IMG/VR virus record: IMGVR_UViG_3300021400_001148
Location: 192,001-256,000 of that record
DNA from: a virus
Lineage: Duplodnaviria > Caudoviricetes
Reading direction: 5' to 3' (one strand)
Length of the DNA stretch: 64,000 nucleotides
Program-made: the position numbers and the translations under genes
The notes under the pieces: generated by a model
Told to the model about the DNA's origin: nothing
Database searches by the model: none
What the model saw: only the letters and a program-made list of their open reading frames with translations
Shown: positions 1 through 64,000 of the stretch, one piece after another
Position numbering within the stretch: position 1 is the first letter of the stretch
How the letters are laid out: the number at the start of each line of letters is the position of its first letter

Positions 1-2
1 TT

Positions 3-638
3 TCTGGATACACGATATCCACCGCGAGTACATATAGTGACCTTGAAATCAAGAGTAGTGATAACGCAAACACTGCTTTCGGAAAAATCCAGAAACAAAT
101 TCTCGACAATGAAGAAGTAACAAGTGCGGCCCTTAATGACCTGAATGGACGTATGGTGAAAGTAACCGATGGTAACGGTTTGTCAATTTCAAACGGAACC
201 ATTTCAATGGCTGCTGCGAATGGTGCTACTGCCGGTGCAGTAACTGCTGGTGCTCAGACATTCAATGGTAACAAGACGTTTAGTGGGAACATAACCGCTA
301 GCACGGTGACCACAACAACAGTCAACGCCCAGCAAGGTTTCTACCAAACATCTGACGAGCGGCTCAAAATCTTCATTGGTGAAGTTGATGGTGATATTGA
401 GAAAATCAAGAAAATCCCCACAACATACTTCTACTGGAAGAATGACTATGACGCAAGGCAGATGGGTACTTCTGCACAAAAAGTTAAAGAGGTCTACCCC
501 GAGATTGTTTCTGGAGACGAGCAACTTTCAGTCGACTATTCAAAATTTGGTATAATAGCCCTTGCCGCAATAAAGAAACTTGCTGAAAGAGTAGATGAAC
601 TTGAAAAAGAGGTTGCTGAATTGAAAGCATCTCGTTAA
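3..638 (+). CDS. Tail fibre/spike protein with C-terminal intramolecular chaperone (Peptidase_S74) domain; 5'-partial
   Basis: Frame is open from the window edge (…QILDNEEVTSAALNDLNGRM…); SDERLK…G.SAQ.V..VYPEIV…VDYSK followed by a coiled coil is the S74 signature. Confidence 0.85.
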   Translation, partial: SGYTISTASTYSDLEIKSSDNANTAFGKIQKQILDNEEVTSAALNDLNGRMVKVTDGNGLSISNGTISMAAANGATAGAVTAGAQTFNGNKTFSGNITASTVTTTTVNAQQGFYQTSDERLKIFIGEVDGDIEKIKKIPTTYFYWKNDYDARQMGTSAQKVKEVYPEIVSGDEQLSVDYSKFGIIALAAIKKLAERVDELEKEVAELKASR

Positions 639-660
639 GAAAATACCTAATCTCACGAAT

Positions 661-687
661 AACGCACCCCGGTAAGAGGTGCGTTTA
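661..687. terminator. Bidirectional intrinsic terminator
   Basis: AACGCACC…GGTGCGTT hairpin between convergent genes. Confidence 0.7.
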
Positions 688-2157
688 TTCTTTGTACCAT
701 GTGTACTTTATTAGCCCGCAGTCATAAATCCTCATAAGGCCAGCAGAAGTAGCCATTTCAGACTCTGTAAGGTTCAGGGGTAAGTCAAATCTTCTGGACA
801 AATCGCTCTTTCTGAAACCAAATTTGTGAGCCCTTACTAGTTTACCATTCTTTACAGTTATATATCTATAATCAGGCAAAAGTATTTTCTCTTTTTTAAA
901 ACCAAGTCTATCATATAAATTTGGCTTAATTGTCGTGGTCCACCGACGGTCAGCGAAAGACTTGATTTTTTTCGGGTCCCACCCGTCTATAAATTTTTTC
1001 AATAATTTTCCGGCAACGCCACAAACAACATAATCTATTTTAGACGCAAAACGGTTTAGTTCCCACTCATCCTTTCTTTTAATAAAAGTCATCACCGAAA
1101 CAAGTTCGGAGTTGAAAAAAGCGCCTAAATAAACAGTTGCTTTACTAAAACCTTGTATGTGGTTTATATATAAAAAATCCTTAGCCTCTGCCGCTGAAAT
1201 TGTGGAAACATCACACTTCCTCCCATATATATGTTTCCCACAGGATAAGTTCAAAATATGTTTTATTTTTTCTAAAACAATTTCCCGGTGGTTTACATAT
1301 TCATCTTCAAAAACTTGTATTAGCCTTATTCCTTTTGATTCACAGGCTTCGGTTTTCATTAGGTGATAGTTTTTATTTTTTTTCTCAGAACTATGCCAAT
1401 ACAAACCATTATATTCAATTGCCAACTTGTATTTCGGAATATATACATCCAATTCAATATTTCCAAGAGTTTTTCGGTCTCTGAATATTACATTCTCCGG
1501 TCCTACGATACTTTTAACATATTCACCTATTTCTGTTTCTGCAGCAGAGGTGTTGGCATAACACTTCAAACACCCACCATGTGGTGAGGTTAGGTGGTCG
1601 CAGGCAATTTTTTCAAACATATTGCCGCATTTGCGGCACTTTATCCTGATTTTACTATGGCTGTTTTTATATAAAGTGTTTATTTCAGGAAATTCATAGA
1701 TATCACCAAACCTTTTTTTCGATTCTTCAATAAAATCATTATATTGCCCCCGCCTCCACTCTTTTGCGTATTTTTTCCCGCACTCAGGACAGCCTTGTTT
1801 TTGGAAAATGTGATTGTGCGGGTTCTGTTTGAAAACACCGTGTATAGGACATATAATGCTAACCGGCGTTCTCTTGTTCACATAATGTGTAAGTGAATAG
1901 TCGTACTTGTCCCCGTGTATTTCTTTGGCTTTTTCGATGAATTTTTCTGTATTCCACTTATGAAGTCCGGAGCACTCGGGGCAGCCATTGATACTAGATA
2001 GGAAAACAGACGGTTTTGCCCAGAACTCACCATGTTCCGGGCAAATTATGCATACCTTTGTTTGGCTGTTTTTGTATTCTACTTTCGAATAGTCAAACTT
2101 GTTTCCGAACTTCTTTATAGCCTCTTCAAGAAATTCGCTTTGTGTTTTTTTCTGCAT
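685..2157 (-). CDS. Hef-like homing endonuclease (CPxHG zinc repeats, Vsr/PD-(D/E)XK domain, GNAT/Mom-like C-terminus)
   Basis: YDYS…ICPxHG repeats; ELDVYIP…AIEYNGLYWHS; NHIQG, ELNRFA, SFADRRW, IYDCG. Confidence 0.8.
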   Translation of the reverse strand: MQKKTQSEFLEEAIKKFGNKFDYSKVEYKNSQTKVCIICPEHGEFWAKPSVFLSSINGCPECSGLHKWNTEKFIEKAKEIHGDKYDYSLTHYVNKRTPVSIICPIHGVFKQNPHNHIFQKQGCPECGKKYAKEWRRGQYNDFIEESKKRFGDIYEFPEINTLYKNSHSKIRIKCRKCGNMFEKIACDHLTSPHGGCLKCYANTSAAETEIGEYVKSIVGPENVIFRDRKTLGNIELDVYIPKYKLAIEYNGLYWHSSEKKNKNYHLMKTEACESKGIRLIQVFEDEYVNHREIVLEKIKHILNLSCGKHIYGRKCDVSTISAAEAKDFLYINHIQGFSKATVYLGAFFNSELVSVMTFIKRKDEWELNRFASKIDYVVCGVAGKLLKKFIDGWDPKKIKSFADRRWTTTIKPNLYDRLGFKKEKILLPDYRYITVKNGKLVRAHKFGFRKSDLSRRFDLPLNLTESEMATSAGLMRIYDCGLIKYTWYKE

Positions 2158-2178
2158 TCACAAATCAATTCTTGCTTT

Positions 2179-3747
2179 TTAGTCAAAAACATCTTCGTCT
2201 GTGTCGTCAGGGATTAAATCATACACCGTACCAATAACTATACCCTTGAATTTTTTGGAAACGAAATTATTTGTAAGAGGGTCCAATTCAACGATTTCCT
2301 TCATTTCTTTGGTGAGGTTGCCGGCTAGAATTTTTTCCCGTTGTTCTTCCTCTACATGCTTTAAATCTTCAATGAGTTCGTTCCACTTCACCCTTTCGAG
2401 ATTGATACCCAGCCTTTCTTCCAACTCTTTCCGCTCAAGGTATTTTTTCTTAATGTCTTCCCAACTGACACCACATTCTTCGGTGTAAGGTGGAGTCCAT
2501 TCAGGATGTTTAATCCAGAACTCAATTTCACGGTCTTCCATTCTAAGAATGTCTTCGATTTTATCCTCATCCCCCGGATTATTAGGCTCGCCAGAAACGA
2601 GTTTAGCCTCTTCGTTCGTGAAATATTTACGGTCTTTCGGGTTTTCAATAAGAATAGATGACCTTATGTTCTTTGAAAAACAGACCAGAAGTGGTGTTAT
2701 TCGCTTATTGAACATATCAATGTATTTAGCAACATTGTACTCTTTTCCAATATCATCACAGAAATGGTCATCCTCTGAGTCTACAATATTCCGGTCCAAG
2801 AGTTCGCTTGCAAAGATGAGTTCATATTCCTTCGTGTAGAAACACTTGTTTTCTTTCATCCATTCTATTTCTGGATAAACACCATCGGGGTAATCTTCAT
2901 GATTCTTTTTCCACTCTTTAGCCCCCTTTTCAACCTCTTTTGTCCTGTCAGTCTTGGTTCCATCAGCATTAACTTCATACCATTTTGTAACCTTTTTAAT
3001 GTCTGATTCAGATTTCTTTTTGCCAGTATTAATGTAATAAATCGTTTCGCCAATATCGGGTTTCAGCCCCGCCTTTATACATAGTTCATACCATGCCTGC
3101 CTTGACTTGGGCCGACCGGCTTTAGTAAGGGTTGCACAATCCTTAATATACTCATCCATACTCTTCTTAATCTTACCCTTGGAGGCAATCTGAATGAGGG
3201 GGATTTGATAATTATATATTTTCTCGATATAACTGTAATAATAGTCAAGGAATGCCGGCCCATTATCCTGCAGAAGCATACGAACCCCCTTGTCGAGGAA
3301 CTCAGCAATATACCCCGGCATTTTTTTCGATTTAATTGTGTTGCCGACAAGTTTCACATCTTTCGGATAAGGATTTTCCGGAAAGTAGTCAGCATAGTTT
3401 TTCCTCGAGAAGTTGATGGTTGATTCTACAATTTCGTCTATTCCGAGACCCATCTTGTTAACAGCCTCCGGATGATAATGCTTGTCTGACATATACAAGT
3501 CATTAAACTCAGCAACATCCGCCTTGTAGCCCGTGTATTCAACACCCTGTTTAGTCTCACGGCTAAGCCCGGGGCTAATATAAGGGTGCTCTTTAGTGTA
3601 ACGAAATTCGGTTTCGTCTGGAAGTTGAAAGTTGAACCCATCTGTATTTGAGTTCACATTCATCCCGAGTGCATTTACAACAGTACCATCAAGGGAAATG
3701 TCGTAAACATATGCAGATGTTTTTCCTTTATTTGTTTTTTCTAACAT
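2179..3747 (-). CDS. polB: Family B DNA polymerase, C-terminal half, with N-terminal split-intein C fragment
   Basis: VYDIS…NSN|TDG completes the GD/TD motif; RKNYA and thumb region follow. Confidence 0.9.
   Translation of the reverse strand: MLEKTNKGKTSAYVYDISLDGTVVNALGMNVNSNTDGFNFQLPDETEFRYTKEHPYISPGLSRETKQGVEYTGYKADVAEFNDLYMSDKHYHPEAVNKMGLGIDEIVESTINFSRKNYADYFPENPYPKDVKLVGNTIKSKKMPGYIAEFLDKGVRMLLQDNGPAFLDYYYSYIEKIYNYQIPLIQIASKGKIKKSMDEYIKDCATLTKAGRPKSRQAWYELCIKAGLKPDIGETIYYINTGKKKSESDIKKVTKWYEVNADGTKTDRTKEVEKGAKEWKKNHEDYPDGVYPEIEWMKENKCFYTKEYELIFASELLDRNIVDSEDDHFCDDIGKEYNVAKYIDMFNKRITPLLVCFSKNIRSSILIENPKDRKYFTNEEAKLVSGEPNNPGDEDKIEDILRMEDREIEFWIKHPEWTPPYTEECGVSWEDIKKKYLERKELEERLGINLERVKWNELIEDLKHVEEEQREKILAGNLTKEMKEIVELDPLTNNFVSKKFKGIVIGTVYDLIPDDTDEDVFD
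3646..3747 (-). other. Split intein C-fragment (34 aa; terminal Asn, Thr+1)
   Basis: Block F YVYDISL, block G NVNSN|T; penultimate residue is Ser rather than His. Confidence 0.85.
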
Positions 3748-3765
3748 ATCTTAAATCTAATGTTG

Positions 3766-3773
3766 CAAATATA
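3766..3773 (-). promoter_or_regulatory. Bacteroidota-type -7 promoter (TATATTTG) for the polB C-half
   Basis: TAnnTTTG about 20 nt upstream of the ATG. Confidence 0.7.
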
Positions 3774-3865
3774 CATTTTTCTTTGGAATTTTAAGGATTT
3801 TTGGCGCAGTATCTATTATACCAAACATTATATGTTTTTCTGTGGACAACATGTATATAGTTCCC

Positions 3866-5575
3866 TTAAATATCTTGCTTCTTTAATGTCCAGATATATT
3901 TTCTTGTTCCGCAGTCATACACCCGGTACCACCCTTTAGATTCACAAAATTCTTTTTCTGTCATCTCTGACGGGCATCCATATTTCCTAATGAGCACATC
4001 TTTTCTCATATTAAATCGATTAACCCTGCGTTTATTGATTACATAAAAATAACTTGGGGGTGTGTTCTCCTCAAACTCAAACCCTATTTTTTCATACAAG
4101 TTTCCATTGGACCATCTCCTGTCAGCAAAAGACTTAACTTTTTCCGGAGAATATGTTTCTACGAAATACTTAAACATTCTGCTTGCACCCCCGACTACGG
4201 TTGTGCCCAGCATGTTAGCAAACCTCACTAATTCATATTCTTTATCATTCCGAGGCTTACCGTTAAGATTAATCCTGTTTCGACAAAATGCCATAACACT
4301 CACCAGTTCATCTTCATAAAACAAGCCTATTCTCACATTCGTTTGTGTTTTACCTTGTATGTGGTTCCTGTCTAAAAACCGAGTGGCCGTTTTCGAGTCT
4401 ACTTCCGCAATACGACAATTTCTTGCATATATCTTTTTCTCAGTAAAGCCGAGGATGTTCCTAATCCTACTTTTACAAATGCTGTTCTTGAGCATCCACT
4501 CATCATCAAAGATTTGTATCAGGCGAATGCCCTTCTTTTCGCATTCTTCAGTTTTCAACAAGTGGTACTTCTTTTCAGTATTAAACTTTTCAGAGTGCCA
4601 GATTAGCCCATTCATCTCAAAACCAATGTTCAGGCCGGGGATAAAAATATCAATCTCCTTCGGGGGGATTACATCTCTGACATTTTCAAGAACCTCCGTA
4701 CTAGGTAGAAGTGACTTGATATACTCCAATAATTCTTTCTCAACCGTTGACTTGTCTTTAAAACATTTTGGACAGCCCTGCCCAAAAAGGTGGTTCCCCG
4801 CTATCTGTTCAAATTCACCGTGTATTGGGCATATTATCTTTAGTGGCTGACGGCTGTTTTCGTAAACAGATTGAGTATAATCATATTTGTCACCGTGAAC
4901 TTCCCTTGCTCTTTGCACCCATTCTTCTGTCGTCATCAATCTTTCACTACCACACTTTATCCTTCCACATACGGGACACCCTTGTTTTCCTTTGATGTGG
5001 TTGTTCATTGTTTGATAAAACACTCCATGCTCAGGGCAAATAATTGGATATTTAATACGGTCATTCTTGTACTCCGTGAGCATTGAATAATCGTATTTGT
5101 CCCCGTGGACTTTTTTTGCTTCCTCTATTACGGATTGAATACTCCTGCGATTCTTGGACGATGACTTTATGTATCTACACTTTGGGCATCCCTCCCCGGA
5201 CAGCAAGTGCCCCGGGGTTATTTCAAACTGACCATGTTCACAGCCGTTTTCGTCTTTCTCGTGACAAGTAACTGTTATTTTGGTTTTATTATTTACATAG
5301 ACCGTATTTTCGAATGTATATGTGCTGCAATGAGGTAGTTTGCTTACTTTATCAACAAACTCCTCGGTTGTGTACTGGTATCTTCCACTGCACTTTTTGC
5401 AACCATCGCCACGATATATGTGATGATAAAAATCTTTGTAAAAGACACCATGCTCTGGGCAAATGATGGGGCATTTAGTTCTATTATTTACATATTCTTT
5501 TATAAGAGAATAGTCATATTTGAAGTTATGCACCTCGTTTGCCAATCTGATACATTCGGATAGTGTATTTTTCAT
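3866..5575 (-). CDS. Hef-like homing endonuclease between the polB halves
   Basis: Four CPxHG-type zinc repeats; EIDIFIP…GFEMNGLIWHSE; NHIQG, SFADRRWS, VYDCG. Confidence 0.8.
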   Translation of the reverse strand: MKNTLSECIRLANEVHNFKYDYSLIKEYVNNRTKCPIICPEHGVFYKDFYHHIYRGDGCKKCSGRYQYTTEEFVDKVSKLPHCSTYTFENTVYVNNKTKITVTCHEKDENGCEHGQFEITPGHLLSGEGCPKCRYIKSSSKNRRSIQSVIEEAKKVHGDKYDYSMLTEYKNDRIKYPIICPEHGVFYQTMNNHIKGKQGCPVCGRIKCGSERLMTTEEWVQRAREVHGDKYDYTQSVYENSRQPLKIICPIHGEFEQIAGNHLFGQGCPKCFKDKSTVEKELLEYIKSLLPSTEVLENVRDVIPPKEIDIFIPGLNIGFEMNGLIWHSEKFNTEKKYHLLKTEECEKKGIRLIQIFDDEWMLKNSICKSRIRNILGFTEKKIYARNCRIAEVDSKTATRFLDRNHIQGKTQTNVRIGLFYEDELVSVMAFCRNRINLNGKPRNDKEYELVRFANMLGTTVVGGASRMFKYFVETYSPEKVKSFADRRWSNGNLYEKIGFEFEENTPPSYFYVINKRRVNRFNMRKDVLIRKYGCPSEMTEKEFCESKGWYRVYDCGTRKYIWTLKKQDI

Positions 5576-5623
5576 TTTTTTCTTATAAATATCTTGTTGC
5601 GGACAAAAGTACCAAAAAACGAT

Positions 5624-8110
5624 TTATTTTATGCCAGAATAAGTGCTCACTTCAGATATCATTTTTAAAAAATACAACCCAGCAAGGCAAGTTTTACTAT
5701 ACTGAATGTCATCGCGGTAATTTTTTATGAACACCTCGTAAAATTCTCGCCCTTCTTTTGTTGGCCTATTAAGAAACCATGATGGAACTCTGTCTATTTT
5801 ACCATTCGCAAGTGCTTTGGCGTAAAAATGAGGATTTCTTGTATCCGCCGGAAGCCATTTTGCTTTTTTAAAAACCTCGTAATCGTTAAAATATTCAAGA
5901 TGAGTTTCATTATTAACTTCTGATGGCTTAATTTTTTCCTTTTTATCATTAAAAAGGCTGTGGTCTTCAGTGACTTCTATCTTCATATCACCATCTGTGA
6001 TTTCATAAATGTCCTTATCAGTTTTATGGCGGTAAATGTATGATGGGGTTACCCATCCACTTCGACAAAGGACTTGGTACGGTTTTGGCGAATAATCGTA
6101 TTCACGGCCAAGCGCATCAGTTTCAATTTTATTCTCATCTATAAGTTCGCATATAGGTTTAATATCAATTGCTCCATTCTTTACATTGCGAACAAATACA
6201 GGAGTGTCTTCAGTGAACGAGTCGCCAACGATAGGCTTATAGCCAAGTCCCATAAAATGGCTTATCATTAAGCGAAGGCTTTGTCGGCCAGTACAGGTGA
6301 TTCTCTCAGCACAGTTTTTGTCGCCAAGAGGGAAAAGGTTTTCTGCGCCAAAACTACCAAACGCTGAGTTTCCAAGGATTTTCAGAGGGTTCTGTAATCG
6401 GTCATTCTTCATCTCCTCATTTTCCCAGTGCTGGATTTCGGAGAGTAAAGATTTATCTTGTGTCTCTTTATACTCTTTTCGTTTGGCCTCGGCGTTTTTG
6501 GCACCTATTTTCTTTAGTTTCTTATATGTCTCTCGCTGTGTGAGAACATAGTTCAGCATGGCCGGGAGAACACCCTGAATATCAATTTTCGGGTCAATGT
6601 GCCAAGTAAGCATAATGGAGGGGTACAGAGAGTTGTAGTCAAGTTTGATGACTTTCTTAATGAACCCCGTGCGGCAAAGACGGGACAAACCCCCGGTAAA
6701 TGCACCACCCTTTCCGAAAGCCGGAACAGCAAGGCCCTGCTCATAGGACCACGCAAGAATAATAAGTTTCCAAATGCCGGCGGTACCCATTGTACAGGCC
6801 CTTGCAAAACCAGTGGGAACAATTTTATTAATAAGGAAATTGGCTTGATTAAGTTGGAGTTCCACCTTGTCAGTTTCCCAAATATCATCAAGGAGGTACC
6901 GGTCAACGATGTAGGCACCTGTCTTTAACACATATCCCTCTTTAAGGGGATGTTTTTCATCAACAAGATACCAATCCCCGTTTTCATCGTTAAAGGCAAA
7001 TGCGTCGCCCTCTGTCCTGAGAGTCGTAGTAATCTTGTCTCCGGGGATGTATACACGGTTCGGCTTGTTCAGTGAAAGATACTTGGTAACATACTTCAAG
7101 TCTGCTTTAAGCATACTACTATCACCGGCCTGTGCACGGCGGGCGGCGTGCAGACTATCGAGAACGATGTGCCCCGGGACGATTGTCTGATAATATGTTT
7201 CAACCTCACCGCCGAGTTTAAGTGTTGTCGGCTTCGGGTTCTTGTAAATAGGGCCGCCGAAAAGTTCTTTGGTAAACGCTTCGAAATCGCCACCAAGAAT
7301 CTTATATCTTGCAATGACATGGTTCCAGTCGAAGTTCTCACTGTTGTGACCGGCAATGGTATCCGGGTCCTTTGTGTATATGATTCTGAGAAAATCTTCA
7401 ATGCATTTTTTCTCGCTTGCGTCCAGTTCCTCTTTGGTATTTCCCTTGACAGTAAGAATCTTCTCGAAGCCCTTGTTAACCCTAATACCGATTTTAGTGA
7501 TGCGGTGCTTGTCCTCGAGGCCCTCGGACTCAATATCCCAAAGAAGTCTGTGGATATCGTCATAAGTTTCATAACCCTGAAACAGTCTCGTGCCAGTAGC
7601 AATCATATACTGTTCCTGTGGGGAGACAGAAAGGAAAGGCCTGTCGTCACCCATGAACTGTTTATTGTCAGGGTCATCGTTATTGCCGCGGTCAGAAAAC
7701 ACCGGAGTCCCCGCATCTTTGAAAAACTTCAGAAATGTGGAGTATGACATTGGATGTGTGGCTCTGAAAATGAACTTGTAGCCATTGACCATTCGTTCCT
7801 CTTCAGTGCCATCATAGCCTTTTGTACGAAGTTTCTTTACCTCAATTCCGTATTTGTTGAGGAGTTGCTTAACCAGATGACGGTCACCGCCGCACATCTT
7901 GTCACAGATAGAATATTTTGCCCATACGAACGGATAGAAGTCGTCGTATTTTATGGCTTTTTCGTCTTTTTCTGTTCTGTATGTGATTTTGGCCTGTGTA
8001 TCTCCGTATGTAATATCAACTGAGATTGCCCGTTTGAAGGGGTTGCGGCCGTTCAAGAATTTCTCAATTTCCTCAAAGGAAATGTTTGGCTTTTGCTCTA
8101 TTTCTGCCAT
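5624..8110 (-). CDS. polB: Family B DNA polymerase, N-terminal half (exonuclease and palm) with C-terminal split-intein N fragment
   Basis: Exo I WDIESE, Exo II GHNSENFDW, motif A LDYNSLYPSI, motif B KILGNSAFG, then IVGD|SFTEDTP. Confidence 0.92.
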   Translation of the reverse strand: MAEIEQKPNISFEEIEKFLNGRNPFKRAISVDITYGDTQAKITYRTEKDEKAIKYDDFYPFVWAKYSICDKMCGGDRHLVKQLLNKYGIEVKKLRTKGYDGTEEERMVNGYKFIFRATHPMSYSTFLKFFKDAGTPVFSDRGNNDDPDNKQFMGDDRPFLSVSPQEQYMIATGTRLFQGYETYDDIHRLLWDIESEGLEDKHRITKIGIRVNKGFEKILTVKGNTKEELDASEKKCIEDFLRIIYTKDPDTIAGHNSENFDWNHVIARYKILGGDFEAFTKELFGGPIYKNPKPTTLKLGGEVETYYQTIVPGHIVLDSLHAARRAQAGDSSMLKADLKYVTKYLSLNKPNRVYIPGDKITTTLRTEGDAFAFNDENGDWYLVDEKHPLKEGYVLKTGAYIVDRYLLDDIWETDKVELQLNQANFLINKIVPTGFARACTMGTAGIWKLIILAWSYEQGLAVPAFGKGGAFTGGLSRLCRTGFIKKVIKLDYNSLYPSIMLTWHIDPKIDIQGVLPAMLNYVLTQRETYKKLKKIGAKNAEAKRKEYKETQDKSLLSEIQHWENEEMKNDRLQNPLKILGNSAFGSFGAENLFPLGDKNCAERITCTGRQSLRLMISHFMGLGYKPIVGDSFTEDTPVFVRNVKNGAIDIKPICELIDENKIETDALGREYDYSPKPYQVLCRSGWVTPSYIYRHKTDKDIYEITDGDMKIEVTEDHSLFNDKKEKIKPSEVNNETHLEYFNDYEVFKKAKWLPADTRNPHFYAKALANGKIDRVPSWFLNRPTKEGREFYEVFIKNYRDDIQYSKTCLAGLYFLKMISEVSTYSGIK
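5627..6220 (-). other. Split intein N-fragment (198 aa, Ser1)
   Basis: Block A SFTEDTPVFV directly after VGD; block B IEVTEDHSLF. Confidence 0.88.
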
Positions 8111-8177
8111 TTCTTTCAAAAAATTATATTTATAGTTATAGGATTAGAGCACACACTTGTGCATCATCTTTTCGTGA

Positions 8178-8185
8178 CAAATATA
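8178..8185 (-). promoter_or_regulatory. Bacteroidota-type -7 promoter for the polB N-half
   Basis: TATATTTG upstream of ATG 8110. Confidence 0.6.
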
Positions 8186-8193
8186 CAAAAATT

Positions 8194-9351
8194 ATGAAGA
8201 TTTTTTTAACCGAGGAGCAAATAAGAAAAATGCTCAACGAATCATTTTCGAGATACATATACCATTTTACAACATATGAGGTACTTTACAATATGCTAAA
8301 AATGGACGCGTTTATTCTGAGTAGTTCGTTAACAACACAAGTCGACAAAGAATTAAATAATGGCTATTCTTTTTACATGTCATTCACAAGGCAACACACA
8401 AACAAAGTTGGCTTCCCGGCGTGGAAAAACTATGTGGTATCCAGAAGTAATGGCCCAGAGAGTGACTTTATGAATGTTAGAATTACAGTAAACGGTGATT
8501 TGCTGGGCAGTACATATAAGGGCTCTCCGGTAAATTATCACCATAAAGCAATACGAACAAGCAATCAGCAAAAAGAGGTTGGGTCTGACCCGGCTGTGCT
8601 GGTTACAATAAGGCAATCAGAAGATAGACTTTTGTCCAACGAACCCATTGTTAAAGGGATTTCGCGTTTCATTGAAAGAATAGACATTCTGGCTCCGAAA
8701 TCTGAAAACAACACCATAAAACAGAATACGGTAAACTCAATTTATAAAATATTAAGAATATCAAAGAATGAATATGCAAACAGAATTTTTGTCTATGATA
8801 ACGAAAGGGATTTTAACATGCCTAAGTCAAGAAATTACATCAATGGCAAAATAATCTCTATGCTATCAGGCAATATTCTTAATTCAATTAACGATAAAAA
8901 CATCATTAATAATGATATCGTAAAGCAAAATACCGTTACTAGCAGAGGGCATGACAGAATTAAACTTTTAAGTCAATATCAACTCGAATATATTGGCGCA
9001 ACTGCCATAATGCTGGCAGAATTGACTAGAAACCCGGGGAATATAGAAAAATATATTGATTATATTTTTTCCACAAGACAAAAGTATGTCGGAAATACAA
9101 AGATAGCAAGGGAAAAAGGACAAGCCCTGCGGCTCGGAAAAAAACTTTTTAAAACGAACAACCCCATTGAAAGTTATCTGGGAAAATTTAAGTTTTTTTC
9201 CCAGTCATTTTCTGGCAGCACAAGAGACATGTATGCTCTTATGATGCATTTAATGAAACAAGTCGTAGATGCTTATGGATTTGGCTCAGTTCCGCAGTTA
9301 CTCCGAGCCATTAATAGTGGAAAACTTAAACCAATGCACTTGAACCTTTAA
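8194..9351 (+). CDS. Hypothetical protein with LTE-type leader; first domain possibly ADP-ribosyltransferase-like
   Basis: MKIFLTEEQIRKMLNES start, TATTTATA at 8127; YHFT…SFTR…EDR pattern. Confidence 0.65.
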   Translation: MKIFLTEEQIRKMLNESFSRYIYHFTTYEVLYNMLKMDAFILSSSLTTQVDKELNNGYSFYMSFTRQHTNKVGFPAWKNYVVSRSNGPESDFMNVRITVNGDLLGSTYKGSPVNYHHKAIRTSNQQKEVGSDPAVLVTIRQSEDRLLSNEPIVKGISRFIERIDILAPKSENNTIKQNTVNSIYKILRISKNEYANRIFVYDNERDFNMPKSRNYINGKIISMLSGNILNSINDKNIINNDIVKQNTVTSRGHDRIKLLSQYQLEYIGATAIMLAELTRNPGNIEKYIDYIFSTRQKYVGNTKIAREKGQALRLGKKLFKTNNPIESYLGKFKFFSQSFSGSTRDMYALMMHLMKQVVDAYGFGSVPQLLRAINSGKLKPMHLNL

Positions 9352-10448
9352 AAAAAAGATGCCAGTACATTAATTCCTTTTTCAACCTTTCGTTGGAGTG
9401 TTCCGAACTTCTCTTCGTTTTCATCTAGACACTTACTATTTTTGTAGTAATTCAGAAATTCATTAAGTTCGAACAGTTTATTCAGTATTTCATCCACCTC
9501 TTTTGAAGCATTTTCGTAAACAATATCATCTTTTGTCATTTCTCTACCGTGAAGGTCGTTGAAATCTTTGTTTTCTTCCTCTGTTAGAGGTTCGGAATAT
9601 CTAAGGAAATTGTTCATGGTATTTTGTTGTTTTAAAATTTTTCTTACTTCAGAATTCGTCTTATATGTTGTGGGTGTGAATCCAGTACTGTCTTCTTTCG
9701 GACCTAGTGTTCTTTCTATTTTTGTTTTTAGTTCATCTGGTATTAGAAAACCACCATCATCTTTTTTTTGTAGTCTATAGATGGAATTTGCTTCCTCTTC
9801 TGGTGTCATTTTTTGCAAGCTGTCGGAAGAAGAAAACGCTATATAAGCAAAATCAACCCCCGAACATAGGTTTGATTGTAAAAAACTCGGTACAAAGTTG
9901 TTCACTTGATTGGTTCTTTGATGAAACGGCTTGTCTGGAATGAGTTTTCTTTTGCCGGATATACTTCGTTCCACATTTCTTCTCATTGCCACGGACCTGT
10001 TCACGACCACCCATATAATGGATACTGTATATCCTAGGGGTTTAACCATACTGACAATTTCTTCAGCAAGGCTTTTTTCTCCTCTTTTTCCCGGCCGGCC
10101 ACATATGTCAAATATGATGTTTCCCTTGTTCTTTGTTTGGTTTTTTAAGAAAAGTTCTTCTGATTTTTGTAACTTTTCCGCGGAAGCACGGTGTAAATCT
10201 TTGAAACTAGGAATTTTTTTCCCTTGCTGTTTCAAAAGGTTTTCGTAGTTTTGCCTAAATAAATCAATATCAAAAACCTTACCGCTTATTGGTAGTTTGT
10301 TTTTCAAAAGGTATGACTTACCGGAACCAGGTGCCCCCATCAAAATTATACATTGCCCGTAATTCGGAAAGTTACCATTATTGAATGAGATAGTCCTGAT
10401 TTCATTTATGACTTCACCAACTATTTTATTCACTATGTTGTTGCTCAT
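9348..10448 (-). CDS. P-loop kinase (Zeta-toxin/AAA_33-like)
   Basis: Walker A GAPGSGKS, IIFD, lid RNVER; start moved to MSNN. Confidence 0.7.
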   Translation of the reverse strand: MSNNIVNKIVGEVINEIRTISFNNGNFPNYGQCIILMGAPGSGKSYLLKNKLPISGKVFDIDLFRQNYENLLKQQGKKIPSFKDLHRASAEKLQKSEELFLKNQTKNKGNIIFDICGRPGKRGEKSLAEEIVSMVKPLGYTVSIIWVVVNRSVAMRRNVERSISGKRKLIPDKPFHQRTNQVNNFVPSFLQSNLCSGVDFAYIAFSSSDSLQKMTPEEEANSIYRLQKKDDGGFLIPDELKTKIERTLGPKEDSTGFTPTTYKTNSEVRKILKQQNTMNNFLRYSEPLTEEENKDFNDLHGREMTKDDIVYENASKEVDEILNKLFELNEFLNYYKNSKCLDENEEKFGTLQRKVEKGINVLASFF

Positions 10449-10487
10449 ATGCAATAAATATAACTTTTGTATACAAAGATAATTAAA

Positions 10488-10514
10488 AACGCCAGAACAT
10501 TTTTTGTTCTGGCG
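10488..10514 (-). terminator. Terminator after the tmRNA gene
   Basis: CGCCAGAACA…TGTTCTGGCG hairpin with T-tract on the minus strand. Confidence 0.7.
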
Positions 10515-10521
10515 CAACAAG

Positions 10522-11111
10522 TGGAGCTGACGGGACTCGCTGAGTATTACTCTGGGCCATCTCATCATCTGTTCTAGATGCTGCTCGCTATAGGCTCACC
10601 GTAGTGTCCTTGGTCTCTGAACCTTCCACAATCTTCCTTGTGGCTTGGCTGCTGATTGCCTCTTCGGTTTCCAGCAATTCAAGCAGTTTTTAACATAATG
10701 TCCCCATTATGTGGGTCCGATATGCTGAACCCGTGTCCAAACATCTCATCCAATCGCTTTCTACACATTTATCCCAATGTTGTTTTTCGTAATCCCCCGG
10801 GAGATGGGCTTCCAAAGAGATTCTTAACCCGGTTCTACTTAGGCGGGATTTACGGATGTTACCCGCTTGCATCTGATTGTAATTGCACCCCTTAGCCACA
10901 ACCATACAGAAAACTGTGAGGGATGTACGCCGAGCGGAACCTTGTTCTGCTCTGTCGCAGCCCGGAATCACCTAGTGATTAGGCAGCATAAGCGTAAGAG
11001 TAAGCGTAACGATTAGCAGTTACTTTTTTGGTGTTCTGGATTAACGGGACCACCACCTTCGCCCGATGTGCTTACGATGAAACGACAATGCTGTCAAAAC
11101 CAAACAGCCCC
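10522..11111 (-). ncRNA. ssrA: tmRNA, intron-containing (about 402 nt mature); tag ANRYAYSYAYAA at 11017-10979
   Basis: 5' GGGGCTG…TTTTGAC pairs with 3' CAGCTCCA (G3:U70); T-arm ACGGGTT|CGAGTCCCGT; TAACT-GCT resume context; tag ends AA then stop. Confidence 0.93.
10540..10727 (-). mobile_element. Group I self-splicing intron (188 nt, no ORF) in the tmRNA T-loop
   Basis: P1 GGGTT/GACCC with U:G pair at the splice site; P GAATTGCTGGAAA, Q AATCAGCAG, R TCAGAGACCA, S GAGATGGCCC; P3 CTGCTT/GAGCAG; terminal G. Confidence 0.9.
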
Positions 11112-11118
11112 ATTATAA

Positions 11119-11337
11119 CTATTTCAGTCTTTGAGAAATCCTCCCTCTAGTGAGGTCGTAAGGGGACATCTCAACTTTAACTTTATCGCCCTCAATTACT
11201 CGAATATTATTCATCCGCATTTTTCCAGAAAGGGTACACAGGATTTCAAGGCCGTTCTCCAGTTCAACCCTGAACATTGCATTGGGGAGTGATTCAATCA
11301 CACTCCCCTGCGTTATAATAGCCTGTTGTTTACTCAT
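11119..11337 (-). CDS. infA: Translation initiation factor IF-1
   Basis: 72 aa: [15 protein letters not shown]…[31 protein letters not shown]. Confidence 0.95.
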
Positions 11338-12466
11338 CGATGAAACCAATGATTTTCTTGTTAGTCTCAGTCTCGTAAGAGTCCTCCTCATAGTTGTAAA
11401 TATCTGCAAGTGAAAGTGCTTTATCCACAACTGTCTTCTCACCACGAATCTTCGTAAGAAGCGCGGAGGACTTATCCGCAGAAAGTTTAGTGAACTCGTA
11501 CTTGGATATCAGTCGCCCTTTCCTGAGAAGTGCATCATCAATCTGGTCAACCTCAGCATTGAATGTACAGATGAACTTCACACCAAGAGACTTGAGGAGT
11601 CCGTCGGCAAGGTTAAGAAGAAGGTTCACTGGTGAGTTGCTGTTGAAATCATTTCTCGACTTGAGGGCATCCTCACAGTCTTCAAGAATAAGGATGCTGT
11701 CCTTGAACCTTGCAAGGAAAGAAGTGAACGAAGGCTGGCCAAGAAGCGGAACCAACGACGACGGAAAATAAATGAACTGTTTATCAGGGTGTGTCTTCAC
11801 AAGATTAGAGATGTAAGTACTCTTACCAGTTCCCTTCTCGCCGTGAAGGATAATGATGCCACTCTTCTTTTTTGCGGAAATAAATTCCTCGATTTTTTCA
11901 GCCTCTCTCTTGAAGTTGTCATTGTACTGTTCATCTATATTGAAATCCTCAACAGTATCAATTTCAAAATCAATGAGGTCAAAACCTGTCTGAGTTGAAA
12001 TAATGAGTTTCACATTGTTGAGTTTCTGTTTCGGGAGAACATAATATTTCTTCACAATCTCCTCAATCTCTTCAAGAGCCTCTTCATCGCCGTCTCCATA
12101 AAGAATGTAAGATTCACTCACACTGTCCTCGAAGCGGGCGAATATGTTCTTATCCTCGATGATGATTGAGAAACCGAGTTTAATCTCCCCGTCGGTGAGG
12201 TTGCAGTTGCGGTAGACAACCGTGTAGTATTTACTGTCCTTATAATGTTCTTTCAACGCTTTAAGGAGACCGGTCGTGTCAAAGTGAGAATCCGCATCTT
12301 CCCTCAACTGTGTAAACATATCACAATATGGGAAATATCTGTTCTTGCAGAAAAACAAGTTCTGAAGTGAAAGACCATCCACCTTTGAATAGACATCGTC
12401 AAACTTAGCATCAAGGCTCATATTATGAAGGATTGCCTTGGCTGCGATTTCTTCGTTTTTTACCAT
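11330..12466 (-). CDS. AAA+ ATPase (BCS1-like)
   Basis: [33 protein letters not shown]-terminal IGF. Confidence 0.85.
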
Positions 12467-12496
12467 AAATTTTTTTGACTAAAATAAACTTCGTTG

Positions 12497-12504
12497 CAAA
12501 TATA
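12497..12504 (-). promoter_or_regulatory. Bacteroidota-type -7 promoter of the AAA-infA-ssrA unit
   Basis: TATATTTG(CA) upstream of 12466. Confidence 0.7.
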
Positions 12505-12531
12505 CAATTTTTTTCTCAAACAAAAACAATA

Positions 12532-12765
12532 CTAAACTTTTCCCATTTGGTATATGTTGAAAATTTCCGAGTAGGTGATAAAGTCATTCATATCTTCAAA
12601 ATCGTTGTCCCCTTCATAGAAAGCATTCCTGTCATTCATCACGGTTGAACCGAGGAATGGCTTAACGAAATATTCCGGTTCTTCTTTGTCTTCTTCTTCC
12701 CGGGGCAGTACTTCCATAAAGTATATTGTATCGGGATACATTTTTTTACCAAAGTACTTTTTCAT
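12532..12765 (-). CDS. Hypothetical protein
   Basis: ORF directly downstream of clpC on the same strand. Confidence 0.6.
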   Translation of the reverse strand: MKKYFGKKMYPDTIYFMEVLPREEEDKEEPEYFVKPFLGSTVMNDRNAFYEGDNDFEDMNDFITYSEIFNIYQMGKV

Positions 12766-12777
12766 ATTATACAGGCT

Positions 12778-15309
12778 TTATTGTATAATTAGGTTGCCGT
12801 TTTCAGTTGTAAGGTTTATTTCAATGTTTTTATCACTGCTCTCAAGGATAATATCCGTAACCGGGTTTACTATATCTTCTTGTATTACTCGTATGATAGG
12901 CCTTGCTCCGAATTCTTTTTCAGGCTCAATCCTCTTAAGGAAATATTCCACCACACCATTGTCGTAAGACAAGCCATAGCCGGCATCGGATATTTTCTTT
13001 TTCGTCTTTTCAAGTTCAATCCGGATAATGCTCCTGAGATTGTCTTCTGTCAGAGAATTGAAGTAAATGATTTCATCAATCCTGTTCAGGAACTCCGGGG
13101 TGAACTTACTTTTCAGTTCCCTATCGAGGATGGCCTTGGTTTTTTCTTGAATGTCGTCATCGATAAAGCCGAAACTTTTGCTGTTTTCCTGAGCTTCTCT
13201 CGCACCTACATTAGAAGTGAAGATAAGAATAAGGTTCTTACAGTCAATTTTCTTGCCGAAATTGTCTGTCACCCGCCCTTCGTCCATAATCTGGAGGAAT
13301 ATGTTGTAAATTTCCGGGTCAGCCTTTTCAATCTCATCGCAAAGGAGAACGGCATATTTGTTTTTCTTGATTGCCTCAGTAAGGAGACCGCCGTTCTCAT
13401 AGCCAACATAACCCGCACCGGCACCGATAAGTTTATTGACAGCGGTTTTATCCGCGTACTCCGACATATCGAACCTGATAAGGTATTTTTCATCGCCGAA
13501 CACCTCTTTTGCTATTGTTTTTGCGAGAAGAGTTTTACCAATACCAGTCTTACCAAGTTCAAGAAATGTAACCGGCTTGTTGGGAGTTCCGAGGCCTACG
13601 CGGTTTCTTTTTATTGCCCGGCATATAGAGTCCACCGCCTCGTCTTGGCCCACAACTATTTTCTTAATCTTTTCATTGATGTTTGTAAGGCTCTTTTTCT
13701 CATCACTTGAAAGTTTGCTGACTGGTATTCCGGTTTTTTCGGAAATTATATGATGAACATCGTCCAGTGTAATTTCTTTCGTATTTTGTGATTGATGGTA
13801 TTTTTCCTTTGCATCGAGCAATTCTGATGTATAGTCGTTAATTTCTTTGTTAATCTCTCTCAGTCTCTCCAAATCATCGTCCTCAATGGCGGACTGTTTT
13901 TCTGCCTCAAGTGCCTTAATCATAGCGGTGAGGTCGCCGATTATTTTTGGTTCAATCATACCCACTCTGATTGATGACCCGACTTCGTCAAGTATGTCAA
14001 TGGCAGAATCCGGGAGCAGACGCTCACTGATGTATTTATCTGAAAGTTTTACAATTTCTTCCACAACATCGGCAGGATATTTCACATTGTGATACTTCTC
14101 GTAGTAGTCTTTTGTCGAGGAAATTATCTCAATGGTCTCCTCGATTGTGGCCGGGGAAATATTGAGTTTCTGGAACTTGCGGTCGAAACTGTTGTTTGTT
14201 TCAATGGCCGAGTGGTAATTTTTGTATGTCGTAGTTCCGATTATCTGGATTTCATTCTCACTTAATGCTTGGTTGAAAACTGCAGACATATCAACATCGG
14301 ATTTTCCGGAAGACATAATCATATTGATGTCATCTATGAAAAGGATGTTGTTTTTGTTTTTCTTGAACTCCTTGATTAGTTTCTTCAGTCTCTCTTCCAG
14401 CATACCCCTCATCGATGTTCCCGCAATGAGTGCGGTTACATCCAGCGAGTAAAAGTGCTTTGACTGTATTGACTCCGGGGCATTTCCGTTGACAATTTCT
14501 TGCACAAGGCCTTTGATAATGGCTGTCTTGCCCACACCTCCATCACCAAGAATAAGGACATTGTTCTTATTTCTTCTCCCCAGAACACGATAAATCTGTG
14601 CAAGTTCACTTTTTCGTCCGATTAGACGGTCATATTTCCCCTCTTCAGCCTCACGGTTCATGTCCGCGCAGTATGCCAATATAAGGGAACCTCCCTGCCG
14701 GCTCGTTTCCTTTGGGGGCTCCATTGGAAAAAGTATCTGTTTCATTTCACTCGGGTCGAAGTGTATTGGAATCTGTATCGGCCCGGAGTCAAGCATCATT
14801 GTGCTCTGCAGAGGTGCCCCGATGGTGGAAGAATCGCTGTTTTGCGGGAGGTTAATCTGACTTTTTGCAAGAAACTCCTTATACCCCATTCCAATGGTGC
14901 TGGAAAACACATACTCAATGTTTTTGTCATTTTTGAGGATTGACAGGAAAAGCAGTGTGGATGTGATTGATTCTTCTCCAAGGGTTTTCCTTATTTTTTC
15001 CGCATCGTCGAGAACTACCGAAAAGTCCTTGCTGAGTTTGAATGAGGCGTTTGGGCGTAGCGACAGCATCTCCTTGAGGGAGATTTCCCGGATGAAGTAA
15101 TTCTCAATTGATGACAATGATGTTGAACTTGCGGTATTTTTAAGGATTGAGAAGGCTTTACAGTTGCGAGAGTTCAACATAGCCACAATAAAATATGGCG
15201 TTGTAATAGCAACCGAAGGGTGCTCCTCCAATATGACTGTCGTTATGAATTCAAAAACAGATTTTAACTCGGCCGAACAGTTCTTGTCTTTAAGTTGTTC
15301 TATCTCCAC
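12778..15309 (-). CDS. clpC: ATP-dependent Clp protease ATPase subunit (ClpC-type)
   Basis: Two AAA modules (GDGGVGKT; GKTGIGKT, DMSEY, GYVGY, DEIEKA), UVR-like middle domain, FGF ClpP-docking loop; TATATTTG at 15349-15356. Confidence 0.9.
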   Translation of the reverse strand: MEIEQLKDKNCSAELKSVFEFITTVILEEHPSVAITTPYFIVAMLNSRNCKAFSILKNTASSTSLSSIENYFIREISLKEMLSLRPNASFKLSKDFSVVLDDAEKIRKTLGEESITSTLLFLSILKNDKNIEYVFSSTIGMGYKEFLAKSQINLPQNSDSSTIGAPLQSTMMLDSGPIQIPIHFDPSEMKQILFPMEPPKETSRQGGSLILAYCADMNREAEEGKYDRLIGRKSELAQIYRVLGRRNKNNVLILGDGGVGKTAIIKGLVQEIVNGNAPESIQSKHFYSLDVTALIAGTSMRGMLEERLKKLIKEFKKNKNNILFIDDINMIMSSGKSDVDMSAVFNQALSENEIQIIGTTTYKNYHSAIETNNSFDRKFQKLNISPATIEETIEIISSTKDYYEKYHNVKYPADVVEEIVKLSDKYISERLLPDSAIDILDEVGSSIRVGMIEPKIIGDLTAMIKALEAEKQSAIEDDDLERLREINKEINDYTSELLDAKEKYHQSQNTKEITLDDVHHIISEKTGIPVSKLSSDEKKSLTNINEKIKKIVVGQDEAVDSICRAIKRNRVGLGTPNKPVTFLELGKTGIGKTLLAKTIAKEVFGDEKYLIRFDMSEYADKTAVNKLIGAGAGYVGYENGGLLTEAIKKNKYAVLLCDEIEKADPEIYNIFLQIMDEGRVTDNFGKKIDCKNLILIFTSNVGAREAQENSKSFGFIDDDIQEKTKAILDRELKSKFTPEFLNRIDEIIYFNSLTEDNLRSIIRIELEKTKKKISDAGYGLSYDNGVVEYFLKRIEPEKEFGARPIIRVIQEDIVNPVTDIILESSDKNIEINLTTENGNLIIQ

Positions 15310-15382
15310 TATCCTTTACTTTTTGCTGTTATTTTCGTATTTTCTTTACAAATATACAAATAATCCGGCAAAAAGAAAAGAT

Positions 15383-16120
15383 ATGGCTATTGTTAAGAAA
15401 AAATATGATGTCACGACTCACACCGATAAAGTGTTATATGAATCGTCCAATGTAATATATTCTTCATTTATTGAAAATCCGACAGACAATACCGGTGATT
15501 TGTTTGTGGTCTTCAAAGAAGGAAAACAGTATAAATATGAAAATGTTTCTTATCAGGACTATCTTATGTTCAAGCACGGAGGCCTTGAAGGGTCGTCCGG
15601 AAAAGCCCTCAATAGTTTCATAATCAAGAAGTACGCCGCAGAAAAAATTGAAGACGCTGATGTGAATAAGATACTGGAGGAGATGAACAAACCGGATAGC
15701 AAGGAAGTAACTTACTTTATTCACGGACCGCGTGGAAGTGTAGACAATGAAATTTTCGAGAAATACTATATCCCAACCCTCACATATATAGTGGACAGTG
15801 TACCGGACTCAAGATTTGTTTTCAGTGCATTTGAGACCGGTTATGTCCAGAAGTCTGTTGAATATCTGCTTGGTATTGGAGTGACAGCGGATAGAATTAA
15901 AGGGTATATTCTTGAGTCGATGGATGTTCCGACATATTACTATCAAAATGTCCCTAACATTGAAACGCTTTCGACCGTACAATATCCAAATGAAAGTGCC
16001 CTTGGTGATTTCCTAATCTCCTGTTCTTCCGGTGATGTGGGGTTTGTTTCTGAACAGGAATTGAAACATATACGAAATATTTCAGAAAGTGCTTATGCAA
16101 TTCTTTCAAGGTACTTTTAA
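15383..16120 (+). CDS. KTSC-domain protein
   Basis: ESSNV…L.V.FK.G..Y.Y.NV…S.GK..N..I pattern. Confidence 0.7.
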   Translation: MAIVKKKYDVTTHTDKVLYESSNVIYSSFIENPTDNTGDLFVVFKEGKQYKYENVSYQDYLMFKHGGLEGSSGKALNSFIIKKYAAEKIEDADVNKILEEMNKPDSKEVTYFIHGPRGSVDNEIFEKYYIPTLTYIVDSVPDSRFVFSAFETGYVQKSVEYLLGIGVTADRIKGYILESMDVPTYYYQNVPNIETLSTVQYPNESALGDFLISCSSGDVGFVSEQELKHIRNISESAYAILSRYF

Positions 16121-16183
16121 ACCAAACCGCAGGTTAAAAACTGCGGTTTATTTATATTTATAAAATATAGAACGAGAAATATC

Positions 16184-16420
16184 ATGGACGAGGTAACTTC
16201 TTTTTTATCACAAACATATTATGAAAGTCCTTACTGGGGCGGTTGCTGCTGTTGCTGCGCAACAAATACTAATAAGTCTAAAGCACCAAAAACTAACGAC
16301 TCGGATGTGTGCCTGAATGAAGAAAAACCTAAATCAAAGGGTTGCGTTTGTGGTAAGAATGTCGAGGGGACTCCGGGGGAAGTGTGTTACACTTGTTATA
16401 ATGACAGTGCCTGTAACTAA
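16184..16420 (+). CDS. Small Cys-rich protein
   Basis: 11 Cys in 78 aa including CCCCC; TATTTATA at 16155; stop overlaps the next start. Confidence 0.6.
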   Translation: MDEVTSFLSQTYYESPYWGGCCCCCATNTNKSKAPKTNDSDVCLNEEKPKSKGCVCGKNVEGTPGEVCYTCYNDSACN

Positions 16421-18657
16421 TGAAAAGAACCATTTACATAACAGAAAAACAAGCCAAAAAGATGGGCCTTCCAAAGAAGGTCCGTCAAAACCTTATACCC
16501 TATGGTGACGGAGAAGAAATCGCCGGAAGTTACCAACTCTCTTCGTCTGAAGGTGACCTTGGGTATGCACATGTGGTCGGTGGAGATGCTGGCGCAATTT
16601 GTGAGAGCAAAAGCCCTATTGAAGTATATTACCGTGGCTATAATAAGAAATACGGCCCTTGGAGAGACCACCTTTTCTGGCTCACCGACAACCCGTCTTA
16701 TGCCAAGGAGTACGGTGACACAGTTGCGGAGGTTTTACTCGATACAAGGCGTTTGAAAGACCGTGATTTTGAATGGTACGATGATTTTGACTATTATGAT
16801 GGACCATCTGAGCAAAAGGCATCTGAACTTTTGAGGGATGGTGTAAATTATTATTCATTCTCCACATACGAATTAGATAGTGAAATACTTTGCCTTTGGG
16901 ATAAGAATGCTATTGTCGGATTCCGTGAACTGTCTCAGAAAGAGTATGACGAAATACCTTCTTATGACGATATAGATGAGTCTTTGTTCAGGAGTAGTAA
17001 CCTCATTACCGAGGGATTGGACCCGAACTTCGACCTTATGCCTTATATAAACTCCTACAACGATTTCCTTGTAAGAGAAGGCCTGCCGGTAAAACCATTC
17101 CCAGAACTACATCTTGATAATACGGACCAGCGTGATATTATGATTCGCACCGGCTTTTATCGTCCGGACGAAAAATCTATAACACTCTTTGTCAAAGATA
17201 GGCATCCAAAAGATATCTTAAGGTCTTACGCCCACGAGATGTGTCATCACATCCAAAATATGGAAGACCCCGACAGGGATTGGGGGTCAGGAAAAGACCT
17301 TTCAGAAGATGATGTCCTAACTGAAATTGAATCCGATGCATATAAAAGAGGCAATATTCTCTTCAGGAAATGGACTGAGGAATTGAAGAAACATCCAGAC
17401 AACAGGCTGAACGAGGGAATAAATTGGAAAGAGCGGCTTAAAAAACTTATGAAACGCCGCGACCCGGATGGAATTGAAAGACTTAAAGAATCGGTTTCCA
17501 ATAATCTTGAAACATGGTACAGGGGATACAAGGCATCTTATGGTTCGGACAGAACGCACCTCCTTTGGTTGACAAGTGATATCTCTTATGCCAGAGCATA
17601 TGGCAACAGAGTCGAAGAGGTGGTTGTTGATATGGATAAATTAAACCCAGGCTCATTATATGATATTGACAGTGTTGTTGGGTATGAGTTTGATTACTAT
17701 GACGGGATAGATGAAGAAGATGCCGCGAAAGCAATGCAGGAAGGAATTGGTGGCTATGAATTCGAAGTGGCTGAGGATGCTGGCTATTCTTGCCTTTGCT
17801 TGTGGGATAAGTCAGCAATTGTTTCAAGAAGAGAATTGTCAAAAGAAGAGTTTACTGAAATTGAAGCCATTGAGGGGTATGATAGTCCGGAATATGATGA
17901 TGTTATCTATGAGGCAACGGAATCTGATGTGGACCTCACATCTTTTAAAATCAAAGACGAACTCAACCCCAAAATATGGAAAGATGGCGGTAAAAAAATC
18001 CGTCCCGAAGTCCGGCTGAAACTTATGGATATTGCAGACGAATTCTATGATTTCCTCAAGATATCTTGGGTCAAAGTCAAGGATATTATTGTTGTTGGCT
18101 CGATTGCAAATTACAACTGGTCCAAATTTTCCGACATAGACCTTCATATTGTAATAGATTATAATGATATCGATAAACGAAAAAATTTTGTTGAGGAATA
18201 CCTCACTTCTAAGAAAAAAGAGTGGAACTCCGGGCACCCGGGTATTAAAATTTATGGATATCAAGTCGAACTTTATGCACAGGACGAGAAAAAAGACGCT
18301 GCATCTTCCGCTGTTTATTCTATAAAGGATGACAAGTGGGTAAAAGAGCCGGTTAAAGGTGAGTTCAAAAAAAAGGACATTAATTCAAACCTCGTAAAAC
18401 GCAAGGCCGCTGATATAATGACGGACATCGAAAAAGCGGAAGATGAATATAAGTCTGGTGGAGAAAAGTCTGTTTTCAAGAAAATGGATACATTACTCGG
18501 AAATGTGAGTAAATCAAGAAGGGAGAGTCTAGCAAGCACCAAGGATGAACTCAATATTGATAACATAGTTTTCAAAGTATTGAGGAGGAATGGATATTTA
18601 GACAAAGCCTTCAATCTCAAAGACCGTGCGTTTGACAAAATACACTCTCTGGGATAG
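16420..18657 (+). CDS. Polyvalent protein: two ART-like domains, zincin metallopeptidase and nucleotidyltransferase
   Basis: Duplicated YRG…WLT…YA..YG domain; AHEMCH; GSIANYNWSKFSDIDLH. Confidence 0.75.
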   Translation: MKRTIYITEKQAKKMGLPKKVRQNLIPYGDGEEIAGSYQLSSSEGDLGYAHVVGGDAGAICESKSPIEVYYRGYNKKYGPWRDHLFWLTDNPSYAKEYGDTVAEVLLDTRRLKDRDFEWYDDFDYYDGPSEQKASELLRDGVNYYSFSTYELDSEILCLWDKNAIVGFRELSQKEYDEIPSYDDIDESLFRSSNLITEGLDPNFDLMPYINSYNDFLVREGLPVKPFPELHLDNTDQRDIMIRTGFYRPDEKSITLFVKDRHPKDILRSYAHEMCHHIQNMEDPDRDWGSGKDLSEDDVLTEIESDAYKRGNILFRKWTEELKKHPDNRLNEGINWKERLKKLMKRRDPDGIERLKESVSNNLETWYRGYKASYGSDRTHLLWLTSDISYARAYGNRVEEVVVDMDKLNPGSLYDIDSVVGYEFDYYDGIDEEDAAKAMQEGIGGYEFEVAEDAGYSCLCLWDKSAIVSRRELSKEEFTEIEAIEGYDSPEYDDVIYEATESDVDLTSFKIKDELNPKIWKDGGKKIRPEVRLKLMDIADEFYDFLKISWVKVKDIIVVGSIANYNWSKFSDIDLHIVIDYNDIDKRKNFVEEYLTSKKKEWNSGHPGIKIYGYQVELYAQDEKKDAASSAVYSIKDDKWVKEPVKGEFKKKDINSNLVKRKAADIMTDIEKAEDEYKSGGEKSVFKKMDTLLGNVSKSRRESLASTKDELNIDNIVFKVLRRNGYLDKAFNLKDRAFDKIHSLG

Positions 18658-18704
18658 TATTTTAATCCAAAAGAACTATTTATAAAGAAAAATAACCAAT
18701 TGTT

Positions 18705-21269
18705 ATGTCAAATTATTACGATAACCAATTGTCTCATATGACACACCTTATGTTCTTCGGTGAATCCAAAGAAAATAAGGATAAGAAAAATATTGTTATT
18801 GAGAACAAGAAATATGGTGCTGATGGCAATGTTTACGGCATTGTTAAAGAAGGTACCAAATACTATGTCAAAACTACAACAAAGGACAAAGAAAACATTC
18901 TTGAATCCTTTGATTATATCGGCGGTTTCAATAACAGGAAAGATTACGAATATTCCAGTTACGCCGATGCTGTCAAGGATATGAATATGAAACTCATGTC
19001 TCTTAATGAAGACTATGGTAAAAGAGTCCCAGTGAATGAGGCTAAGAAAAACAATTTTGACTTCATGGATGAAAGTATGTCTGAAATGAAGGAAGATATT
19101 GCCCGTTATCGTCAAATCATGGAAAATATTGGCCAGATTTATGTTAACAAGAAGTCTGGCATTGGCGATAGGAATATTGGTGTTCCGGAGGCCCCAAAAA
19201 CCACTGATTTCAAACCAGAAATCGGCGGCCCGTTCGAAGATAAGGCCAAATATGAGGCAAATCGTGACAACAAAGAGAATGCTAAGAATTTCAAAGGTCA
19301 AGGCGGTCCTTTTGAAAAGGATAGTTCCGTTAGTGACTCCGAACTTGAGTCAGACAAAGCCCCTAAAGATATTGCCACAGACGATAAACTTGGTCAGCCT
19401 TATACTGATGCTGCACAGTATGTTCCTGACAACAGTGTTGCTGCCCAGCACCCAAAAGGCGGTGAGGTTGTAAGGGTTAATGAATCTTTTGAAGAAGAAA
19501 ATCCTGATATTGAAAGTGATGAATTTGGCCAATTAAGTCCCGAGAGTGACGCCCTTTCAAACGATGAAATTCTTTCAAAACTTGATGATACCGACGAAGA
19601 CGGTGAAACACCAGACTATGGGAATGATTTTTGGAATGAAATGGACCCCGAGTATCGTCGTCAACACGATGTAGATGGCGAAGGCAATGAGATTGCTGGC
19701 ATTGATGATATGAGTGGCGTTGACCGCAACGACATTGTTGACAGTGCTGTTAATGAGGCAGTGGAGAAAGTGCTCCATAGAAAAAATCTTGATGTGATTG
19801 CTGAGTCCGTTGCTAAAAGCCTTCTAAAAGAAGATGGTTTTGACGCTGGCACCAACAAGGGCGAAGAGGGTGACAGATACTTCAAACACGATTCTGATTT
19901 TAGATTCAAGGGTCCAGATTACAGTTCTTCAAAAAATAAAAAGGCTATAGATAACTCATTATCCAATTATATGGCCGGTGAGGGTAATAGAAAACCAAAC
20001 CTTCATAAAAATAAAGAAACGGGAGAAGCAGAACTTTATGACGAAAGCCCCAACGCTCCAAAATTTGTAAATCCGTTTAGAAAAGAACTTGATAAAAATA
20101 GTCCAAATTACGGCGAAAACAAATATGGGTTGAACATGAATGATGACCCTAACGATGATGATACGGATTTCGAAAAGAGACATGGGGCCTGGGAAAACAC
20201 TACAGATGTAAGACGAAAATTTTCCAATTATTTTTTATTGAACGGCCTTAAGGACCTTATTGATGCTGGGGCCGACCCCAAAAAAATGGTGGCGTTGGGT
20301 GATAAAATATCCAAGAGTTTTGAGCATGGCGTGTATGTTCTTCAAAGAGCCAAAAATGCGGCCGCACAAGACCTTGGCATTAGCCCTAGAATGATTGAGA
20401 ACTTCCTTTCCTCAAATTTCAAATTTGGGCAAGAATCTATTTCCGATGAAGATGATAAGAAACAAGTGTACACAGATTCTTTGAACAAATTCGGTTATCG
20501 TGATGCTAAAGTCTCTCAAAACTGCTTCATTCTTCCGGATGGAGAACTCCCCTTGAATCAGGAAAGCAAAGCATATTGTGAGGACCTAATGAATGGTCAA
20601 GTAGTTATTGGTCCTAGTTTAAAGGCCGTTGGTTATACAAATAGTGACGGTTCAGACCTCTCAACTGAAGACCTCAGGTCTTTTGTTGATGATTGTATGA
20701 AATGGGACAGCGAGTGGACAGAGGTGCTTGATACAGAAGAGGAGACGATGAAGTCAGTAATTGAATATATTAACTCAATTAAGGCTAACGATTCATATAG
20801 TGCTACTGATAGTACTAACATGCGTACCGCCATTTCTCAATGGTATAACATTATTGAACAGTTTGGTGCCTTGCAATCCCTTGTGATTATTCCTATGGAA
20901 GTACTTAATCGCAGGGAGGATGCAGAAGACCTTGTTAAATATGGAAAATTCAAGAGGAACCCGGAAGCACTGAGAACTGTCGGCCGTAGTGATGTGAGTA
21001 GCTCTGTTCCAGCAAGGGCTGGCCTTAGCGAAGAGACAACAGTTCTTCACGATTTCGGTAAACACCCGGGATACAGAAAGAAACCTATGGTTCATCCAGA
21101 AAATGTGGAAGACGCCCCCAACGGTGCAAAGGACTGGAACGACGATTCCACTAAAAGTTCAGAACCATTTGGAAAGCAGATTGGCTCCAGTAGCCCCTAT
21201 GATGAAATTGTGAAAAATGCTGTAAAAGCCGTAATCACTGTTTTAAAAGAAAATCAAAATAAAAAGTAA
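18705..21269 (+). CDS. Large acidic protein, probable internal head/core protein
   Basis: Late motif at 18677, many (L/V)xE sites, GxP(F/Y) repeats. Confidence 0.6.
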   Translation: MSNYYDNQLSHMTHLMFFGESKENKDKKNIVIENKKYGADGNVYGIVKEGTKYYVKTTTKDKENILESFDYIGGFNNRKDYEYSSYADAVKDMNMKLMSLNEDYGKRVPVNEAKKNNFDFMDESMSEMKEDIARYRQIMENIGQIYVNKKSGIGDRNIGVPEAPKTTDFKPEIGGPFEDKAKYEANRDNKENAKNFKGQGGPFEKDSSVSDSELESDKAPKDIATDDKLGQPYTDAAQYVPDNSVAAQHPKGGEVVRVNESFEEENPDIESDEFGQLSPESDALSNDEILSKLDDTDEDGETPDYGNDFWNEMDPEYRRQHDVDGEGNEIAGIDDMSGVDRNDIVDSAVNEAVEKVLHRKNLDVIAESVAKSLLKEDGFDAGTNKGEEGDRYFKHDSDFRFKGPDYSSSKNKKAIDNSLSNYMAGEGNRKPNLHKNKETGEAELYDESPNAPKFVNPFRKELDKNSPNYGENKYGLNMNDDPNDDDTDFEKRHGAWENTTDVRRKFSNYFLLNGLKDLIDAGADPKKMVALGDKISKSFEHGVYVLQRAKNAAAQDLGISPRMIENFLSSNFKFGQESISDEDDKKQVYTDSLNKFGYRDAKVSQNCFILPDGELPLNQESKAYCEDLMNGQVVIGPSLKAVGYTNSDGSDLSTEDLRSFVDDCMKWDSEWTEVLDTEEETMKSVIEYINSIKANDSYSATDSTNMRTAISQWYNIIEQFGALQSLVIIPMEVLNRREDAEDLVKYGKFKRNPEALRTVGRSDVSSSVPARAGLSEETTVLHDFGKHPGYRKKPMVHPENVEDAPNGAKDWNDDSTKSSEPFGKQIGSSSPYDEIVKNAVKAVITVLKENQNKK

Positions 21270-21500
21270 TACAACCTTTGTCATGTTGAAGGAAGAAGTT
21301 ACAAAACTCAACGATTTCGGTAAACACCCCGGATATAGGAAGAAGCCTATGAATCTTCCTGATAACAACGAGGTCGCCCCAAACGGTGCACGCGATTGGA
21401 ATGATGACTCAGCCAAGAGTTCAGAACCGTTTGGAAAACAGATTGGCTCCAGTGCCCCGTACGATGAAAAGGTTGTTAACATACTTGTTGACGCTGTATT
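21045..21500 (+). repeat. Tandem duplication of a roughly 60-codon module across two adjacent genes
   Basis: DFGKHPGYRKKPM…APNGA.DWNDDS.KSSEPFGKQIGSS.PYDE at the end of 18705-21269 and the start of 21283-22194. Confidence 0.9.
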
Positions 21501-22194
21501 CAACGAACTCAAACGCAGTAATGTGATTAAGGAAGCTGTTGATGAAAAAAATTTTCTGAGGGTCCCACAGCAGGAACCAGCAGCGCCGGCCGCTCTTCCT
21601 GAAATGCCGGAGATGAATGCTGATGCAAATGGTGTGGCTGATGCTGGTATGATGCCTGACGACCCCGCATTGCAGGGCGGCCCCGAAAGTGGCGAAGAGA
21701 ATCCTTATGGTGCTGATTTTGATGCTGGTGTTGAGGCAGATGAAGATACTGACCCGGAAAAGTATATTCAGCAATTAACCGGTAAACTTACACAGGTTCT
21801 TCGCGACTTCGATGAGCAGAACCAAGGAAATTCTGACCTTGACAAATATGTTCTTGGGATGGTGATTAAACAGTGTGTTAAAAGCCTCGATGATGAGGGG
21901 AGAAAAGACATCATCAAAAAAATCAAGGAGACACCACAAGGCGAGGAAGTCGACATAGATTCTCCATCTGAGCCTGAGTCAAATGAACCGGTTGGTGATA
22001 CTCCTGATAATGAGGAAATGCCACCAATGAATGAAGTTAGGAAAATTAAGATGAGTAAAAAACAGTTTATGAAACTTTTTGAAAATCTTAATGATGATGA
22101 AAAACCTTCTTCTGAGAGAATTGAAAGCAAAATTTCAAAACAGGCAAAAATAAATAACAGAACCAAACCATTTACAGCACCTTCTTTCAAATAA
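21283..22194 (+). CDS. Acidic protein, probable head core protein
   Basis: Shared module with the upstream gene; DP.KYIQQLTGKL domain. Confidence 0.6.
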   Translation: MLKEEVTKLNDFGKHPGYRKKPMNLPDNNEVAPNGARDWNDDSAKSSEPFGKQIGSSAPYDEKVVNILVDAVFNELKRSNVIKEAVDEKNFLRVPQQEPAAPAALPEMPEMNADANGVADAGMMPDDPALQGGPESGEENPYGADFDAGVEADEDTDPEKYIQQLTGKLTQVLRDFDEQNQGNSDLDKYVLGMVIKQCVKSLDDEGRKDIIKKIKETPQGEEVDIDSPSEPESNEPVGDTPDNEEMPPMNEVRKIKMSKKQFMKLFENLNDDEKPSSERIESKISKQAKINNRTKPFTAPSFK

Positions 22195-22250
22195 AAAGAA
22201 AAAAAGGCATATTTATAATTAAAAATAAGAAAAAGTAAACACGATATATT

Positions 22251-22739
22251 ATGAGTGATATGTTAACCAAAATGCCGTTGCAGTATGAGCCTAAAAGAAA
22301 AAATAGGTTTATACTCCGTTTTCCTTCCGACCTCGGCATTAATGAATGGACCGTGGTGAGTGCTTCAAGGCCTCAAATACAGCAAAATGTTACTGAAATC
22401 CAGTTCCTTAACACCTCTACTTATGTAGTTGGTCGTTATACTTGGCAGACCATTCAGGTAACACTTCGTGACCCAATCGGTCCAAGCTCAGCACAAGCTG
22501 TTATGGAGTGGGTTCGTCTTCATTCCGAATCAATCACTGGTCGTCAGGGATATGCCGCGGGATACAAAAGAGATGTTGAACTCGAAATGCTTGACCCTAC
22601 CGGCGTAGTGTGCGAGAAATGGATTTTGAAGAACACATTTCTAAGTGATGTCAACTATGGCAATTTAAGTTATACTGATGATGCTCTCGCTGATATTACT
22701 ATGACACTTCGTCCTGACTATTGTGTATTAGCATATTAG
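22251..22739 (+). CDS. Tail tube protein (T4 gp19-like)
   Basis: YEPKRKNRF…GR..W..I..TL.DPI.PS.AQAVMEW.RL..ES.TGR.GY. Confidence 0.85.
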   Translation: MSDMLTKMPLQYEPKRKNRFILRFPSDLGINEWTVVSASRPQIQQNVTEIQFLNTSTYVVGRYTWQTIQVTLRDPIGPSSAQAVMEWVRLHSESITGRQGYAAGYKRDVELEMLDPTGVVCEKWILKNTFLSDVNYGNLSYTDDALADITMTLRPDYCVLAY

Positions 22740-22763
22740 TATTTAATCACTTACATGTGCAGT

Positions 22764-22797
22764 TTGGTGGCTAAGACTCTTAGCCACCATTTTTTTT
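22764..22797 (+). terminator. Terminator after the tail tube gene
   Basis: TGGTGGCTA…TAGCCACCA plus T8. Confidence 0.75.
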
Positions 22798-22862
22798 CGG
22801 AATTATCCCTTTATCTGTTGTGAATAAGTCATAAAGAAAGCCGTAGGTGAAAAATCTACGGC

Positions 22863-23387
22863 TTAAATTGTATCAACATATTGTGTTATTGTATCTGTGT
22901 TTCTTGATAGAATTGCATTGAATATACCCTGCACTTTGCTTATGCAATCAATCAGCGTTGTAGCATATTCGTCTGACTTCGTATCAATACCTTCTTCGTA
23001 GAACTTATTGTGAACGGTAAGGTTGATTGCATTTGGTATTGAGAAGTCATTTTCTTCCCAAACCTCATTAAAAACTTTTTGCCTCTTCTCAGGTGCATCA
23101 TTTCCTTTGATGGAATGCCTTGCAGCAGTTGAAAGATGTCCCCTCAATTCTCCTTTCCAATGCTCTTTTGATAATGGTTCGCCTGTAATTGTACAATAGT
23201 GAACCAAGCACCAATTTATAAGAATTTGAGGTAATTCATTGTTGATTTTTTCCTTATAAACACCCCTTGGATATGGCATTTCCATAATCAGATGTTTTCC
23301 CCTTGCTTCCAACGCCTGCTCCACAGATTCCCGAATCATTTCCCTTAATTGAGATTCGGAGAGTTTTATCACTTCTTTCTTTGCCAT
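22863..23387 (-). CDS. Passenger gene with leader motif; helical domain of unknown function
   Basis: MAKKEVIKLSESQLREMIRESVEQALE; own TATATTTG at 23407-23414; terminator at 22838-22864. Confidence 0.8.
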   Translation of the reverse strand: MAKKEVIKLSESQLREMIRESVEQALEARGKHLIMEMPYPRGVYKEKINNELPQILINWCLVHYCTITGEPLSKEHWKGELRGHLSTAARHSIKGNDAPEKRQKVFNEVWEENDFSIPNAINLTVHNKFYEEGIDTKSDEYATTLIDCISKVQGIFNAILSRNTDTITQYVDTI

Positions 23388-23439
23388 ATTCGTACTTAAG
23401 TTTTATCAAATATACTAAAAATATTTGAGAATTACAAAG

Positions 23440-23889
23440 TTAAAAGGCAAAATCACCATTAAGGTAAGAGTCTGGATGAATCGGATTTTCATAAGGTTTA
23501 TCATATTCATCTTTAAATTGATTAGCAAGTTCTATTAGTCCAACCTTCATCTTCTGAAAAGGCTCACAATATTTGTTCCCTGATTGGTAAAGAATACCTA
23601 CGGCATCAGCCAATGAGTTGATTGAGTCCTTAATTTTTCCCATAGCCGATGAATAATCAAAAACCTCTTCAGATTCCTTCAAGTTTTTATTGTTAGGGTT
23701 TTTTCCACCTTTGTATATGTAGTCCATTGTTTCCCTATACTTGCTGGCATCGTCCATATCTTTAAACCATTGTTGCATGGGGTCCTTCTTATCTCGTTTA
23801 GGGTGATATTCTTTCAAAACTTTTTTCACGCTCTCTGTAATCATGTTTCGGAGTTGCGTTTCATTCAATTTGATTACATTCTTCTCCAT
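23440..23889 (-). CDS. Passenger gene with leader motif, function unknown
   Basis: MEKNVIKLNETQLRNMITESVKKVLKE; TATTTATA at 23922-23929 on the minus strand. Confidence 0.8.
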   Translation of the reverse strand: MEKNVIKLNETQLRNMITESVKKVLKEYHPKRDKKDPMQQWFKDMDDASKYRETMDYIYKGGKNPNNKNLKESEEVFDYSSAMGKIKDSINSLADAVGILYQSGNKYCEPFQKMKVGLIELANQFKDEYDKPYENPIHPDSYLNGDFAF

Positions 23890-23946
23890 ATATTCAATCT
23901 ATTTATAAAGTCTTATTTAATTATAAATAGTTTGAAAACCAGTAAA

Positions 23947-24888
23947 CTACGCAGCAATTGAAAGTTTTACGAGACTTTCGAAACCTTCTTCCACTTTTCT
24001 GTGATTCATACGGAAACAGAATTCATCCATATATGTCTGCATGTGCTTGACTGATACATGATGATAGATACCATATACACCCCTTTTCACGATTGCCCAA
24101 AAGGATTCAATACCATTGGTATGCTTTCCGTCACCCTTGGAAAATTCAACATCGTGGTTCACCATGATACGAATGAAATTCTTCGTGTTCTCAGCACGTC
24201 CTTCGTTAATGACATTGTAGCCACTGTACTGGTCTGTCATAACCGTAGTACCTTCCTTACAGGCATCATTCAGTACCTTTAACAATTGTTTACCTGACAG
24301 TTTAGTCCCATCTGAATTCTTGGTGGCAACCACACAATGCACCCTGCCACTACTTCTTTCCTTAACACCGATAACAGGTGTTTTGGAAGACGAACCACGC
24401 CCACGCTTGTTAAATTTCTCATTGGTTTCCCTCTCATTGTGAATATTTTCCTTACGAGGTTTACCACCAACATAAGTTTCATCAACTTCCACAATGGCTT
24501 CAAAAGTATTCTTATACTCTTCCTTACCCATGCACTCACGGATAAGGTGAAGCATTCTCCAAGCACCCTTATAGGAAACCATACCAAGTTCCCTTTGCAA
24601 CTGACAAGCGGAAATACCCTTCTTTGCAACCATAACGAGATTGATTGCATACAGCCACATGCGAATGTCAAGGTGGGTATTTTCAAAGATAGTTCCTGTC
24701 AGCACAGAGAAATGGGATTTGCAGTTATTGCAGTACAAATCCTTTCCGTCATGGGAGTTGTCTCTATAGATGTTATGAACACACCCACAGAACGGGCATA
24801 CATAAGTGCCGTTATACTTAACACGGATAATGAAGTCAATGGCAGACTTCTTGGTGGGGAAACGCTTGTTGAAATCAAAAATAGTCAT
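23947..24888 (-). CDS. IS1595-family DDE transposase
   Basis: Zn ribbon CPFC…CNNC; EVDETYVGGK, MTD, HTNGIESFW..KRG..GIYH. Confidence 0.93.
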   Translation of the reverse strand: MTIFDFNKRFPTKKSAIDFIIRVKYNGTYVCPFCGCVHNIYRDNSHDGKDLYCNNCKSHFSVLTGTIFENTHLDIRMWLYAINLVMVAKKGISACQLQRELGMVSYKGAWRMLHLIRECMGKEEYKNTFEAIVEVDETYVGGKPRKENIHNERETNEKFNKRGRGSSSKTPVIGVKERSSGRVHCVVATKNSDGTKLSGKQLLKVLNDACKEGTTVMTDQYSGYNVINEGRAENTKNFIRIMVNHDVEFSKGDGKHTNGIESFWAIVKRGVYGIYHHVSVKHMQTYMDEFCFRMNHRKVEEGFESLVKLSIAA

Positions 24889-24970
24889 AGTCTAAGTCCT
24901 TCTAACCTAAATCTATGACTATATACCCTAAAAGTCCAGGATTCTTACAACATAAAAAGGGATAATTCCG

Positions 24971-25158
24971 ATTATTTTTATGTCATCAACGGAAAAAGAT
25001 ATAACCGTTTCGGATTCAGAAAAGATGTTCTGGTTAGGAAATACGGATGCCCGCCGGAGATGACAGAGAAGTCCTTCTGCGAATCAAAAGGATGGTATCG
25101 AATATACGATTGTGGGTGCCTTGTTTATAAGTGGGAAAAACCAATTGAAAGCGAGTAG
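24971..25158 (+). pseudogene. 3' remnant of a Hef-like endonuclease gene
   Basis: Reads YFYVINGKRYNRFGFRKDVLVRKYGCPPEMTEKSFCESKGWYRIYDCG…stop, closely matching the C-terminus of 3866-5575; starts at the IS end. Confidence 0.88.
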
Positions 25159-25204
25159 AAATACCCGCTTTTTCTTTTGCCCAACTATTTATAGTTGTAA
25201 TAAT

Positions 25205-25371
25205 CGCAGGAGAAAATCTCACGGCTTTATCTGTTGGAATAAACCCTGTGGAGAAACTTCGTCGGGACATCGACGAATTGGCGAGCGACGGTAAGCCCAA
25301 TGACCGCGTGGTCAGCGGCGGGTGCGTTTGAAGCCAAGAATCTCACGGATTCATCCGTGGGAGTATGCCAA
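25205..25371 (+). mobile_element. Non-autonomous IS200/IS605 (TnpB-type) miniature element, copy 1
   Basis: LE hairpin remnant; RE CAAGAATCTCACGGATTCATCCGTGGGAGTATGCCAA; homologous to 56395-56553. Confidence 0.8.
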
Positions 25372-25393
25372 AGTTGATAAATTGCAATGTTTT

Positions 25394-26383
25394 ATGATTA
25401 ATTATTTACCGGGAATGCTTGAGGTACCCATCATTGAGGGACAGTCTGAGGATTTTTGCAACCAAGATGACAGGTATTATCATTTCGGTTTGTGGACCGA
25501 CTTCTGTGATATATCCATTAACCAGATGAAGCAGTACAACACCTTTCCGAATGCACCTAAAGATGACGGATATCCATACGACCCGTCCGAAGGTACTGAC
25601 ATTATTGCTTATCATGTCAGTGGCACAAGCATTGTGTTCGAATCACCGGAAAAGGTTGAATCCACGCTCACATTCACTATAAACTACGATTATACGGACA
25701 AAAACGGTAATATCCAGCACGCTACTATCACAACTAAAATGCCTAAGTGGGGAACTGAGGCTGAGGCAACAATTGTGCTTCCGGATGGAATTACCAAATA
25801 CGACATTACCAAAGTTGAAGTTTCACCAGAGAGAGATGCTTGGTATTATTATGTCCTTAAAAGAAGAAAACCGGATGTTGATATTGACAAGGCATTTAGA
25901 TTTGGCCTTATCTCGCATCTTGCCAGTGATGTGGATATTATGTCTGATGAATATCTCGAAAAAATGGTGGAGGGTGATTTCTATACCGGTTCGACAATGA
26001 CAATGCAGATTTCCATTGGGAATACTAATAATGTTACAAATGATATCGACCGTGATGTGGAGTTCAAGACATATGAAGAACTTGTACCGGTGGATGGTTT
26101 AAACAACCTGCCAGATTCAGAAGCGGACGAGGCTATCATTAATAATGCTGTCGACATTATATTTGCCGTCGACACTGATATTGAAAAATGGTCGATTAAA
26201 GACGAGTTTGGTAATGACATTGAGACCCCCGAACACATGTTCGAGGAAATTGGGCAATATATTTATGACGGTGAGACATATCGTATGTTAAGATACCAGA
26301 ATCCGGAAGTCCTGTCGCTTGCATACGACCCCGCATATACTGGTATAACCAGAAGATTTTTAATAACATTCACAATACGATAA
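25394..26383 (+). CDS. Hypothetical virion protein (beta-rich)
   Basis: Late motif at 25186; ATG after the miniature element. Confidence 0.65.
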   Translation: MINYLPGMLEVPIIEGQSEDFCNQDDRYYHFGLWTDFCDISINQMKQYNTFPNAPKDDGYPYDPSEGTDIIAYHVSGTSIVFESPEKVESTLTFTINYDYTDKNGNIQHATITTKMPKWGTEAEATIVLPDGITKYDITKVEVSPERDAWYYYVLKRRKPDVDIDKAFRFGLISHLASDVDIMSDEYLEKMVEGDFYTGSTMTMQISIGNTNNVTNDIDRDVEFKTYEELVPVDGLNNLPDSEADEAIINNAVDIIFAVDTDIEKWSIKDEFGNDIETPEHMFEEIGQYIYDGETYRMLRYQNPEVLSLAYDPAYTGITRRFLITFTIR

Positions 26384-26386
26384 TAG

Positions 26387-26650
26387 ATGTCAACTATTAG
26401 TACGCTTAATCAGATAAATTACAGTGGGAAAGGTAACCTTGACCCTAAAATAAATGCTGTAGACACCTTGGATGAACTTTATGAAGTAATTCCGAGGAAA
26501 GAACGCCGTATAGGGATGACCGTGACTGTACTCAACGCTGATGGTGACTTTGAACCGCATGATTATTGGTTAATAGGTGGCACATCCGATTCCAACTGGG
26601 CAAGAAAAGACACAAATAGTTATATTGGCGGAAATGACATTGAGGTTTAA
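26387..26650 (+). CDS. Small fibre-associated protein
   Basis: IP..ERRIGMTVTV motif; ends YIGGNDIEV. Confidence 0.6.
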   Translation: MSTISTLNQINYSGKGNLDPKINAVDTLDELYEVIPRKERRIGMTVTVLNADGDFEPHDYWLIGGTSDSNWARKDTNSYIGGNDIEV

Positions 26651-26702
26651 AACTCAACTGATATTTATAGGAAATAATAAACAAAAGAAATAAAGAAAAA
26701 TT

Positions 26703-27680
26703 ATGGCAAAAGTACTTTTTAAAGGTTTTATGCAGGTGACTGCTGATGTGTTCAACGGAAAAACCGAGGCTGAGAAAAAACAGTATCTCTGGCTTGTAAG
26801 ACCAAATGGTGCAACTGATGGAACTAAGGGTGACCTCTATTTCGGAACCCGTCACTACGGTCATGTTGATGAGGCTGAACTTGATGCTCTTAAACAGATT
26901 CTCACTTCCGTAGGCCTCAACCCCACGACTGGTGAATATGTTCCTTATGGTAGTGGCGTATATACATCTGGAGCCACAACTGTCCTTGATGCGACATCCA
27001 AACTTGATGACGCTGTCAAAGCAAATAAAGTTTATGAGGCTAATGGTATCACCGTTACCAACAATGCAACCGGTACAACTGTTGCTGTAAAGGTAAAAGA
27101 TGGTGATAGTGTTCTTGCTACTGATGCAAGCGGCCTTTCTGCTACCCTCCAGCTTGTTAAAATTGACCAACCCGCTGCTGAGTTTGCCTCACAGTACAAA
27201 CTCGTGGGCAAAGATGGTGTAACTGCACTTGGTACCACTATTGATATTGTTAAGGACCAGTTCCTTAAGAAAGTTGCTTATGTGGAAGAAATGACTGATG
27301 CAATAATTGCTGAATATCATCTTCCTGGTACTGTTGGGGATTACACAAAGAATCCATACCTCTGCTTCCTTTGGGAACTCGACACAGACCCCTCAACAGC
27401 TGGTGACCAGGTTGGTACTGCAATTCCTCTCGGTGAAATTTTCGAAGATTTCACACTTGTTTTCAAACTTAATGGTGAACAATTCATTAAGAATACCCAG
27501 ACTAATGAGTATGAACTTACCATTGATGCAACTGAGATTGACACAGTCGCTGCCATCACCCCTGACAATACAGTGGAACCAGGCACAGCAGTTACTGCCG
27601 GTGTAAGTATTGAAGATGCTCTCAAGGCTGTTTACAGCGGTTCACTTCTTTACATCGACGGTAATGATGTAGAAAACTAA
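26703..27680 (+). CDS. Putative fibre/decoration protein
   Basis: Late motif at 26662; A/T/G-rich; ends YIDGNDVEN. Confidence 0.65.
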   Translation: MAKVLFKGFMQVTADVFNGKTEAEKKQYLWLVRPNGATDGTKGDLYFGTRHYGHVDEAELDALKQILTSVGLNPTTGEYVPYGSGVYTSGATTVLDATSKLDDAVKANKVYEANGITVTNNATGTTVAVKVKDGDSVLATDASGLSATLQLVKIDQPAAEFASQYKLVGKDGVTALGTTIDIVKDQFLKKVAYVEEMTDAIIAEYHLPGTVGDYTKNPYLCFLWELDTDPSTAGDQVGTAIPLGEIFEDFTLVFKLNGEQFIKNTQTNEYELTIDATEIDTVAAITPDNTVEPGTAVTAGVSIEDALKAVYSGSLLYIDGNDVEN

Positions 27681-27705
27681 TAACATTTGATTTTTAGGGA
27701 GAGTT

Positions 27706-28125
27706 ATGGGAATTTTTGATGCTTTCAAGAAAAAAGACGCCGCCGCCGAACAGGCGACGGCAACTCCCCTTGTCTCCCCAGACGAATTGGATATTGAAGG
27801 GAATGATGTTGAGTCGACCGGGATTACTATGGACGAACTCGAAAACCTTGTTTCAAAAGTACTCAAGTCGAACAATACAAATATCAGACTCGGTGCCGGT
27901 TCAGATTCCGGTTCAACATCTAACAAAGTTTTATTCAAAGGAATCAAACAGTTATTAGCGGATGATTTCGAATCACTGAAAGAAGACGACCCCGATACCC
28001 TGAAGGGCTATCTCAATTTGGTCAGGGATAGTTCCACATCCGAAAGGGGAGTTATCTATTTTGGCACGAGACGGTATGGGCTCGAAGAAAGTGACTTTGC
28101 GGTCATTGATTGCGGGACATACTAG
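27706..28125 (+). CDS. Putative fibre-associated protein
   Basis: Shares KVLFKG…YFGTR.YG domain with the upstream gene; ends IDCGTY. Confidence 0.65.
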   Translation: MGIFDAFKKKDAAAEQATATPLVSPDELDIEGNDVESTGITMDELENLVSKVLKSNNTNIRLGAGSDSGSTSNKVLFKGIKQLLADDFESLKEDDPDTLKGYLNLVRDSSTSERGVIYFGTRRYGLEESDFAVIDCGTY

Positions 28126-28298
28126 TACCATTTCAAAAAGAAAAGGAAACGCATCTGGGAACAGGTGTGTTTTTTTTTTAATTATTATCAGTTATTCAAA
28201 TTGAAATCTAATTGCGGGAATTTTCCTGTGGCTTTCTATTTGTTTACTGTGGGCAAAAGGGGTGGTCTCGACTATTTATATATAAACTGTGATTATAT

Positions 28299-29966
28299 AT
28301 GAAATACTTGACCAAATTCGGTACTCAAAACGAATATGTTTCTTTTGCAAACAGCGATGCATACGAAACACCCAATGTAAGCCTTGTGGGGGAGGGTACT
28401 GTAAAGTACAATGACTATAGTAAGATGCCACTTACAATTAAAGCATTGGAAAGTGGTGTTTTTGGGCTTGTTTCGGACTATTATGAAGGATTTCTCGAAG
28501 TTGACCTCTGGTATTCAAAGAACGGTGGCGAAAGAATAACCATTACTTCTGCTGACACCGTTAGTGTCAATGCAGGTGATATTTTGGAATTGTATGGAAA
28601 CAACACCCGTTTCTACAATGATGATGACAGTGAGTTGGGCACATACTTTTCTATAGGTTTTGAGTGCAATATATATGGCAATCTAATGTCCATCTTCAAC
28701 GGGGATGGCTTCAAGACCAATTCGGAATTTACGCCGGAATATAATAAACAATGTTATGGTCTATTTAGGGAAAGCAAAGTAGTTGATGCTTCTAAATTGA
28801 TATTACCCGCAACCACGCTTGCGGGCTCTTGCTATCAGTATATGTTCAATGGTTGCACCTCCCTGATATCAGCGCCGGCGGCACTTCCAGCAACCACGCT
28901 TGCACCGGATTGCTATTCCAGTATGTTCCAAGATTGTATCTCCCTGACCTCCGCACCGGCACTCCCTGCAACGACGCTTGTGAGTAATTGCTATGAGAAT
29001 ATGTTCGCTGGTTGCGCCTCCCTGGCCTCTGCACCGGAACTCCCAGCGACCACACTTGCGAATCATTGTTATTACGGTATGTTCGATGGTTGCACTTCCC
29101 TGACCTCCGCACCGGAACTTCCAGCAACCACGCTTTCAAGTAATTGTTATAACTATATGTTCAGTGGTTGCACATCCCTGGCATCAGCACCGGAACTTCC
29201 AGCAACCACGCTTGCGAATGGTTGCTATCAGAATATGTTCTTTGGTTGCACCTCCCTTGCCTCCGCACCTGAACTTCCCGCAACCACCCTTGCGGATTCT
29301 TGCTATCAGTATATGTTCCGTAATTGCACCTCCCTGACCTCCGCGCCAGAACTTTCAGCAACCACCCTTGCGAATTCTTGCTGTCTGCATATGTTCAATG
29401 GTTGCACCTCCCTGACCTCTGTGCCGGAACTTCCCGCAACCACACTTGCGACTCGTTGCTATTCCAATATGTTCCAAGGTTGCACCTCTCTGACCTCCGC
29501 ACCTGAACTCCCCGCAACCACCCTTGCAGATAATTGCTATCAGTATATGTTCAAAAATTGCACCTCGCTGACCTCCGCGCCGGAACTTCCCGCAACCACG
29601 CTTACAACTCAATGCTATTACAATATGTTCGTAGGTTGCGTCTCCCTGACCTCCGCACCGGAACTTCCAGCAACCACACTTGCGAATTATTGCTATCAAA
29701 ATATGTTCCAAGGTTGCACTTCTCTTATCTCTGCGCCGGAACTTCCGGCGACCACCCTTGCATCTCAATGCTATTACAGCATATTCAGTGGTTGCACATC
29801 CCTAAATCACATCAAGTGCCTTGCAACGAATATATCAGCAACAGGGGCATTAACAAATTGGGTTCGGAATGTTGCCGCATCAGGAACTTTTATAAAAAAA
29901 TCAGGCGTGTCTTGGCCCTCAGGTGTGAGTGGTATTCCTTCCGGTTGGACAGTTCAAGAAGTATAA
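28299..29966 (+). CDS. BspA-like leucine-rich repeat protein
   Basis: 13 x 26-aa LPATTLxxxCYxxMFxGCTSLTSAPE repeats; C-terminal SGIPSGWTV cap. Confidence 0.85.
   Translation: MKYLTKFGTQNEYVSFANSDAYETPNVSLVGEGTVKYNDYSKMPLTIKALESGVFGLVSDYYEGFLEVDLWYSKNGGERITITSADTVSVNAGDILELYGNNTRFYNDDDSELGTYFSIGFECNIYGNLMSIFNGDGFKTNSEFTPEYNKQCYGLFRESKVVDASKLILPATTLAGSCYQYMFNGCTSLISAPAALPATTLAPDCYSSMFQDCISLTSAPALPATTLVSNCYENMFAGCASLASAPELPATTLANHCYYGMFDGCTSLTSAPELPATTLSSNCYNYMFSGCTSLASAPELPATTLANGCYQNMFFGCTSLASAPELPATTLADSCYQYMFRNCTSLTSAPELSATTLANSCCLHMFNGCTSLTSVPELPATTLATRCYSNMFQGCTSLTSAPELPATTLADNCYQYMFKNCTSLTSAPELPATTLTTQCYYNMFVGCVSLTSAPELPATTLANYCYQNMFQGCTSLISAPELPATTLASQCYYSIFSGCTSLNHIKCLATNISATGALTNWVRNVAASGTFIKKSGVSWPSGVSGIPSGWTVQEV
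28803..29804 (+). repeat. 78-bp coding tandem repeat, 13 units
   Basis: Visible periodicity in both DNA and protein. Confidence 0.9.
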
Positions 29967-29970
29967 AATG

Positions 29971-30003
29971 AAACCCACAGAAGTTAACTCCTCTGTGGGT
30001 TTA
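29971..30003. terminator. Bidirectional terminator
   Basis: AAACCCACAGA…TCTGTGGGTTT between convergent genes. Confidence 0.75.
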
Positions 30004-30031
30004 ATTTATTGTCTCGAGTAAACAATACAAT

Positions 30032-31699
30032 CTAAGGTCTTGGAATACTTCCAGTTTGTCCATCCGGCGAAGTGAATTCAATTTCTTCGGGCTCAATATC
30101 AATGTCTCCGCCACCAATATTTGTACCATTCCCATAACCCTCAAATTTCCAAGTACCTCCGTTTTCATCTTTAACTTCACCCCAGAGGTTTACACTGCAA
30201 CCGTAAGGTGGGTCGACCCAGTCAGCAATCTCATGCTCCAGATTGGTTCGTTCGTACATTTCTTGGGCTTTCCTAAGCAGGGGATTTTGTATTGCCTCGT
30301 CGCGTTCTGCTTTGTTAAAAGCATCGGTGAAGTTTTTCAAATGCTGGGCAATCGGTTTTTTGTCTTTCGGATGAAGCGGGTTCCCGTACTGGTCCTTTTC
30401 AAGACTGTTTCTTTCACTTCCACCCCATCCATATTTTTGCCAGAACTTATTACTGGCACGACCAATCATATCAGAGGAAATTTCGTTGATTTGCTGGTTT
30501 CTTGGGGTTACCCGGCTTTGCATATCCATTGAAAATTCCTCTTTCAACACCTTTTTCACACTTTCGGTAATAATCTGTCTGAGAGTGCTCTCGTTTATCT
30601 TTACTACATTCTTCTTCATATAATTTCTTCTTTGTATCATTATTTCATTTATCGCATTCTTAATCATCTCTCGAACATCATTCTCATTCAGTTTAGTAAC
30701 CCATTTATATTCAGAAAACGGTTTTTTCTGTTTTTTGCCATCATAAAGCCATTCCTTGAATTTATCCACACTGACTTCTGTAATTTTCCTGAAGCCTTTC
30801 CAATCTTTTGAAAAGTTAGCGAAGTATGCATCTTTCGCTTCTTTTTCGTTACGAAATCCAAGCATCACCTTGCTCTCATCAAAACTACCATCGGTTTTGT
30901 TCTGGTCAACAACATATATCTTATCGAAGTCCAAATAGGTGCCGATAAAAACATCGACAGCATCCCCATCATACCCTTCGCTCCGTTTGAAGTACCCGTA
31001 ATGGTGTTTCATAACATTGAATCCCTTGGTACCATCCGGATTTTTATAATATCTCTTACTCCCTTTCGGGTTCTCTATCGTGATATCAAAGCCTTTTATC
31101 CGGACATGGCCCATACGGTAGTTACCGGCCTCTTTCTCGGAGTCAGTCGGATTCTTGTCAGCCTTGTTTGCCAAAGCGGTAATCTCTTTGTTAGTGATTT
31201 CGTTAACCATAGTGTGTTCTTTTGCTATTTCTTCAAATGCATCATATAAATCAGAATGGAAGATATGCGTTGCCTCCGGAAAAAAATATTCACCGAATTC
31301 CTCACACAAAGATTCCTCCTTATCATAGTTTGAGTGAATTATTTTATTAACAGTCTCGCTGTTTCCTTTCCGAAGCACATTTCTCATCCAGTCAATCAAT
31401 CCATGCCCAACCTCGTGCATAATACTTATTTTTGCCTGCGCCTCTATGTTGAACCGGTCATTTTCAATCCCCCGGGACCTCATTTCGGAATAAATCAACG
31501 GCAGATTAACTCCGATGACGATTTTTCCGTTAGAAATCTGCCCACTGCGCCTGTTGTACACCGCAAGCCATTTCTTACCCCGGAAGTTGTAGGACAGGTC
31601 CAGAACTATTTTCAAACCGGCCCGGGAAATTAGTTCTTCAGCATCATCCATTGCCTCTTTGGCAAATCCAAGAAATATATTTTTGAATTCTTCGGGCAT
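30032..31699 (-). CDS. Polyvalent protein: zincin metallopeptidase, InPase-like domain and leader-tagged C-terminal domain
   Basis: MHEVGH; EAGNY.MGH…ITIENPKGS…HYGY…DGDAVDVFIG…VVDQ…FDESKVMLGF; internal MKKNVVKINESTLRQIITES. Confidence 0.78.
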   Translation of the reverse strand: MPEEFKNIFLGFAKEAMDDAEELISRAGLKIVLDLSYNFRGKKWLAVYNRRSGQISNGKIVIGVNLPLIYSEMRSRGIENDRFNIEAQAKISIMHEVGHGLIDWMRNVLRKGNSETVNKIIHSNYDKEESLCEEFGEYFFPEATHIFHSDLYDAFEEIAKEHTMVNEITNKEITALANKADKNPTDSEKEAGNYRMGHVRIKGFDITIENPKGSKRYYKNPDGTKGFNVMKHHYGYFKRSEGYDGDAVDVFIGTYLDFDKIYVVDQNKTDGSFDESKVMLGFRNEKEAKDAYFANFSKDWKGFRKITEVSVDKFKEWLYDGKKQKKPFSEYKWVTKLNENDVREMIKNAINEIMIQRRNYMKKNVVKINESTLRQIITESVKKVLKEEFSMDMQSRVTPRNQQINEISSDMIGRASNKFWQKYGWGGSERNSLEKDQYGNPLHPKDKKPIAQHLKNFTDAFNKAERDEAIQNPLLRKAQEMYERTNLEHEIADWVDPPYGCSVNLWGEVKDENGGTWKFEGYGNGTNIGGGDIDIEPEEIEFTSPDGQTGSIPRP

Positions 31700-32088
31700 T
31701 AGTAAGTGTTGACAGACAGTTGTCCGTAGGTATTTATTCTTTTATAGAACCAATCTTTAATGACTTGCTGGAGAAATTTTGTCCTTCTGACTTTATCCTC
31801 GTAGATGTTTTTGAAATATGCTTCGACATTATCAAAGACCTGTCTCGGAAGCAGCGGCATTTTTTCCATCGCTTCACCGGTCTCCGGATTCTTGAATAAT
31901 GCTATTGGCTGCACATGTGGCTGTCCACCTTTCATATCAGTGTAGTTTGCCCGGGTAAAAGTTTTGTCAAGATAGTTTTTTACAGCTATCACTTTGTCCG
32001 GCTCTACAGGGTATGATGTTGATTCTTTCACCAACATCCCAATAAGCTGTTTTTCCTGTTCTTCAGTTAAAATTATTTTTCTGTTCAT
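31699..32088 (-). CDS. Hypothetical protein with leader motif
   Basis: MNRKIILTEEQ…LVKES; TATTTATG upstream. Confidence 0.7.
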   Translation of the reverse strand: MNRKIILTEEQEKQLIGMLVKESTSYPVEPDKVIAVKNYLDKTFTRANYTDMKGGQPHVQPIALFKNPETGEAMEKMPLLPRQVFDNVEAYFKNIYEDKVRRTKFLQQVIKDWFYKRINTYGQLSVNTY

Positions 32089-32168
32089 ATTTAAAGCCGT
32101 ATCTGACAACCATAAATAGTCTCCAACTTTTAAACCTGCCTGATATTTATATGTTAAAAGACAGTTAT

Positions 32169-32537
32169 ATGAAGGATTTTTTGGATTTTATATGTTCTCT
32201 TCACGGATACCTGATTAGAACGAAAGAAATACATTGGTCCACTGACAGCAACGCCGAACACCTTCTCTGTGATGAAATACTTGGAGATATTGAGAAACTC
32301 GAAGATGAATTCACTGAAAGTGCTATGGGTTACAGGCAGGAAAAGGTAAAGGTTGGCGATTTGAAACCGCTTCTTCCGAGAGCAGAAGCCTTGAAACCCA
32401 TGCTTGAGGAACTGATTGACGATACACTCGCAACAAGAAAGAGCCTCAATGCCGAAAAAGAAAGTGGTCTCGTGAGTATTTTGGATGATATCATTGCAAT
32501 GGCCCAGAAGTACATTTACCGTTCAACGCAGAAGTAA
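32169..32537 (+). CDS. Ferritin-like/Dps-like four-helix-bundle protein
   Basis: KEIHW…H…DE…D.F.E…G pattern; LDDI…KY.Y. Confidence 0.7.
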   Translation: MKDFLDFICSLHGYLIRTKEIHWSTDSNAEHLLCDEILGDIEKLEDEFTESAMGYRQEKVKVGDLKPLLPRAEALKPMLEELIDDTLATRKSLNAEKESGLVSILDDIIAMAQKYIYRSTQK

Positions 32538-32875
32538 TGGAAAAGAGTTTGGACAGAATAATTACGGAAAGTCTCTCACAGGTTTTAACCGAAAGGATTA
32601 AAACCAGAGACGCGTATGCCGAGGAGGATAAAAAGGAGTGCCGCAGACTCTTCAAGTCCTTGATTGGACTTCTTGGGCGGTGTGACGACCCCTCCGCTGC
32701 AAAAATAGCCGGCAGTCTTGCCAAACTTATGGGGGCGACCGAAAAAGTAAATTTCGCTTCCTATAAACGCAGATACAATTATACCCCCGTTAAAAGGAGA
32801 CAAGAAAATGACAAGATTTTCAACGACGGTATGAATGCGGTGCTTGATATGTTCGAAGAGGACGGATTCATTTAA
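32537..32875 (+). CDS. Hypothetical protein with leader motif
   Basis: LDRIITESLSQVLTE; coupled stop/start. Confidence 0.65.
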   Translation: MEKSLDRIITESLSQVLTERIKTRDAYAEEDKKECRRLFKSLIGLLGRCDDPSAAKIAGSLAKLMGATEKVNFASYKRRYNYTPVKRRQENDKIFNDGMNAVLDMFEEDGFI

Positions 32876-32896
32876 TAAAAAGAAACATTGTAGAAT

Positions 32897-33319
32897 ATGG
32901 TACTTACAGAACAGGATTTACACAATATGGTAAAGGAGGCTGTGATGGCACTCCGGGAATCCTTATATGGTTTTGATGAAAGCGGAATCCCCGGAGGTTT
33001 CGATGAAGCAGATGATAAAGAGAAGCCGGAAAAACGGGATAAAGACGATGACGGTCGTCCCAATGACAGCGACAGTGAGGCGGCACAGCGTAAAAGAAGC
33101 ATTGTGCTTGACACGCTGAGAAACTATGGAGAGAATGACGAGGTGAGCAATGTAAAACGCCGCAACATCATCTACAAACTCTACAATGTCAGTGATGAAG
33201 ATGATTATGACACATACCGCAGTCTTTTTTCGAAATGCCTCAATCCAGAAGACTCGTCACACCAGTTCAGTGATGCACAAATCAATGTCATCTACAATAT
33301 GATTTCAAATATAGTCTAA
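32897..33319 (+). CDS. Hypothetical protein with leader motif
   Basis: MVLTEQDLHNMVKEAV..LRES. Confidence 0.7.
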   Translation: MVLTEQDLHNMVKEAVMALRESLYGFDESGIPGGFDEADDKEKPEKRDKDDDGRPNDSDSEAAQRKRSIVLDTLRNYGENDEVSNVKRRNIIYKLYNVSDEDDYDTYRSLFSKCLNPEDSSHQFSDAQINVIYNMISNIV

Positions 33320-33322
33320 GAG

Positions 33323-33799
33323 ATGAAGAAGCGTATTATCAGAGTGACTAAAAAGCAACTCAATGAGATGATGCTTATGGAGGACGGAGAGATAACCATC
33401 ACCGACAAGGTATCACCCCAGGGGTTTGCTGCTGCACAGAATAAATCAAGAACTACCGGAGCGCAGATAAATGTCGCACTTGGTTCTACGACAAACAGTA
33501 ATGGTGGTGACGGCGTGGAGGCAAAACTTGACCCCAACGACACTACTACCAACACCAACAACAATATAAATGCTGCAAAACAGACCGGCCTCGAGACCAG
33601 TTTCGTTGCCCCCATCGAAAATTTCAACGACTACAACCAGATGAAAACCTTCTCCGATAAGGTGAGCAATACATCCGGTATTGACGAGTCGAAAAAAATC
33701 AGCAAGGGCCGTTTGCTGGAGATGAAAAAAGAATACCTTTTGAAGAATTCCAAAACTTATGAAAAGAAGGATTTTTATAACAGAGGAAATCGCAGATAA
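33323..33799 (+). CDS. Hypothetical protein with leader motif
   Basis: MKKRIIRVTKKQLNE. Confidence 0.65.
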   Translation: MKKRIIRVTKKQLNEMMLMEDGEITITDKVSPQGFAAAQNKSRTTGAQINVALGSTTNSNGGDGVEAKLDPNDTTTNTNNNINAAKQTGLETSFVAPIENFNDYNQMKTFSDKVSNTSGIDESKKISKGRLLEMKKEYLLKNSKTYEKKDFYNRGNRR

Positions 33800-34925
33800 A
33801 ATTTTAAAACTCAACGATATTCCGGAGCATCTCCTGAGTGATGTGGATTCTCACAAGACATCACTCGGGGACAATCCTTGTTTTCCCCTTGCCGGAGAAA
33901 TTTCCTATGAACATTCCGCGGCAATAAAGAGGTGGGGTGAACTCCGGAAACAGTTTGATGAAAGCCTTGATGTTGCCGGGCAGGAGAAACTCTTATCCGA
34001 GGTATCAACCAGAATAGAGGAAATTGAATCTGGGAATGAGCACATTCTCGAGAAACTATGCTTTAATATAGTCAATAAACTTTTTGCCATTCCTGCCGGG
34101 CTTGTAACTTTCAAGTGCCATATCCAACCAAATCTTGAAGGTCTTGACCGCGTCGTGCATGTGAAGTCGGAGGACACCCCGGGGATGAAATTTAAAAACA
34201 CCGCCCAAATCAAGGAACTCCGTGACGAGGTTTTCAAACGCAGGACTATCAATGCACTCATAATGGGCGCCGCCCTTACATATTCAAACCTGCCCAAGGA
34301 GTTCGTGGGAGATGTGTATGAAATAGACCCCGAACTTCCTAAACTCTATAAACAGTATAACCTTCTCAATAATCTTCTCTTATTCGAGAAACCTACGGAG
34401 ATAACCGAAGACAATAAACAGCAGGGCGGTCTGGTACGGGTAAACCTCGGAAACGACATAAAAAGGACGGCCATTGAGGCATATGGTAAAAACTTTCCGA
34501 TTCTCCTTTGTGAATCCATCCGTGGCTTTATGGAACTTTTCGCATCCCACGGACTCCCGGAAGAAAAATCTGAGGCTGAATTCGTTATGAAAAAAGCTGA
34601 CTTCCTCGCTGCGGAACCTTGGGATATGCGTCTCGGGCCTGTGATGTGGAAGTCTCTCGTATCGGCGATAGGCGGTGTTGAAAGCACATTCCTTCCGTCG
34701 ATATTCATGAAACTCACCTCCCTGCCGGCAACGGACTTTTTCCATATTATGAGTGAAATTCTGGCTGAAACGGAGGAGGGCGATGAAATTATGTCTTCCA
34801 TAGCAGAAGAAGCAAAGCACGATATCGACTACGATGATTTCTGTGACACGCTTGCCCAGAAAAATATGGATAAGAATATGATTGCTGATGAGTACCTCTC
34901 AGAGAGTGATTTGGATATGTTCTAA
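33759..34925 (+). CDS. Hypothetical head-module protein
   Basis: 388 aa ORF, MKRRIFITEE leader, upstream of the prohead protease. Confidence 0.7.
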   Translation: MKRRIFITEEIADKILKLNDIPEHLLSDVDSHKTSLGDNPCFPLAGEISYEHSAAIKRWGELRKQFDESLDVAGQEKLLSEVSTRIEEIESGNEHILEKLCFNIVNKLFAIPAGLVTFKCHIQPNLEGLDRVVHVKSEDTPGMKFKNTAQIKELRDEVFKRRTINALIMGAALTYSNLPKEFVGDVYEIDPELPKLYKQYNLLNNLLLFEKPTEITEDNKQQGGLVRVNLGNDIKRTAIEAYGKNFPILLCESIRGFMELFASHGLPEEKSEAEFVMKKADFLAAEPWDMRLGPVMWKSLVSAIGGVESTFLPSIFMKLTSLPATDFFHIMSEILAETEEGDEIMSSIAEEAKHDIDYDDFCDTLAQKNMDKNMIADEYLSESDLDMF

Positions 34926-34952
34926 TATTTATAGTCTGTAGAGTTAAATGTT

Positions 34953-35645
34953 ATGAGACTTGTTGAGATAAAGAAAAACAATATAGGGACGGGACTTTTG
35001 GTTGAAAGTGACGGATTCATTTCGTTGCAGGATGAACATAACAAGCCCCTGCGTGAGGCTATAGGGGCCCCGGGGGAACTTAATCTTCCCAATCCGTTTG
35101 TGGTAAATGCGGTGTTTCAGAAATTCGGCATTGAAAACGCCAACGGAAGAATCTACCCAGAGGATGTACTCAAAAGAGAAGTTGAGAAGTATCTTCAAAA
35201 AGTCGCTGACAGAAGGGGCTACGGAGAAGCCAACCACCCGGATTCGAGTTCAATTGATACCGACCGCATCGCTATAAACATCATTGAACTCCACTGGGAA
35301 GGAAACACTCTTGTCGGTAAAATAGAGCTCCCGCTTTCCCCGGGGTTCAGAAAATATGGCATTATCACTTGCAAAGCTGACCTCGTGGCAAACTGGCTTC
35401 TTAACGGCCTCAAACTCGGCGTTTCTTCCAGAGGCGTGGGTTCCGTTGAACAGAAATACGGAAAATATATTGTCGGTGACGATTTTGAACTTATCTGCTG
35501 GGATGTGGTAACCGACCCGTCGACCCCGGGAGCATGGATTTCCGAAAATCCAGAAGAACTTCAGCAATATGTGGAATCAAAGGAAGATAAAGAAAATATT
35601 TTAACGGAAAAATTAAATAAATTCAAAGATTGGCTTTCAATATAA
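34953..35645 (+). CDS. Prohead core protease (T4 gp21-like)
   Basis: NANGRIYP, GEANHP, LGVSSRGVGS, WDVVTDPSTPGA. Confidence 0.92.
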   Translation: MRLVEIKKNNIGTGLLVESDGFISLQDEHNKPLREAIGAPGELNLPNPFVVNAVFQKFGIENANGRIYPEDVLKREVEKYLQKVADRRGYGEANHPDSSSIDTDRIAINIIELHWEGNTLVGKIELPLSPGFRKYGIITCKADLVANWLLNGLKLGVSSRGVGSVEQKYGKYIVGDDFELICWDVVTDPSTPGAWISENPEELQQYVESKEDKENILTEKLNKFKDWLSI

Positions 35646-35736
35646 CAATTTTCACTTTTTCGTGTGAAAAAATGTTTTTTGCAAGTTAAACTATATTTAT
35701 TGATAAATAAATGGCAAAAAATAGCATTATTCAATT

Positions 35737-37077
35737 ATGAATAAAGAAAATAAAAATAGCATTTTGGACCCTGATATGCTCACAGAAGCAATCAAAGAAC
35801 AGACAAGAGATACTGTGTCTTCACTTCTTGGAAAAGAACTTAGGAATTATCTTAAGGAGTCCATTGAAGATGATGACGAGGATGAAAAGGCTCCTGCAAC
35901 TGATTCTAAAGAGGACAAAGCACCTGAGGCTGGAACTGAGGAAACAACTCCGGATGTTGCAGTTGATGATGCACAGGAAGGCGACGGTGAAGAGACCCCG
36001 GCTACTGATGAGCCCGAGGTTGATGAGCCCGAAAGCAGTGATGAATGGTCCGACTTTAAAGATTATGAGGTTGGGGATGGCGAATATGACTTGACTGGCG
36101 AAGAGGACATTGCAAAAGTTGCAAAGGTTTGGAAGGCCCTTTCAGACAGTGATGATGTTGTTGTCACACAGCAGGACGGCAAAATCGAACTGAAAGACAA
36201 GGAGACCGGTGCCGAGTATCTTATTGATACGAACGCTTCTGAGGGTGCAGAAGATGCTGCTCCGGAAGAGGAAAATGCAGAGGAGCCTCTTTTTGAGATT
36301 ACACTCAATGAAGATGGACTTGGTTACACCGACAATTACCAGAGCAAGAATCCGGTGGAAGGCGGTGAACCTTACGATGCACCAACCCCTAACGAGACAA
36401 GAAAATGGGATGCCGGTGCCCCCGAAGGAAAGAACAAGCCTTGGGCTGGTCCTTCCAAAACAGAGGGTGACCCTTATGTAAATGAGGAGGAGAACATCTT
36501 CGAGATTTCTCTTGGCACTGACGAGTGTGGAGATTTTAATGCTCCTATTGAGGAAGGTGCTGATACCAACTCCCAGAAAACTGTCAGAATGGCTAACAAA
36601 TCCAAGTATGGCCAGCACAGACCTGAAGGCCCCGCCGAAGTCAAGAAAGTTGATTCCGCCGACGGAAGCGTAAATGAGGCTATCTTGAAGAAACTTAAGA
36701 CGATTGAAGAAGAGAACAAGGTTCTTAAATCTTCTCTTGTTAAATTCAGAAAGGCCCTCAATGAGTCTGTTGTTGCCAATGCAAATCTTGGTAAGTTTGT
36801 AACTCTTGTTGTTGAAAACGCAACATCTACTGAGGAAAAACTTAATATCCTCAGCAGGTTCGACAAAGAGGCTAAGACTCTCGAGCAGAGCCAGTCACTC
36901 TTTGAGAGTATCAACAAAGAGCTCAAATCCGTCAAGAAAGGAAATGTTAATGCTGACAAACAAATGAGCATAAACGAATCTGCTGCAAATAACATCAACG
37001 AAAACAAAATTTACAAGAATGAAGATAATACCGTAAACGAGTCTCTCGACCTTATGCGTAGAATGAACATTCTGTAA
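35737..37077 (+). CDS. Prohead core/scaffold protein (gp22-like)
   Basis: Acidic, coiled-coil, between protease and MCP, many (L/I/V)NE sites. Confidence 0.75.
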   Translation: MNKENKNSILDPDMLTEAIKEQTRDTVSSLLGKELRNYLKESIEDDDEDEKAPATDSKEDKAPEAGTEETTPDVAVDDAQEGDGEETPATDEPEVDEPESSDEWSDFKDYEVGDGEYDLTGEEDIAKVAKVWKALSDSDDVVVTQQDGKIELKDKETGAEYLIDTNASEGAEDAAPEEENAEEPLFEITLNEDGLGYTDNYQSKNPVEGGEPYDAPTPNETRKWDAGAPEGKNKPWAGPSKTEGDPYVNEEENIFEISLGTDECGDFNAPIEEGADTNSQKTVRMANKSKYGQHRPEGPAEVKKVDSADGSVNEAILKKLKTIEEENKVLKSSLVKFRKALNESVVANANLGKFVTLVVENATSTEEKLNILSRFDKEAKTLEQSQSLFESINKELKSVKKGNVNADKQMSINESAANNINENKIYKNEDNTVNESLDLMRRMNIL

Positions 37078-37115
37078 CAAAACAAAGAATAATTAAAGAA
37101 ATCATAACTAATATT

Positions 37116-39065
37116 ATGGCTAAAAATTCAATCCTTGAATCTGGCAAGTTTGGCAATGTTGCCTACAATACCCAGAAACTCATTAGGGAGCAGGTACAGG
37201 AGAAGTGGGACAAACTTGGTTTCACCAAGGGTCTTGATGGCTATCTCAAAGAAAATATGGCTATGCTCTTCGAGAATGAGGCTAAACACCTTATGACCGA
37301 GGCTACTGCTTCTGATAACAGCGGTTCTTTCGAGACTGTTGTGTTCCCTATCATCCGTCGTGTCTTCGCAAAACTTCTTGCAAACGACATCGTGTCCGTT
37401 CAGGCTATGAACCTCCCTATCGGCAAGCTCTTCTTCCTCAAACCTGTTACATCCGAAAGGACTTGGTCTATGGAAGATGGTACCGCTGTCGGTGATGAGA
37501 TTCAGGGTGGCGAAGTTGGTAGGCACTATGGCCTTATGGGCTACGAGCGTACCGAGCGTAACGGTTCTGTTGCACAGAGCAACCGCTACTACCTTCCTGA
37601 CGAGGTCGTAAACGAAATTGCTTTCGCAGTTTATGACGCTAAGGGTGCTGTTGTTGAGGAAGGTCTTACCTTCGACGAGGCTAAGGCTCTCAAAGATGCT
37701 AACCCTCTTTACCAAATCAAACAGGTTTCCCCTCAGGTTACCCAGTACATGCAGAAGACTCTCTATGACCTCTTCTACAATGACTTCCTTTATGACAACT
37801 CCAAGGGTAAAATCCACATCAAAGTTGGTACCGCTACCCCTGTTAAGTTTGACTACAAAGGTAATCTCGTAGACCTTGCAAGTGGTGAGACTTTCATTAC
37901 CAATTCTATTGACGACACTGTTCGTAGCGTCATCCTTAAAGTTGGTGGTTTCTCTTCTGTGAACCCTGGTAAACTTACCGGTCCTGATGGAAACGAAATG
38001 GATACTGAGGAATTCCTCGCATCCCTTAAGGTTATCGCTGCTGAGGACATCGCTCCTAGTTCTGCTGATACCGCTTCCTTCAAAGCAGGTGAAGGCATCC
38101 TCTTCCGCGTTGTAACACAGCGTTACGGTAAGGGTATGGTTGAGTATGCTGATGCATGCGATGCCGAAGGCCACATCTACATTGAGGTTGACCTTGCAAA
38201 ACCTGTTCGCAAACAGGGACAGACTGTTGACGGTTGGATTGGTGTTGACCCTGACGCAGTTAGTGTTGACTCCTTCAAGATTGCTTGGGCACAGTACGAC
38301 AGCCTTGAACTCGAAACCGAAATGGGTGAGGTTTCCTTCCAGCTCGACAGTGTAACTGTTAGCGTTGTTGAGAGAAAACTCCGTGCAACTTGGTCTCCTG
38401 AACTCGCACAGGATGTGTCTGCATTCCACAACATCGATGCTGAGGCTGAGCTTACCGCTATCCTCTCCGAGCAGATTGGTGCTGAAATCGACCGTGAAAT
38501 CCTCCGTGACCTTCGTAAACTTGCTCCTTGGCAGATTTCTTGGGACTACAACGGATGGCGTCGTCAGGCTGGTTTCTCAACCAACTACACTCAGAAAGAC
38601 TGGAACCAGACTCTTATCACCAGAGTTAACCAGATTTCTGCACAAATCCAGAAAGCTACTCTCCGTGGTGGTGTAAACTTCATCGTTGTTTCTGCTGAAC
38701 TTTCCGCAGTTCTTAACGACCTTGAATACTTCCATGTATCTGACGCTTCTGCTGAGCAGGATTCTTACAACATGGGTATTGAGCGTGTTGGTTCACTCTC
38801 CGGCCGTTATCAGGTCTATGTAGACCCTTATGCACCTCACTGGTCAATGATTCTTGGCCACAAGGGTAAGAGCCTTCTTGACACTGGTTACATCTATGCA
38901 CCTTATGTGCCGATGCAGTTGACTCCTACAATGTACAATCCATTCAACTTTGCTCCTGTCAAGGGCATTATGACAAGATATGCGAAGAAGATGGTTAACA
39001 ACAGGTTCTACGGTGCTGTTAAGGCTTCTGGTCTCCAGACCTTTGATATCCGCGAACTCCGTTAA
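37116..39065 (+). CDS. Major capsid protein (T4 gp23-like)
   Basis: FPIIRRVF…VSVQAM; RKLRATWSPELAQD…DAEAEL…EIDREI; YAPYVP…MTRY. Confidence 0.95.
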   Translation: MAKNSILESGKFGNVAYNTQKLIREQVQEKWDKLGFTKGLDGYLKENMAMLFENEAKHLMTEATASDNSGSFETVVFPIIRRVFAKLLANDIVSVQAMNLPIGKLFFLKPVTSERTWSMEDGTAVGDEIQGGEVGRHYGLMGYERTERNGSVAQSNRYYLPDEVVNEIAFAVYDAKGAVVEEGLTFDEAKALKDANPLYQIKQVSPQVTQYMQKTLYDLFYNDFLYDNSKGKIHIKVGTATPVKFDYKGNLVDLASGETFITNSIDDTVRSVILKVGGFSSVNPGKLTGPDGNEMDTEEFLASLKVIAAEDIAPSSADTASFKAGEGILFRVVTQRYGKGMVEYADACDAEGHIYIEVDLAKPVRKQGQTVDGWIGVDPDAVSVDSFKIAWAQYDSLELETEMGEVSFQLDSVTVSVVERKLRATWSPELAQDVSAFHNIDAEAELTAILSEQIGAEIDREILRDLRKLAPWQISWDYNGWRRQAGFSTNYTQKDWNQTLITRVNQISAQIQKATLRGGVNFIVVSAELSAVLNDLEYFHVSDASAEQDSYNMGIERVGSLSGRYQVYVDPYAPHWSMILGHKGKSLLDTGYIYAPYVPMQLTPTMYNPFNFAPVKGIMTRYAKKMVNNRFYGAVKASGLQTFDIRELR

Positions 39066-39090
39066 TCTATTGAAAAATAGATATTTATCA

Positions 39091-39123
39091 AAACCCAGAG
39101 TGCACAAACCTCTGGGTTTTTTT
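39091..39123 (+). terminator. Terminator after the major capsid gene
   Basis: AAACCCAGAG…CTCTGGGTTT plus T-tract. Confidence 0.75.
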
Positions 39124-39206
39124 GTGCTTTTTAATAAACCATTTATTTTTGCACCATTAAAAGGGTATATAACGATATTTATTTGTATATTTGCAAAAAG
39201 AGAATT

Positions 39207-40901
39207 ATGCTGAAAACAGAAGAATTGATTGCGGACTATCTTTCAGGAAATGGTGTTGAATTTTTATGCCGGAAATATCATTTGGGAAAATTGAAGGTTA
39301 AAGATATTTTAAAAAAGAGCGATGTTCCCATGAAAACTAGAGGAGGACAAAGTAAAAAAGAGACATTTATTGTCCCTCATTGGTCTATTTTGAAATATAA
39401 AGAGGTGCCAGGAAAACATTATGTGGCATCTTCAAAAGATGGAAATTTAACTACTCATGACTATTTGAACAAATCCGGCATTCTTACATCATACATAAAA
39501 AAGACATACGGAAAAGAGTCAACGCTTTATGAGCGGCGAAAGTATTACATGAAAACCGGGAACTACTGGTGGGAACAATGGTTTAATATAATTCTTGCTG
39601 ATAATACTGTAACAAAAAAATGTCCATACTGTGATTGGGAGACAGTTGATTTGGAAAATAAAAGTGGGGCCTTTGCTATTCACCTTTTAAAGACACATGG
39701 GTTAAGTGTGAATGAATATCTCGAAAAAAATCCAGAGGATAAACAATACTTTTCTAATGAAGTAAAAAAAAATGAAAAAGAAAAACTCCTCGAAGATAAT
39801 CGAAATTTTGTCTTTTGCCCTATTTGCGGGGAAAAAATGGAAAAAATAACCCCCCAGCACATTTTTTACAAGCATCATTTGAATTTTATTGATTTTCGTA
39901 ATAAGTATCCAAATGCCAAAGTACTTTCCGATAATATGTATGATGAGACAATAAGGTCTGCCAAGGTCGGAAATCTCACTGTTTCGAAAAAAAGATTCAT
40001 ATCAAAATATGAACGAGAAATACAAGACTTTTTAAAGACAAATGGCGTAAAATTCATGGCTAACAGGCAAATTTTAGATGGGAGAGAGATTGATTTACTT
40101 ATTGAGGAAAAAAAAGTTGGAATTGAATTTGATGGGTTAAGGTTTCATACCGAATGGTTTGGGAAAAAAAATCACGGTTACCATTTAGAGAAAACAAAAA
40201 AATGTAATGAACACGGCTATGGGCTTATTCATATTTTTGAAGATGAATATGTAAATCATCGAGAAATTGTCTATAGTAAAATCTCGCACGCTTTAGGCCT
40301 TGACTTTAATAAACTAAAAATCGGGGCAAGGAAGTGCACAGTGAGGGAGATACAAAAGTCTCTTGCAGAAAAATTTCTAGAAAAGTTTCACATACAGGGA
40401 TTTTCAAGCTCATCACTTTATCTTGGTGCATTTTACAAAGACGAACTTGTTGGGGTCATGACTTTTAAACATGGGAATTTAAAAAATTATTGTTGGGAGT
40501 TGACAAGGTTTGCAACTAACAACAAATATATCTACCAAGGTCTTGGTAGTAAAATGTTTTCTTTCTTTGTTAAAAAAGAGTCGCCTGATATGGTAGTTTC
40601 ATTCGCTGACCGTAGGTGGACTATTAACCCTAATGAAAATCTATATACTAAAATGGGATTCACACTCGATTCAATAAACCCGCCGGATTACAAATACTAT
40701 AATGATAGGGTGGATAGATTTAAAAGGGTTCACAAAATGTTTTTCAGTAAAACTAAACTATGTAAAAAATATGGGTTTCCACCCTCTATGACAGAAACAG
40801 AAATGGCAAAAGCCCTTGGATATGACAGAATATGGGATTGTGGGTTGTTCAAATATGTTTGGAAATCCCCTGATATCACACAAGAAAACCACCCGGCGTA
40901 G
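39207..40901 (+). CDS. Hef-like homing endonuclease (C2H2 fingers, Vsr-like domain, GNAT/Mom-like C-terminus)
   Basis: CPYC…H…H, CPIC…H; EIDL…IEFDGLRFHTE; FHIQG, ELTRFA, SFADRRW, IWDCG; TATATTTG at 39186-39193. Confidence 0.8.
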   Translation: MLKTEELIADYLSGNGVEFLCRKYHLGKLKVKDILKKSDVPMKTRGGQSKKETFIVPHWSILKYKEVPGKHYVASSKDGNLTTHDYLNKSGILTSYIKKTYGKESTLYERRKYYMKTGNYWWEQWFNIILADNTVTKKCPYCDWETVDLENKSGAFAIHLLKTHGLSVNEYLEKNPEDKQYFSNEVKKNEKEKLLEDNRNFVFCPICGEKMEKITPQHIFYKHHLNFIDFRNKYPNAKVLSDNMYDETIRSAKVGNLTVSKKRFISKYEREIQDFLKTNGVKFMANRQILDGREIDLLIEEKKVGIEFDGLRFHTEWFGKKNHGYHLEKTKKCNEHGYGLIHIFEDEYVNHREIVYSKISHALGLDFNKLKIGARKCTVREIQKSLAEKFLEKFHIQGFSSSSLYLGAFYKDELVGVMTFKHGNLKNYCWELTRFATNNKYIYQGLGSKMFSFFVKKESPDMVVSFADRRWTINPNENLYTKMGFTLDSINPPDYKYYNDRVDRFKRVHKMFFSKTKLCKKYGFPPSMTETEMAKALGYDRIWDCGLFKYVWKSPDITQENHPA

Positions 40902-40910
40902 GGTGGTTTT

Positions 40911-42800
40911 TTATTTTTTGAATAGCCATGAATATGGGTTTACATTTCTCATTTTTTGTTCCCCGCCGCCATTTGTGACAAACGGCATTGCATATTTTTT
41001 AGTGATAGGTTTTTCTTCCTGTTCAGCCTGTTTTTGCTTTTCCCTTAATGTTAATGCATTTGCCGCGATAAATGCTTTCATGTTAGCAGTATCATTCTTT
41101 TTAGCCCTTTCAATACTATTAAAGGAAAATTCCATAATGAAAAGTCCCATAGCAAGGCAAGTAAGGGTATCGTCGTGGAAACCATCCATATGGTCCATTC
41201 TAGCTGCAGTTCCCTTATAAATCCAAGTATCGAGTTCATTGGTAACCCTGAGTGAACGAATTTTGAATCCGTTTGTCTTTACAAGGTTCGCAAAACTTGC
41301 CAACATCTGAAAACGGACAGATGAAGTATGGAAACCGGGAAGTCTCCCTTCTTTGTCAGTACCTAAAGTGCTGGCTTCCTGTTGAGCAAGGTATTTCGAG
41401 AGACGAGGGTCGTCATAGTAGAGGTTTTTATAGCCCAAATTCATCATTGTAAGGATGCAGGCATCACCCGTACCGCCAATACAATCAACCACAGTAAATG
41501 CATTACCGTAGAGCGTTGCGTACCTGTATGCCATTTCACCAATTTCGTCGCCGGTTCTCTTGCCATGGTATTCCATAACCTGTTCCACAATAGGCATACC
41601 ATTCTCATCAACACCGTCAATGTCTATCATTTCCATTGCAGTCCTATCATCAGCATCGCCTCTTGAACAGTCAATTGAAAGAATATATCTATGTCCTTCG
41701 ATTGGTGGCTTCCAGAACCATGTATCTTCGACAAGCGGGTCTTTGAAATCAGGGTCGGGTTCACGGACATTCTCACGCTCTTGCATCTCAATGAATTCCG
41801 GAGCCACAACATTGTTTGCGGAACCAAGGAAAGACACGTCCAACTCCTGTGCAATTTTCATCGAGTCGTTGTTGAATTGTTGGCACATTTTTATGTACCA
41901 AGGAGATGTTGGTGCCCAGCCGTCTTTTAACATTCTATTCCAATGCTCCGGGTCCCATTTCACATTACCGTCGGCATCAATAATAGACTCTGGTATAACA
42001 TCAAACTCACCCTTCTCATTTTTCCGCGTCCATTTAAGGTGCTTGTTGTAACGAGGGTCCTGATACCACTTCATTTCAACAAGTTCGAAGTTGTTCCAAT
42101 CCGTAGTACCTTTATGCTTAGCCCTTTTGCAAGTTTCATAGTAAAGTGAATCTTTACCATTGGGAGTAGAAATCATTACAATATGACCGCCGGTTGAAAC
42201 AGTAGGAACTGCAGATGTGTATACATCACGACCTTTTTCAATAAAAGCTGCCTCATCAAAAATAAGCCAAGTAACACCACCAACTCCTCGGGAAGCATTA
42301 GGACCAGATGAACGAGCCACAACCTTACTGCCGTTGAAAAGTATGAGCTCTTTGTCGTTACATTTTTTGAAAAGAACCTTCTGTGATGGTGGTTGCGTTA
42401 TGTCGTCACATTTTTCAAGAAGCTCATTATCGCCAAAACACCACGCAGGAAATTGAAGGAGGAAGTCTCTGATTTTGAAAAGCATCTGCTGGGCAAGGTC
42501 AAGGTTATTCCCAATACAGAGAACCGTTATCGGCTTATCTTTTTCTGCAAGAGCCATCTCACACGAAATAAATCCGCCACAGGTGGTTGTTATACCCATT
42601 TGACGGGCTTTTGTAGTTACAACATTGTTTGCATTGCCAAGTGTTCTGCAAAGGTCCTGTTGTCTTGGGAAGAGGTTGAAAGGTACATCTTTACCTTGTG
42701 TGGCATCATATGTTTTCAAATAGTGGGTTATCATGTAAATTCTACTTGTATCCACTACGCACCTCGCATATTCCTCTTGTATGTAAGCAAAATCTATCAT
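40911..42800 (-). CDS. terL: Terminase large subunit (gp17-like)
   Basis: KARQMGITT, IFDEAAF, ISTPNG, nuclease IDCSRG…HDD. Confidence 0.93.
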   Translation of the reverse strand: MIDFAYIQEEYARCVVDTSRIYMITHYLKTYDATQGKDVPFNLFPRQQDLCRTLGNANNVVTTKARQMGITTTCGGFISCEMALAEKDKPITVLCIGNNLDLAQQMLFKIRDFLLQFPAWCFGDNELLEKCDDITQPPSQKVLFKKCNDKELILFNGSKVVARSSGPNASRGVGGVTWLIFDEAAFIEKGRDVYTSAVPTVSTGGHIVMISTPNGKDSLYYETCKRAKHKGTTDWNNFELVEMKWYQDPRYNKHLKWTRKNEKGEFDVIPESIIDADGNVKWDPEHWNRMLKDGWAPTSPWYIKMCQQFNNDSMKIAQELDVSFLGSANNVVAPEFIEMQERENVREPDPDFKDPLVEDTWFWKPPIEGHRYILSIDCSRGDADDRTAMEMIDIDGVDENGMPIVEQVMEYHGKRTGDEIGEMAYRYATLYGNAFTVVDCIGGTGDACILTMMNLGYKNLYYDDPRLSKYLAQQEASTLGTDKEGRLPGFHTSSVRFQMLASFANLVKTNGFKIRSLRVTNELDTWIYKGTAARMDHMDGFHDDTLTCLAMGLFIMEFSFNSIERAKKNDTANMKAFIAANALTLREKQKQAEQEEKPITKKYAMPFVTNGGGEQKMRNVNPYSWLFKK

Positions 42801-42927
42801 ACCTAAAACATTAAAATTAAATAAATAGTAGCTTTTTATTAAATAAATATTTATCCCACAATAGAAAGGCTTCTCTAATGATATAAAAAGCCTTTAAATA
42901 TGATATTTATATGAAAAAAGAGTGCTT

Positions 42928-44058
42928 ATGGCAACTAGATTAACTCCAGAAATACAGAAGATATTCAGACAATTCAAAAGTAGTGTCGGTGCACCCATTC
43001 GTTCAATTCAAATGACCGATGAACAACTCTGTGACTTGTTTGATATGGCCAAGGAAGACTATGCTTCATATGTCCAATCGTGGCTTATAAAAAACCAGTG
43101 GGCCGCACTCTACGGTAAGGGAGCCAGTAATACTGATATGGCCTATGCGCTTTCGGTGAGAAGCCTCGACATGGCTAAACAATACTCCTATTGGTTTTCA
43201 AAGGAAGTGGGACTTCAGCAATCAGGCCCGTGGGAACTCAAAAAAGATTATATACAAATTGAAAAGGGTAAACAGGATTATTTGATTCCGGCTGGAAGAC
43301 AGGTAAATAGAGTTATGTATGTCAACCCTCCAACATCACAGGCAGCGCTTTTTGCTAACTATGCCGGTCTCGATATTGGGTTTGGCGGGGGATATGCACA
43401 ACTTGGTGGCGGAGCATATGGCCCCATTGGTGGCTTTTTTACTGCACCTGCTGCCGATGTTGCTTATCTTGCTACAGACCTGCAGTATAAAAACAGGCTC
43501 CTTAAAGGTGATTTGGTATATAGTATGACTGCCGGCCCTGAGGGAACACATATTTTACACCTAATGTCAACTCCCGGGTCCAAACTCTCATTTAATTATA
43601 TGGGTGGATATGGTGGTTTGATTGGTCTTGTTGGCTGTCAGGTATGGTATACATATTATGAAACATCATCTGCTGAGGAGGCGGAGGAATGTATGAGAGA
43701 AAATTCTGATGTTATTATAACGCCAGACCAAGTTCCATTGGCTGAAATGGATTTTGAACTTCTTAATGCACCCACCAAAACTATAATCCGTCAGTTGTTT
43801 GTTGCCAAAGCAAAAGAAACTCTTGGTATAACCAGGGGTACTTACAGTGGTAAAGTTATGATACCCCAAGCAGAACTCACTATGGATTACCAAATGCTTT
43901 TGACACAAGGCAAGGAAGAATATAAGGAGACAATGGAGACGCTCAAAAAACGCCTCGAGGAAATGAACCCTGAAAACTATCTCAAGAAGCAGGCTGAAAT
44001 CACTAATGCTAATAGAGACATTCTTTCCGGCGTACCCCTCGGAATTATGGTTATCTAA
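42928..44058 (+). CDS. Neck/head-completion protein (gp13-like)
   Basis: GAP…QL…; A..KE.LG..RG.YSG…L motif; adjacent to portal. Confidence 0.7.
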   Translation: MATRLTPEIQKIFRQFKSSVGAPIRSIQMTDEQLCDLFDMAKEDYASYVQSWLIKNQWAALYGKGASNTDMAYALSVRSLDMAKQYSYWFSKEVGLQQSGPWELKKDYIQIEKGKQDYLIPAGRQVNRVMYVNPPTSQAALFANYAGLDIGFGGGYAQLGGGAYGPIGGFFTAPAADVAYLATDLQYKNRLLKGDLVYSMTAGPEGTHILHLMSTPGSKLSFNYMGGYGGLIGLVGCQVWYTYYETSSAEEAEECMRENSDVIITPDQVPLAEMDFELLNAPTKTIIRQLFVAKAKETLGITRGTYSGKVMIPQAELTMDYQMLLTQGKEEYKETMETLKKRLEEMNPENYLKKQAEITNANRDILSGVPLGIMVI

Positions 44059-44100
44059 TTACTTTTCACCGTTTAACGTTATATTAAAAGAAAAAAAATA

Positions 44101-46140
44101 ATGCCTACTATATTTCAAAACTTAAGCAGAGTACTCAATGGAGATAGAAATGTCCCCAAATCACAACCAGTTTCAAGAACCACCAATGTTTATAATCTCG
44201 GTTCCATGTCTCAAGGGAGTGATGTGATATTCAGTACCACAAACAAAGAAGAGTTTGAGGCAAAGAGGCTTGAAGCCCGCCAGCAGAAACTTATGTCAAT
44301 GCAGTTTTACAAGGCCGGGCTTGACAATGCTGCAAGGTCTGTAGAGGAATTCACCAATGTACAAATGATGTACCGTGATGCACAAATTATGGACACCATT
44401 ACACCAGAAATTGGTGCGGCGTTGGATATCTATTCTGAAGAGGCCTGTATGATTGGCAGCACTGGTAAAATGCTTATTATATCATCCAAGTCCGAGCGTA
44501 TTAAGGCTATTTTGGAAGACCTTTTTTACAACCGTCTCAACCTCCATATAATGTTACCAATGATTTGCCGTGGAATGTGCAAATGTGGTAACGATTTTAT
44601 GCTCCTCAATATTGATAAGGAAATGGGTGTTATTGGATGGATGGAATTACCTATTTTCGAAATAATCAGAACCGAAAATGGCATGACCAACCCTTATCAG
44701 GCTATTGGAAGTATTAACCAAAATGGTGAAATAAAAACAATGAGCCCACAGTTTCTCTGGCAGGCAAAAAATGGTAATCTTTCTTTCCACAATCTGCAGG
44801 TGGCTCACTTCAGAATTATAACCGATTCTACTTTCCTTCCTTATGGCGTGAGCCTTCTCCATAAAGCTAGAAGGTCTTGGAGAATGCTTTCCATGATGGA
44901 AGACATGATGCTGATTTACCGTCTCGAAAGGAGTATCGAACGCCGCGTGTTCAAGATTTTCACCGGCGACATTGATGAGGCTGATATTCCAACTTATGTA
45001 CAGCAGGTTGCAAATCAGTTCAAAAGGACTGAAATTATTGACCCTGAGACTGGGCAGATAGACCTCAGGAAAAATTTCCTTAGTGTTGATACTGATTATT
45101 TCATCCCGTTCCGTCAGGAAGACCGCGCAAGCAAAATAGAAACGCTTAATGCCGCAACAAACCAGACTTCAATGGACGACATTGAATATATGCGCGGCAA
45201 GATGCTTGCAGCACTCCGTGTGCCAAAGGCATTCCTCAATTTCCAAGACACACAGGGCAAGGGTCAGAATCTTTCCTTTATGGATGTCAGGTTTTCAAGG
45301 ATGATAAACAGGGTGCAGCAGGCGCTTCTTATGGAACTTACCAAGGTTGCAATCACCCATCTCTATCTTCTTGGCTTCAAGGATGATATTACTAATTTCA
45401 CCCTTACAATGCATAACCCCTCTTCTCAGGTTCAAATGCAGGAACTTGATATGCTTGGGAAGAAAGTACAGACGATGCAACAGGTTTTGGCTGACCCCGG
45501 GAACGGTATTCAGATTTATTCATACCACCGCGCCCTTAAGGAAATTATGCAACTCTCCGACACTGAAATTGCGGAAAATCTCAATGAGATTCGTCTTGAA
45601 AGGGCTCTTGCGGCAGAACTGGAGAACACGACACAAATTATTAAGAAAACCGGCATTTTTGACCCGACAGACAGAATATATGGTGACCCTAATGCAAAAT
45701 ATGACTTCTCCCAGAATCAGGAAGGCGGAGAAGGTGGAATGGGTGGCGGCCCGATAGGTGGTGATGTGGACTTCGGTGGCGAAGATGTTGACGAACTCGG
45801 TGCTCCGGGCGAGGAAAGTAACGATGTGAACGGCTCCGAGGAAAGTGTTGACATGAGTAACGCCTCTAATGTAGATTCCGGAACACCTCTCCAAGAAAAC
45901 AGACAAAGGATATCAAGGTCACATTTTGATGAATATATAAAGAACCTCGTTCCTTCTGCCAGTGCAGGGACAAGTCTCGGAAGAGTTAAACTCGTTGAGA
46001 AATCTTTTCTCATAAATGAAGAACTCAATTCAATGTCAAAGCAACTCGACAAACTTCTCGAAGGTGTTTCTCTTGAAGATATTCACGATGATGAGGAGGG
46101 TGAAAAGACAGAAGTTGAGAAGGCACTTTTAGATGAATAA
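44101..46140 (+). CDS. Portal protein (gp20-like)
   Basis: PEI..ALDIY.EE; MEDMMLIYRL.R..ERRVF; DYFIP.R; DIEY…ALRVP. Confidence 0.92.
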   Translation: MPTIFQNLSRVLNGDRNVPKSQPVSRTTNVYNLGSMSQGSDVIFSTTNKEEFEAKRLEARQQKLMSMQFYKAGLDNAARSVEEFTNVQMMYRDAQIMDTITPEIGAALDIYSEEACMIGSTGKMLIISSKSERIKAILEDLFYNRLNLHIMLPMICRGMCKCGNDFMLLNIDKEMGVIGWMELPIFEIIRTENGMTNPYQAIGSINQNGEIKTMSPQFLWQAKNGNLSFHNLQVAHFRIITDSTFLPYGVSLLHKARRSWRMLSMMEDMMLIYRLERSIERRVFKIFTGDIDEADIPTYVQQVANQFKRTEIIDPETGQIDLRKNFLSVDTDYFIPFRQEDRASKIETLNAATNQTSMDDIEYMRGKMLAALRVPKAFLNFQDTQGKGQNLSFMDVRFSRMINRVQQALLMELTKVAITHLYLLGFKDDITNFTLTMHNPSSQVQMQELDMLGKKVQTMQQVLADPGNGIQIYSYHRALKEIMQLSDTEIAENLNEIRLERALAAELENTTQIIKKTGIFDPTDRIYGDPNAKYDFSQNQEGGEGGMGGGPIGGDVDFGGEDVDELGAPGEESNDVNGSEESVDMSNASNVDSGTPLQENRQRISRSHFDEYIKNLVPSASAGTSLGRVKLVEKSFLINEELNSMSKQLDKLLEGVSLEDIHDDEEGEKTEVEKALLDE

Positions 46141-46157
46141 AGTATTTATAGTAAAAT

Positions 46158-46970
46158 ATGTTTAAAATGAATCTTAGTGATAGAATTAGTAAAATCAACA
46201 AAGAATATAGTATAAAGGAAAAAGAGACTGTGGCAAAACTCAATGAGGAACGCAACTTCCTCATTGCCGAAGCAACAGTCAACGAAATTGTTGAGCGTGC
46301 AAACACGCTTCCGATAGGTGACCTTTTTACTATTTTCGAAAATATCTCAGAAGATGTGCTTCTCACTAACAAAGGAAAAAGTCTTATCAACAAGTATATT
46401 TCGACAATCAAAGAAAATGCAGCATTGAAAAACGAGTATTTTCTCATCAACAATGTAGCAAAAAGCGGTGCCAAGGACGCGAAGGGCCTTGTAACTGAGT
46501 CTTTGGAACTAGTGGCCCCATTCGCCACCAGAAAGCATCTTTTGGAAGGAAAATCTCTTATAGCATCCTGTGTTACTGAGGCTCTTCAACTGGTAAACCC
46601 CCTTACGGCCTACAAGAAAATTGCAATCGACGAGAATACTCATAAACTACACGAAAATATCGAGTATCTTTCAACTGTAAGTAAAAGTGTAAAAACAGTT
46701 GCCGAGTACCGTCGTAGGCTTGATGAAATGATTGAATGTATGAAAATTTCAGAAGCGGGTGAAGTTGTGGCTGAAAATAAAAAGGCTGTTTTCGACCGGA
46801 AAAAGAACGATTGCCTTACCGCTATTGATGAGGCGTGGGAAAATGCAAACGGCACACTCCGTATGACACTTACCGAAATCAAGGACCGTTTAGAAAAAAA
46901 GGAGTTTTCAGAAGTAACTGCCGACGAGGATATTAAATACATCAATGAACTTACTAAAACTCTCGCATAA
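46158..46970 (+). CDS. Hypothetical head-module protein
   Basis: Late motif at 46143; helical 270 aa ORF. Confidence 0.7.
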   Translation: MFKMNLSDRISKINKEYSIKEKETVAKLNEERNFLIAEATVNEIVERANTLPIGDLFTIFENISEDVLLTNKGKSLINKYISTIKENAALKNEYFLINNVAKSGAKDAKGLVTESLELVAPFATRKHLLEGKSLIASCVTEALQLVNPLTAYKKIAIDENTHKLHENIEYLSTVSKSVKTVAEYRRRLDEMIECMKISEAGEVVAENKKAVFDRKKNDCLTAIDEAWENANGTLRMTLTEIKDRLEKKEFSEVTADEDIKYINELTKTLA

Positions 46971-47597
46971 ATGAAAGTTATTCTCACTGAAAGCCAGTTT
47001 AAAACAATGCTGAACGAAGATATTATAATGGAGTCTTTGTTCCGCCGGGGCATGTCTTTCAATGAGATAGTAAATGCAGTAAAAATTGTTGCAAGAAAAG
47101 GCTTGCTTACCGCCAGTCTTATTGCTAATATAGTTTTTACTTTCAAACTCAGCCAATCACAAGCAGAGGTCATTGAAAACATTGCTAAAATAGAGCAGAC
47201 CCAGCCTCAGACAAACAAATGGGTACTCCTTGCAGACGATGTTCTCGCAACCGTTTACAATGCAGTGCCGGCACAATGCAACAAAGATGTGCAACACACG
47301 GCATCTATGTTCAAGTTAAATCTGAACGATGTTCTATCTCATAGGATTATTGCAATGGAGCGTACTATGATGAAAGAATATGGACTGAAATACGGTGATG
47401 TTGTCCGCATAGAAGGTACTGGCAAGTGGGATGGCGAATGGCAGATACAAGATACAATGAATAAACGGTTTGCTGGGCAACACAAGATTGATATCTTGGT
47501 TCCGAACAATATTCGAACAGGAAAGTGGGATAATGTCAAAATCTATGTTCCTGCGAATGAAGAAACAAAACTCGCAGCAAAAGAGCAAATGAGCTAA
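46971..47597 (+). CDS. 3D-domain (MltA/RlpA-like) cell-wall enzyme with leader motif
   Basis: ATVY…TAS…IIA…YGD.V.IEG…DTMNKRF…IDIL; MKVILTESQFKTMLNE. Confidence 0.75.
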   Translation: MKVILTESQFKTMLNEDIIMESLFRRGMSFNEIVNAVKIVARKGLLTASLIANIVFTFKLSQSQAEVIENIAKIEQTQPQTNKWVLLADDVLATVYNAVPAQCNKDVQHTASMFKLNLNDVLSHRIIAMERTMMKEYGLKYGDVVRIEGTGKWDGEWQIQDTMNKRFAGQHKIDILVPNNIRTGKWDNVKIYVPANEETKLAAKEQMS

Positions 47598-47752
47598 AAA
47601 AAGGTGGTATTTTACCACCTTTTATTTTGGGAACGATATACTACTTTACACCAATAATCGTGTAAATATTTGAAGTCCAGCGCAAATAACGCTGGACTAT
47701 TTGTAAGATTCCGCTAGTTTTCAGGTATAGATGTGTAGAAAGTACCTGAACT

Positions 47753-48694
47753 ATGAGACTTGAACTTGAACATTTTGACTCCCTTATCTTCCTAGTCAGC
47801 CATTTCAATAGCTACAAACGTTGCCGTGACTTCATTACCAAGCAGCGTTGGGGTAAGGTGGTTGTCTGCCCGCACTGCGGCTCCGTGCATGTTTACACAT
47901 GTAGCAACGGTGATAATCAGTTCAAGTGTGCCGATTGTCACAAGCGATTCTCCTGTCTTGTAGGCACCATCTTCGAAAATACCAAACTGCCCTTGCAGAA
48001 ATGGTTTATGGCTATGTATCTTATCAGTAGCCATAAGAAGGGGATTTCCTCCCATCAGCTTGGACGTGACATCCACGTCACGCAGAAGACTGCATGGTAT
48101 ATTCTCCATAAAGTTCGTACTCTGTTTGCACAGTACGATACTACCGTCCTTTACGGTGAGGTGGAAATGGACGAAATGTACCTTGGTGGACGTGAAACCA
48201 ATAAGCACGAATCCAAGAAAACAGAAGGAACGCAGGGACGTTCCACCAAGACTAAGACTCCCATCTTCGGTATGGTGGCAAGAGAAGGCGAAGCCCGTGC
48301 TCTTGTCGTAAAGGACACCAAGGCTGCTACGCTTTTGCCCATCATCAAACAGTTCGTTGCTGACAATGCTCATATCTTTACGGACGAGCTCAGTTCGTAT
48401 GCAGGTTTGTCTGGTGAAGGATACAAGCACGGCATCATCCACCACGGCGAAAAGGAATATTCTAAGGACGGTATCACCACCAACTCCATCGAAGGTTTTT
48501 GGGCTCATTTCAAGCGCACGGTGTTTGGTATCTATCACTTCGTGAGCAAGGAATACCTTCAGCAGTATATCAACGAATCCGTGTACCGTTACAATACAAG
48601 AAAAGCGAACGAATCCGTCCGCTTTGCCGATATGTTATCCAAGTGTATTGGAGTATGCTCCTATGAAGACGTTAAGTCGCTGAAGGTGGCTTAA
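47753..48694 (+). CDS. IS1595-family DDE transposase
   Basis: CPHC…CADC; EMDEMYLGG, FTDE, TTNSIEGFW..KR…GIYH. Confidence 0.93.
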   Translation: MRLELEHFDSLIFLVSHFNSYKRCRDFITKQRWGKVVVCPHCGSVHVYTCSNGDNQFKCADCHKRFSCLVGTIFENTKLPLQKWFMAMYLISSHKKGISSHQLGRDIHVTQKTAWYILHKVRTLFAQYDTTVLYGEVEMDEMYLGGRETNKHESKKTEGTQGRSTKTKTPIFGMVAREGEARALVVKDTKAATLLPIIKQFVADNAHIFTDELSSYAGLSGEGYKHGIIHHGEKEYSKDGITTNSIEGFWAHFKRTVFGIYHFVSKEYLQQYINESVYRYNTRKANESVRFADMLSKCIGVCSYEDVKSLKVA

Positions 48695-49005
48695 TCACTA
48701 AGCGTGCTTGCTTCTTGTCTAACTCTATCTGCCCATTGCTTTGCTTTGATAAACCAATTGTCCTCACTATTCGTTCCGTTCATGGCGAGCGAGGATAATT
48801 TCCTTGCAGCCTTTTCTATTATTCGGAGTAACAACAAAGAATCATCACACTCATCAATGAGGGACATTATTTGTCTCTCATATGCAAAGAATTCCGCATT
48901 CCCATTTTCTGTATTAGGATACCCCTCATTCAGCGTCTTTTTTATTGCCCCCGCAATAACCTTGCGGAGTTGTTGTTCATTGAGCTTTATTGTATTCTTC
49001 TTCAT
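48691..49005 (-). CDS. Passenger gene with leader motif, function unknown
   Basis: MKKNTIKLNEQQLRKVIAGAIKKTLNE; TATTTATA at 49235-49242 on the minus strand, inside the element. Confidence 0.75.
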   Translation of the reverse strand: MKKNTIKLNEQQLRKVIAGAIKKTLNEGYPNTENGNAEFFAYERQIMSLIDECDDSLLLLRIIEKAARKLSSLAMNGTNSEDNWFIKAKQWADRVRQEASTLSD

Positions 49006-49053
49006 ATTCTTGTTTGATTTTGATTCGTTAGTTTTATTCTGTATATTTGCATC

Positions 49054-49235
49054 CGAAGGTGTATTAGCGTCAAGTGAAGCAGTATCCATAGGAAGGCGTG
49101 TATTTCCAAAGGATGAACTACCGTCTGTACTGTCAGGGACTTTGATAGCGCTAATTACCTTATGGGTGAATCCGTTTAATCACCAAACAAAAGAACTCCG
49201 TTCTCCCCGTAGTCCTTCGCTGCGGGGTTCTTTTT
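49054..49235 (+). ncRNA. Candidate structured small RNA inside IS element B
   Basis: TATATTTG at 49042-49049; long closing stem 49056-49074/49140-49161; GC hairpin plus T-tract at 49205-49235. Confidence 0.5.
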
Positions 49236-49296
49236 ATAAATATGCCTTATTCTCGAAAAGAGTCAAGAGATAGTGTAAACTAGTATATCGTTCCCT

Positions 49297-49680
49297 TTAT
49301 TTTATATATATAGCCAAATCACTGGCAATTGGCACCTTAAGTAGACCCTCCGGATAATCAACCCCATCCTCGGTCAACCCCCCGAGGAAATTTATGTTGA
49401 ACATACCAATGAACTTTCCCCTTTCGTTAGTGTCCCGTTTTTTCCAAGTATACTGTATAATATATTTCTCTTCACAGCCACCGTCCTCTACTTCAAGTAT
49501 TTCACACTTGGCGTTCGAAATTTTAAGGATGTCCGTGTCGGCGTTCCTCATTGAAAAAGTAACATCCGCGTTCTGTATTGCGTTGTAAAACTTATTGAAG
49601 GAATACCTCCCGTCGTTGATGAGTTCCATTCTTAGAACTGGAAGTACTGAGCCTTCGTTTATGAAAAATTCCTGTTCCAT
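49297..49680 (-). CDS. BppU-N-like structural protein
   Basis: F.I…LP.L…A.VTFSM…Y.W…DT…G.F.G.F.I.F…L.VP pattern. Confidence 0.6.
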   Translation of the reverse strand: MEQEFFINEGSVLPVLRMELINDGRYSFNKFYNAIQNADVTFSMRNADTDILKISNAKCEILEVEDGGCEEKYIIQYTWKKRDTNERGKFIGMFNINFLGGLTEDGVDYPEGLLKVPIASDLAIYIK

Positions 49681-49824
49681 TACGGTTTCTTTTTATTTAT
49701 AAATATTCTTGCTGAGGAAAAGAAAAGTTGGTATGTTTACCACCATTTTGATATTTATAGTAGAAGCAAGTTAATGTTGGCCAACTGCGACTAGCGGAAC
49801 AATAACTGCTTAAAAGAAGAATGA

Positions 49825-50565
49825 ATGTCAAAAAAAAGAAAGGTGCAATCGGGCTACACTGAGAGCGAAGAGATTGCACGCAAGCCGCTTGACTTTAAGG
49901 TTAAAATTAAATGTAAAAGCGAAAAACAAAAGGAGTTCTTGGAAACCCTTGGAGATGAGAGAAAAGAGATTGTTTTTGGTTACGGCAGTGCTGGTGTTGG
50001 GAAAACCTTCATTGCTTTGGCTGAAGCCCTTACAGAGTTGAAAAACGGCAAGAGGGAAAAGATAATCTTTATAACACCAACGGCGGAGGCCGGGTCTAAG
50101 GCTACTATGCTTGGCCTACTCCCCGGGGCTGTATCTGACAAGATTTATCCATACATAGAGAACCTTAAGGAAACTGTTAAGAAGATTCTTAAATTTTCAG
50201 GAAACTATGATTATGAAGAACTCACAACCAATCTTTTTAAAGAAAATTTAATAGAGGTGCGGCTCATGAACTATGCACGCGGCACCACATACGATAATGC
50301 AATTGTGGTTATTGACGAGGGAGAAAATTTTAATCGTGGGGAGTTTCTCCTCCTTCTTACAAGGATGGGTGAAAACACTCGATACTTTGTTTTGGGAAGT
50401 GAGCAGCAATGTGACCGTCTTGACATTAGGCGTGAAGGTGGTTCAGGAATGATGTATGCCCAGAAACGCCTCGAATGCTTGGATGAAGTCGGTGGTGTTG
50501 AATTCACGGATGGAGATGTGGTGAGAAATCCCTTGATTGGGAAGATATTAAAACTTTGGGACTAG
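49825..50565 (+). CDS. phoH: PhoH-family ATPase
   Basis: GSAGVGKT, LGLLPG, RGTTY, IDEGEN, LLTRMGE, DVVRNPLI. Confidence 0.9.
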   Translation: MSKKRKVQSGYTESEEIARKPLDFKVKIKCKSEKQKEFLETLGDERKEIVFGYGSAGVGKTFIALAEALTELKNGKREKIIFITPTAEAGSKATMLGLLPGAVSDKIYPYIENLKETVKKILKFSGNYDYEELTTNLFKENLIEVRLMNYARGTTYDNAIVVIDEGENFNRGEFLLLLTRMGENTRYFVLGSEQQCDRLDIRREGGSGMMYAQKRLECLDEVGGVEFTDGDVVRNPLIGKILKLWD

Positions 50566-50655
50566 TTTGAAGAAAGATTATAGAAGCAGGGCTCTCATAT
50601 GAGGGCCCTTTGTTATTTGACTAAATTCGGAAAATCCATATATTAAAGAAAAAAA

Positions 50656-51093
50656 ATGCAAAAGCGTCTTAACTTTGAACGACCACTAGAATGTGACTTT
50701 TTTTCTCCCAGACTCGGAACCGTCAACAAACAAAATCCTTCCGCTATATACCTTTCCGGAAAGTGCTATATTACACCATCTTTTAATGAGACGGATGAAA
50801 TTATTTACTCTTCAGCAATACAACCGCTAGAAAGAGACCTGCGAACAAAGATAGGTGAGTGCCTTGGAAAAATTGATGATTTCAAAAAACCATTTATTTT
50901 CAACTTCGAACTGTCAGAATCCGGTTTAAAATTTGGAAAGGAGAGTTATGTGTCTTTTCAAATATTCATCAAACAAAAGCCCGGTGATATAAGAGACCTC
51001 ATGAAAATCAAAAAAGAGAATGAGAAAGATTTTGTCGGCCTTTTTCAAAAAATGCACGATATATTTGAGGAAAATGGTTTCTCTGTTGTTTGA
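50656..51093 (+). CDS. Hypothetical protein
   Basis: 145 aa ORF with a TTGACT…TATATT-like promoter upstream. Confidence 0.7.
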   Translation: MQKRLNFERPLECDFFSPRLGTVNKQNPSAIYLSGKCYITPSFNETDEIIYSSAIQPLERDLRTKIGECLGKIDDFKKPFIFNFELSESGLKFGKESYVSFQIFIKQKPGDIRDLMKIKKENEKDFVGLFQKMHDIFEENGFSVV

Positions 51094-51117
51094 TATTTAT
51101 AGAGAAAGAGAAAATTT

Positions 51118-52563
51118 ATGAAAATACACACATTTCTCGATAAGTGTTGTACGATAGTTAAAGGGTCAAAAATTAATTTCGGCCTTAATCCTGTTGCAGA
51201 GATTAACATGGGGAGCCTGATAAGCCGGGCGTGCCTCCACTTCGATATCGACCATCTCAAAAATTTATATGAGGATAAGACCATTGCCAATCTAGAGAAA
51301 ACCAAGCATGTTTTAAAACTAACAAACTGTTCTTCTGTCAATATCAACGATGCCAGAAAGGTCCGCGCCGGTATAGTTAATGTTGACGAAAAGGAACGCG
51401 CTTCGTCTTTTGATGTTATTCTTTTCAAAATACCTAAAGATTTTGATGAGGGAAACGGTTTTAGTTTCAGGGATACATATTGGCTCTCCAGTAATGAGAA
51501 AAAATCCACTTCCGGGTGCAGTTGGTTTCAATGCAGAAACAATATACCATGGTTAGGGGAGGATGATATTTCTGGTGATACCCACTATTCAAACGGAATA
51601 TATGATGATGATTATCTTTATTCCGAGTATAAAAAATACATTGCCGGGGAGAAGTCTGAAATAATCGTTGCCAGCCAGCATTTTGACTACGGTGCTGAAA
51701 ATTTCAATCTTGACATTACTGACTATGTTAATGAAGTTATTACTGGAGAAACCATAGACCACGGACTCTGTCTCGCTTTTTCTCCGGATTATGAAACACA
51801 TCCGTACAAGGAACAAAAATATGTTGGTTTTTTCACTAACCACACCAATCTCTTCTTTGAACCTTATGTTGAGACAGATTATCAAGAATACATCAATGAT
51901 GACCGTGGAAAGTTTTACATCGGTAAGGAAAACCACCTGTATCTTTACTGTTCGATAGACGGTGAACTCAAAAACCTTGATTCACTCCCGGTCTGCACAA
52001 TAGACGGCATTGAGTATCCGGTACAGCAGGCGACAAAGGGCGTGTACTATGCAACCGTTAAAATAACCGACGCGGAACCAGAAACCATATTCTATGATAT
52101 TTGGAGTGATTTGTCTTTGAATGGCGAACCTATCGATGATGTAGAGATGGAATTTGTGGCATTACCCAAGTCTTCATATCTTAAAGTTGGGAAATTCATT
52201 GGGGAAAAATATGATGTTACCCCAACACTTTCAGGTATTAATGATAATGAGCCCGTTCGCATTGGCGATATACGAAGAGTTGATGTGGCTTTCAGAACGC
52301 CTTATACCATAAATTCATCGCAGATTTTCGACAAAGCAGAGTATCGAATTTATACAAAGGATGCCACGCGGGAAATCGATGTGTACGAGTATTCACCAGT
52401 CGAAACTGCATTTCTCAACAACTTTTTTGTTGTTGATTCAACAGAAATGGTGCCCGGGGATTACTTCGTGGATATTAAAATAAAAACCGGATTTGACACG
52501 AAGGTCTATAAGAATGTTCTTCGTTTTTCAATTGTGAGTAATGTCACTGAATTCTACAAATAA
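51118..52563 (+). CDS. Putative virion structural protein
   Basis: Late motif at 51094; beta-rich 481 aa ORF. Confidence 0.65.
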   Translation: MKIHTFLDKCCTIVKGSKINFGLNPVAEINMGSLISRACLHFDIDHLKNLYEDKTIANLEKTKHVLKLTNCSSVNINDARKVRAGIVNVDEKERASSFDVILFKIPKDFDEGNGFSFRDTYWLSSNEKKSTSGCSWFQCRNNIPWLGEDDISGDTHYSNGIYDDDYLYSEYKKYIAGEKSEIIVASQHFDYGAENFNLDITDYVNEVITGETIDHGLCLAFSPDYETHPYKEQKYVGFFTNHTNLFFEPYVETDYQEYINDDRGKFYIGKENHLYLYCSIDGELKNLDSLPVCTIDGIEYPVQQATKGVYYATVKITDAEPETIFYDIWSDLSLNGEPIDDVEMEFVALPKSSYLKVGKFIGEKYDVTPTLSGINDNEPVRIGDIRRVDVAFRTPYTINSSQIFDKAEYRIYTKDATREIDVYEYSPVETAFLNNFFVVDSTEMVPGDYFVDIKIKTGFDTKVYKNVLRFSIVSNVTEFYK

Positions 52564-52614
52564 GTGGTATCTGTACCATTTTTAAGAAATGTACCACCTT
52601 TTGGGTGGTACATT

Positions 52615-53571
52615 TTAGTTTATTCTTACTGTCTGGCTTAATATTGTGTTTAGGGGGTAGTCAGTAAGTCTTCTCACATCCTCACCAACAACAGGAGGTA
52701 ACTGTGCCCACCGGTGCTGGTGCGTGAGAAATGCTGTCTTGAATATATTCAAAAACTCCAAAAGAGTGTCACCATAAGGAACTTGATGAGCCTTTTTAAT
52801 AAAGCGGTCCATTTCTTCGTCAGAAATCAGTTTCTCGGGGTCATTGACTTTATATATGTCCCTCGAATCGGTACCAATAAGATTTATCTTATCCGCAACT
52901 ATATTTGCGACACTTTCATAACCGCGTTCCTCCTGTTCCTTCCTCGTTTCCATTTGTGTTTGAAAATCTTCTGAAACATCGGGGCCAATGTTTCTAAAAT
53001 GTTTAAGTTTGATGAAAGCGGGATGTTTTCCGTTAAACTCAAACTCTGAACTATCATTGGTTAGAACCGTTGTATTTTTGACACCGCAGCGTACATGAAT
53101 TTCATCTTCTTTCAAAATAATATCGCTATCTTTTCTACCGAGAACAGCAACATCTGTTTTGTCCGGTAATGTACCGGGTGTCTCTCTTTTATATTCGGGA
53201 TTTTCGTCTGCACCAATCAATGTACCGCTTAAAAGCCTCGTTGATGTAAAATAATCATTATTGTACATAAACTGTGGCTGCGCGATAATTGGTCCCAAAT
53301 AATAGCGTTGACTATGCGATTCATCCAGTGCTTGGTTTATGATAAAAACCCCTTCGCCCACCTTTGGTATGACATGAAAAAATTTGGGAAGAAATGGAAA
53401 AGCGTAATGTGTGACATTATTTCCACCAATGGCAACGGCTGTTTTGTCATTTTCCATTGCAGCGATTTTCTCCCCACTATCTTCGTATGCAATAGCAACT
53501 TTAATCCTGCCGGCACCAGTTTCATCTTTAGTGCTGACAACTCGTCCAAATCTTATTTCTGGTTTTTTCAT
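52615..53571 (-). CDS. Baseplate hub/spike protein with gp5-like OB-fold N-terminus
   Basis: G.V….D….GRIKV…P.LP….PKVGE.V; C-terminal H.H motif. Confidence 0.7.
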   Translation of the reverse strand: MKKPEIRFGRVVSTKDETGAGRIKVAIAYEDSGEKIAAMENDKTAVAIGGNNVTHYAFPFLPKFFHVIPKVGEGVFIINQALDESHSQRYYLGPIIAQPQFMYNNDYFTSTRLLSGTLIGADENPEYKRETPGTLPDKTDVAVLGRKDSDIILKEDEIHVRCGVKNTTVLTNDSSEFEFNGKHPAFIKLKHFRNIGPDVSEDFQTQMETRKEQEERGYESVANIVADKINLIGTDSRDIYKVNDPEKLISDEEMDRFIKKAHQVPYGDTLLEFLNIFKTAFLTHQHRWAQLPPVVGEDVRRLTDYPLNTILSQTVRIN

Positions 53572-53574
53572 GAT

Positions 53575-53887
53575 ATCTACCGCAAGGAAACCCACGGCTT
53601 TAGCCGTTGGGAGGAATTGCGGTTAACTCCTTTTTTTAGTTTATTATTATATTTATATTAACAAAGCTCTTTGATATTCGGTTCGGCGGGGCTGTCTGCC
53701 CGCCGGTAAAATCAAAACAGCATCCGCTCAAGGCACCACGCGCATCGCGTGGACAACAGTTTTTCAATGCGGAAGATTTACCACCCGCTCTCGGCTCCGC
53801 CTTGAGCGGCAGGGCGTTGTCAATCGCCCAATCGATGGGAGCCTCGGGCTTCCGTCAAGCCCACGAATTCATTCGTGGGTAATTGAC
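53575..53887 (+). mobile_element. Internally deleted IS200/IS605-family element
   Basis: End hairpins CCCACGGCTTTAGCCGTTGGG and CCCACGAATTCATTCGTGGGTAATTGAC; removal leaves a short intergenic gap. Confidence 0.75.
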
Positions 53888-53891
53888 AATA

Positions 53892-54221
53892 TTAAACTAC
53901 GATTCCAAAAAGTGTTACTATTCCAGCGGGCGTTGGTACTGCAATCTGTACCTGCCCGTTTTTCAAAAGTTCTTCATTTTTAGCATTGATTGAAGCCCAT
54001 GCAAAACTAAGAGTTAGATTGGGCGACCCGTCGAGGTTAGGCCCAATCGGAATGCCGGCAGCAGACAATTTTTCCGTTACTTTTTGCATTTCCCTAATAG
54101 CAGAAAGACCGGGCCTTGCTATGGCACCACACTGTAGTAAAATAGGCGGTATCATAGGGAATGCTATTTGTGACTGGGTAAAAAGCCCATTAATTCTTTG
54201 TAAAAGTGTATCTATTTTCAT
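53892..54221 (-). CDS. Hypothetical (tail/baseplate region)
   Basis: ORF in an operon with the gp5-like gene. Confidence 0.7.
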   Translation of the reverse strand: MKIDTLLQRINGLFTQSQIAFPMIPPILLQCGAIARPGLSAIREMQKVTEKLSAAGIPIGPNLDGSPNLTLSFAWASINAKNEELLKNGQVQIAVPTPAGIVTLFGIVV

Positions 54222-54224
54222 AAA

Positions 54225-55988
54225 CTAACAATCTGTTTCTCCCGGGGTATTTTTAGTTTCCAATATATCTGCATGTGTAACATTGTCAATATTACCAATC
54301 AAAGTAGTTGACGATGGTAAATTAAGGGATAAGGTACAATTTCCAACCAAAGCAAGAATAATATCTTTATATTTCTGTATTCTTTCGAGTAGTATCTGTG
54401 TTACATAATTAAGAATGAGGCTTTTGATTTTCTCATATGCAACCCCGAAAAGTTTTTCAATTAAGAAATCCATAACCTTCATTATAATAGTTCCAAGTAA
54501 CTTGTTGAAGGTGGAGAGAAAATCCAGTTTTGTTTCAGGAAACTTACCATTCGCAAAAGAGTAGTCAATCAAATAAATCAAAACAATTTTCGGTGTTATA
54601 ACAGATTCAACAATTTTTTTCACAAAAGCAGTGATTAAACTCATTGCTTTGTTTTTATAGTCGTCTGCACTCCAGTTACTGTAATTAGTTTCCAGAACTG
54701 CCTTTATGTTTTCATTGTCAGTAAAATTGTTTATAATCTCACCACCAGTCAACTGTTCTATTGACTCTTTGATAATGGTTTTCTGTTCTTGGAAAGTAGA
54801 TTCAGATGTAAGTCCACTGATGTTTGCCATTATACTGTCAATTTCATCATCAGACAGGACGCGCCCACTAATCGTATCGCCAGTTGATGTAATAATGCCT
54901 TTTCGCCTCAGTTCTGCGTCCCTGATGAGATTGTTGTATTCTTCATTGGAAAAAGAAAAATAACAATCCTCTATCTCAGTCTCATTTCCCTCAATAATTT
55001 TAGTGATAACCTCATTGACTGTAGTTTCCAGAATTGAATCGGATAATGAGATACTTCCGTTTACATTTGCGACAAGACTTATCGACCCATTTGCAATTAT
55101 ATCGAGAATTCCGGAAATAATTGGTTTTGGGTAAAGAAGGCGGATATTATCGAGGAAATCTTTGTTGAAATCGTATATAGTACTAAACTTTACAACATCA
55201 TTTTTTCTTTTCCGGTACCTCTCCGGGTCCAACAATATTGTAAAATTATTAGTGGCATCATCAAATTTAATTCTGAACAGTTTTGAAAATGTTTTTCCTA
55301 AAGCAGAAACATCATCACCTTCTATTACTATATCATTATAACTTTGGGAGGTACTTTCTATTACTTTATCTTTGAAATCACCGTTCCTGGTATCCCAAAT
55401 GGTTTTGCGGTTGCTTTTTTGCATTTTATCAGCATCAACCATGTTGATAATATACCATAGGAAAGTGTTGAGGTCACCACTTTTCCATACTTCACTCGGA
55501 CTGCAATCATTAGTAACATCACCATAAAAATGACTGCCGGCGGGGTCAGTTGGATTTGACTTTGAGAAAAGGTTAAAAATGTCAAGGATATCAATGTTTA
55601 TTTTGAAACCTTCACCAGTTACTTCTTTTCCAGAAATAATCCTCGTATCCAGAAAATTATCACCTATTATTGGGTTATTTGAGCAACTTACAAGCCCATC
55701 GAGTACACCTAAAATTGCAAGACGGATGGTCTTGTCCATAAAAAGAAGTGAGTCTTCGCCCACCGATTGTATCATATTCGTAAGTATGTTGAGGAGTTCA
55801 TCATAACTAACTCCAGCAATGTTCAACAAATTGATGGTAAGACCGAGTGCAGAAGAAATATTAAGTAGTTCAGCCGACCCCGTTCTGTTTATTTTAAAGA
55901 GGGTCGGCAGGTTATCAGCCAGCAATTGCGCAACCGCAATCGTTGACATTGTGTTTGTTAAACTACTATTTAGTCTTGGGTCAAGCAT
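54225..55988 (-). CDS. Hypothetical (tail/baseplate region)
   Basis: 587 aa ORF, coupled start/stop. Confidence 0.75.
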   Translation of the reverse strand: MLDPRLNSSLTNTMSTIAVAQLLADNLPTLFKINRTGSAELLNISSALGLTINLLNIAGVSYDELLNILTNMIQSVGEDSLLFMDKTIRLAILGVLDGLVSCSNNPIIGDNFLDTRIISGKEVTGEGFKINIDILDIFNLFSKSNPTDPAGSHFYGDVTNDCSPSEVWKSGDLNTFLWYIINMVDADKMQKSNRKTIWDTRNGDFKDKVIESTSQSYNDIVIEGDDVSALGKTFSKLFRIKFDDATNNFTILLDPERYRKRKNDVVKFSTIYDFNKDFLDNIRLLYPKPIISGILDIIANGSISLVANVNGSISLSDSILETTVNEVITKIIEGNETEIEDCYFSFSNEEYNNLIRDAELRRKGIITSTGDTISGRVLSDDEIDSIMANISGLTSESTFQEQKTIIKESIEQLTGGEIINNFTDNENIKAVLETNYSNWSADDYKNKAMSLITAFVKKIVESVITPKIVLIYLIDYSFANGKFPETKLDFLSTFNKLLGTIIMKVMDFLIEKLFGVAYEKIKSLILNYVTQILLERIQKYKDIILALVGNCTLSLNLPSSTTLIGNIDNVTHADILETKNTPGETDC

Positions 55989-56380
55989 TATTTTATAGTG
56001 TAAACTTCAGGTTTATCAGCCTCAGTAAGGCTTTTCTTAATTTTGTTAAAATCAAGTGTTGTTGGTTGTTTAGTAAATGCTTTGTCAGCAAGAGTTTCTT
56101 CTACACTACCATTATGAGAGATAATTTCAGAGAGAAGTTTTGCTATATCAACCTTTGTTTTGATTGACCTGTCCTTATCACCAAGAAAATCGTGCATGAT
56201 TTTACCGTATTTGGCTTTTTCATCCATTGAAAAATCTTGGCCCATTGTAGTGCTCTGGGAGATTTTGTTTATTTCTTCTTGAACCTGGTTCAGTTGTTCG
56301 CAGGCTTGAATATAAGTCTCTTGAAGTAATTCAGCGACAGTATCTTTTGAATTCAGTTTTATCTTAACTTTATTTGCCAT
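55988..56380 (-). CDS. Hypothetical coiled-coil protein
   Basis: Start reassigned to MANK, outside the miniature element. Confidence 0.7.
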   Translation of the reverse strand: MANKVKIKLNSKDTVAELLQETYIQACEQLNQVQEEINKISQSTTMGQDFSMDEKAKYGKIMHDFLGDKDRSIKTKVDIAKLLSEIISHNGSVEETLADKAFTKQPTTLDFNKIKKSLTEADKPEVYTIK

Positions 56381-56394
56381 AAATAACCTTTTTC

Positions 56395-56553
56395 TTGACA
56401 TACTCCCACGGATGAATCCGTGAGATTCTTGATTTTAAACGCACCCGCCGCTGACCACACGGTCATTGGTCTTACAAGCACTCACCAATTCGTCGATGTC
56501 CCGACGAAGTACGGGATTCATCCCACCACTAAAGTAGTGGGTTTTCTCCCGGA
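56395..56553 (-). mobile_element. Non-autonomous IS200/IS605 (TnpB-type) miniature element, copy 2
   Basis: LE hairpin CCCACTACTTTAGTGGTGGG; RE …CTCACGGATTCATCCGTGGGAGTATGTCAA; homologous to 25205-25371. Confidence 0.82.
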
Positions 56554-56572
56554 ATTATTATAAATATTCGTC

Positions 56573-57298
56573 CTACAAATCTTCAATCATTTTCTTCTTC
56601 AACTCATAGTAGGCGAACTTATATTTCTTCATGTTGTCCCTCACTTCCTTTGTAGAAAGAAGCGTGTTTTCACGCAGGTAATAGAGGACTTTGGATTTGT
56701 TAAGTTTGTTAGAGCCGTCATCTGTAAGTATACCCTCCCAATTGTTAAAGAGTTCACAAAGCACACTCCCTACTTTTCTTTCATTGTCAGACAAATGTAT
56801 TGAAGAATCATTCATCATTTCATCAATTTTTTTCGCAATCCCGCTTGTAAGGTCAGAGGCTAAAGTATTCGAATCTGTATTGGTCGAGTAGTCTATGCTG
56901 TTCTGGAACTTCTCGTATGTATCATCATACGGCTCGTTGCGTTCAATTTTTTTCTTGAACTGGTTGATTTTGTAAATCAATTGGTTTTTGCAGATTGTTC
57001 CATAATATGAATACGCCTTATGATGTTTTTCCGGGTCATATTTATCCATTTTTGTGGATAAGAAAGACATTATGTCATTGAAGGTTTCATCAAATTCTTC
57101 TTCCGGAACGAAAAGTTTGTATCTGCGGATAATTGATTCTATCATCTTAGTGAAAGCAGGTTTCAGTATTCCGTTGAATATTTCATTTCGTCTTTCAACA
57201 CTATCTGTTTTAAGGTATTCTTTTACAGCATTTTCTTGCACCTCTGAAAAATACATCTTCTCTGTTTCACTCTTGGGTTTTCTGCCTTTTTTGGCCAT
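56573..57298 (-). CDS. Late-transcription sigma factor (gp55-like)
   Basis: Sigma region-2-like KYDPEK..KAYSYYGTICKN; N-terminal YF..E.AV..Y. Confidence 0.65.
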   Translation of the reverse strand: MAKKGRKPKSETEKMYFSEVQENAVKEYLKTDSVERRNEIFNGILKPAFTKMIESIIRRYKLFVPEEEFDETFNDIMSFLSTKMDKYDPEKHHKAYSYYGTICKNQLIYKINQFKKKIERNEPYDDTYEKFQNSIDYSTNTDSNTLASDLTSGIAKKIDEMMNDSSIHLSDNERKVGSVLCELFNNWEGILTDDGSNKLNKSKVLYYLRENTLLSTKEVRDNMKKYKFAYYELKKKMIEDL

Positions 57299-57431
57299 TG
57301 TTGATAAAGTTTTATCTTTAATTTTATTAACAACCGCCATCCACGAATTTAATCGTGCTTCTAAGCACACCCCGAAGGGCCTTTCCACTTTGACGTTGAA
57401 GGCCAGCCCTCTGGACTGGCCAAATAAATAA

Positions 57432-58211
57432 TTAGTTCTTAGGAGAAAATGTTTTTTTTCTATCTTCTTTGAAGAAATATTCTTTCTGTGCCAAATCCAA
57501 ATACCATTTAACCTCTTCTTCGGATAGCCCGGAATATTTCTCTACAAGACTTCCCTTGCGATTCATTCCGTGTTGGTACCCTATTTTAGGTATGACGTAT
57601 GCTTTTTTGGAATTGTTCAAGGTTCTTAAAAGAAATTCAGTCCAAAAAGCAATCTTAATACTGGGTTTTAGGCCACCAACGGTCACAAAGTCCGTGGTTT
57701 TGAAAACAGAACCGGTCAGGTTAAAGTCTGAATAATCCTTAAGAGCATCGATTGATAGATAACCAATATTATCCGAATATGCCGCCGAAAGGCCAATTTC
57801 ATTCGCTAAACCAACTGGAACCTTTTCACCAGAAGAAAGGTCGTATACTTCAGTCACAGGAAGAAATACCGAGACATCTTGAAGTGTTTCGAGATGCTCC
57901 TGAACATTCTTGAACCAGATTTTTGTGTAACTGTCATCAACTTCAAGGATGGAGAAGTAATCAGTCTGGCAGGATTTGGCTGCAGCATTGATTTGTGAAC
58001 AGAAATCAGAGACTTCGTTTTCAAGGAAATTTATTCTTCCCTCATATGTTATCTGTATTTTTTCATATTCTTTCAGAACTGCTTTTGGACCAACCACGGT
58101 AACAGAGTAATTTTCATTGTTACTGGGTACACTAGATAAAGCGTTTTGATAGAACTTACTAAGTTCGTCACTGTATTCGTGAACTGGCACTATAATGGTG
58201 ATGTTTTTCAT
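57432..58211 (-). CDS. Glycosyltransferase family 2 (GT-A)
   Basis: ITIIVPVH…IN.A…YFSILEVDD. Confidence 0.75.
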   Translation of the reverse strand: MKNITIIVPVHEYSDELSKFYQNALSSVPSNNENYSVTVVGPKAVLKEYEKIQITYEGRINFLENEVSDFCSQINAAAKSCQTDYFSILEVDDSYTKIWFKNVQEHLETLQDVSVFLPVTEVYDLSSGEKVPVGLANEIGLSAAYSDNIGYLSIDALKDYSDFNLTGSVFKTTDFVTVGGLKPSIKIAFWTEFLLRTLNNSKKAYVIPKIGYQHGMNRKGSLVEKYSGLSEEEVKWYLDLAQKEYFFKEDRKKTFSPKN

Positions 58212-59359
58212 TATTTGTTAGTTTCTTCCTTTTTATTCAATGTTGCAAGCGTTCCTTCAAACTCTGCAAGCCTTTTTTCTGTAAGATAGGTTATGACAGA
58301 TTCAATATCACTATCATTCACTTCCTTCGTGTGAAGATTTTCAACTGTTTTTATCTCATCATAAATCGTATCGGGCACTTCATCCCTTAACCACATAGTA
58401 ATCAATCTTGCAAGAAGGTCTGGAACTGCACTATAGTCATCAAACCAAATTACTGAATCAGTAAGGCCATCTTTGCTTTTCATCCACTCAGGGAGTTTCT
58501 TAGGAATCTTCCCAATAACAATTGAACCAGTTTTCAGGGCCTCGAGCGCTGCGTAGCCGAAACTGGATTCTTCATCAATCCAAACGGTGATTGCACCATC
58601 ACGGATTGCATCTGCAAAGGTACTCTGAGGTAGATTGGCAAGTTGTGTGAATGTGACCCATTTATATTCAGGATATTTCCACATAAACGGTTTGATGATT
58701 CTGGAAGCATCATTACCGTCCTTGCAGACAAAATTCACGATAAGTTTCCTTGGTTTCTCTGATTTACGGAAAACAGTAGAGGAAATCCCCGGACGGACCA
58801 AATGTGTTTTAATTCTGGGAAGATTCTGTTCGAACCAATCAGCGTTATATTCAGTATTAACAATTGCGTCAGTTATACCATATTTGTAAGGACTGACACC
58901 AAGAGGGATAAACCTTGTGAAATATTCATCGTTCTGGAAAATAATGACTCTCTTGCAAGGCAAAGCCTTGGTTTGGGACATAATTTCGGTATAGATATCA
59001 GGAATAAAAAGGAAATCCGAGGGGGATACTTTCAAATGCCTATTGTCTACGATATTATGTTTGAGTTCAGAGTACTTTCCTTCGGCCCACTCGCCTATTC
59101 CCACGAATTCCTTTTCACTGTGAAGCATGGTAACATCATACCCCTTGGAGTGGAGATAATAGGCAATACGGTAGATGTAAAGGAGTGACCCAGAAGGTAC
59201 GCCTTTTGTGTCAATTACATAAAAGTAAAATCTTGATTTCTTATCCTTTAGTTTTGCAATTTCTTCCTCAACCCTTTTGATTATAACATCTTTACTAACC
59301 GTTGTTTCTTGGTTTGAGAGTGTTTGCGGCATTTCTGTATTTTTTGTATTTTCAGCCAT
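58211..59359 (-). CDS. Glycosyltransferase (GT-B fold)
   Basis: G…IY..A..L…GY.V; SFGYAALEALKTG..VIG. Confidence 0.7.
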   Translation of the reverse strand: MAENTKNTEMPQTLSNQETTVSKDVIIKRVEEEIAKLKDKKSRFYFYVIDTKGVPSGSLLYIYRIAYYLHSKGYDVTMLHSEKEFVGIGEWAEGKYSELKHNIVDNRHLKVSPSDFLFIPDIYTEIMSQTKALPCKRVIIFQNDEYFTRFIPLGVSPYKYGITDAIVNTEYNADWFEQNLPRIKTHLVRPGISSTVFRKSEKPRKLIVNFVCKDGNDASRIIKPFMWKYPEYKWVTFTQLANLPQSTFADAIRDGAITVWIDEESSFGYAALEALKTGSIVIGKIPKKLPEWMKSKDGLTDSVIWFDDYSAVPDLLARLITMWLRDEVPDTIYDEIKTVENLHTKEVNDSDIESVITYLTEKRLAEFEGTLATLNKKEETNK

Positions 59360-59370
59360 AATTTTCTTTT

Positions 59371-59772
59371 TTAGTCAGTGATTTCGTAAATTACTTTATA
59401 AGTTAAGAGCGTGTTAAAGGCAATGTTGAAACTTATGTCAAAACGAATGTCGTTTTCAAAAGAGCCATAGTAGTACTGTTGTTTATTCAATACAACCGTA
59501 AGGCAGGTCTTGAACAAATCGTACCGCATTGTGTCATTCTGGGTATTTCCAACACCCTTTATTTCCCTGATTACTTTTGAATTCGATTCAAGTACGCCAG
59601 TCTCAGTTTTTTCAAAGCCTTCTGTGATTTCAACGGAGTTACCATCCTCATTGTCCGACTTGAAGCAGAGCCTCTCAATTGCAGACACATCTATTCCGTA
59701 TTTTTTTCCGTCGGAATAGAGAACATTGTCCTCCACTTCCTTCTTTTTAAATAAGTTTTTCAATAATCCCAT
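59371..59772 (-). CDS. Hypothetical protein
   Basis: ORF within the operon. Confidence 0.7.
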   Translation of the reverse strand: MGLLKNLFKKKEVEDNVLYSDGKKYGIDVSAIERLCFKSDNEDGNSVEITEGFEKTETGVLESNSKVIREIKGVGNTQNDTMRYDLFKTCLTVVLNKQQYYYGSFENDIRFDISFNIAFNTLLTYKVIYEITD

Positions 59773-60337
59773 TGTCGTTTATGAAGTCTAGCATGTTATT
59801 ATATGAATAATCCCCAGCAACCGCTTTGTTGTAGTCTGCTTCGATTTTCACTGTTTTCTTACCATCAGGTTTTTCCAAAAGAAGTTTTGGGTTGGCAGTG
59901 ACAAGTACATCACATTTCTTCCAAATATTACTAGAGTCGGCCGGGAGATAAACCTCTCTCACCCGAGCCCCAAGTCTTGAAATAAACCAATAAGTTGCGG
60001 GAATGGTGAGCCCATATTCAAAAGTTGAGACTATAATAACCTCGATTGGGTCATCTGTGTCAATATTTGTCAGGTCTTTTGTCGTCCAGTTTATAAATGC
60101 GGCACCAAGGCCTCTGTCACATGAAGGGCATTTACCGAAAAGTTCCCAAGGATAATCTTCATACACAAACTCCTCGTATTCTTTCCTGTTTTCAAAAGGA
60201 AAAACCTCATCCAGTTTGTTTGTTTTAATCTCTAATGACTCCAAATCAATGTCGGGGTTAATATCGCGTTTGTAAAATTGCCCGAAATTGTATGTATAGT
60301 CTCTCAAGACATCATTCAAATCAACGGCTATTGTCAT
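59747..60337 (-). CDS. HAD-family 5'(3')-deoxyribonucleotidase-like protein
   Basis: IAVDLNDVLRD motif I variant; C-terminal K…YN. Confidence 0.65.
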   Translation of the reverse strand: MTIAVDLNDVLRDYTYNFGQFYKRDINPDIDLESLEIKTNKLDEVFPFENRKEYEEFVYEDYPWELFGKCPSCDRGLGAAFINWTTKDLTNIDTDDPIEVIIVSTFEYGLTIPATYWFISRLGARVREVYLPADSSNIWKKCDVLVTANPKLLLEKPDGKKTVKIEADYNKAVAGDYSYNNMLDFINDNGIIEKLI

Positions 60338-60349
60338 TTTATTCTTTTT

Positions 60350-61357
60350 TTATTCTTGTTTATTTTTCTTTACCTTTCCTGCACGAATGCCCTCAAGAAG
60401 TTTTTTACTTTCCTCTATGTCGATTTTATTGGCATTTTCAGCAGCCTCGATATTTTCAATTGCTTCTTTCAATGGAGTTGCCCTACGATTTTTCCTTTCC
60501 TCTTTGGCTTCAAATTTGCGTTTGGACTCTTCATCATACATATCTTCGGCAATGTCTACACCGAGTTTTTCAGGCGTGCCCGTAAAGGTCAGAACATATG
60601 AACCACCTTTCTCATGATATTTAATGCCAACATATTCGAGATTGATGAAGGAGAATTCGAGCAGGTCTTCAACAGGAAAGGCTTTTTCAGAAATGAAGGA
60701 AACATTATCAAAATCAGTTATATCTGACATTCTAGATTTACGCTCATATAATGTTTTCATCTCTTTATCAAAGAAAATAGCCTTCGGCTCATTCTCCTGA
60801 GGACCAGCCGGTACATAAAAATCAAGATAGTAAGTCTCACCGTCTTTGCGGATGATTAACTGGCTTGCGTAATCTTCTATGTTAAACCTAGACAGCCATT
60901 TTCTCTTAATTTTGAGTCTGTGTTCAACCTTTCCCTCTTTTCCGGTACTGAGAAGATTTCCTAGTTCCTCTGACACGGACTTTTTAATGAGGTCATTTTT
61001 CTGAATTATGACAACACTGTACTCTTCCTCATTGCAAATGTTTTTGTTGGCCTTTGTGAAAATCTCATTTTTGCTTTTTTTCACTGCCTGGCCGCCGCCG
61101 ACATACTTGTATTCATCAGCTTTTTTTGCAGCCTGATATGTTTCATAACGAAGGTCTTTTACTTCTTGGGTAACTTCACCACGAAGCAGAGCCGCGTAGA
61201 GGTTATTACTCTCTATTTTTTTCTCCTGTTCCGAATCGCTCCCAGTGACATTTTTATTGCTGTTTGAAATAACTTCATCAGCGGATTTCATCCCGCGAAA
61301 AAGCGAGTTAAAGAAAATTACTATATTGAGTTTCAGTTTTTTGAAAAAATTAGACAT
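60350..61357 (-). CDS. Hypothetical protein
   Basis: Start at MSNFF overlapping the upstream stop. Confidence 0.7.
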   Translation of the reverse strand: MSNFFKKLKLNIVIFFNSLFRGMKSADEVISNSNKNVTGSDSEQEKKIESNNLYAALLRGEVTQEVKDLRYETYQAAKKADEYKYVGGGQAVKKSKNEIFTKANKNICNEEEYSVVIIQKNDLIKKSVSEELGNLLSTGKEGKVEHRLKIKRKWLSRFNIEDYASQLIIRKDGETYYLDFYVPAGPQENEPKAIFFDKEMKTLYERKSRMSDITDFDNVSFISEKAFPVEDLLEFSFINLEYVGIKYHEKGGSYVLTFTGTPEKLGVDIAEDMYDEESKRKFEAKEERKNRRATPLKEAIENIEAAENANKIDIEESKKLLEGIRAGKVKKNKQE

Positions 61358-61583
61358 TTTCAAGGCGGTTTTCGATTTCATTAAATATTCTGTTCTTTTT
61401 TGCCTCTGCCGCATTCAGTTTTTCCAATGTGGACTTGAGTACTTCTTTACTCTCTTCACTGTCACCATACCGATTTCCACGGCTCATCTCATAAAGATTC
61501 TTGTATTTGTCACAGATAATGTTGGCACTCTCATTGTATGCCACGAGTTCCACTATGGAAGCATTTTTCAAAATTTCACTCAT
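61350..61583 (-). CDS. Hypothetical protein
   Basis: TTGACC-N17-TATGTT upstream. Confidence 0.65.
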   Translation of the reverse strand: MSEILKNASIVELVAYNESANIICDKYKNLYEMSRGNRYGDSEESKEVLKSTLEKLNAAEAKKNRIFNEIENRLENV

Positions 61584-61691
61584 TTCTTCTAAGTTTACAT
61601 TAACATACCCCGAAAAGGCTTTAAGGTCAAGTAATACAATAAAAAAAAACCGTGAATTTCTTCACGGTTTTCTTCAAAAAAGTATGCTTAG

Positions 61692-62822
61692 TTATTGATT
61701 GTAGGCAACGCTGTTTTCTACGACCCATTTAGAGTTCTTGTATTCGTTGAGATTCCGACTGTTGGTGTAACTCATAGCAGAGCGGAGGTAGTCAATTTCG
61801 TTTTCAACCCACCCACTGAGATTGAATTCCACTCGTTGGTAATAAGTTTTTCCCTCGGATGTCTTAATTTTCGCGTTAGGATTTATTTTTGCCTGCGCTC
61901 TTTTCGAACTCATTCCATAGAACTCTTTCCAGATAGAAAGTTTGTTTTCCTTAAAAAGTGCGTATGCTTTTCCAAAGTCCTTTCTTTGTATTTCCCTTCC
62001 GTAAGTAAAGAGGGTTTTAAATGGTCTGAAGATTTTCTTACCATTCACATTGAAATAGGAGTTACCATATGTGGTTTTCCCTGCGGACTCAATGGCTTTA
62101 TTGAAAAGCCCACCTATCATGACATAATCAGCATAAATGAGGGCTTTCTGTATGTCTCGATATCCGCGAATGCCGCCGTCAGCAATGATTTTACATTTTC
62201 CCCCAAGTTTTACTTTGTATTCATAAATCTCTTTAATCAAAGAAAAACTTGGAAAATAAATACCAGTATTGCTGGCTGTAAGGCAACCACTTCCAGAACC
62301 GATGGTGCAGCGCACATAATCCACACCGGCGTTTTCATATGCTCTATATGTTTCGGGATTGGCAATGTTGCCAGTCATAATGGTAAAGAAAACCCCGGGG
62401 AGCCTTTTCAGTTGTACGCAGATGTCAAGAAGACTGGTCATATGACCGTTTGCGATATCAATACACACCTTATAAGACTCATTGGTGCGTATCCAGCCTT
62501 GTGGCCCGTGTGCATCAAGGAAATCCCTGACTGCATCCTCTGCTTCTTGTAGCGAAATGGCAAAGAAGCAATTATATTTCCGAGAGAGTTCAATCCTTTT
62601 TTTTATTGGTACAACAGTTCTCGGAATAATGGTGTTAATCTTGTTATTAACGAAATCTTCTATGTTCTCTTCATCAACAACACTATCCATAGGAGAAGCA
62701 AAGATAGGAAGCATTCCATTTTCGTCAAAGGGGTTACATTCCTTTCTTGACCTGATGTCGGTAACAACTTCCGGCATAATGGATACATCATTGTATCCTA
62801 ACTTGATATCGTGTTCTTTCAT
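61692..62822 (-). CDS. guaC: GMP reductase (IMPDH/GMPR family)
   Basis: SPMD, CIDIANGH, IGSGSGCLT, IIADGGI, FYGMSS…SEGK; no CBS domains. Confidence 0.8.
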   Translation of the reverse strand: MKEHDIKLGYNDVSIMPEVVTDIRSRKECNPFDENGMLPIFASPMDSVVDEENIEDFVNNKINTIIPRTVVPIKKRIELSRKYNCFFAISLQEAEDAVRDFLDAHGPQGWIRTNESYKVCIDIANGHMTSLLDICVQLKRLPGVFFTIMTGNIANPETYRAYENAGVDYVRCTIGSGSGCLTASNTGIYFPSFSLIKEIYEYKVKLGGKCKIIADGGIRGYRDIQKALIYADYVMIGGLFNKAIESAGKTTYGNSYFNVNGKKIFRPFKTLFTYGREIQRKDFGKAYALFKENKLSIWKEFYGMSSKRAQAKINPNAKIKTSEGKTYYQRVEFNLSGWVENEIDYLRSAMSYTNSRNLNEYKNSKWVVENSVAYNQ

Positions 62823-62824
62823 AA

Positions 62825-63259
62825 CTAATTCCTGCCAGTTGAGCCAAAACCTCCGGAGGCACGCTCAGTTTCATCAAGGGTTTCAGTATTTTCCCAAACA
62901 ATTGTTTCAAATTTATTAAGCACGGCCTGTGCTATCCTGTCCCCCGGGTTTATTGTGAACTTTTCCTGTGAAAGGTTTATGAGGATAACACCAATTTCAC
63001 CACGATATCCCGCGTCAACAGTACCTGGCGTATTAAGAACTGTGATACCGTTTTTTACAGCAAGGCCGCTTCTTGGCCTGACCTGCAGTTCATATCCCTC
63101 CGGGACCCCTAAATAAAGGCCTGTGGGTATGCAAACTCGTTCAAGCGTGTTTATCGTTATTGGGGTTTCTATATTTGCCCTGAGGTCCATTCCCGCGTCC
63201 CCGGGGTTTTTATACTCTGGGTTAGGGTATTTTGATTTGTTAATGATTTTAACTTCCAT
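62825..63259 (-). CDS. dut: Trimeric dUTPase
   Basis: AGMDL, RPRSGLA, GTVDAGYRGE, GDRIAQ, R..GGFGSTG. Confidence 0.95.
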   Translation of the reverse strand: MEVKIINKSKYPNPEYKNPGDAGMDLRANIETPITINTLERVCIPTGLYLGVPEGYELQVRPRSGLAVKNGITVLNTPGTVDAGYRGEIGVILINLSQEKFTINPGDRIAQAVLNKFETIVWENTETLDETERASGGFGSTGRN

Positions 63260-63998
63260 AATCTTCTGTTTCAGCGTTTTTTAAGAAATGTTGCGCCTCA
63301 TGTACATATTTGCAAGAACTTATGTCCGCCGGCGTGCTTATTGGAAGAAGTTCTCGATGTTCGCTTAGCGGTATTGGAGAAATTCGTTTTTCAGAGTTCC
63401 TTACATATGAAAGATGTGGCTGGTTTTTCACAAAACCTATTTTTCTGTTTGACAGGGAACTTATTTTTATAATCTCTTTCTCCTCGTAGTTATTTCTACT
63501 ATGGAGATAAACATAGTCCCCGAGCATAAAATTCTTCGAACCCCAGACATATGGCGTTTTCTTGATTAGAATTGTCTTTTTGAAATCTTCTTGCGGGATT
63601 ACATTGAGCAGTAGATTTCTGTATTTCACAAAGTCACTCCAGCCATATTCTCTGTTCTTTTTCGGAACCGTAAGAGTCTCGGGATTTTCGAAATAGTCTA
63701 TGACGCAACACCCAAAATCAGTATCAACCGTATGAAAAGAAATATGAAGTTTCTTTAAATCAACAATACCCTTCCAAACATCACCATTCCAAAGAACTTG
63801 CTGACGGGGTACTATTTGTGCCCCTTCATTGGGCGGAAGTGCATCGTGCACCACAATTTTTCCACCCTTGTTCAAGTGCTTAAGGGAGTTGATAATGTCT
63901 TTTCTTACTTGTTCCCTCATATGCAATCCATCAATGAAGATAATGTCATATTTCCTATTGACAGTTTCAAAAAATTCATCTGAAGTCATTTTGTAAGT
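63249..63998 (-). CDS. Class I SAM-dependent methyltransferase (Methyltransf_24-like); 5'-partial
   Basis: TSDEFF…YDIIFIDGLH…GG.IVVHD…WNGDVWK; frame is open to the window edge. Confidence 0.8.
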   Translation of the reverse strand, partial: TYKMTSDEFFETVNRKYDIIFIDGLHMREQVRKDIINSLKHLNKGGKIVVHDALPPNEGAQIVPRQQVLWNGDVWKGIVDLKKLHISFHTVDTDFGCCVIDYFENPETLTVPKKNREYGWSDFVKYRNLLLNVIPQEDFKKTILIKKTPYVWGSKNFMLGDYVYLHSRNNYEEKEIIKISSLSNRKIGFVKNQPHLSYVRNSEKRISPIPLSEHRELLPISTPADISSCKYVHEAQHFLKNAETEDYGS

Positions 63999-64000
63999 CA

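Follow-up and report, generated by a model that had tools for sequence, protein, structure and literature searches.

A predicted miniature group I intron splits the sole tmRNA gene of a 355-kb phage

A tmRNA gene that is interrupted within its T-loop raises the question of what the interrupting sequence is, and of whether a functional tmRNA could still be made from the gene. Such a gene was analysed here in a window of 64,000 nt, which comprises bases 192001-256000 of a virus record of 354,809 bp that carries direct terminal repeats and is rated complete, in agreement with the phage source that the original prediction had proposed. No second tmRNA gene was found in the whole 355-kb phage genome, the split copy being the sole one. 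Our preferred reading, to which we assign a probability of roughly 0.8, is that an IA-like group I intron splits this tmRNA and is spliced out, and that it represents a reduced, vertically inherited member of the subsite-3 family of introns of Bacteroidia.

The tmRNA gene lies on the minus strand from 11111 to 10522 and measures about 590 bp with the intron included. ARAGORN called no tRNA or tmRNA on the raw, unspliced window. The Rfam tmRNA model (RF00023) matched 11111-10723 (minus strand) with 77.9 bits against a gathering score of 47, and once the 188 nt from 10727 to 10540 had been deleted by script ARAGORN called a tmRNA of 403 nt, with tRNA-like domains at spliced positions 1-27 and 365-403 that were recognised only after intron removal. 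Thus both the presence of a tmRNA gene and the restoration of its T-arm by exactly this removal, as originally proposed, were confirmed. Exon 1 (384 nt, 10728-11111, minus strand), assigned from RF00023 and from ARAGORN on the spliced sequence, contains the 5' strand of the acceptor stem (GGGGCUG), the mRNA-like region, the pseudoknots and the 5' half of the T-arm, ending in GGGUU. Exon 2 (10522-10539, minus strand), assigned from the sequence and ARAGORN, starts with CGAGUCCC at 10539 and supplies T-loop residues CGAGU, the 3' strand of the T-stem (CCCGU), the 3' strand of the acceptor stem (CAGCUCC) and the discriminator A at 10522. The spliced T-arm is the standard ACGGG-UUCGAGU-CCCGU, the acceptor stem GGGGCUG/CAGCUCC has a G3:U wobble, and CCA is not encoded at the 3' end of the tmRNA, where CUU is found instead.

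The tag frame was placed by ARAGORN at 10979-11017 (minus strand; tmRNA positions 95-133), running from the resume codon GCU to UAA and encoding ANRYAYSYAYAA, an atypical, Tyr-rich tag that yet ends in AA. The aligned frame of an orthologous tmRNA (L323:302-711) encodes a different, longer tag with Asp first and the end ...YAYAYATC, and both tags are Tyr/Ala-rich. The spliced L323 gene was not called by ARAGORN. No tRNA genes were called by ARAGORN across the 64-kb window, and tRNAs are present elsewhere in the phage.

The insert itself (188 nt, 10540-10727, minus strand) was delimited by alignment to the Rfam group I model, by covariation in 17 homologues and by the minimum free energy (MFE) fold, and it enters the T-loop between nucleotides 2 and 3, that is, between UU and CGAGU. 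The Intron_gpI model (RF00028) aligned over its full length (model 1-253) to 10737-10540, with the 3' end of the match falling exactly on the proposed terminal G (10540), an E-value of 2.5e-11 and a score of 47.8 bits, which is 2.2 bits short of the gathering score of 50. Hence the covariance-model check named in the original prediction came out above the gathering score for the tmRNA and gave a divided answer for the intron, full length and significant by E-value but below the score cut-off.

The internal guide sequence was read as UCGGACCC (10713-10720, minus strand), and TCGGACCC is invariant in the family. P1 pairs GGGUU, and the C that follows the splice site, with GGACCC of the guide and places a U.G wobble at the splice site; this pair, formed by U10728, is invariant in 17 of 17 homologues. 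P10 joins UCG of the guide to CGA of exon 2. The P2 hairpin (10693-10712, minus strand) has 8 bp and a GGGA (GNRA) tetraloop, with 99.3% of cells paired and double changes in 6 of its 8 pairs. P3 (CUGCUUG/CGAGCAG) and P4 (UGCUGG/UCAGCA) were drawn by hand, as P6, P6a and P8 could also be, and alignment A1, described below, gave a minimal P5 of 2 bp with the pentaloop GAAGA (10659-10667, minus strand). Between P7 and the 3' strand of P3 stands a P7.1 hairpin with a C(UACG)G tetraloop (10592-10610, minus strand), a subgroup-IA-like feature that was found by alignment, by hand drawing and in the MFE fold. A vestigial P9 hairpin of 4 bp, GAGU-AAU-ACUC (10542-10552, minus strand; from drawing, family comparison and MFE fold), is followed by an A and then by the terminal G. 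An unconstrained ViennaRNA MFE fold (-59.3 kcal/mol, z = -3.28) gave P1, P2, P3, P4, P5, P6a, P7.1, P8 and P9. All of the elements originally drawn, P1 with its U:G pair, P10 (UCG/CGA), P2 to P9 and the terminal G, were thus found where predicted, and, as had also been stated, the intron contains no ORF of meaningful size. Two ORFs that overlap the RNA, 10690-10971 (minus strand) and 10656-10895 (plus strand), were set aside as spurious because both run through structured RNA of the exon as well as of the intron. Shifting the borders by one base, to after UUC and before GAG, also restores the T-loop; this reading was ruled out since it places a C at -1 and a C at the terminal position.

The drawn structure was scored on alignment A1, which consists of 17 short members of the family. 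In these, 89.5% of cells were paired as against 75.6% in shuffles, and the covariation score was 0.412 compared with 0.138 for shuffled alignments, a value reached in 0 of 500 shuffles, while sliding the 3' partners by 1-3 columns left only 27-42% of cells paired. P2, P3, P4, P5, P6a, P7 and P8 were 97-100% paired, and 34 pairs showed changes on both sides. The lower pairing of P1, P7.1 and P9 reflects alignment offsets and real structural differences between subgroups. The group I signal is therefore beyond chance, given the E-value of the model and the covarying homologues elsewhere, and the prediction of a group I intron in the T-loop is upheld by the full-length RF00028 match and the covariation. 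Judged from sequence, the insert reads as an authentic group I intron whose single P7.1 hairpin makes it resemble subgroup IA.

Relatives of the intron were sought by several routes. A synteny search through the downstream AAA_33-like protein gave no relatives in viral contigs, none of 80 viral loci examined through IF-1 had a tmRNA or similar intron beside IF-1, and an exact 17-mer of the P6-P7 core had no match in viral contigs. A 23-mer of the intron-less junction matched five viral loci, of which L005 and L008 were intron-less tmRNAs and the rest tRNAs; no similarity beyond the T-arm was detectable between these two tmRNAs and that of the window. Among GenBank phages only partial core matches were obtained, in crAss-like, Staphylococcus, Bacillus, Flavobacterium and cyano-phages, all of them to introns in protein-coding genes. 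A scan for a G followed by the 3' exon found two viral contigs in which a homologous intron splits a tmRNA at this very position, one of 224 nt (L103; 83.2 bits with RF00028) and one of 667 nt (L152; 86 bits), from which a family signature was built (TCGGACCC, gap, GTTAAAAA, gap, GAATTGC). Scanning with this signature gave 6 viral and 34 metagenome contigs with a family intron, and at all loci with two resolvable exons the intron splits the tmRNA T-loop between GGGUU and CGAnn. The resolved members measure 177 (L324), 182 (L323), 186 (L325), 188 (window), 221-233, 254 and 661-835 nt. Long forms carry an ORF after P9, which is of the LAGLIDADG type in L152, L298 and L299 and of the HNH_3 type in L309. 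On the metagenome contig L324 a second group I intron (1580-1801, 82.9 bits) lies about 1.3 kb downstream of the 177-nt tmRNA intron, and tRNA genes are present there too.

A scan of genome contigs with the 3'-exon pattern was unspecific, giving at least 120 matches that were mostly unrelated DNA. Among the matches listed was L193, a Hymenobacteraceae MAG contig (JANNMJ010000195.1, 2929-3556) whose tmRNA is split at this T-loop position by an intron of 260 nt, which scores 81.8 bits with RF00028. A terminator follows this tmRNA, which is taken to be chromosomal because its neighbours are purN, purH and a gene for a Cys/Met PLP-dependent enzyme. Its intron shares with the family the guide sequence, the P5 receptor block, the P6a loop, the P7 strands and the L9 GAAA loop. 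With a homologous intron in a Hymenobacteraceae chromosome, the intron family is thus common to Bacteroidota and phages.

Four members, L324, L323, L325 and the window copy, are mini forms of 177-188 nt. The P5 region of these measures 13-16 nt (14 in the window) as against 24-34 nt in the 221-254-nt forms, and the tail after P7 measures 6-15 nt as against 26-33 nt in the 221-233-nt forms. Most larger members have a P5 extension block, CUAAG...UAUG, and an L9 hairpin with a GAAA loop, both of which are absent from all four mini forms. As the block resembles the classic 11-nt receptor, it is by its motif a probable GAAA-tetraloop receptor, and both partners of the presumed L9-P5 clamp would then have been lost together in the mini forms, in which L2 stays a GNRA loop. 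Because most of the remaining members, the bacterial one included, have both receptor and L9, the mini state is most simply read as derived.

Two of the mini introns, those of L323 and L325 (182 and 186 nt), sit in syntenic fragments of related phages in which AAA, ClpB-like, IF-1 and PolB genes occur in the same order, with 63-71% amino-acid identity, and this argues for vertical inheritance. The pre-tmRNA of L323 is 89% identical to that of the window. Since the introns of these orthologues differ from that of the window by compensatory changes in P2, P3 and P6a, the intron appears to have been kept functional during vertical descent. No endonuclease gene was found in or beside the window intron. 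The original prediction had reasoned that mobility would need a nuclease supplied in trans, which is possible; the loss of a homing endonuclease from an intron that is now vertically inherited fits the evidence better, given the ORF-bearing relatives, the reduced forms lacking an ORF and the vertical inheritance, as expected of a cycle of endonuclease loss and fixation.

The main reservation about a functional reading of the window copy is a mismatch in P7. The strands of this helix, G[A]GACCA (10611-10617, minus strand) and UGGCCC (10554-10559, minus strand), contain both the G-binding pair, G10615:C10555, and the bulged A. As the original prediction had observed, A10614 stands opposite C10556, directly beside the G-binding pair. 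This mismatch occurs in the window copy alone among 28 unique family members, P7 being GACUA/UAGUC in 27 of the 28 and GACCA/UGGCC only in the window, and the pair at this position is A-U in 16 of 17 aligned members. The neighbouring P7 pair is changed on both sides, from U:A to C:G. As is known from work on the Tetrahymena and Azoarcus introns, the P7 layer beside the G-binding pair stacks on the bound guanosine; reduced activity is therefore plausible with A.C in this place, and the mismatch makes the splicing efficiency of the window intron uncertain.

It could accordingly be envisaged that the mismatch and the missing L9-P5 clamp together block efficient self-splicing, and that the tmRNA is a decaying pseudogene or one whose maturation depends on a protein or chaperone. 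The uniqueness of the mismatch at a position that is otherwise A-U would fit such a crippled copy, as would its being the only mini intron below the RF00028 cut-off, the other three passing it at 57-73 bits (72.8, 61.1 and 57.1). However, the double-sided change of the neighbouring pair suggests that the P7 helix is still under selection, every other helix is intact, the tmRNA exons are 89% identical to those of the L323 orthologue with the tag frame open, and, as a matter of general RNA chemistry, an A.C pair can form a protonated wobble and may do so here. We consider a crippled copy rather unlikely. An error of assembly or consensus, which would hide a canonical pair present in the actual phage, comes to mind for a metagenome-derived IMG/VR record in which a single base difference makes the mismatch, but three P7 positions differ from those of the relatives, and because two of the three form a compensatory pair the change looks like real divergence; such an error is very improbable.

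The score under the RF00028 gathering cut-off would also be compatible with an insert of another kind, such as a group II intron, a protein-spliced tRNA-type intron or an IS remnant, or with a permuted or two-piece tmRNA. Against these stand the full-length alignment to the group I model with exact U(-1) and terminal-G borders, the covarying core helices, the clear homologues, scoring 57-86 bits and hence above the cut-off, and the exons, which ARAGORN found collinear and not permuted. A non-group-I identity is effectively ruled out by the RF00028 alignment, the covariation and the scores of the homologues.

With a splicing group I intron as the preferred reading, a path from gene to functional tmRNA can be proposed. 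The gene for IF-1 (72 aa, 11119-11337, minus strand; Pfam eIF-1a, E 7.9e-25, and translation) ends with a stop codon 8 nt upstream of the tmRNA 5' end, and no sigma-70-like promoter was found between the two. On account of the short gap and the lack of such a promoter, the tmRNA is probably transcribed together with the upstream IF-1 gene, a likely arrangement that would be followed by 5' processing. An intrinsic-terminator-like hairpin with a T run (10489-10515, minus strand) lies a few nt past the tmRNA 3' end. In the transcript, the guide sequence would pair with GGGUU of the T-stem and T-loop to form P1, and exogenous guanosine would attack 3' of the U in the U.G wobble. The CGA of the 3' exon would then dock via P10, the terminal G (10540) would enter the G-site of P7, and ligation of the exons would rebuild the UUCGAGU T-loop and a tmRNA of about 402-403 nt. 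The spliced tmRNA would be trimmed, receive its CCA from a CCA-adding enzyme of the host, and be charged with alanine by virtue of the G3:U wobble. No PF01668 match to SmpB was found anywhere in the complete phage genome, so host SmpB would have to serve as its partner. As regards origin, the homing-endonuclease gene would have disappeared from the reduced sub-lineage of 177-188 nt, as would the receptor extension of P5 and the GAAA hairpin of L9, and this sub-lineage would have been passed on vertically in a clade of related phages.

Some further features of the genome were recorded. Adjacent to and co-oriented with the tmRNA (11119-15309, minus strand) are genes for a ClpB/ClpC-like double-AAA+ protein (843 aa), an AAA ATPase (378 aa) and IF-1, and the order of these three and the tmRNA is also kept in the related fragment L323. 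At 3866-8119 (minus strand) an 831-aa ORF has only weak, partial matches to family-B DNA polymerases, and the adjoining 569-aa ORF matches DUF723, treble-clef zinc-finger and Mom-like families. Outside the window, near the right end of the phage genome and adjoining a tRNA, a full-length match to the Rfam GOLLD RNA (RF02032) was found at G000:C1:353127-353534 (L333:128-535), with an E-value of 6.2e-22 and 86.1 bits, which is less than the gathering score of 150. A separate whole-genome search gave elsewhere only 13.1 and 10.6 bits.

How the window intron relates to known systems can be judged from published surveys and structures. In 2025, 883 unique intron-bearing tmRNA sequences were described, all split in the T-loop at one of four subsites for which independent founding events were proposed (PMC11915505). 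The original prediction was thus right that T-loop introns exist in tmRNA, and its description of them as rare needs updating. According to the same study, subsite 3 is confined to the class Bacteroidia with 9 instances, tmRNA introns have a mean length of 293 bp, and a minority of them carry LAGLIDADG genes, located behind P9 or within P7.1 (PMC11915505). As read from the figure legend of that paper, the window intron, lying after loop nucleotide 2, would correspond to its subsite 3, and it shares with the Bacteroidia introns the insertion point between GGGUU and CGA, the U at -1 and the terminal G. It belongs to the same family by sequence, through the 260-nt intron of Hymenobacteraceae, and some family members have LAGLIDADG after P9, as that paper reports. 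In contrast to the Bacteroidia introns, the window copy sits in a virus record and not in a Bacteroidia genome, and four phage or metagenome copies are cut down to 177-188 nt without the P5 extension and L9 hairpin. The 'previously known' main T-loop position is position 7, found mostly in Bacillota hosts (PMC11915505). The window intron occupies another subsite (3 and not 7), and is set apart from the position-7 introns by description. A position-7 intron was reportedly first seen in Clostridium botulinum.

The Azoarcus intron lies in an anticodon loop and makes two tetraloop-receptor contacts, as seen in crystal structures. Both it and the window intron are compact group I introns of bacterial type, housed in tRNA-like RNAs, with GNRA tetraloop contacts and a periphery kept to a minimum; the window intron differs in having a P7.1 hairpin and in appearing to keep only the L2 GNRA loop. 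With 188 nt it is also 17 nt shorter than the Azoarcus intron, whose splicing has been demonstrated and whose length is 205 nt (PMC13168695). The original description of the window intron as exceptionally small therefore holds against this model, but not within its own family, where relatives of 177, 182 and 186 nt exist, nor against published intron-form genes, of which the shortest totals 545 bp compared with about 590 bp here (PMC11915505). The literature searched for a stated record of the smallest group I intron yielded nothing usable. We suggest, tentatively and as the less probable outcome, that, among self-splicing group I introns found in nature, those of the window, L323, L324 and L325 could be the smallest, and that they may work with a 2-bp P5, little or no P9 and no L9-P5 clamp. 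If so, they would be minimal ribozyme scaffolds of natural origin, more compact than the Azoarcus intron, and phages would be maintaining intron-dependent maturation of tmRNA over long evolutionary times.

Small group I introns are also known from other phages, including the cyanophage S-PM2 psbA intron and those of crAss-like, Staphylococcus and Bacillus phages, and their P3-P7 cores are 70-85% identical to that of the window over 70-120 nt. These, however, interrupt protein-coding genes, whereas the window intron interrupts a tmRNA. The S-PM2 psbA gene is annotated in two joined pieces, its intron being about 210 nt as inferred from the CDS span, and the adjacent free-standing homing endonuclease F-CphI provides a precedent for a nuclease acting in trans; unlike in S-PM2, no free-standing endonuclease gene adjoins the window tmRNA. 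In the literature searched, the scope of which did not extend to subscription journals, no description of an intron-bearing phage tmRNA was found. Standard annotation tools overlook such genes, ARAGORN being blank here and the Rfam intron model just sub-threshold, and phage tmRNA counts are on that account probably underestimated. Because T-loop introns of tmRNA were already known, with subsite 3 described in 2025, the window intron falls into an existing, published class, to which it adds a new member that is phage-borne and miniaturised. The subsite-3 family thereby extends beyond Bacteroidia chromosomes to phage and metagenome contigs, where it is common, among them a complete 355-kb phage whose only tmRNA depends on predicted splicing. 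The members form a reduction series, from 660-835 nt with an endonuclease, through 221-254 nt without an ORF and with the clamp kept, to 177-188 nt with the clamp lost, and this series offers a comparative set for learning how little periphery a group I core needs.

Follow-up and report, generated by a model that had tools for sequence, protein, structure and literature searches.

An insertion sequence beside two small genes in a phage genome raises the question of whether those genes are resident neighbours or cargo that travels with it, and, if cargo, what the phage gains from them. The window (the whole stretch of DNA that was analysed, 64,000 nucleotides) corresponds to bases 192,001-256,000 of a complete 354,809-bp T4-like jumbo phage record with direct terminal repeats. 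The phage genome encodes a T4 gp21-type prohead protease (window 34953-35645; E 1e-23), a gp23 capsid protein (E 1e-61) and a gp19-like tail tube. The closest cultured capsids, those of Flavobacterium immuto phages, Microcystis Mel-JY01 and Rhodothermus RM378, are less than 40% identical.

Element A and its layout

Element A is a 2,173-bp IS1595 element at 22798-24970 of the window, in which a transposase gene and two co-oriented passengers, P1 and P2, lie between terminal inverted repeats (TIRs). Its features, with the immediate flanks, are as follows.

24970-25155, plus strand: flank, 3' remnant of a DUF723/Mom-like gene, 61 codons, without a start
24947-24970, minus strand: left TIR, upstream of the transposase, starting CGGAATT and kept in sister elements
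23947-24888, minus strand: IS1595 DDE transposase, 313 aa, intact, with an N-terminal zinc ribbon (Pfam and catalytic motifs)
23922-23929, minus strand: probable phage late promoter motif TATTTATA before P1, one arm of a hairpin whose other arm, the reverse complement of the motif, is at 23900-23907
23440-23889, minus strand: passenger P1, 149 aa, a leader followed by two modules bounded by LKE sites
23407-23438, minus strand: Bacteroidales primary-sigma promoter TTTG-N20-TATATTTG before P2 (sequence match to the consensus TTTG-N20-TAnnTTTG)
22863-23387, minus strand: passenger P2, 174 aa, leader at residues 1-36 and helical domain at 37-174
22838-22864, minus strand: intrinsic-terminator-like hairpin, 9-bp stem and T-rich tail, just inside the right TIR
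22798-22821, plus strand: right TIR (TIR match)
22765-22797, plus strand: flank, terminator of the gp19-like tail-tube gene (22251-22739)

The preliminary description had reported 24-bp TIRs enclosing the transposase and two downstream genes, and these are present: the ends match at 22/24 positions and are found nowhere else in the 354,809-bp genome. Chance or artefact as the source of element A was ruled out by this genome-unique TIR pair and by the identical element in several independent assemblies. All assemblies of this phage that were found have the element intact, and the records with identical copies come from rumen or gut metagenomes, judging by their names. Both passengers also carry the shared leader that had been noted, scoring E 2.8e-12 (P1) and 5e-6 (P2) with an HMM built from non-IS genes of the phage. 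The late motif, host-type promoter and internal terminator were likewise located, as TATTTATA before P1, a full promoter before P2 that follows the Bacteroidales consensus given in PMC8748976, and the hairpin inside the right end, which a generic terminator scan overlooks. TATTTAT is read as a late motif because of its position upstream of 50/398 phage genes, tube, protease and scaffold among them; its placement shows a positional peak. It is enriched before leader genes, standing upstream of 8/17 of these versus 42/381 other genes (p 4e-4).

Family assignment and insertion site

The transposase matches DDE_Tnp_IS1595 in Pfam (PF12762, E 1.4e-30), with catalytic motifs at residues 133, 216, 256 and 286, and has a dN/dS of 0.04-0.05. 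Its zinc ribbon shows two CxxC pairs and matches PF12760 below the cut-off (E 0.015); an N-terminal zinc ribbon is found in all IS1595 groups but IS1016. The family was reportedly defined by Siguier, Gagnevin and Chandler in 2009. CGGAATT at the ends of element A fits CGGnnTT, which we take to be the end consensus of ISNha5. With a DDE transposase, a zinc ribbon and TIRs of about 25 bp (22/24), element A belongs to the IS1595 family as defined in PMC8101967. It is also a transporter IS (tIS), as its passengers lie inside the TIRs and move with the element: the cargo recurs at other sites, and other cargo is found between the same ends.

The vehicle is therefore of a known type, the IS1595 transporter element, of which MTnSag1 and tISCpe8 are examples. 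MTnSag1/tISSag10 and tISCpe8 (PMC5704250) likewise have one zinc-ribbon DDE transposase with the passengers behind it, TIRs of about 25 bp, AT-rich targets and a length of about 2 kb, and they make 8-bp duplications, as do most sister elements of A. The known passengers of such elements confer resistance or regulation and reside in bacterial chromosomes and plasmids, whereas the family of element A resides in lytic-type jumbo phages and host chromosomes, with cargo that is phage-derived, phage-promoter-driven, tagged and highly variable.

Element A starts directly after the T run of the tail-tube gene terminator. At its other edge the DUF723/Mom-like gene (a putative homing endonuclease) is cut, and the likeness of this remnant to a paralogue at 3866-5575 begins there. 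The flanks agree at 6/8 positions, which leaves no perfect 8-bp target duplication; among the sister cargo sets the duplication is 8/8 in seven of ten and 7/8 in one. An adjacent deletion mediated by the IS is probably the simplest account of the 6/8 flanks and the truncated neighbour. An empty allele of the insertion site was not found, the tube-terminator pattern having matched no viral contig and the tail-tube loci of relatives being rearranged. Viral contigs gave no match to the transposase search or to a longer TIR pattern, and 50,697 phage records yielded five weak insertion-sequence matches.

Sister elements and exchange of cargo

Nineteen transposase clusters are 79-94% identical, and their loci all have the same ends as element A. 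The preliminary description had proposed that a variable array of cassettes travels inside the IS, a claim that a comparison of passenger content among elements with these TIRs bears out. Ten distinct cargo sets lie between A-type TIRs behind transposases 80-91% identical, in phages and in Cryptobacteroides/Bacteroidales chromosomes. A leader gene is present in nine, strong in seven and weak in two when scored with the HMM from non-IS phage genes, and the tenth is a complete diversity-generating retroelement (DGR) without a leader. The late motif stands at most 80 bases from the transposase stop in 8/10 sets.

The P1-P2 set itself also occurs with other flanks. The whole transposase-P1-P2 unit is found in L191/L201 with another right flank, beside OmpA/NAMPT phage genes, its transposase being 84.5% identical in DNA. 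In L179 the set has another left flank, and 1,323 identical bases are common to L179 and the window copy; recombination or a mosaic assembly may account for L179. The finding that would have counted against transport, namely both genes at this locus in related phages without TIRs or transposase, did not turn up: no match to P1, P2 or the transposase was obtained in 80 tail-tube loci of related phages, which are too distant to represent true empty alleles. Because the same unit is present at other sites and absent from the 80 tube-gene loci, the passengers are cargo and not resident neighbours, and element A is almost certainly a mobile unit with variable cargo.

As a transporter IS1595, element A is autonomous, and it belongs to a family common to rumen jumbo phages and their probable Cryptobacteroides/Bacteroidales hosts. 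Sequence comparison shows that the family moves with its passengers as a unit and makes 8-bp duplications in AT-rich intergenic sites. It also shows that cargo is exchanged faster than the transposase diverges, and that most of it derives from small leader-tagged genes of the phage, which have promoters and terminators of their own.

A-type ends were also seen in a second jumbo-phage lineage, which has the gp21 domain as well; there they enclose genes with that lineage's own, different short leader. Its transposase-free cassettes, with single genes, A-type TIRs and a short leader of the MxHIKR type, are at L003:9265-10335, L004:8531-9122, L015:3062-3533, L029:3409-4441 and L312:120-3507. One genome of this lineage holds one autonomous element and two transposase-free cassettes.

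Relation to element B

A second IS1595, element B (window 47629-49295), differs from element A in its TIRs and contains a single leader gene, in convergent orientation (48691-49089). From the differing TIRs the preliminary description had concluded that the two acquisitions were independent. Separate insertions hold good, given that the ends differ and the transposases are 36% identical; independent cargo pools do not, for P2 is shared. P2 homologues with the same terminator occur in B-type elements (L192, L200, L204, L206, L209), so that the hairpin terminator accompanies P2 whichever the TIR family. In L172, a leader array of four genes, a P1 homologue is followed by a B-type TIR. P2 is often found between two right ends, and leader arrays finish in a TIR; the sequences suggest that arrays grow by capture of a neighbouring gene together with a new end.

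Both TIR families include transposase-free cassettes with perfect 8-bp duplications. In these TIR-bounded single-gene cassettes and in arrays that grow by tandem ends, the two families resemble non-autonomous mobile insertion cassettes (MICs) and integron-like cassette arrays. Element A itself differs in being autonomous, and it has no integrase or attC sites. The B-type transposase-free cassettes L251, L254, L267, L295, L260 and L293 have perfect duplications and carry leader genes or long proteins, the latter with an N-terminus like that of a 26-aa repeat protein at window 28299-29966.

Passengers P1 and P2

The LKE sites of P1 end at residues 27 and 72, and it is at these sites that modules have been gained or lost among P1 homologues. 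P2 belongs to a helical family of more than 300 clusters. The dN/dS ratios (0.14-0.22 for P1 and 0.04-0.08 for P2; 0.04-0.22 overall) indicate that purifying selection acts on both passengers. Structure prediction, proposed earlier for both, succeeded for P2, with a confident model (pLDDT 91) in which a separate leader helix precedes a domain starting at residue 37, and failed for P1, whose model was unreliable (pLDDT 46) and unusable. Conserved residues of P2 (R41, Q54, H76, W77, E80, K128, E132) may mark a surface for binding or catalysis. Phages also have homologues of P1 and P2 outside any IS, those of P2 in many phages and often with host and late promoters, and each passenger occurs without the other.

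Neither passenger matched a characterised family. Foldseek searches of P2 against the PDB and viral models gave no hit, the best being an uncharacterised myovirus protein (TM 0.56), and P2 had no hit in the Atlas and none by PDB sequence search. The best structural match of the P2 domain was the DUF29 protein Rru_A3208 (PDB 3fcn; Z 7.4, rmsd 3.1, 105 residues, 8% identity; next rows Z 6.2), with a Z score that falls within the range of common helical bundles. Profiles gave no support for assigning P2 to DUF29 (PF01724): the hhalign probability was 0.4% against a shallow profile of 14 Bacteroidota sequences, and the Pfam listing of 131 homologues did not include the family. A literature search returned no paper on the DUF29 lead.

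The leader and its predicted cleavage

The P2 leader ends in a predicted gp21 site at E36. Across P2 homologues a hydrophobic-X-E motif stands directly before the folded domain in 121/127, with leaders from 11 to 69 residues long; inside the P2 domain the pattern is found at 36% of glutamates. The P2 site resembles the end of the phage's own capsid propeptide (KHLIME in P2 vs KHLMTE in gp23). In T4, the N-terminal targeting peptides of the internal proteins are removed by gp21, which cleaves after L/I-X-E (PMC9026906). The leader is present in 9/21 cargo genes vs about 10/396 phage genes, counts that come from related elements and are not independent, and it is often internal in sister cargo.

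The passengers invite comparison with the T4 internal head proteins IPI, IPII, IPIII and Alt (PMC9026906), which are also small, dispensable, variable proteins with a common N-terminal leader and an L/I-X-E before the mature part, and this phage has gp21 and gp23 homologues. In contrast to T4, the leader here is longer (25-36 residues), has another consensus, is not homologous to the T4 targeting sequence, can be internal and rides on a transposon. PHROG and Pfam gave no match between the passengers and the T4 IP proteins or targeting sequence, and cultured phages no meaningful one; a search of cultured phages with the leader returned chance hits only.

Taken together, the leader, the site at the domain boundary, the likeness to the capsid propeptide, the P1 modules and the purifying selection argue well, though indirectly, that the proteins are loaded into the prohead and cleaved, and the leader is probably a capsid-loading propeptide. 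The earlier designation of the passengers as virion cargo is still an inference, well supported at the sequence level by the conserved gp21-type site at the domain boundary and by the phage's gp21 and gp23.

A second leader type (K.I..TEEQ) is found on convergent cargo genes (L084:6847-7266, L087:7000-7374 and the L224 cargo) and on resident head-region genes at window 31699-32109 and 33759-34925. A polyvalent protein at window 30032-31699 has an InPase domain and, internally, a leader that shares 74% identity with the beginning of P1.

Copies in host chromosomes

Several sister elements have clearly chromosomal settings, with surroundings of 44-51% GC and cargo of 33-40% GC, and adjoin rpsA, cytochrome bd, fatty-acid or sbcCD-like genes. 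MAGs under the names Cryptobacteroides, Bacteroidia and Bacteroidales contain three of them, and a transposase 69-91% identical is present in 5/401 Cryptobacteroides genomes. The chromosomal copies, the MAG names and the 5/401 genomes indicate hosts resembling Cryptobacteroides and movement of elements between phage and chromosome. Most of the transposase tree is unresolved, and it gives no direction of transfer.

A TIR-free P2 homologue (72%) was found at L182:5001-5519 (also L183-L187 and L193), immediately after a tRNA gene on a chromosome of Bacteroidales with 58-60% GC. The copy in L182-L187 keeps the first half of the IS-borne terminator and has a dN/dS of 0.17.

Proposed explanation and alternatives

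The best reading, and in our judgement a likely one, is that of a passenger-carrying IS which would shuffle prohead-loaded proteins among jumbo phages via host chromosomes. P1 would be made late in the phage, and P2 from the host-type promoter and by read-through. The leader would target both to the prohead core, where the gp21-like protease would cut after L/I-X-E, and the mature pieces would be packaged and then injected into the next host as T4 internal proteins are. There they would probably serve host take-over or counter-defence, useful cargo paying for the IS in the phage, with chromosomal copies acting as a reservoir for cassette exchange between lytic phages. We rate the chances as even that the cargo is injected and works on the phage's behalf as an effector of host take-over or counter-defence; this role is favoured because of the analogy with T4 IPI, which blocks a restriction enzyme (PMC9026906).

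Tolerated hitch-hiking is an unlikely account of the same arrangement. An IS in AT-rich late-region sites would capture self-contained neighbours via a distal or second end, and leader genes would dominate as small, dispensable and autonomous, without benefit to IS or phage. Tandem right ends around P2 and arrays ending in a TIR look like such end accretion (L188, L192, L200, L204, L209, L314, L315), unrelated cargo (DGR, TnpB) is carried too, and phages do hold IS-free P1 and P2 homologues. However, leader genes are strongly over-represented relative to their genome share, the late motif is kept behind the transposase stop even in chromosomal copies, leaders are matched to the lineage, and selection between IS-borne copies is purifying.

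The many chromosomal copies with intact cargo and late motif, and the TIR-free P2 homologue kept behind a tRNA gene (L182-L187, dN/dS 0.17), could also be viewed as a trap set by the host. The chromosomal late promoter would be silent until a jumbo phage infects, and the tagged proteins would then enter proheads or titrate scaffold or protease, cutting phage yield, the phage copy being acquired and tolerated. We consider this improbable, since the element is intact in all assemblies of the phage that were found, many phages have resident P2 homologues outside any IS, often with host and late promoters, and the element is rare in host genomes (2-5/401). It is highly improbable that the leader is a small dimerisation or regulatory helix (RelB-like antitoxin) and P1/P2 a toxin-antitoxin-like pair stabilising the IS: two small adjacent genes, leader-region matches to PF25734 that are weak and miss the cut-off (E 5e-4 to 1e-4) and DUF29 as best fold match of P2 (Z 7.4) fit it, but P1 and P2 are found without each other, DUF29 profile likeness is absent (hhalign 0.4%), and the conserved cleavage-type site and capsid-propeptide match are left unexplained.

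Beyond the shuffling of prohead-loaded proteins by a passenger-carrying IS, a broader proposal is put forward tentatively. IS1595 may be a cassette-shuffling engine for an injected-protein arsenal, in which at least two TIR families would build and exchange lineage-tag-matched effector arrays, mobilise DGRs and TnpB, and relay them via host chromosomes, where some cargo would be domesticated. No description of the cargo class, the phage-host shuttle or the lineage-matched tags was found in the open-access literature, coverage of which was incomplete. Insertion sequences are rare in sequenced lytic phages, and a family specialised in late, capsid-tagged cargo that crosses between phage and host would explain the renewal of internal proteins without co-infection. 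The combination of TIR pair, leader and L/I-X-E offers a sequence rule for mining candidate counter-defence proteins, and the leader is a candidate loading tag for protein delivery with Bacteroidales phages.

Other mobile cargo and repeats

The DGR-carrying IS (L091:4917-10378) has 86% transposase identity, 24/24 TIRs and a perfect 8-bp duplication. It contains a 550-aa target, Avd, a template repeat, a reverse transcriptase and a 181-aa gene, and is a case of an insertion sequence moving a DGR. Lone TnpB genes (IS605 OrfB, Cas12f-like) lie between IS1595-type TIRs in rumen jumbo phages, in cassettes more distant from element A, several with perfect 8-bp duplications (L004:5261-6545, L061:50-1341, L064:6052-7367; B-type in L252, L270, L286); TnpB has apparently been re-hosted by a DDE element.

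Solo B-type TIR-like sequences are present in the phage at window 3865 and genome 52630 and 25444, and one of them lies at the end of the DUF723/Mom-like gene at 3866-5575. Just beyond element A lies a palindrome-rich repeat of 116 bp with at least three copies, 88-91% identical (window 25256-25371 and 56395-56510, genome 348285-348400), which is probably an IS200/IS605-type end or a MITE.

Follow-up and report, generated by a model that had tools for sequence, protein, structure and literature searches.

An IS1595 element between two convergent phage genes

The window analysed here, a stretch of 64 kb, is contained in the complete 354,809-bp genome of a T4-like jumbo phage from the rumen (G000), which encodes a T4-type portal, a head maturation protease (window 34953-35645) and a gp23-like capsid protein. 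A search of the 354,809-bp genome for an integrase gave no match. An IS1595 transposon of 1,667 bp, element B, lies between two convergent phage genes and has left both unbroken. To its left is a conserved 208-aa gene (46971..47597, plus strand) that bears the leader discussed below and sits two genes downstream of the T4-type portal; to its right is a 127-aa gene (49297..49680, minus strand) with a late motif at 49705-49698. The insertion point is the T-tract of the terminator that formerly stood between these neighbours. The target-site duplication, the 8-mer TTTATTTT, is identical on both sides (8/8), with the left copy at 47621..47628 in the terminator T-tract and the right copy at 49296..49303, where it includes the stop codon of the 127-aa gene. 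The 23-nt terminal inverted repeats at 47629..47651 (plus) and 49273..49295 (minus) pair at 22 of 23 nt, with a single mismatch. A preliminary description of this DNA, made from the sequence alone, had reported these repeats and a perfect duplication, and the coordinates and the exact 8-mer match bear it out.

It had also proposed a search for empty sites; no exact empty site for B was found in JGI metagenomes. In related phages (72-76% protein identity), B is absent from the orthologous interval (L199), or a different cassette without a transposase occupies it (L198). The latter (L198:7063-7538) holds a GNAT gene alone and has a perfect duplication. The intergenic interval used by B and by this cassette is possibly an insertion hot spot. 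An exact search for B's repeat in viral contigs gave no match. No second copy of B with the same passenger was found, and B with its passenger is known from one site.

The transposase gene (47753..48694, plus strand) is predicted to encode a 313-aa IS1595 transposase with a zinc ribbon and a DDE domain (PF12760 and PF12762). Its frame is uninterrupted over the full 313 aa, the catalytic residues D140, D211 and E247 are in place and the zinc ribbon consists of C39/C42/C59/C62 (PF12760, 37.2 bits), confirming the earlier statement that the transposase is intact. The NF033547 score is 207.5 bits (cut-off 75), dN/dS against sister elements is about 0.02-0.03, and GC3 is 0.55 against a genome median of 0.42. 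An N-terminal zinc ribbon is found in all IS1595 groups except IS1016. Element B combines the zinc ribbon with the ~25-bp, GG-starting inverted repeats and the 8-bp duplication of the family, and has a passenger gene between the repeats, the feature of a transporter IS (tIS). By every feature checked, B is an IS1595-family transporter IS. Its anatomy is that of an element whose transposase would insert it at AT-rich positions and duplicate 8 bp of the target.

Passenger-carrying transporter IS of the IS1595 family include MTnSag1/tISSag10 and tISCpe8 (PMC5704250; PMC8101967). Like MTnSag1 and tISCpe8, B has a single zinc-ribbon DDE transposase, an 8-bp duplication and an AT-rich target, and its dimensions are similar (23-bp repeats, 1,667 bp and one passenger, against ~25-bp repeats, 1.7-2 kb and one passenger). 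The passengers of those elements are host resistance genes spread via conjugation, whereas the cargo of the B lineage consists of phage late genes and is modular at a peptide-coding repeat, and the second replicon of the lineage is a jumbo phage without an integrase.

The passenger gene (48691..49005, minus strand) is convergent with the transposase gene, the two overlapping by 4 nt at their stops. It would encode a 104-aa protein made up of a 27-aa leader and a helical domain of ~75 aa. Its GC3 of 0.41 is similar to that of phage genes, and comparison with homologs at 55-59% identity gave a dN far below dS; judged on its sequence, the passenger is a real gene, and the convergent ORF with its leader (49005-48691) had been correctly described. 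The leader-coding DNA (48925..49005, minus strand), a breakpoint of the cargo mosaic, encodes a propeptide that is a candidate for prohead targeting and keeps the first and third L-x-E sites of the family; the middle site is degenerate. The passenger frame remains open upstream, where an ATG at 49089 would give 132 aa, and these 58 codons (49006..49179, minus strand) contain a linker that matches L094 and L174. They are probably the remnant of an N-terminal domain that is fused to the leader in full-length sisters; a search for protein homologs of this remnant found none. The passenger itself had no match in Pfam, PHROG, NCBIfam or PADLOC, its model (pLDDT 65) had only generic four-helix structural matches (best Z 10.3, among unrelated bundles), and every match in an Atlas search fell below 0.9. 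Cleavage after the leader would release a protein of ~75 aa, modelled with three helices. Free-standing homologs of the passenger occur in clusters of leader genes, and others adjoin a transposase remnant.

The late-type motif TATTTATA occurs 23 times in the window, where 3.6 copies would be expected, and stands before head and other late-type genes. The passenger had been credited with a late motif of its own. A copy is present inside B on the passenger strand (49235..49242, minus), but it overlaps a terminator of the plus strand at its T-tract and lies 229 nt upstream of the passenger ATG, against a motif-to-start distance of mostly 7-33 nt in the window, which makes it doubtful as the passenger's own promoter. 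The case for a late promoter specific to B is further weakened by a TAnnTTTG box (49042..49049, plus strand) that intervenes before the passenger and points the opposite way. We take this box to be a Bacteroidota-type promoter; no gene stands behind it, and in sister elements the partner gene sits here.

An intrinsic-terminator-like hairpin at 49205..49237 (plus strand) is common to B and element L024, and the terminator and adjacent late motif of the two agree at 82% over 66 nt. Positions 49056-49235, between the orphan promoter and the terminator, may encode a structured small RNA. This putative 180-nt transcript folds better than shuffled sequence, contains a rod-like fold (49056..49161, plus strand; z -2.83) and is antisense to the region upstream of the passenger; it had no match in Rfam and no homolog in the fetched loci beyond the terminator. 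Insertion of B has shifted the terminator of the 127-aa neighbour 1.7 kb away, and the passenger is co-oriented with that neighbour, so that late read-through is plausible. The passenger is probably transcribed late, either by read-through from this neighbour or from the distal motif.

Relatives and leader cargo in phages and Bacteroidales

Relatives were sought in viral, genome and metagenome collections, one set comprising roughly 990 homologs. In a quick tree, the B transposase falls into a clade of 31 rows (SH-aLRT 100) in which 17 viral and 14 genome rows are interleaved. Elements of this clade have related repeats and 8-bp AT-rich duplications, and their hosts are jumbo phages and Bacteroidales chromosomes. 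One stretch of 1,399 bp is 99.5% identical between a jumbo phage (L174) and a bacterial-type contig (L231/L232), where the copy is flanked by its own perfect duplication; the stretch shared by L174 and L232 takes in a homolog of B's passenger, and divergence begins at the leader start. For this sister pair, joint movement of element and passenger is therefore shown. L316, L317 and L319 have an exact copy of B's left repeat at target sites other than B's, and L320-L322 have it with a single change. Sister transposases 91-92% identical in DNA to that of B are found on a phage-like contig (L319) and adjoining a GH3 gene (L320-L322), and they carry other cargo in both the phage-like and the bacterial settings. 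We considered L320-L322 as a case of cargo exchange at one site and rejected it, as they represent a single element with frameshift differences.

Chromosomal copies adjoin ribosomal-protein, rpoA, dxs-like and GH3 genes (by-eye translations or precomputed Pfam assignments) and have perfect duplications among housekeeping genes; they include one in the isolate Hoylesella loescheii, and some other host contexts were judged from flanking genes in MAGs or contigs. The closest matches, at 82-92%, are mostly chromosomal or come from contigs of bacterial type. Because close sisters occur in both phage and bacterial settings, the lineage is not confined to phages but shuttles, and as part of the explanation preferred below we think it probable that it cycles between T4-like jumbo phages of Bacteroidales and host chromosomes. 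The description of B as phage-resident therefore did not survive, many of its closest relatives being chromosomal or in bacterial-type contigs. The preliminary description had itself named homologs mainly in bacterial chromosomes and without such passengers as evidence against its reading; relatives are indeed often chromosomal, but their passengers are of the same phage type.

To follow the leader itself, we used a profile built from genes outside elements, for which a reversed control gave no match. The profile matched 16 ORFs in G000, and a late motif lies within 70 nt of 10 of the 16, compared with 43 of 438 other ORFs. Five related jumbo phages, all with a T4 portal, had 5-12 matches each. 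Among genomes of the host family, 17 of 401 had a match, which in 15 of the 17 adjoined an IS1595 transposase or lay between repeats; four of five element-bearing hosts had a single strong match, in each case the element itself. Host-borne leader genes have kept the late motif (27/29, against 8/98 other ORFs). Within the clade, leader cargo was present in 14 of 25 elements, with 8/14 for those borne by phages and 6/9 for those in chromosomes, and in 0 of 28 more distant IS1595 elements, as well as in 21 of 34 elements of a second, partly overlapping set; the elements in this census are interrelated, so p-values exaggerate their independence. The preliminary description had proposed a test for leader-tagged passengers across homologous transposases; together with the link between leader and late motif in G000, the census supports its view that the design is a system. 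All IS1595 relatives examined have passengers, and leader cargo occurs in at least three transposase lineages, namely the B clade, element A and L217.

We rejected the idea that most leader genes of phages were deposited by IS elements, as only 2 of 20 regions have an IS end near such genes. Since the leader is common in phages and host leaders lie beside IS1595 parts, the tag is native to the phages, with the transposon carrying a sample. The transposon moves a minority of phage leader genes. The distribution shows that cargo is drawn from the phage late-gene pool and, together with the link between leader and late motif, supports the earlier view that this cargo is of phage rather than host type.

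Element A (window 22798-24970) belongs to a second IS1595 lineage on a long branch and has two leader passengers; its transposase is 36% identical to that of B, and its ends are unrelated. The suggestion that A and B share one design stands as regards the unrelated ends and the two leader genes, but the duplication of A is imperfect (6/8). A second frequent class of cargo (family F1, in L020, L023, L028 and others) consists of leucine-rich-repeat proteins that are preceded by the late motif and share an N-terminus of their own, unlike the leader. Repeat-bounded leader-gene cassettes without a transposase occur in host genomes (L208, L212, L213 and L222). On gut jumbo-phage-like contigs (L189-L190), a leader-gene cluster lies beside Cas3 and Cas7fv-like genes, and the genes that follow a repeat at one site differ from strain to strain.

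The leader, its partner domains and cargo exchange

The family leader logo has three [ILV]-x-E sites, the first E serving as anchor, and conservation stops after the third. In T4, gp21 cuts after L/I-X-E (PMC9026906), and the T4 tag brings diverse proteins into heads, the IPs being injected anti-restriction proteins (PMC9026906, PMC3012670, PMC12373910). We derived an [ILV]-x-E-type motif from the leader and scored it on other proteins of G000. The motif was in excess in the scaffold-position protein (7 against 0.98), in two other head-region proteins, of 270 aa and 854 aa, and in the protease; no excess was seen in the terminase or the polymerase, or in proteins presumed from position and size to form the sheath, tube and neck. 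The leader sites of B fail the stricter motif used for this test. Leaders are also internal or C-terminal in some proteins. In the cultured relative Flavobacterium phage immuto, genes around the head genes encode similar N-termini; a search for a cultured phage with a clear match to this leader found none.

By analogy with T4, the leader is probably a capsid-targeting tag, and the passenger may be packaged into heads, cleaved by the protease and delivered as an effector. As with IPI-III and Alt of the T-even phages, which are non-essential, diverse small proteins here share only an N-terminal tag with L/I-X-E, and G000, like T4, encodes a gp21-type protease. Unlike the T4 tag of 10 aa, the B-family leader is ~27 aa long, has three sites and also occurs internally; unlike the T-even internal proteins, the candidate tag of the B family rides a transposon and occurs in host chromosomes. 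Two leader proteins (window 8194-9351 and L024:6354-7277) have an H-x-T motif that by eye recalls ADP-ribosyltransferase folds and T4 Alt; the L024 protein had no match in Pfam.

Close sisters of B are 2.3-2.6 kb long and usually contain, in this order, the transposase, a late gene with an N-domain, the leader and a variable C-domain, and a divergent gene with a host-type promoter. Particular N-domain and partner families occur together (F16/F17 in 3/3, F21/F22 in 2/2, and RxSNH subfamilies with F19, F20 and F30), and this pairing holds while the C-domain after the leader varies. An R-x-S-x-H motif is invariant in the N-domain found most often (RxSNH); the model of this domain (pLDDT 82) gave a best Z of 4.5 and a TM of at most 0.50, so we did not assign a fold. 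The partner in L250 is GNAT-like. When the L250 pair was modelled as a complex, it reached 0.84 in two of three runs, against 0.00 for the best of three controls, and 0.00 in the third run (the runs share at least 0% of their contacts, and the pLDDT of the partner is 76 or higher); this mark is reached by 58/80 solved and 2/110 mismatched pairs, a calibration that is roughly valid here, where our own alignments were used. The modelled interface includes residues 36 and 54 beside invariant S/Y/R/S/H positions. Two of three runs thus support binding between the L250 N-domain and its partner.

Searches for a toxin or defence family gave no match. Polymorphic toxin-immunity pairs combine a variable domain with a linked, fast-evolving partner. 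The sister elements resemble them in having a variable domain whose linked, fast-evolving partner is predicted to bind near conserved residues, and differ in that their divergent promoters are of two classes, they have no known toxin fold or activity and the pair is absent from B. Where sisters have the N-domain and partner genes, B keeps the linker, the orphan promoter and the terminator, which makes it read as a deletion derivative. It appears to have lost both genes together.

DNA identity between B and its sisters (L319, L320-L322) stops at the transposase stop codon and resumes only in an 80-110-bp leader island. Elsewhere, pairwise identity often starts or stops at leader DNA (L086/L232, L098/L214 and L216/L224) or is confined to leader-only islands (L033/L105 and L094/L232), and frameshifted and non-autonomous copies occur among the relatives. 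These positions suggest that cargo is exchanged by recombination at the repeated 80-110-bp leader DNA and the transposase 3' end, a route that would also account for internal leaders in fusion proteins. In T4-like phages, exchange points are provided by PeSLs, motifs of an early promoter and a terminator (PMC4122927). In the B lineage, too, a short conserved repeat joins unrelated modules; unlike a PeSL, this repeat lies in late genes and codes for peptide, and the transposase adds mobility.

Explanations for the lineage

The most probable account, in our judgement, is that B is a shortened, phage-borne copy of an IS1595 lineage that shuttles between jumbo phages and Bacteroidales chromosomes with phage late cargo. 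The transposase would transfer all DNA between the repeats to an AT-rich site, resulting in an 8-bp duplication, and cargo would be taken from the phage late-gene pool and swapped through recombination at leader DNA and the transposase 3' end. The leader would most probably carry unrelated small proteins into the prohead, where a T4-type protease would clip after the glutamate, and the product would be injected at the next infection. B would have retained only the leader and the C-terminal domain, with late transcription by read-through or from the distal motif.

The strict phage-resident version, in which injected effectors are moved only between jumbo phage genomes, accommodates the many copies in jumbo phages and the different cassette of L198 in the same interval, but we consider it very improbable, as the closest matches (82-92%) are largely chromosomal or bacterial-type, with perfect duplications, and include one in an isolate genome. 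It is unlikely, too, that an ordinary host transporter IS passively picks up nearby phage genes that bring no benefit, with late intergenic AT-richness and leader DNA acting as a repeat behind the pattern and the leader being another interaction helix. Such hitch-hiking would fit the presence of passengers in all examined IS1595 relatives, the AT-rich targets, the truncated appearance of B, the frameshifted and non-autonomous copies and the rarity of IS ends near phage leaders. It sits poorly with purifying selection on cargo ORFs, with retention of the late motif by 27/29 host copies, with leader cargo in at least three transposase lineages and with a motif pattern that tracks presumed head proteins.

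A toxin-antidote-like arrangement would extend the shuttling account rather than displace it, and we raise it tentatively. Here, a late leader-tagged effector would be bound by the product of a divergent host-promoter partner gene, and the effector, loaded into progeny virions from a copy in a phage or in the host, would harm the following infection wherever the partner gene is lacking. Co-segregation of N-domain and partner families while the C-domain varies points in this direction, as do the modelled L250 complex, the late motif kept by host copies and the apparent loss of both genes from B at once. However, the leader crossover does not separate the N-domain from the partner gene, and their co-segregation would follow from linkage by itself; moreover, no toxin or defence family was matched, the modelled pair is single and not from B, and many elements carry other cargo (leucine-rich-repeat proteins, or GNAT alone). 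It may be that the transposon lineage exploits jumbo-phage head assembly, with effector loaded into virions, from phage or host DNA, by way of the phage late promoter and the prohead-targeting leader, and a host-promoter partner that protects carriers. A transposon of this kind could conceivably act as a virion-delivered toxin-antidote drive or as an infection-triggered defence, of which B would be a disarmed copy.

We found no paper describing this system in the literature searched, which was mostly outside subscription journals. What is new is tag-bearing phage late cargo that moves between jumbo phages and hosts and is modular at the tag. The lineage would resemble T4 loci for internal proteins coupled to a transposon. 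The shuttling account implies two-way DNA traffic between integrase-less jumbo phages and Bacteroidales chromosomes, and the distribution of the clade points to hosts for jumbo phages of the rumen and gut that have not been cultured. For this phage group, the analysis names a candidate late promoter, a candidate tag for capsid loading and many undescribed proteins that are candidates for injection. Because there are chromosomal copies, including one in a cultured strain, parts of the system are open to study without isolating the phage.

Smaller repeats were also observed in this genome. Outside the window (G000 52466-52630) lies a miniature element of 165 bp, which has repeats of the clade type and is flanked by a perfect duplication of 8 bp, and orphan clade-type repeats stand at window 3865 and at G000 5516. 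The latter is directly upstream of a 557-aa gene with a late motif, which begins like the repeat protein at window 28299-29966. Two inverted 116-nt copies, 91% alike, lie at window 25256-25371 and 56395-56510; short repeats at 25215 and 53588 are related to them, and these are possibly the ends of another mobile element.
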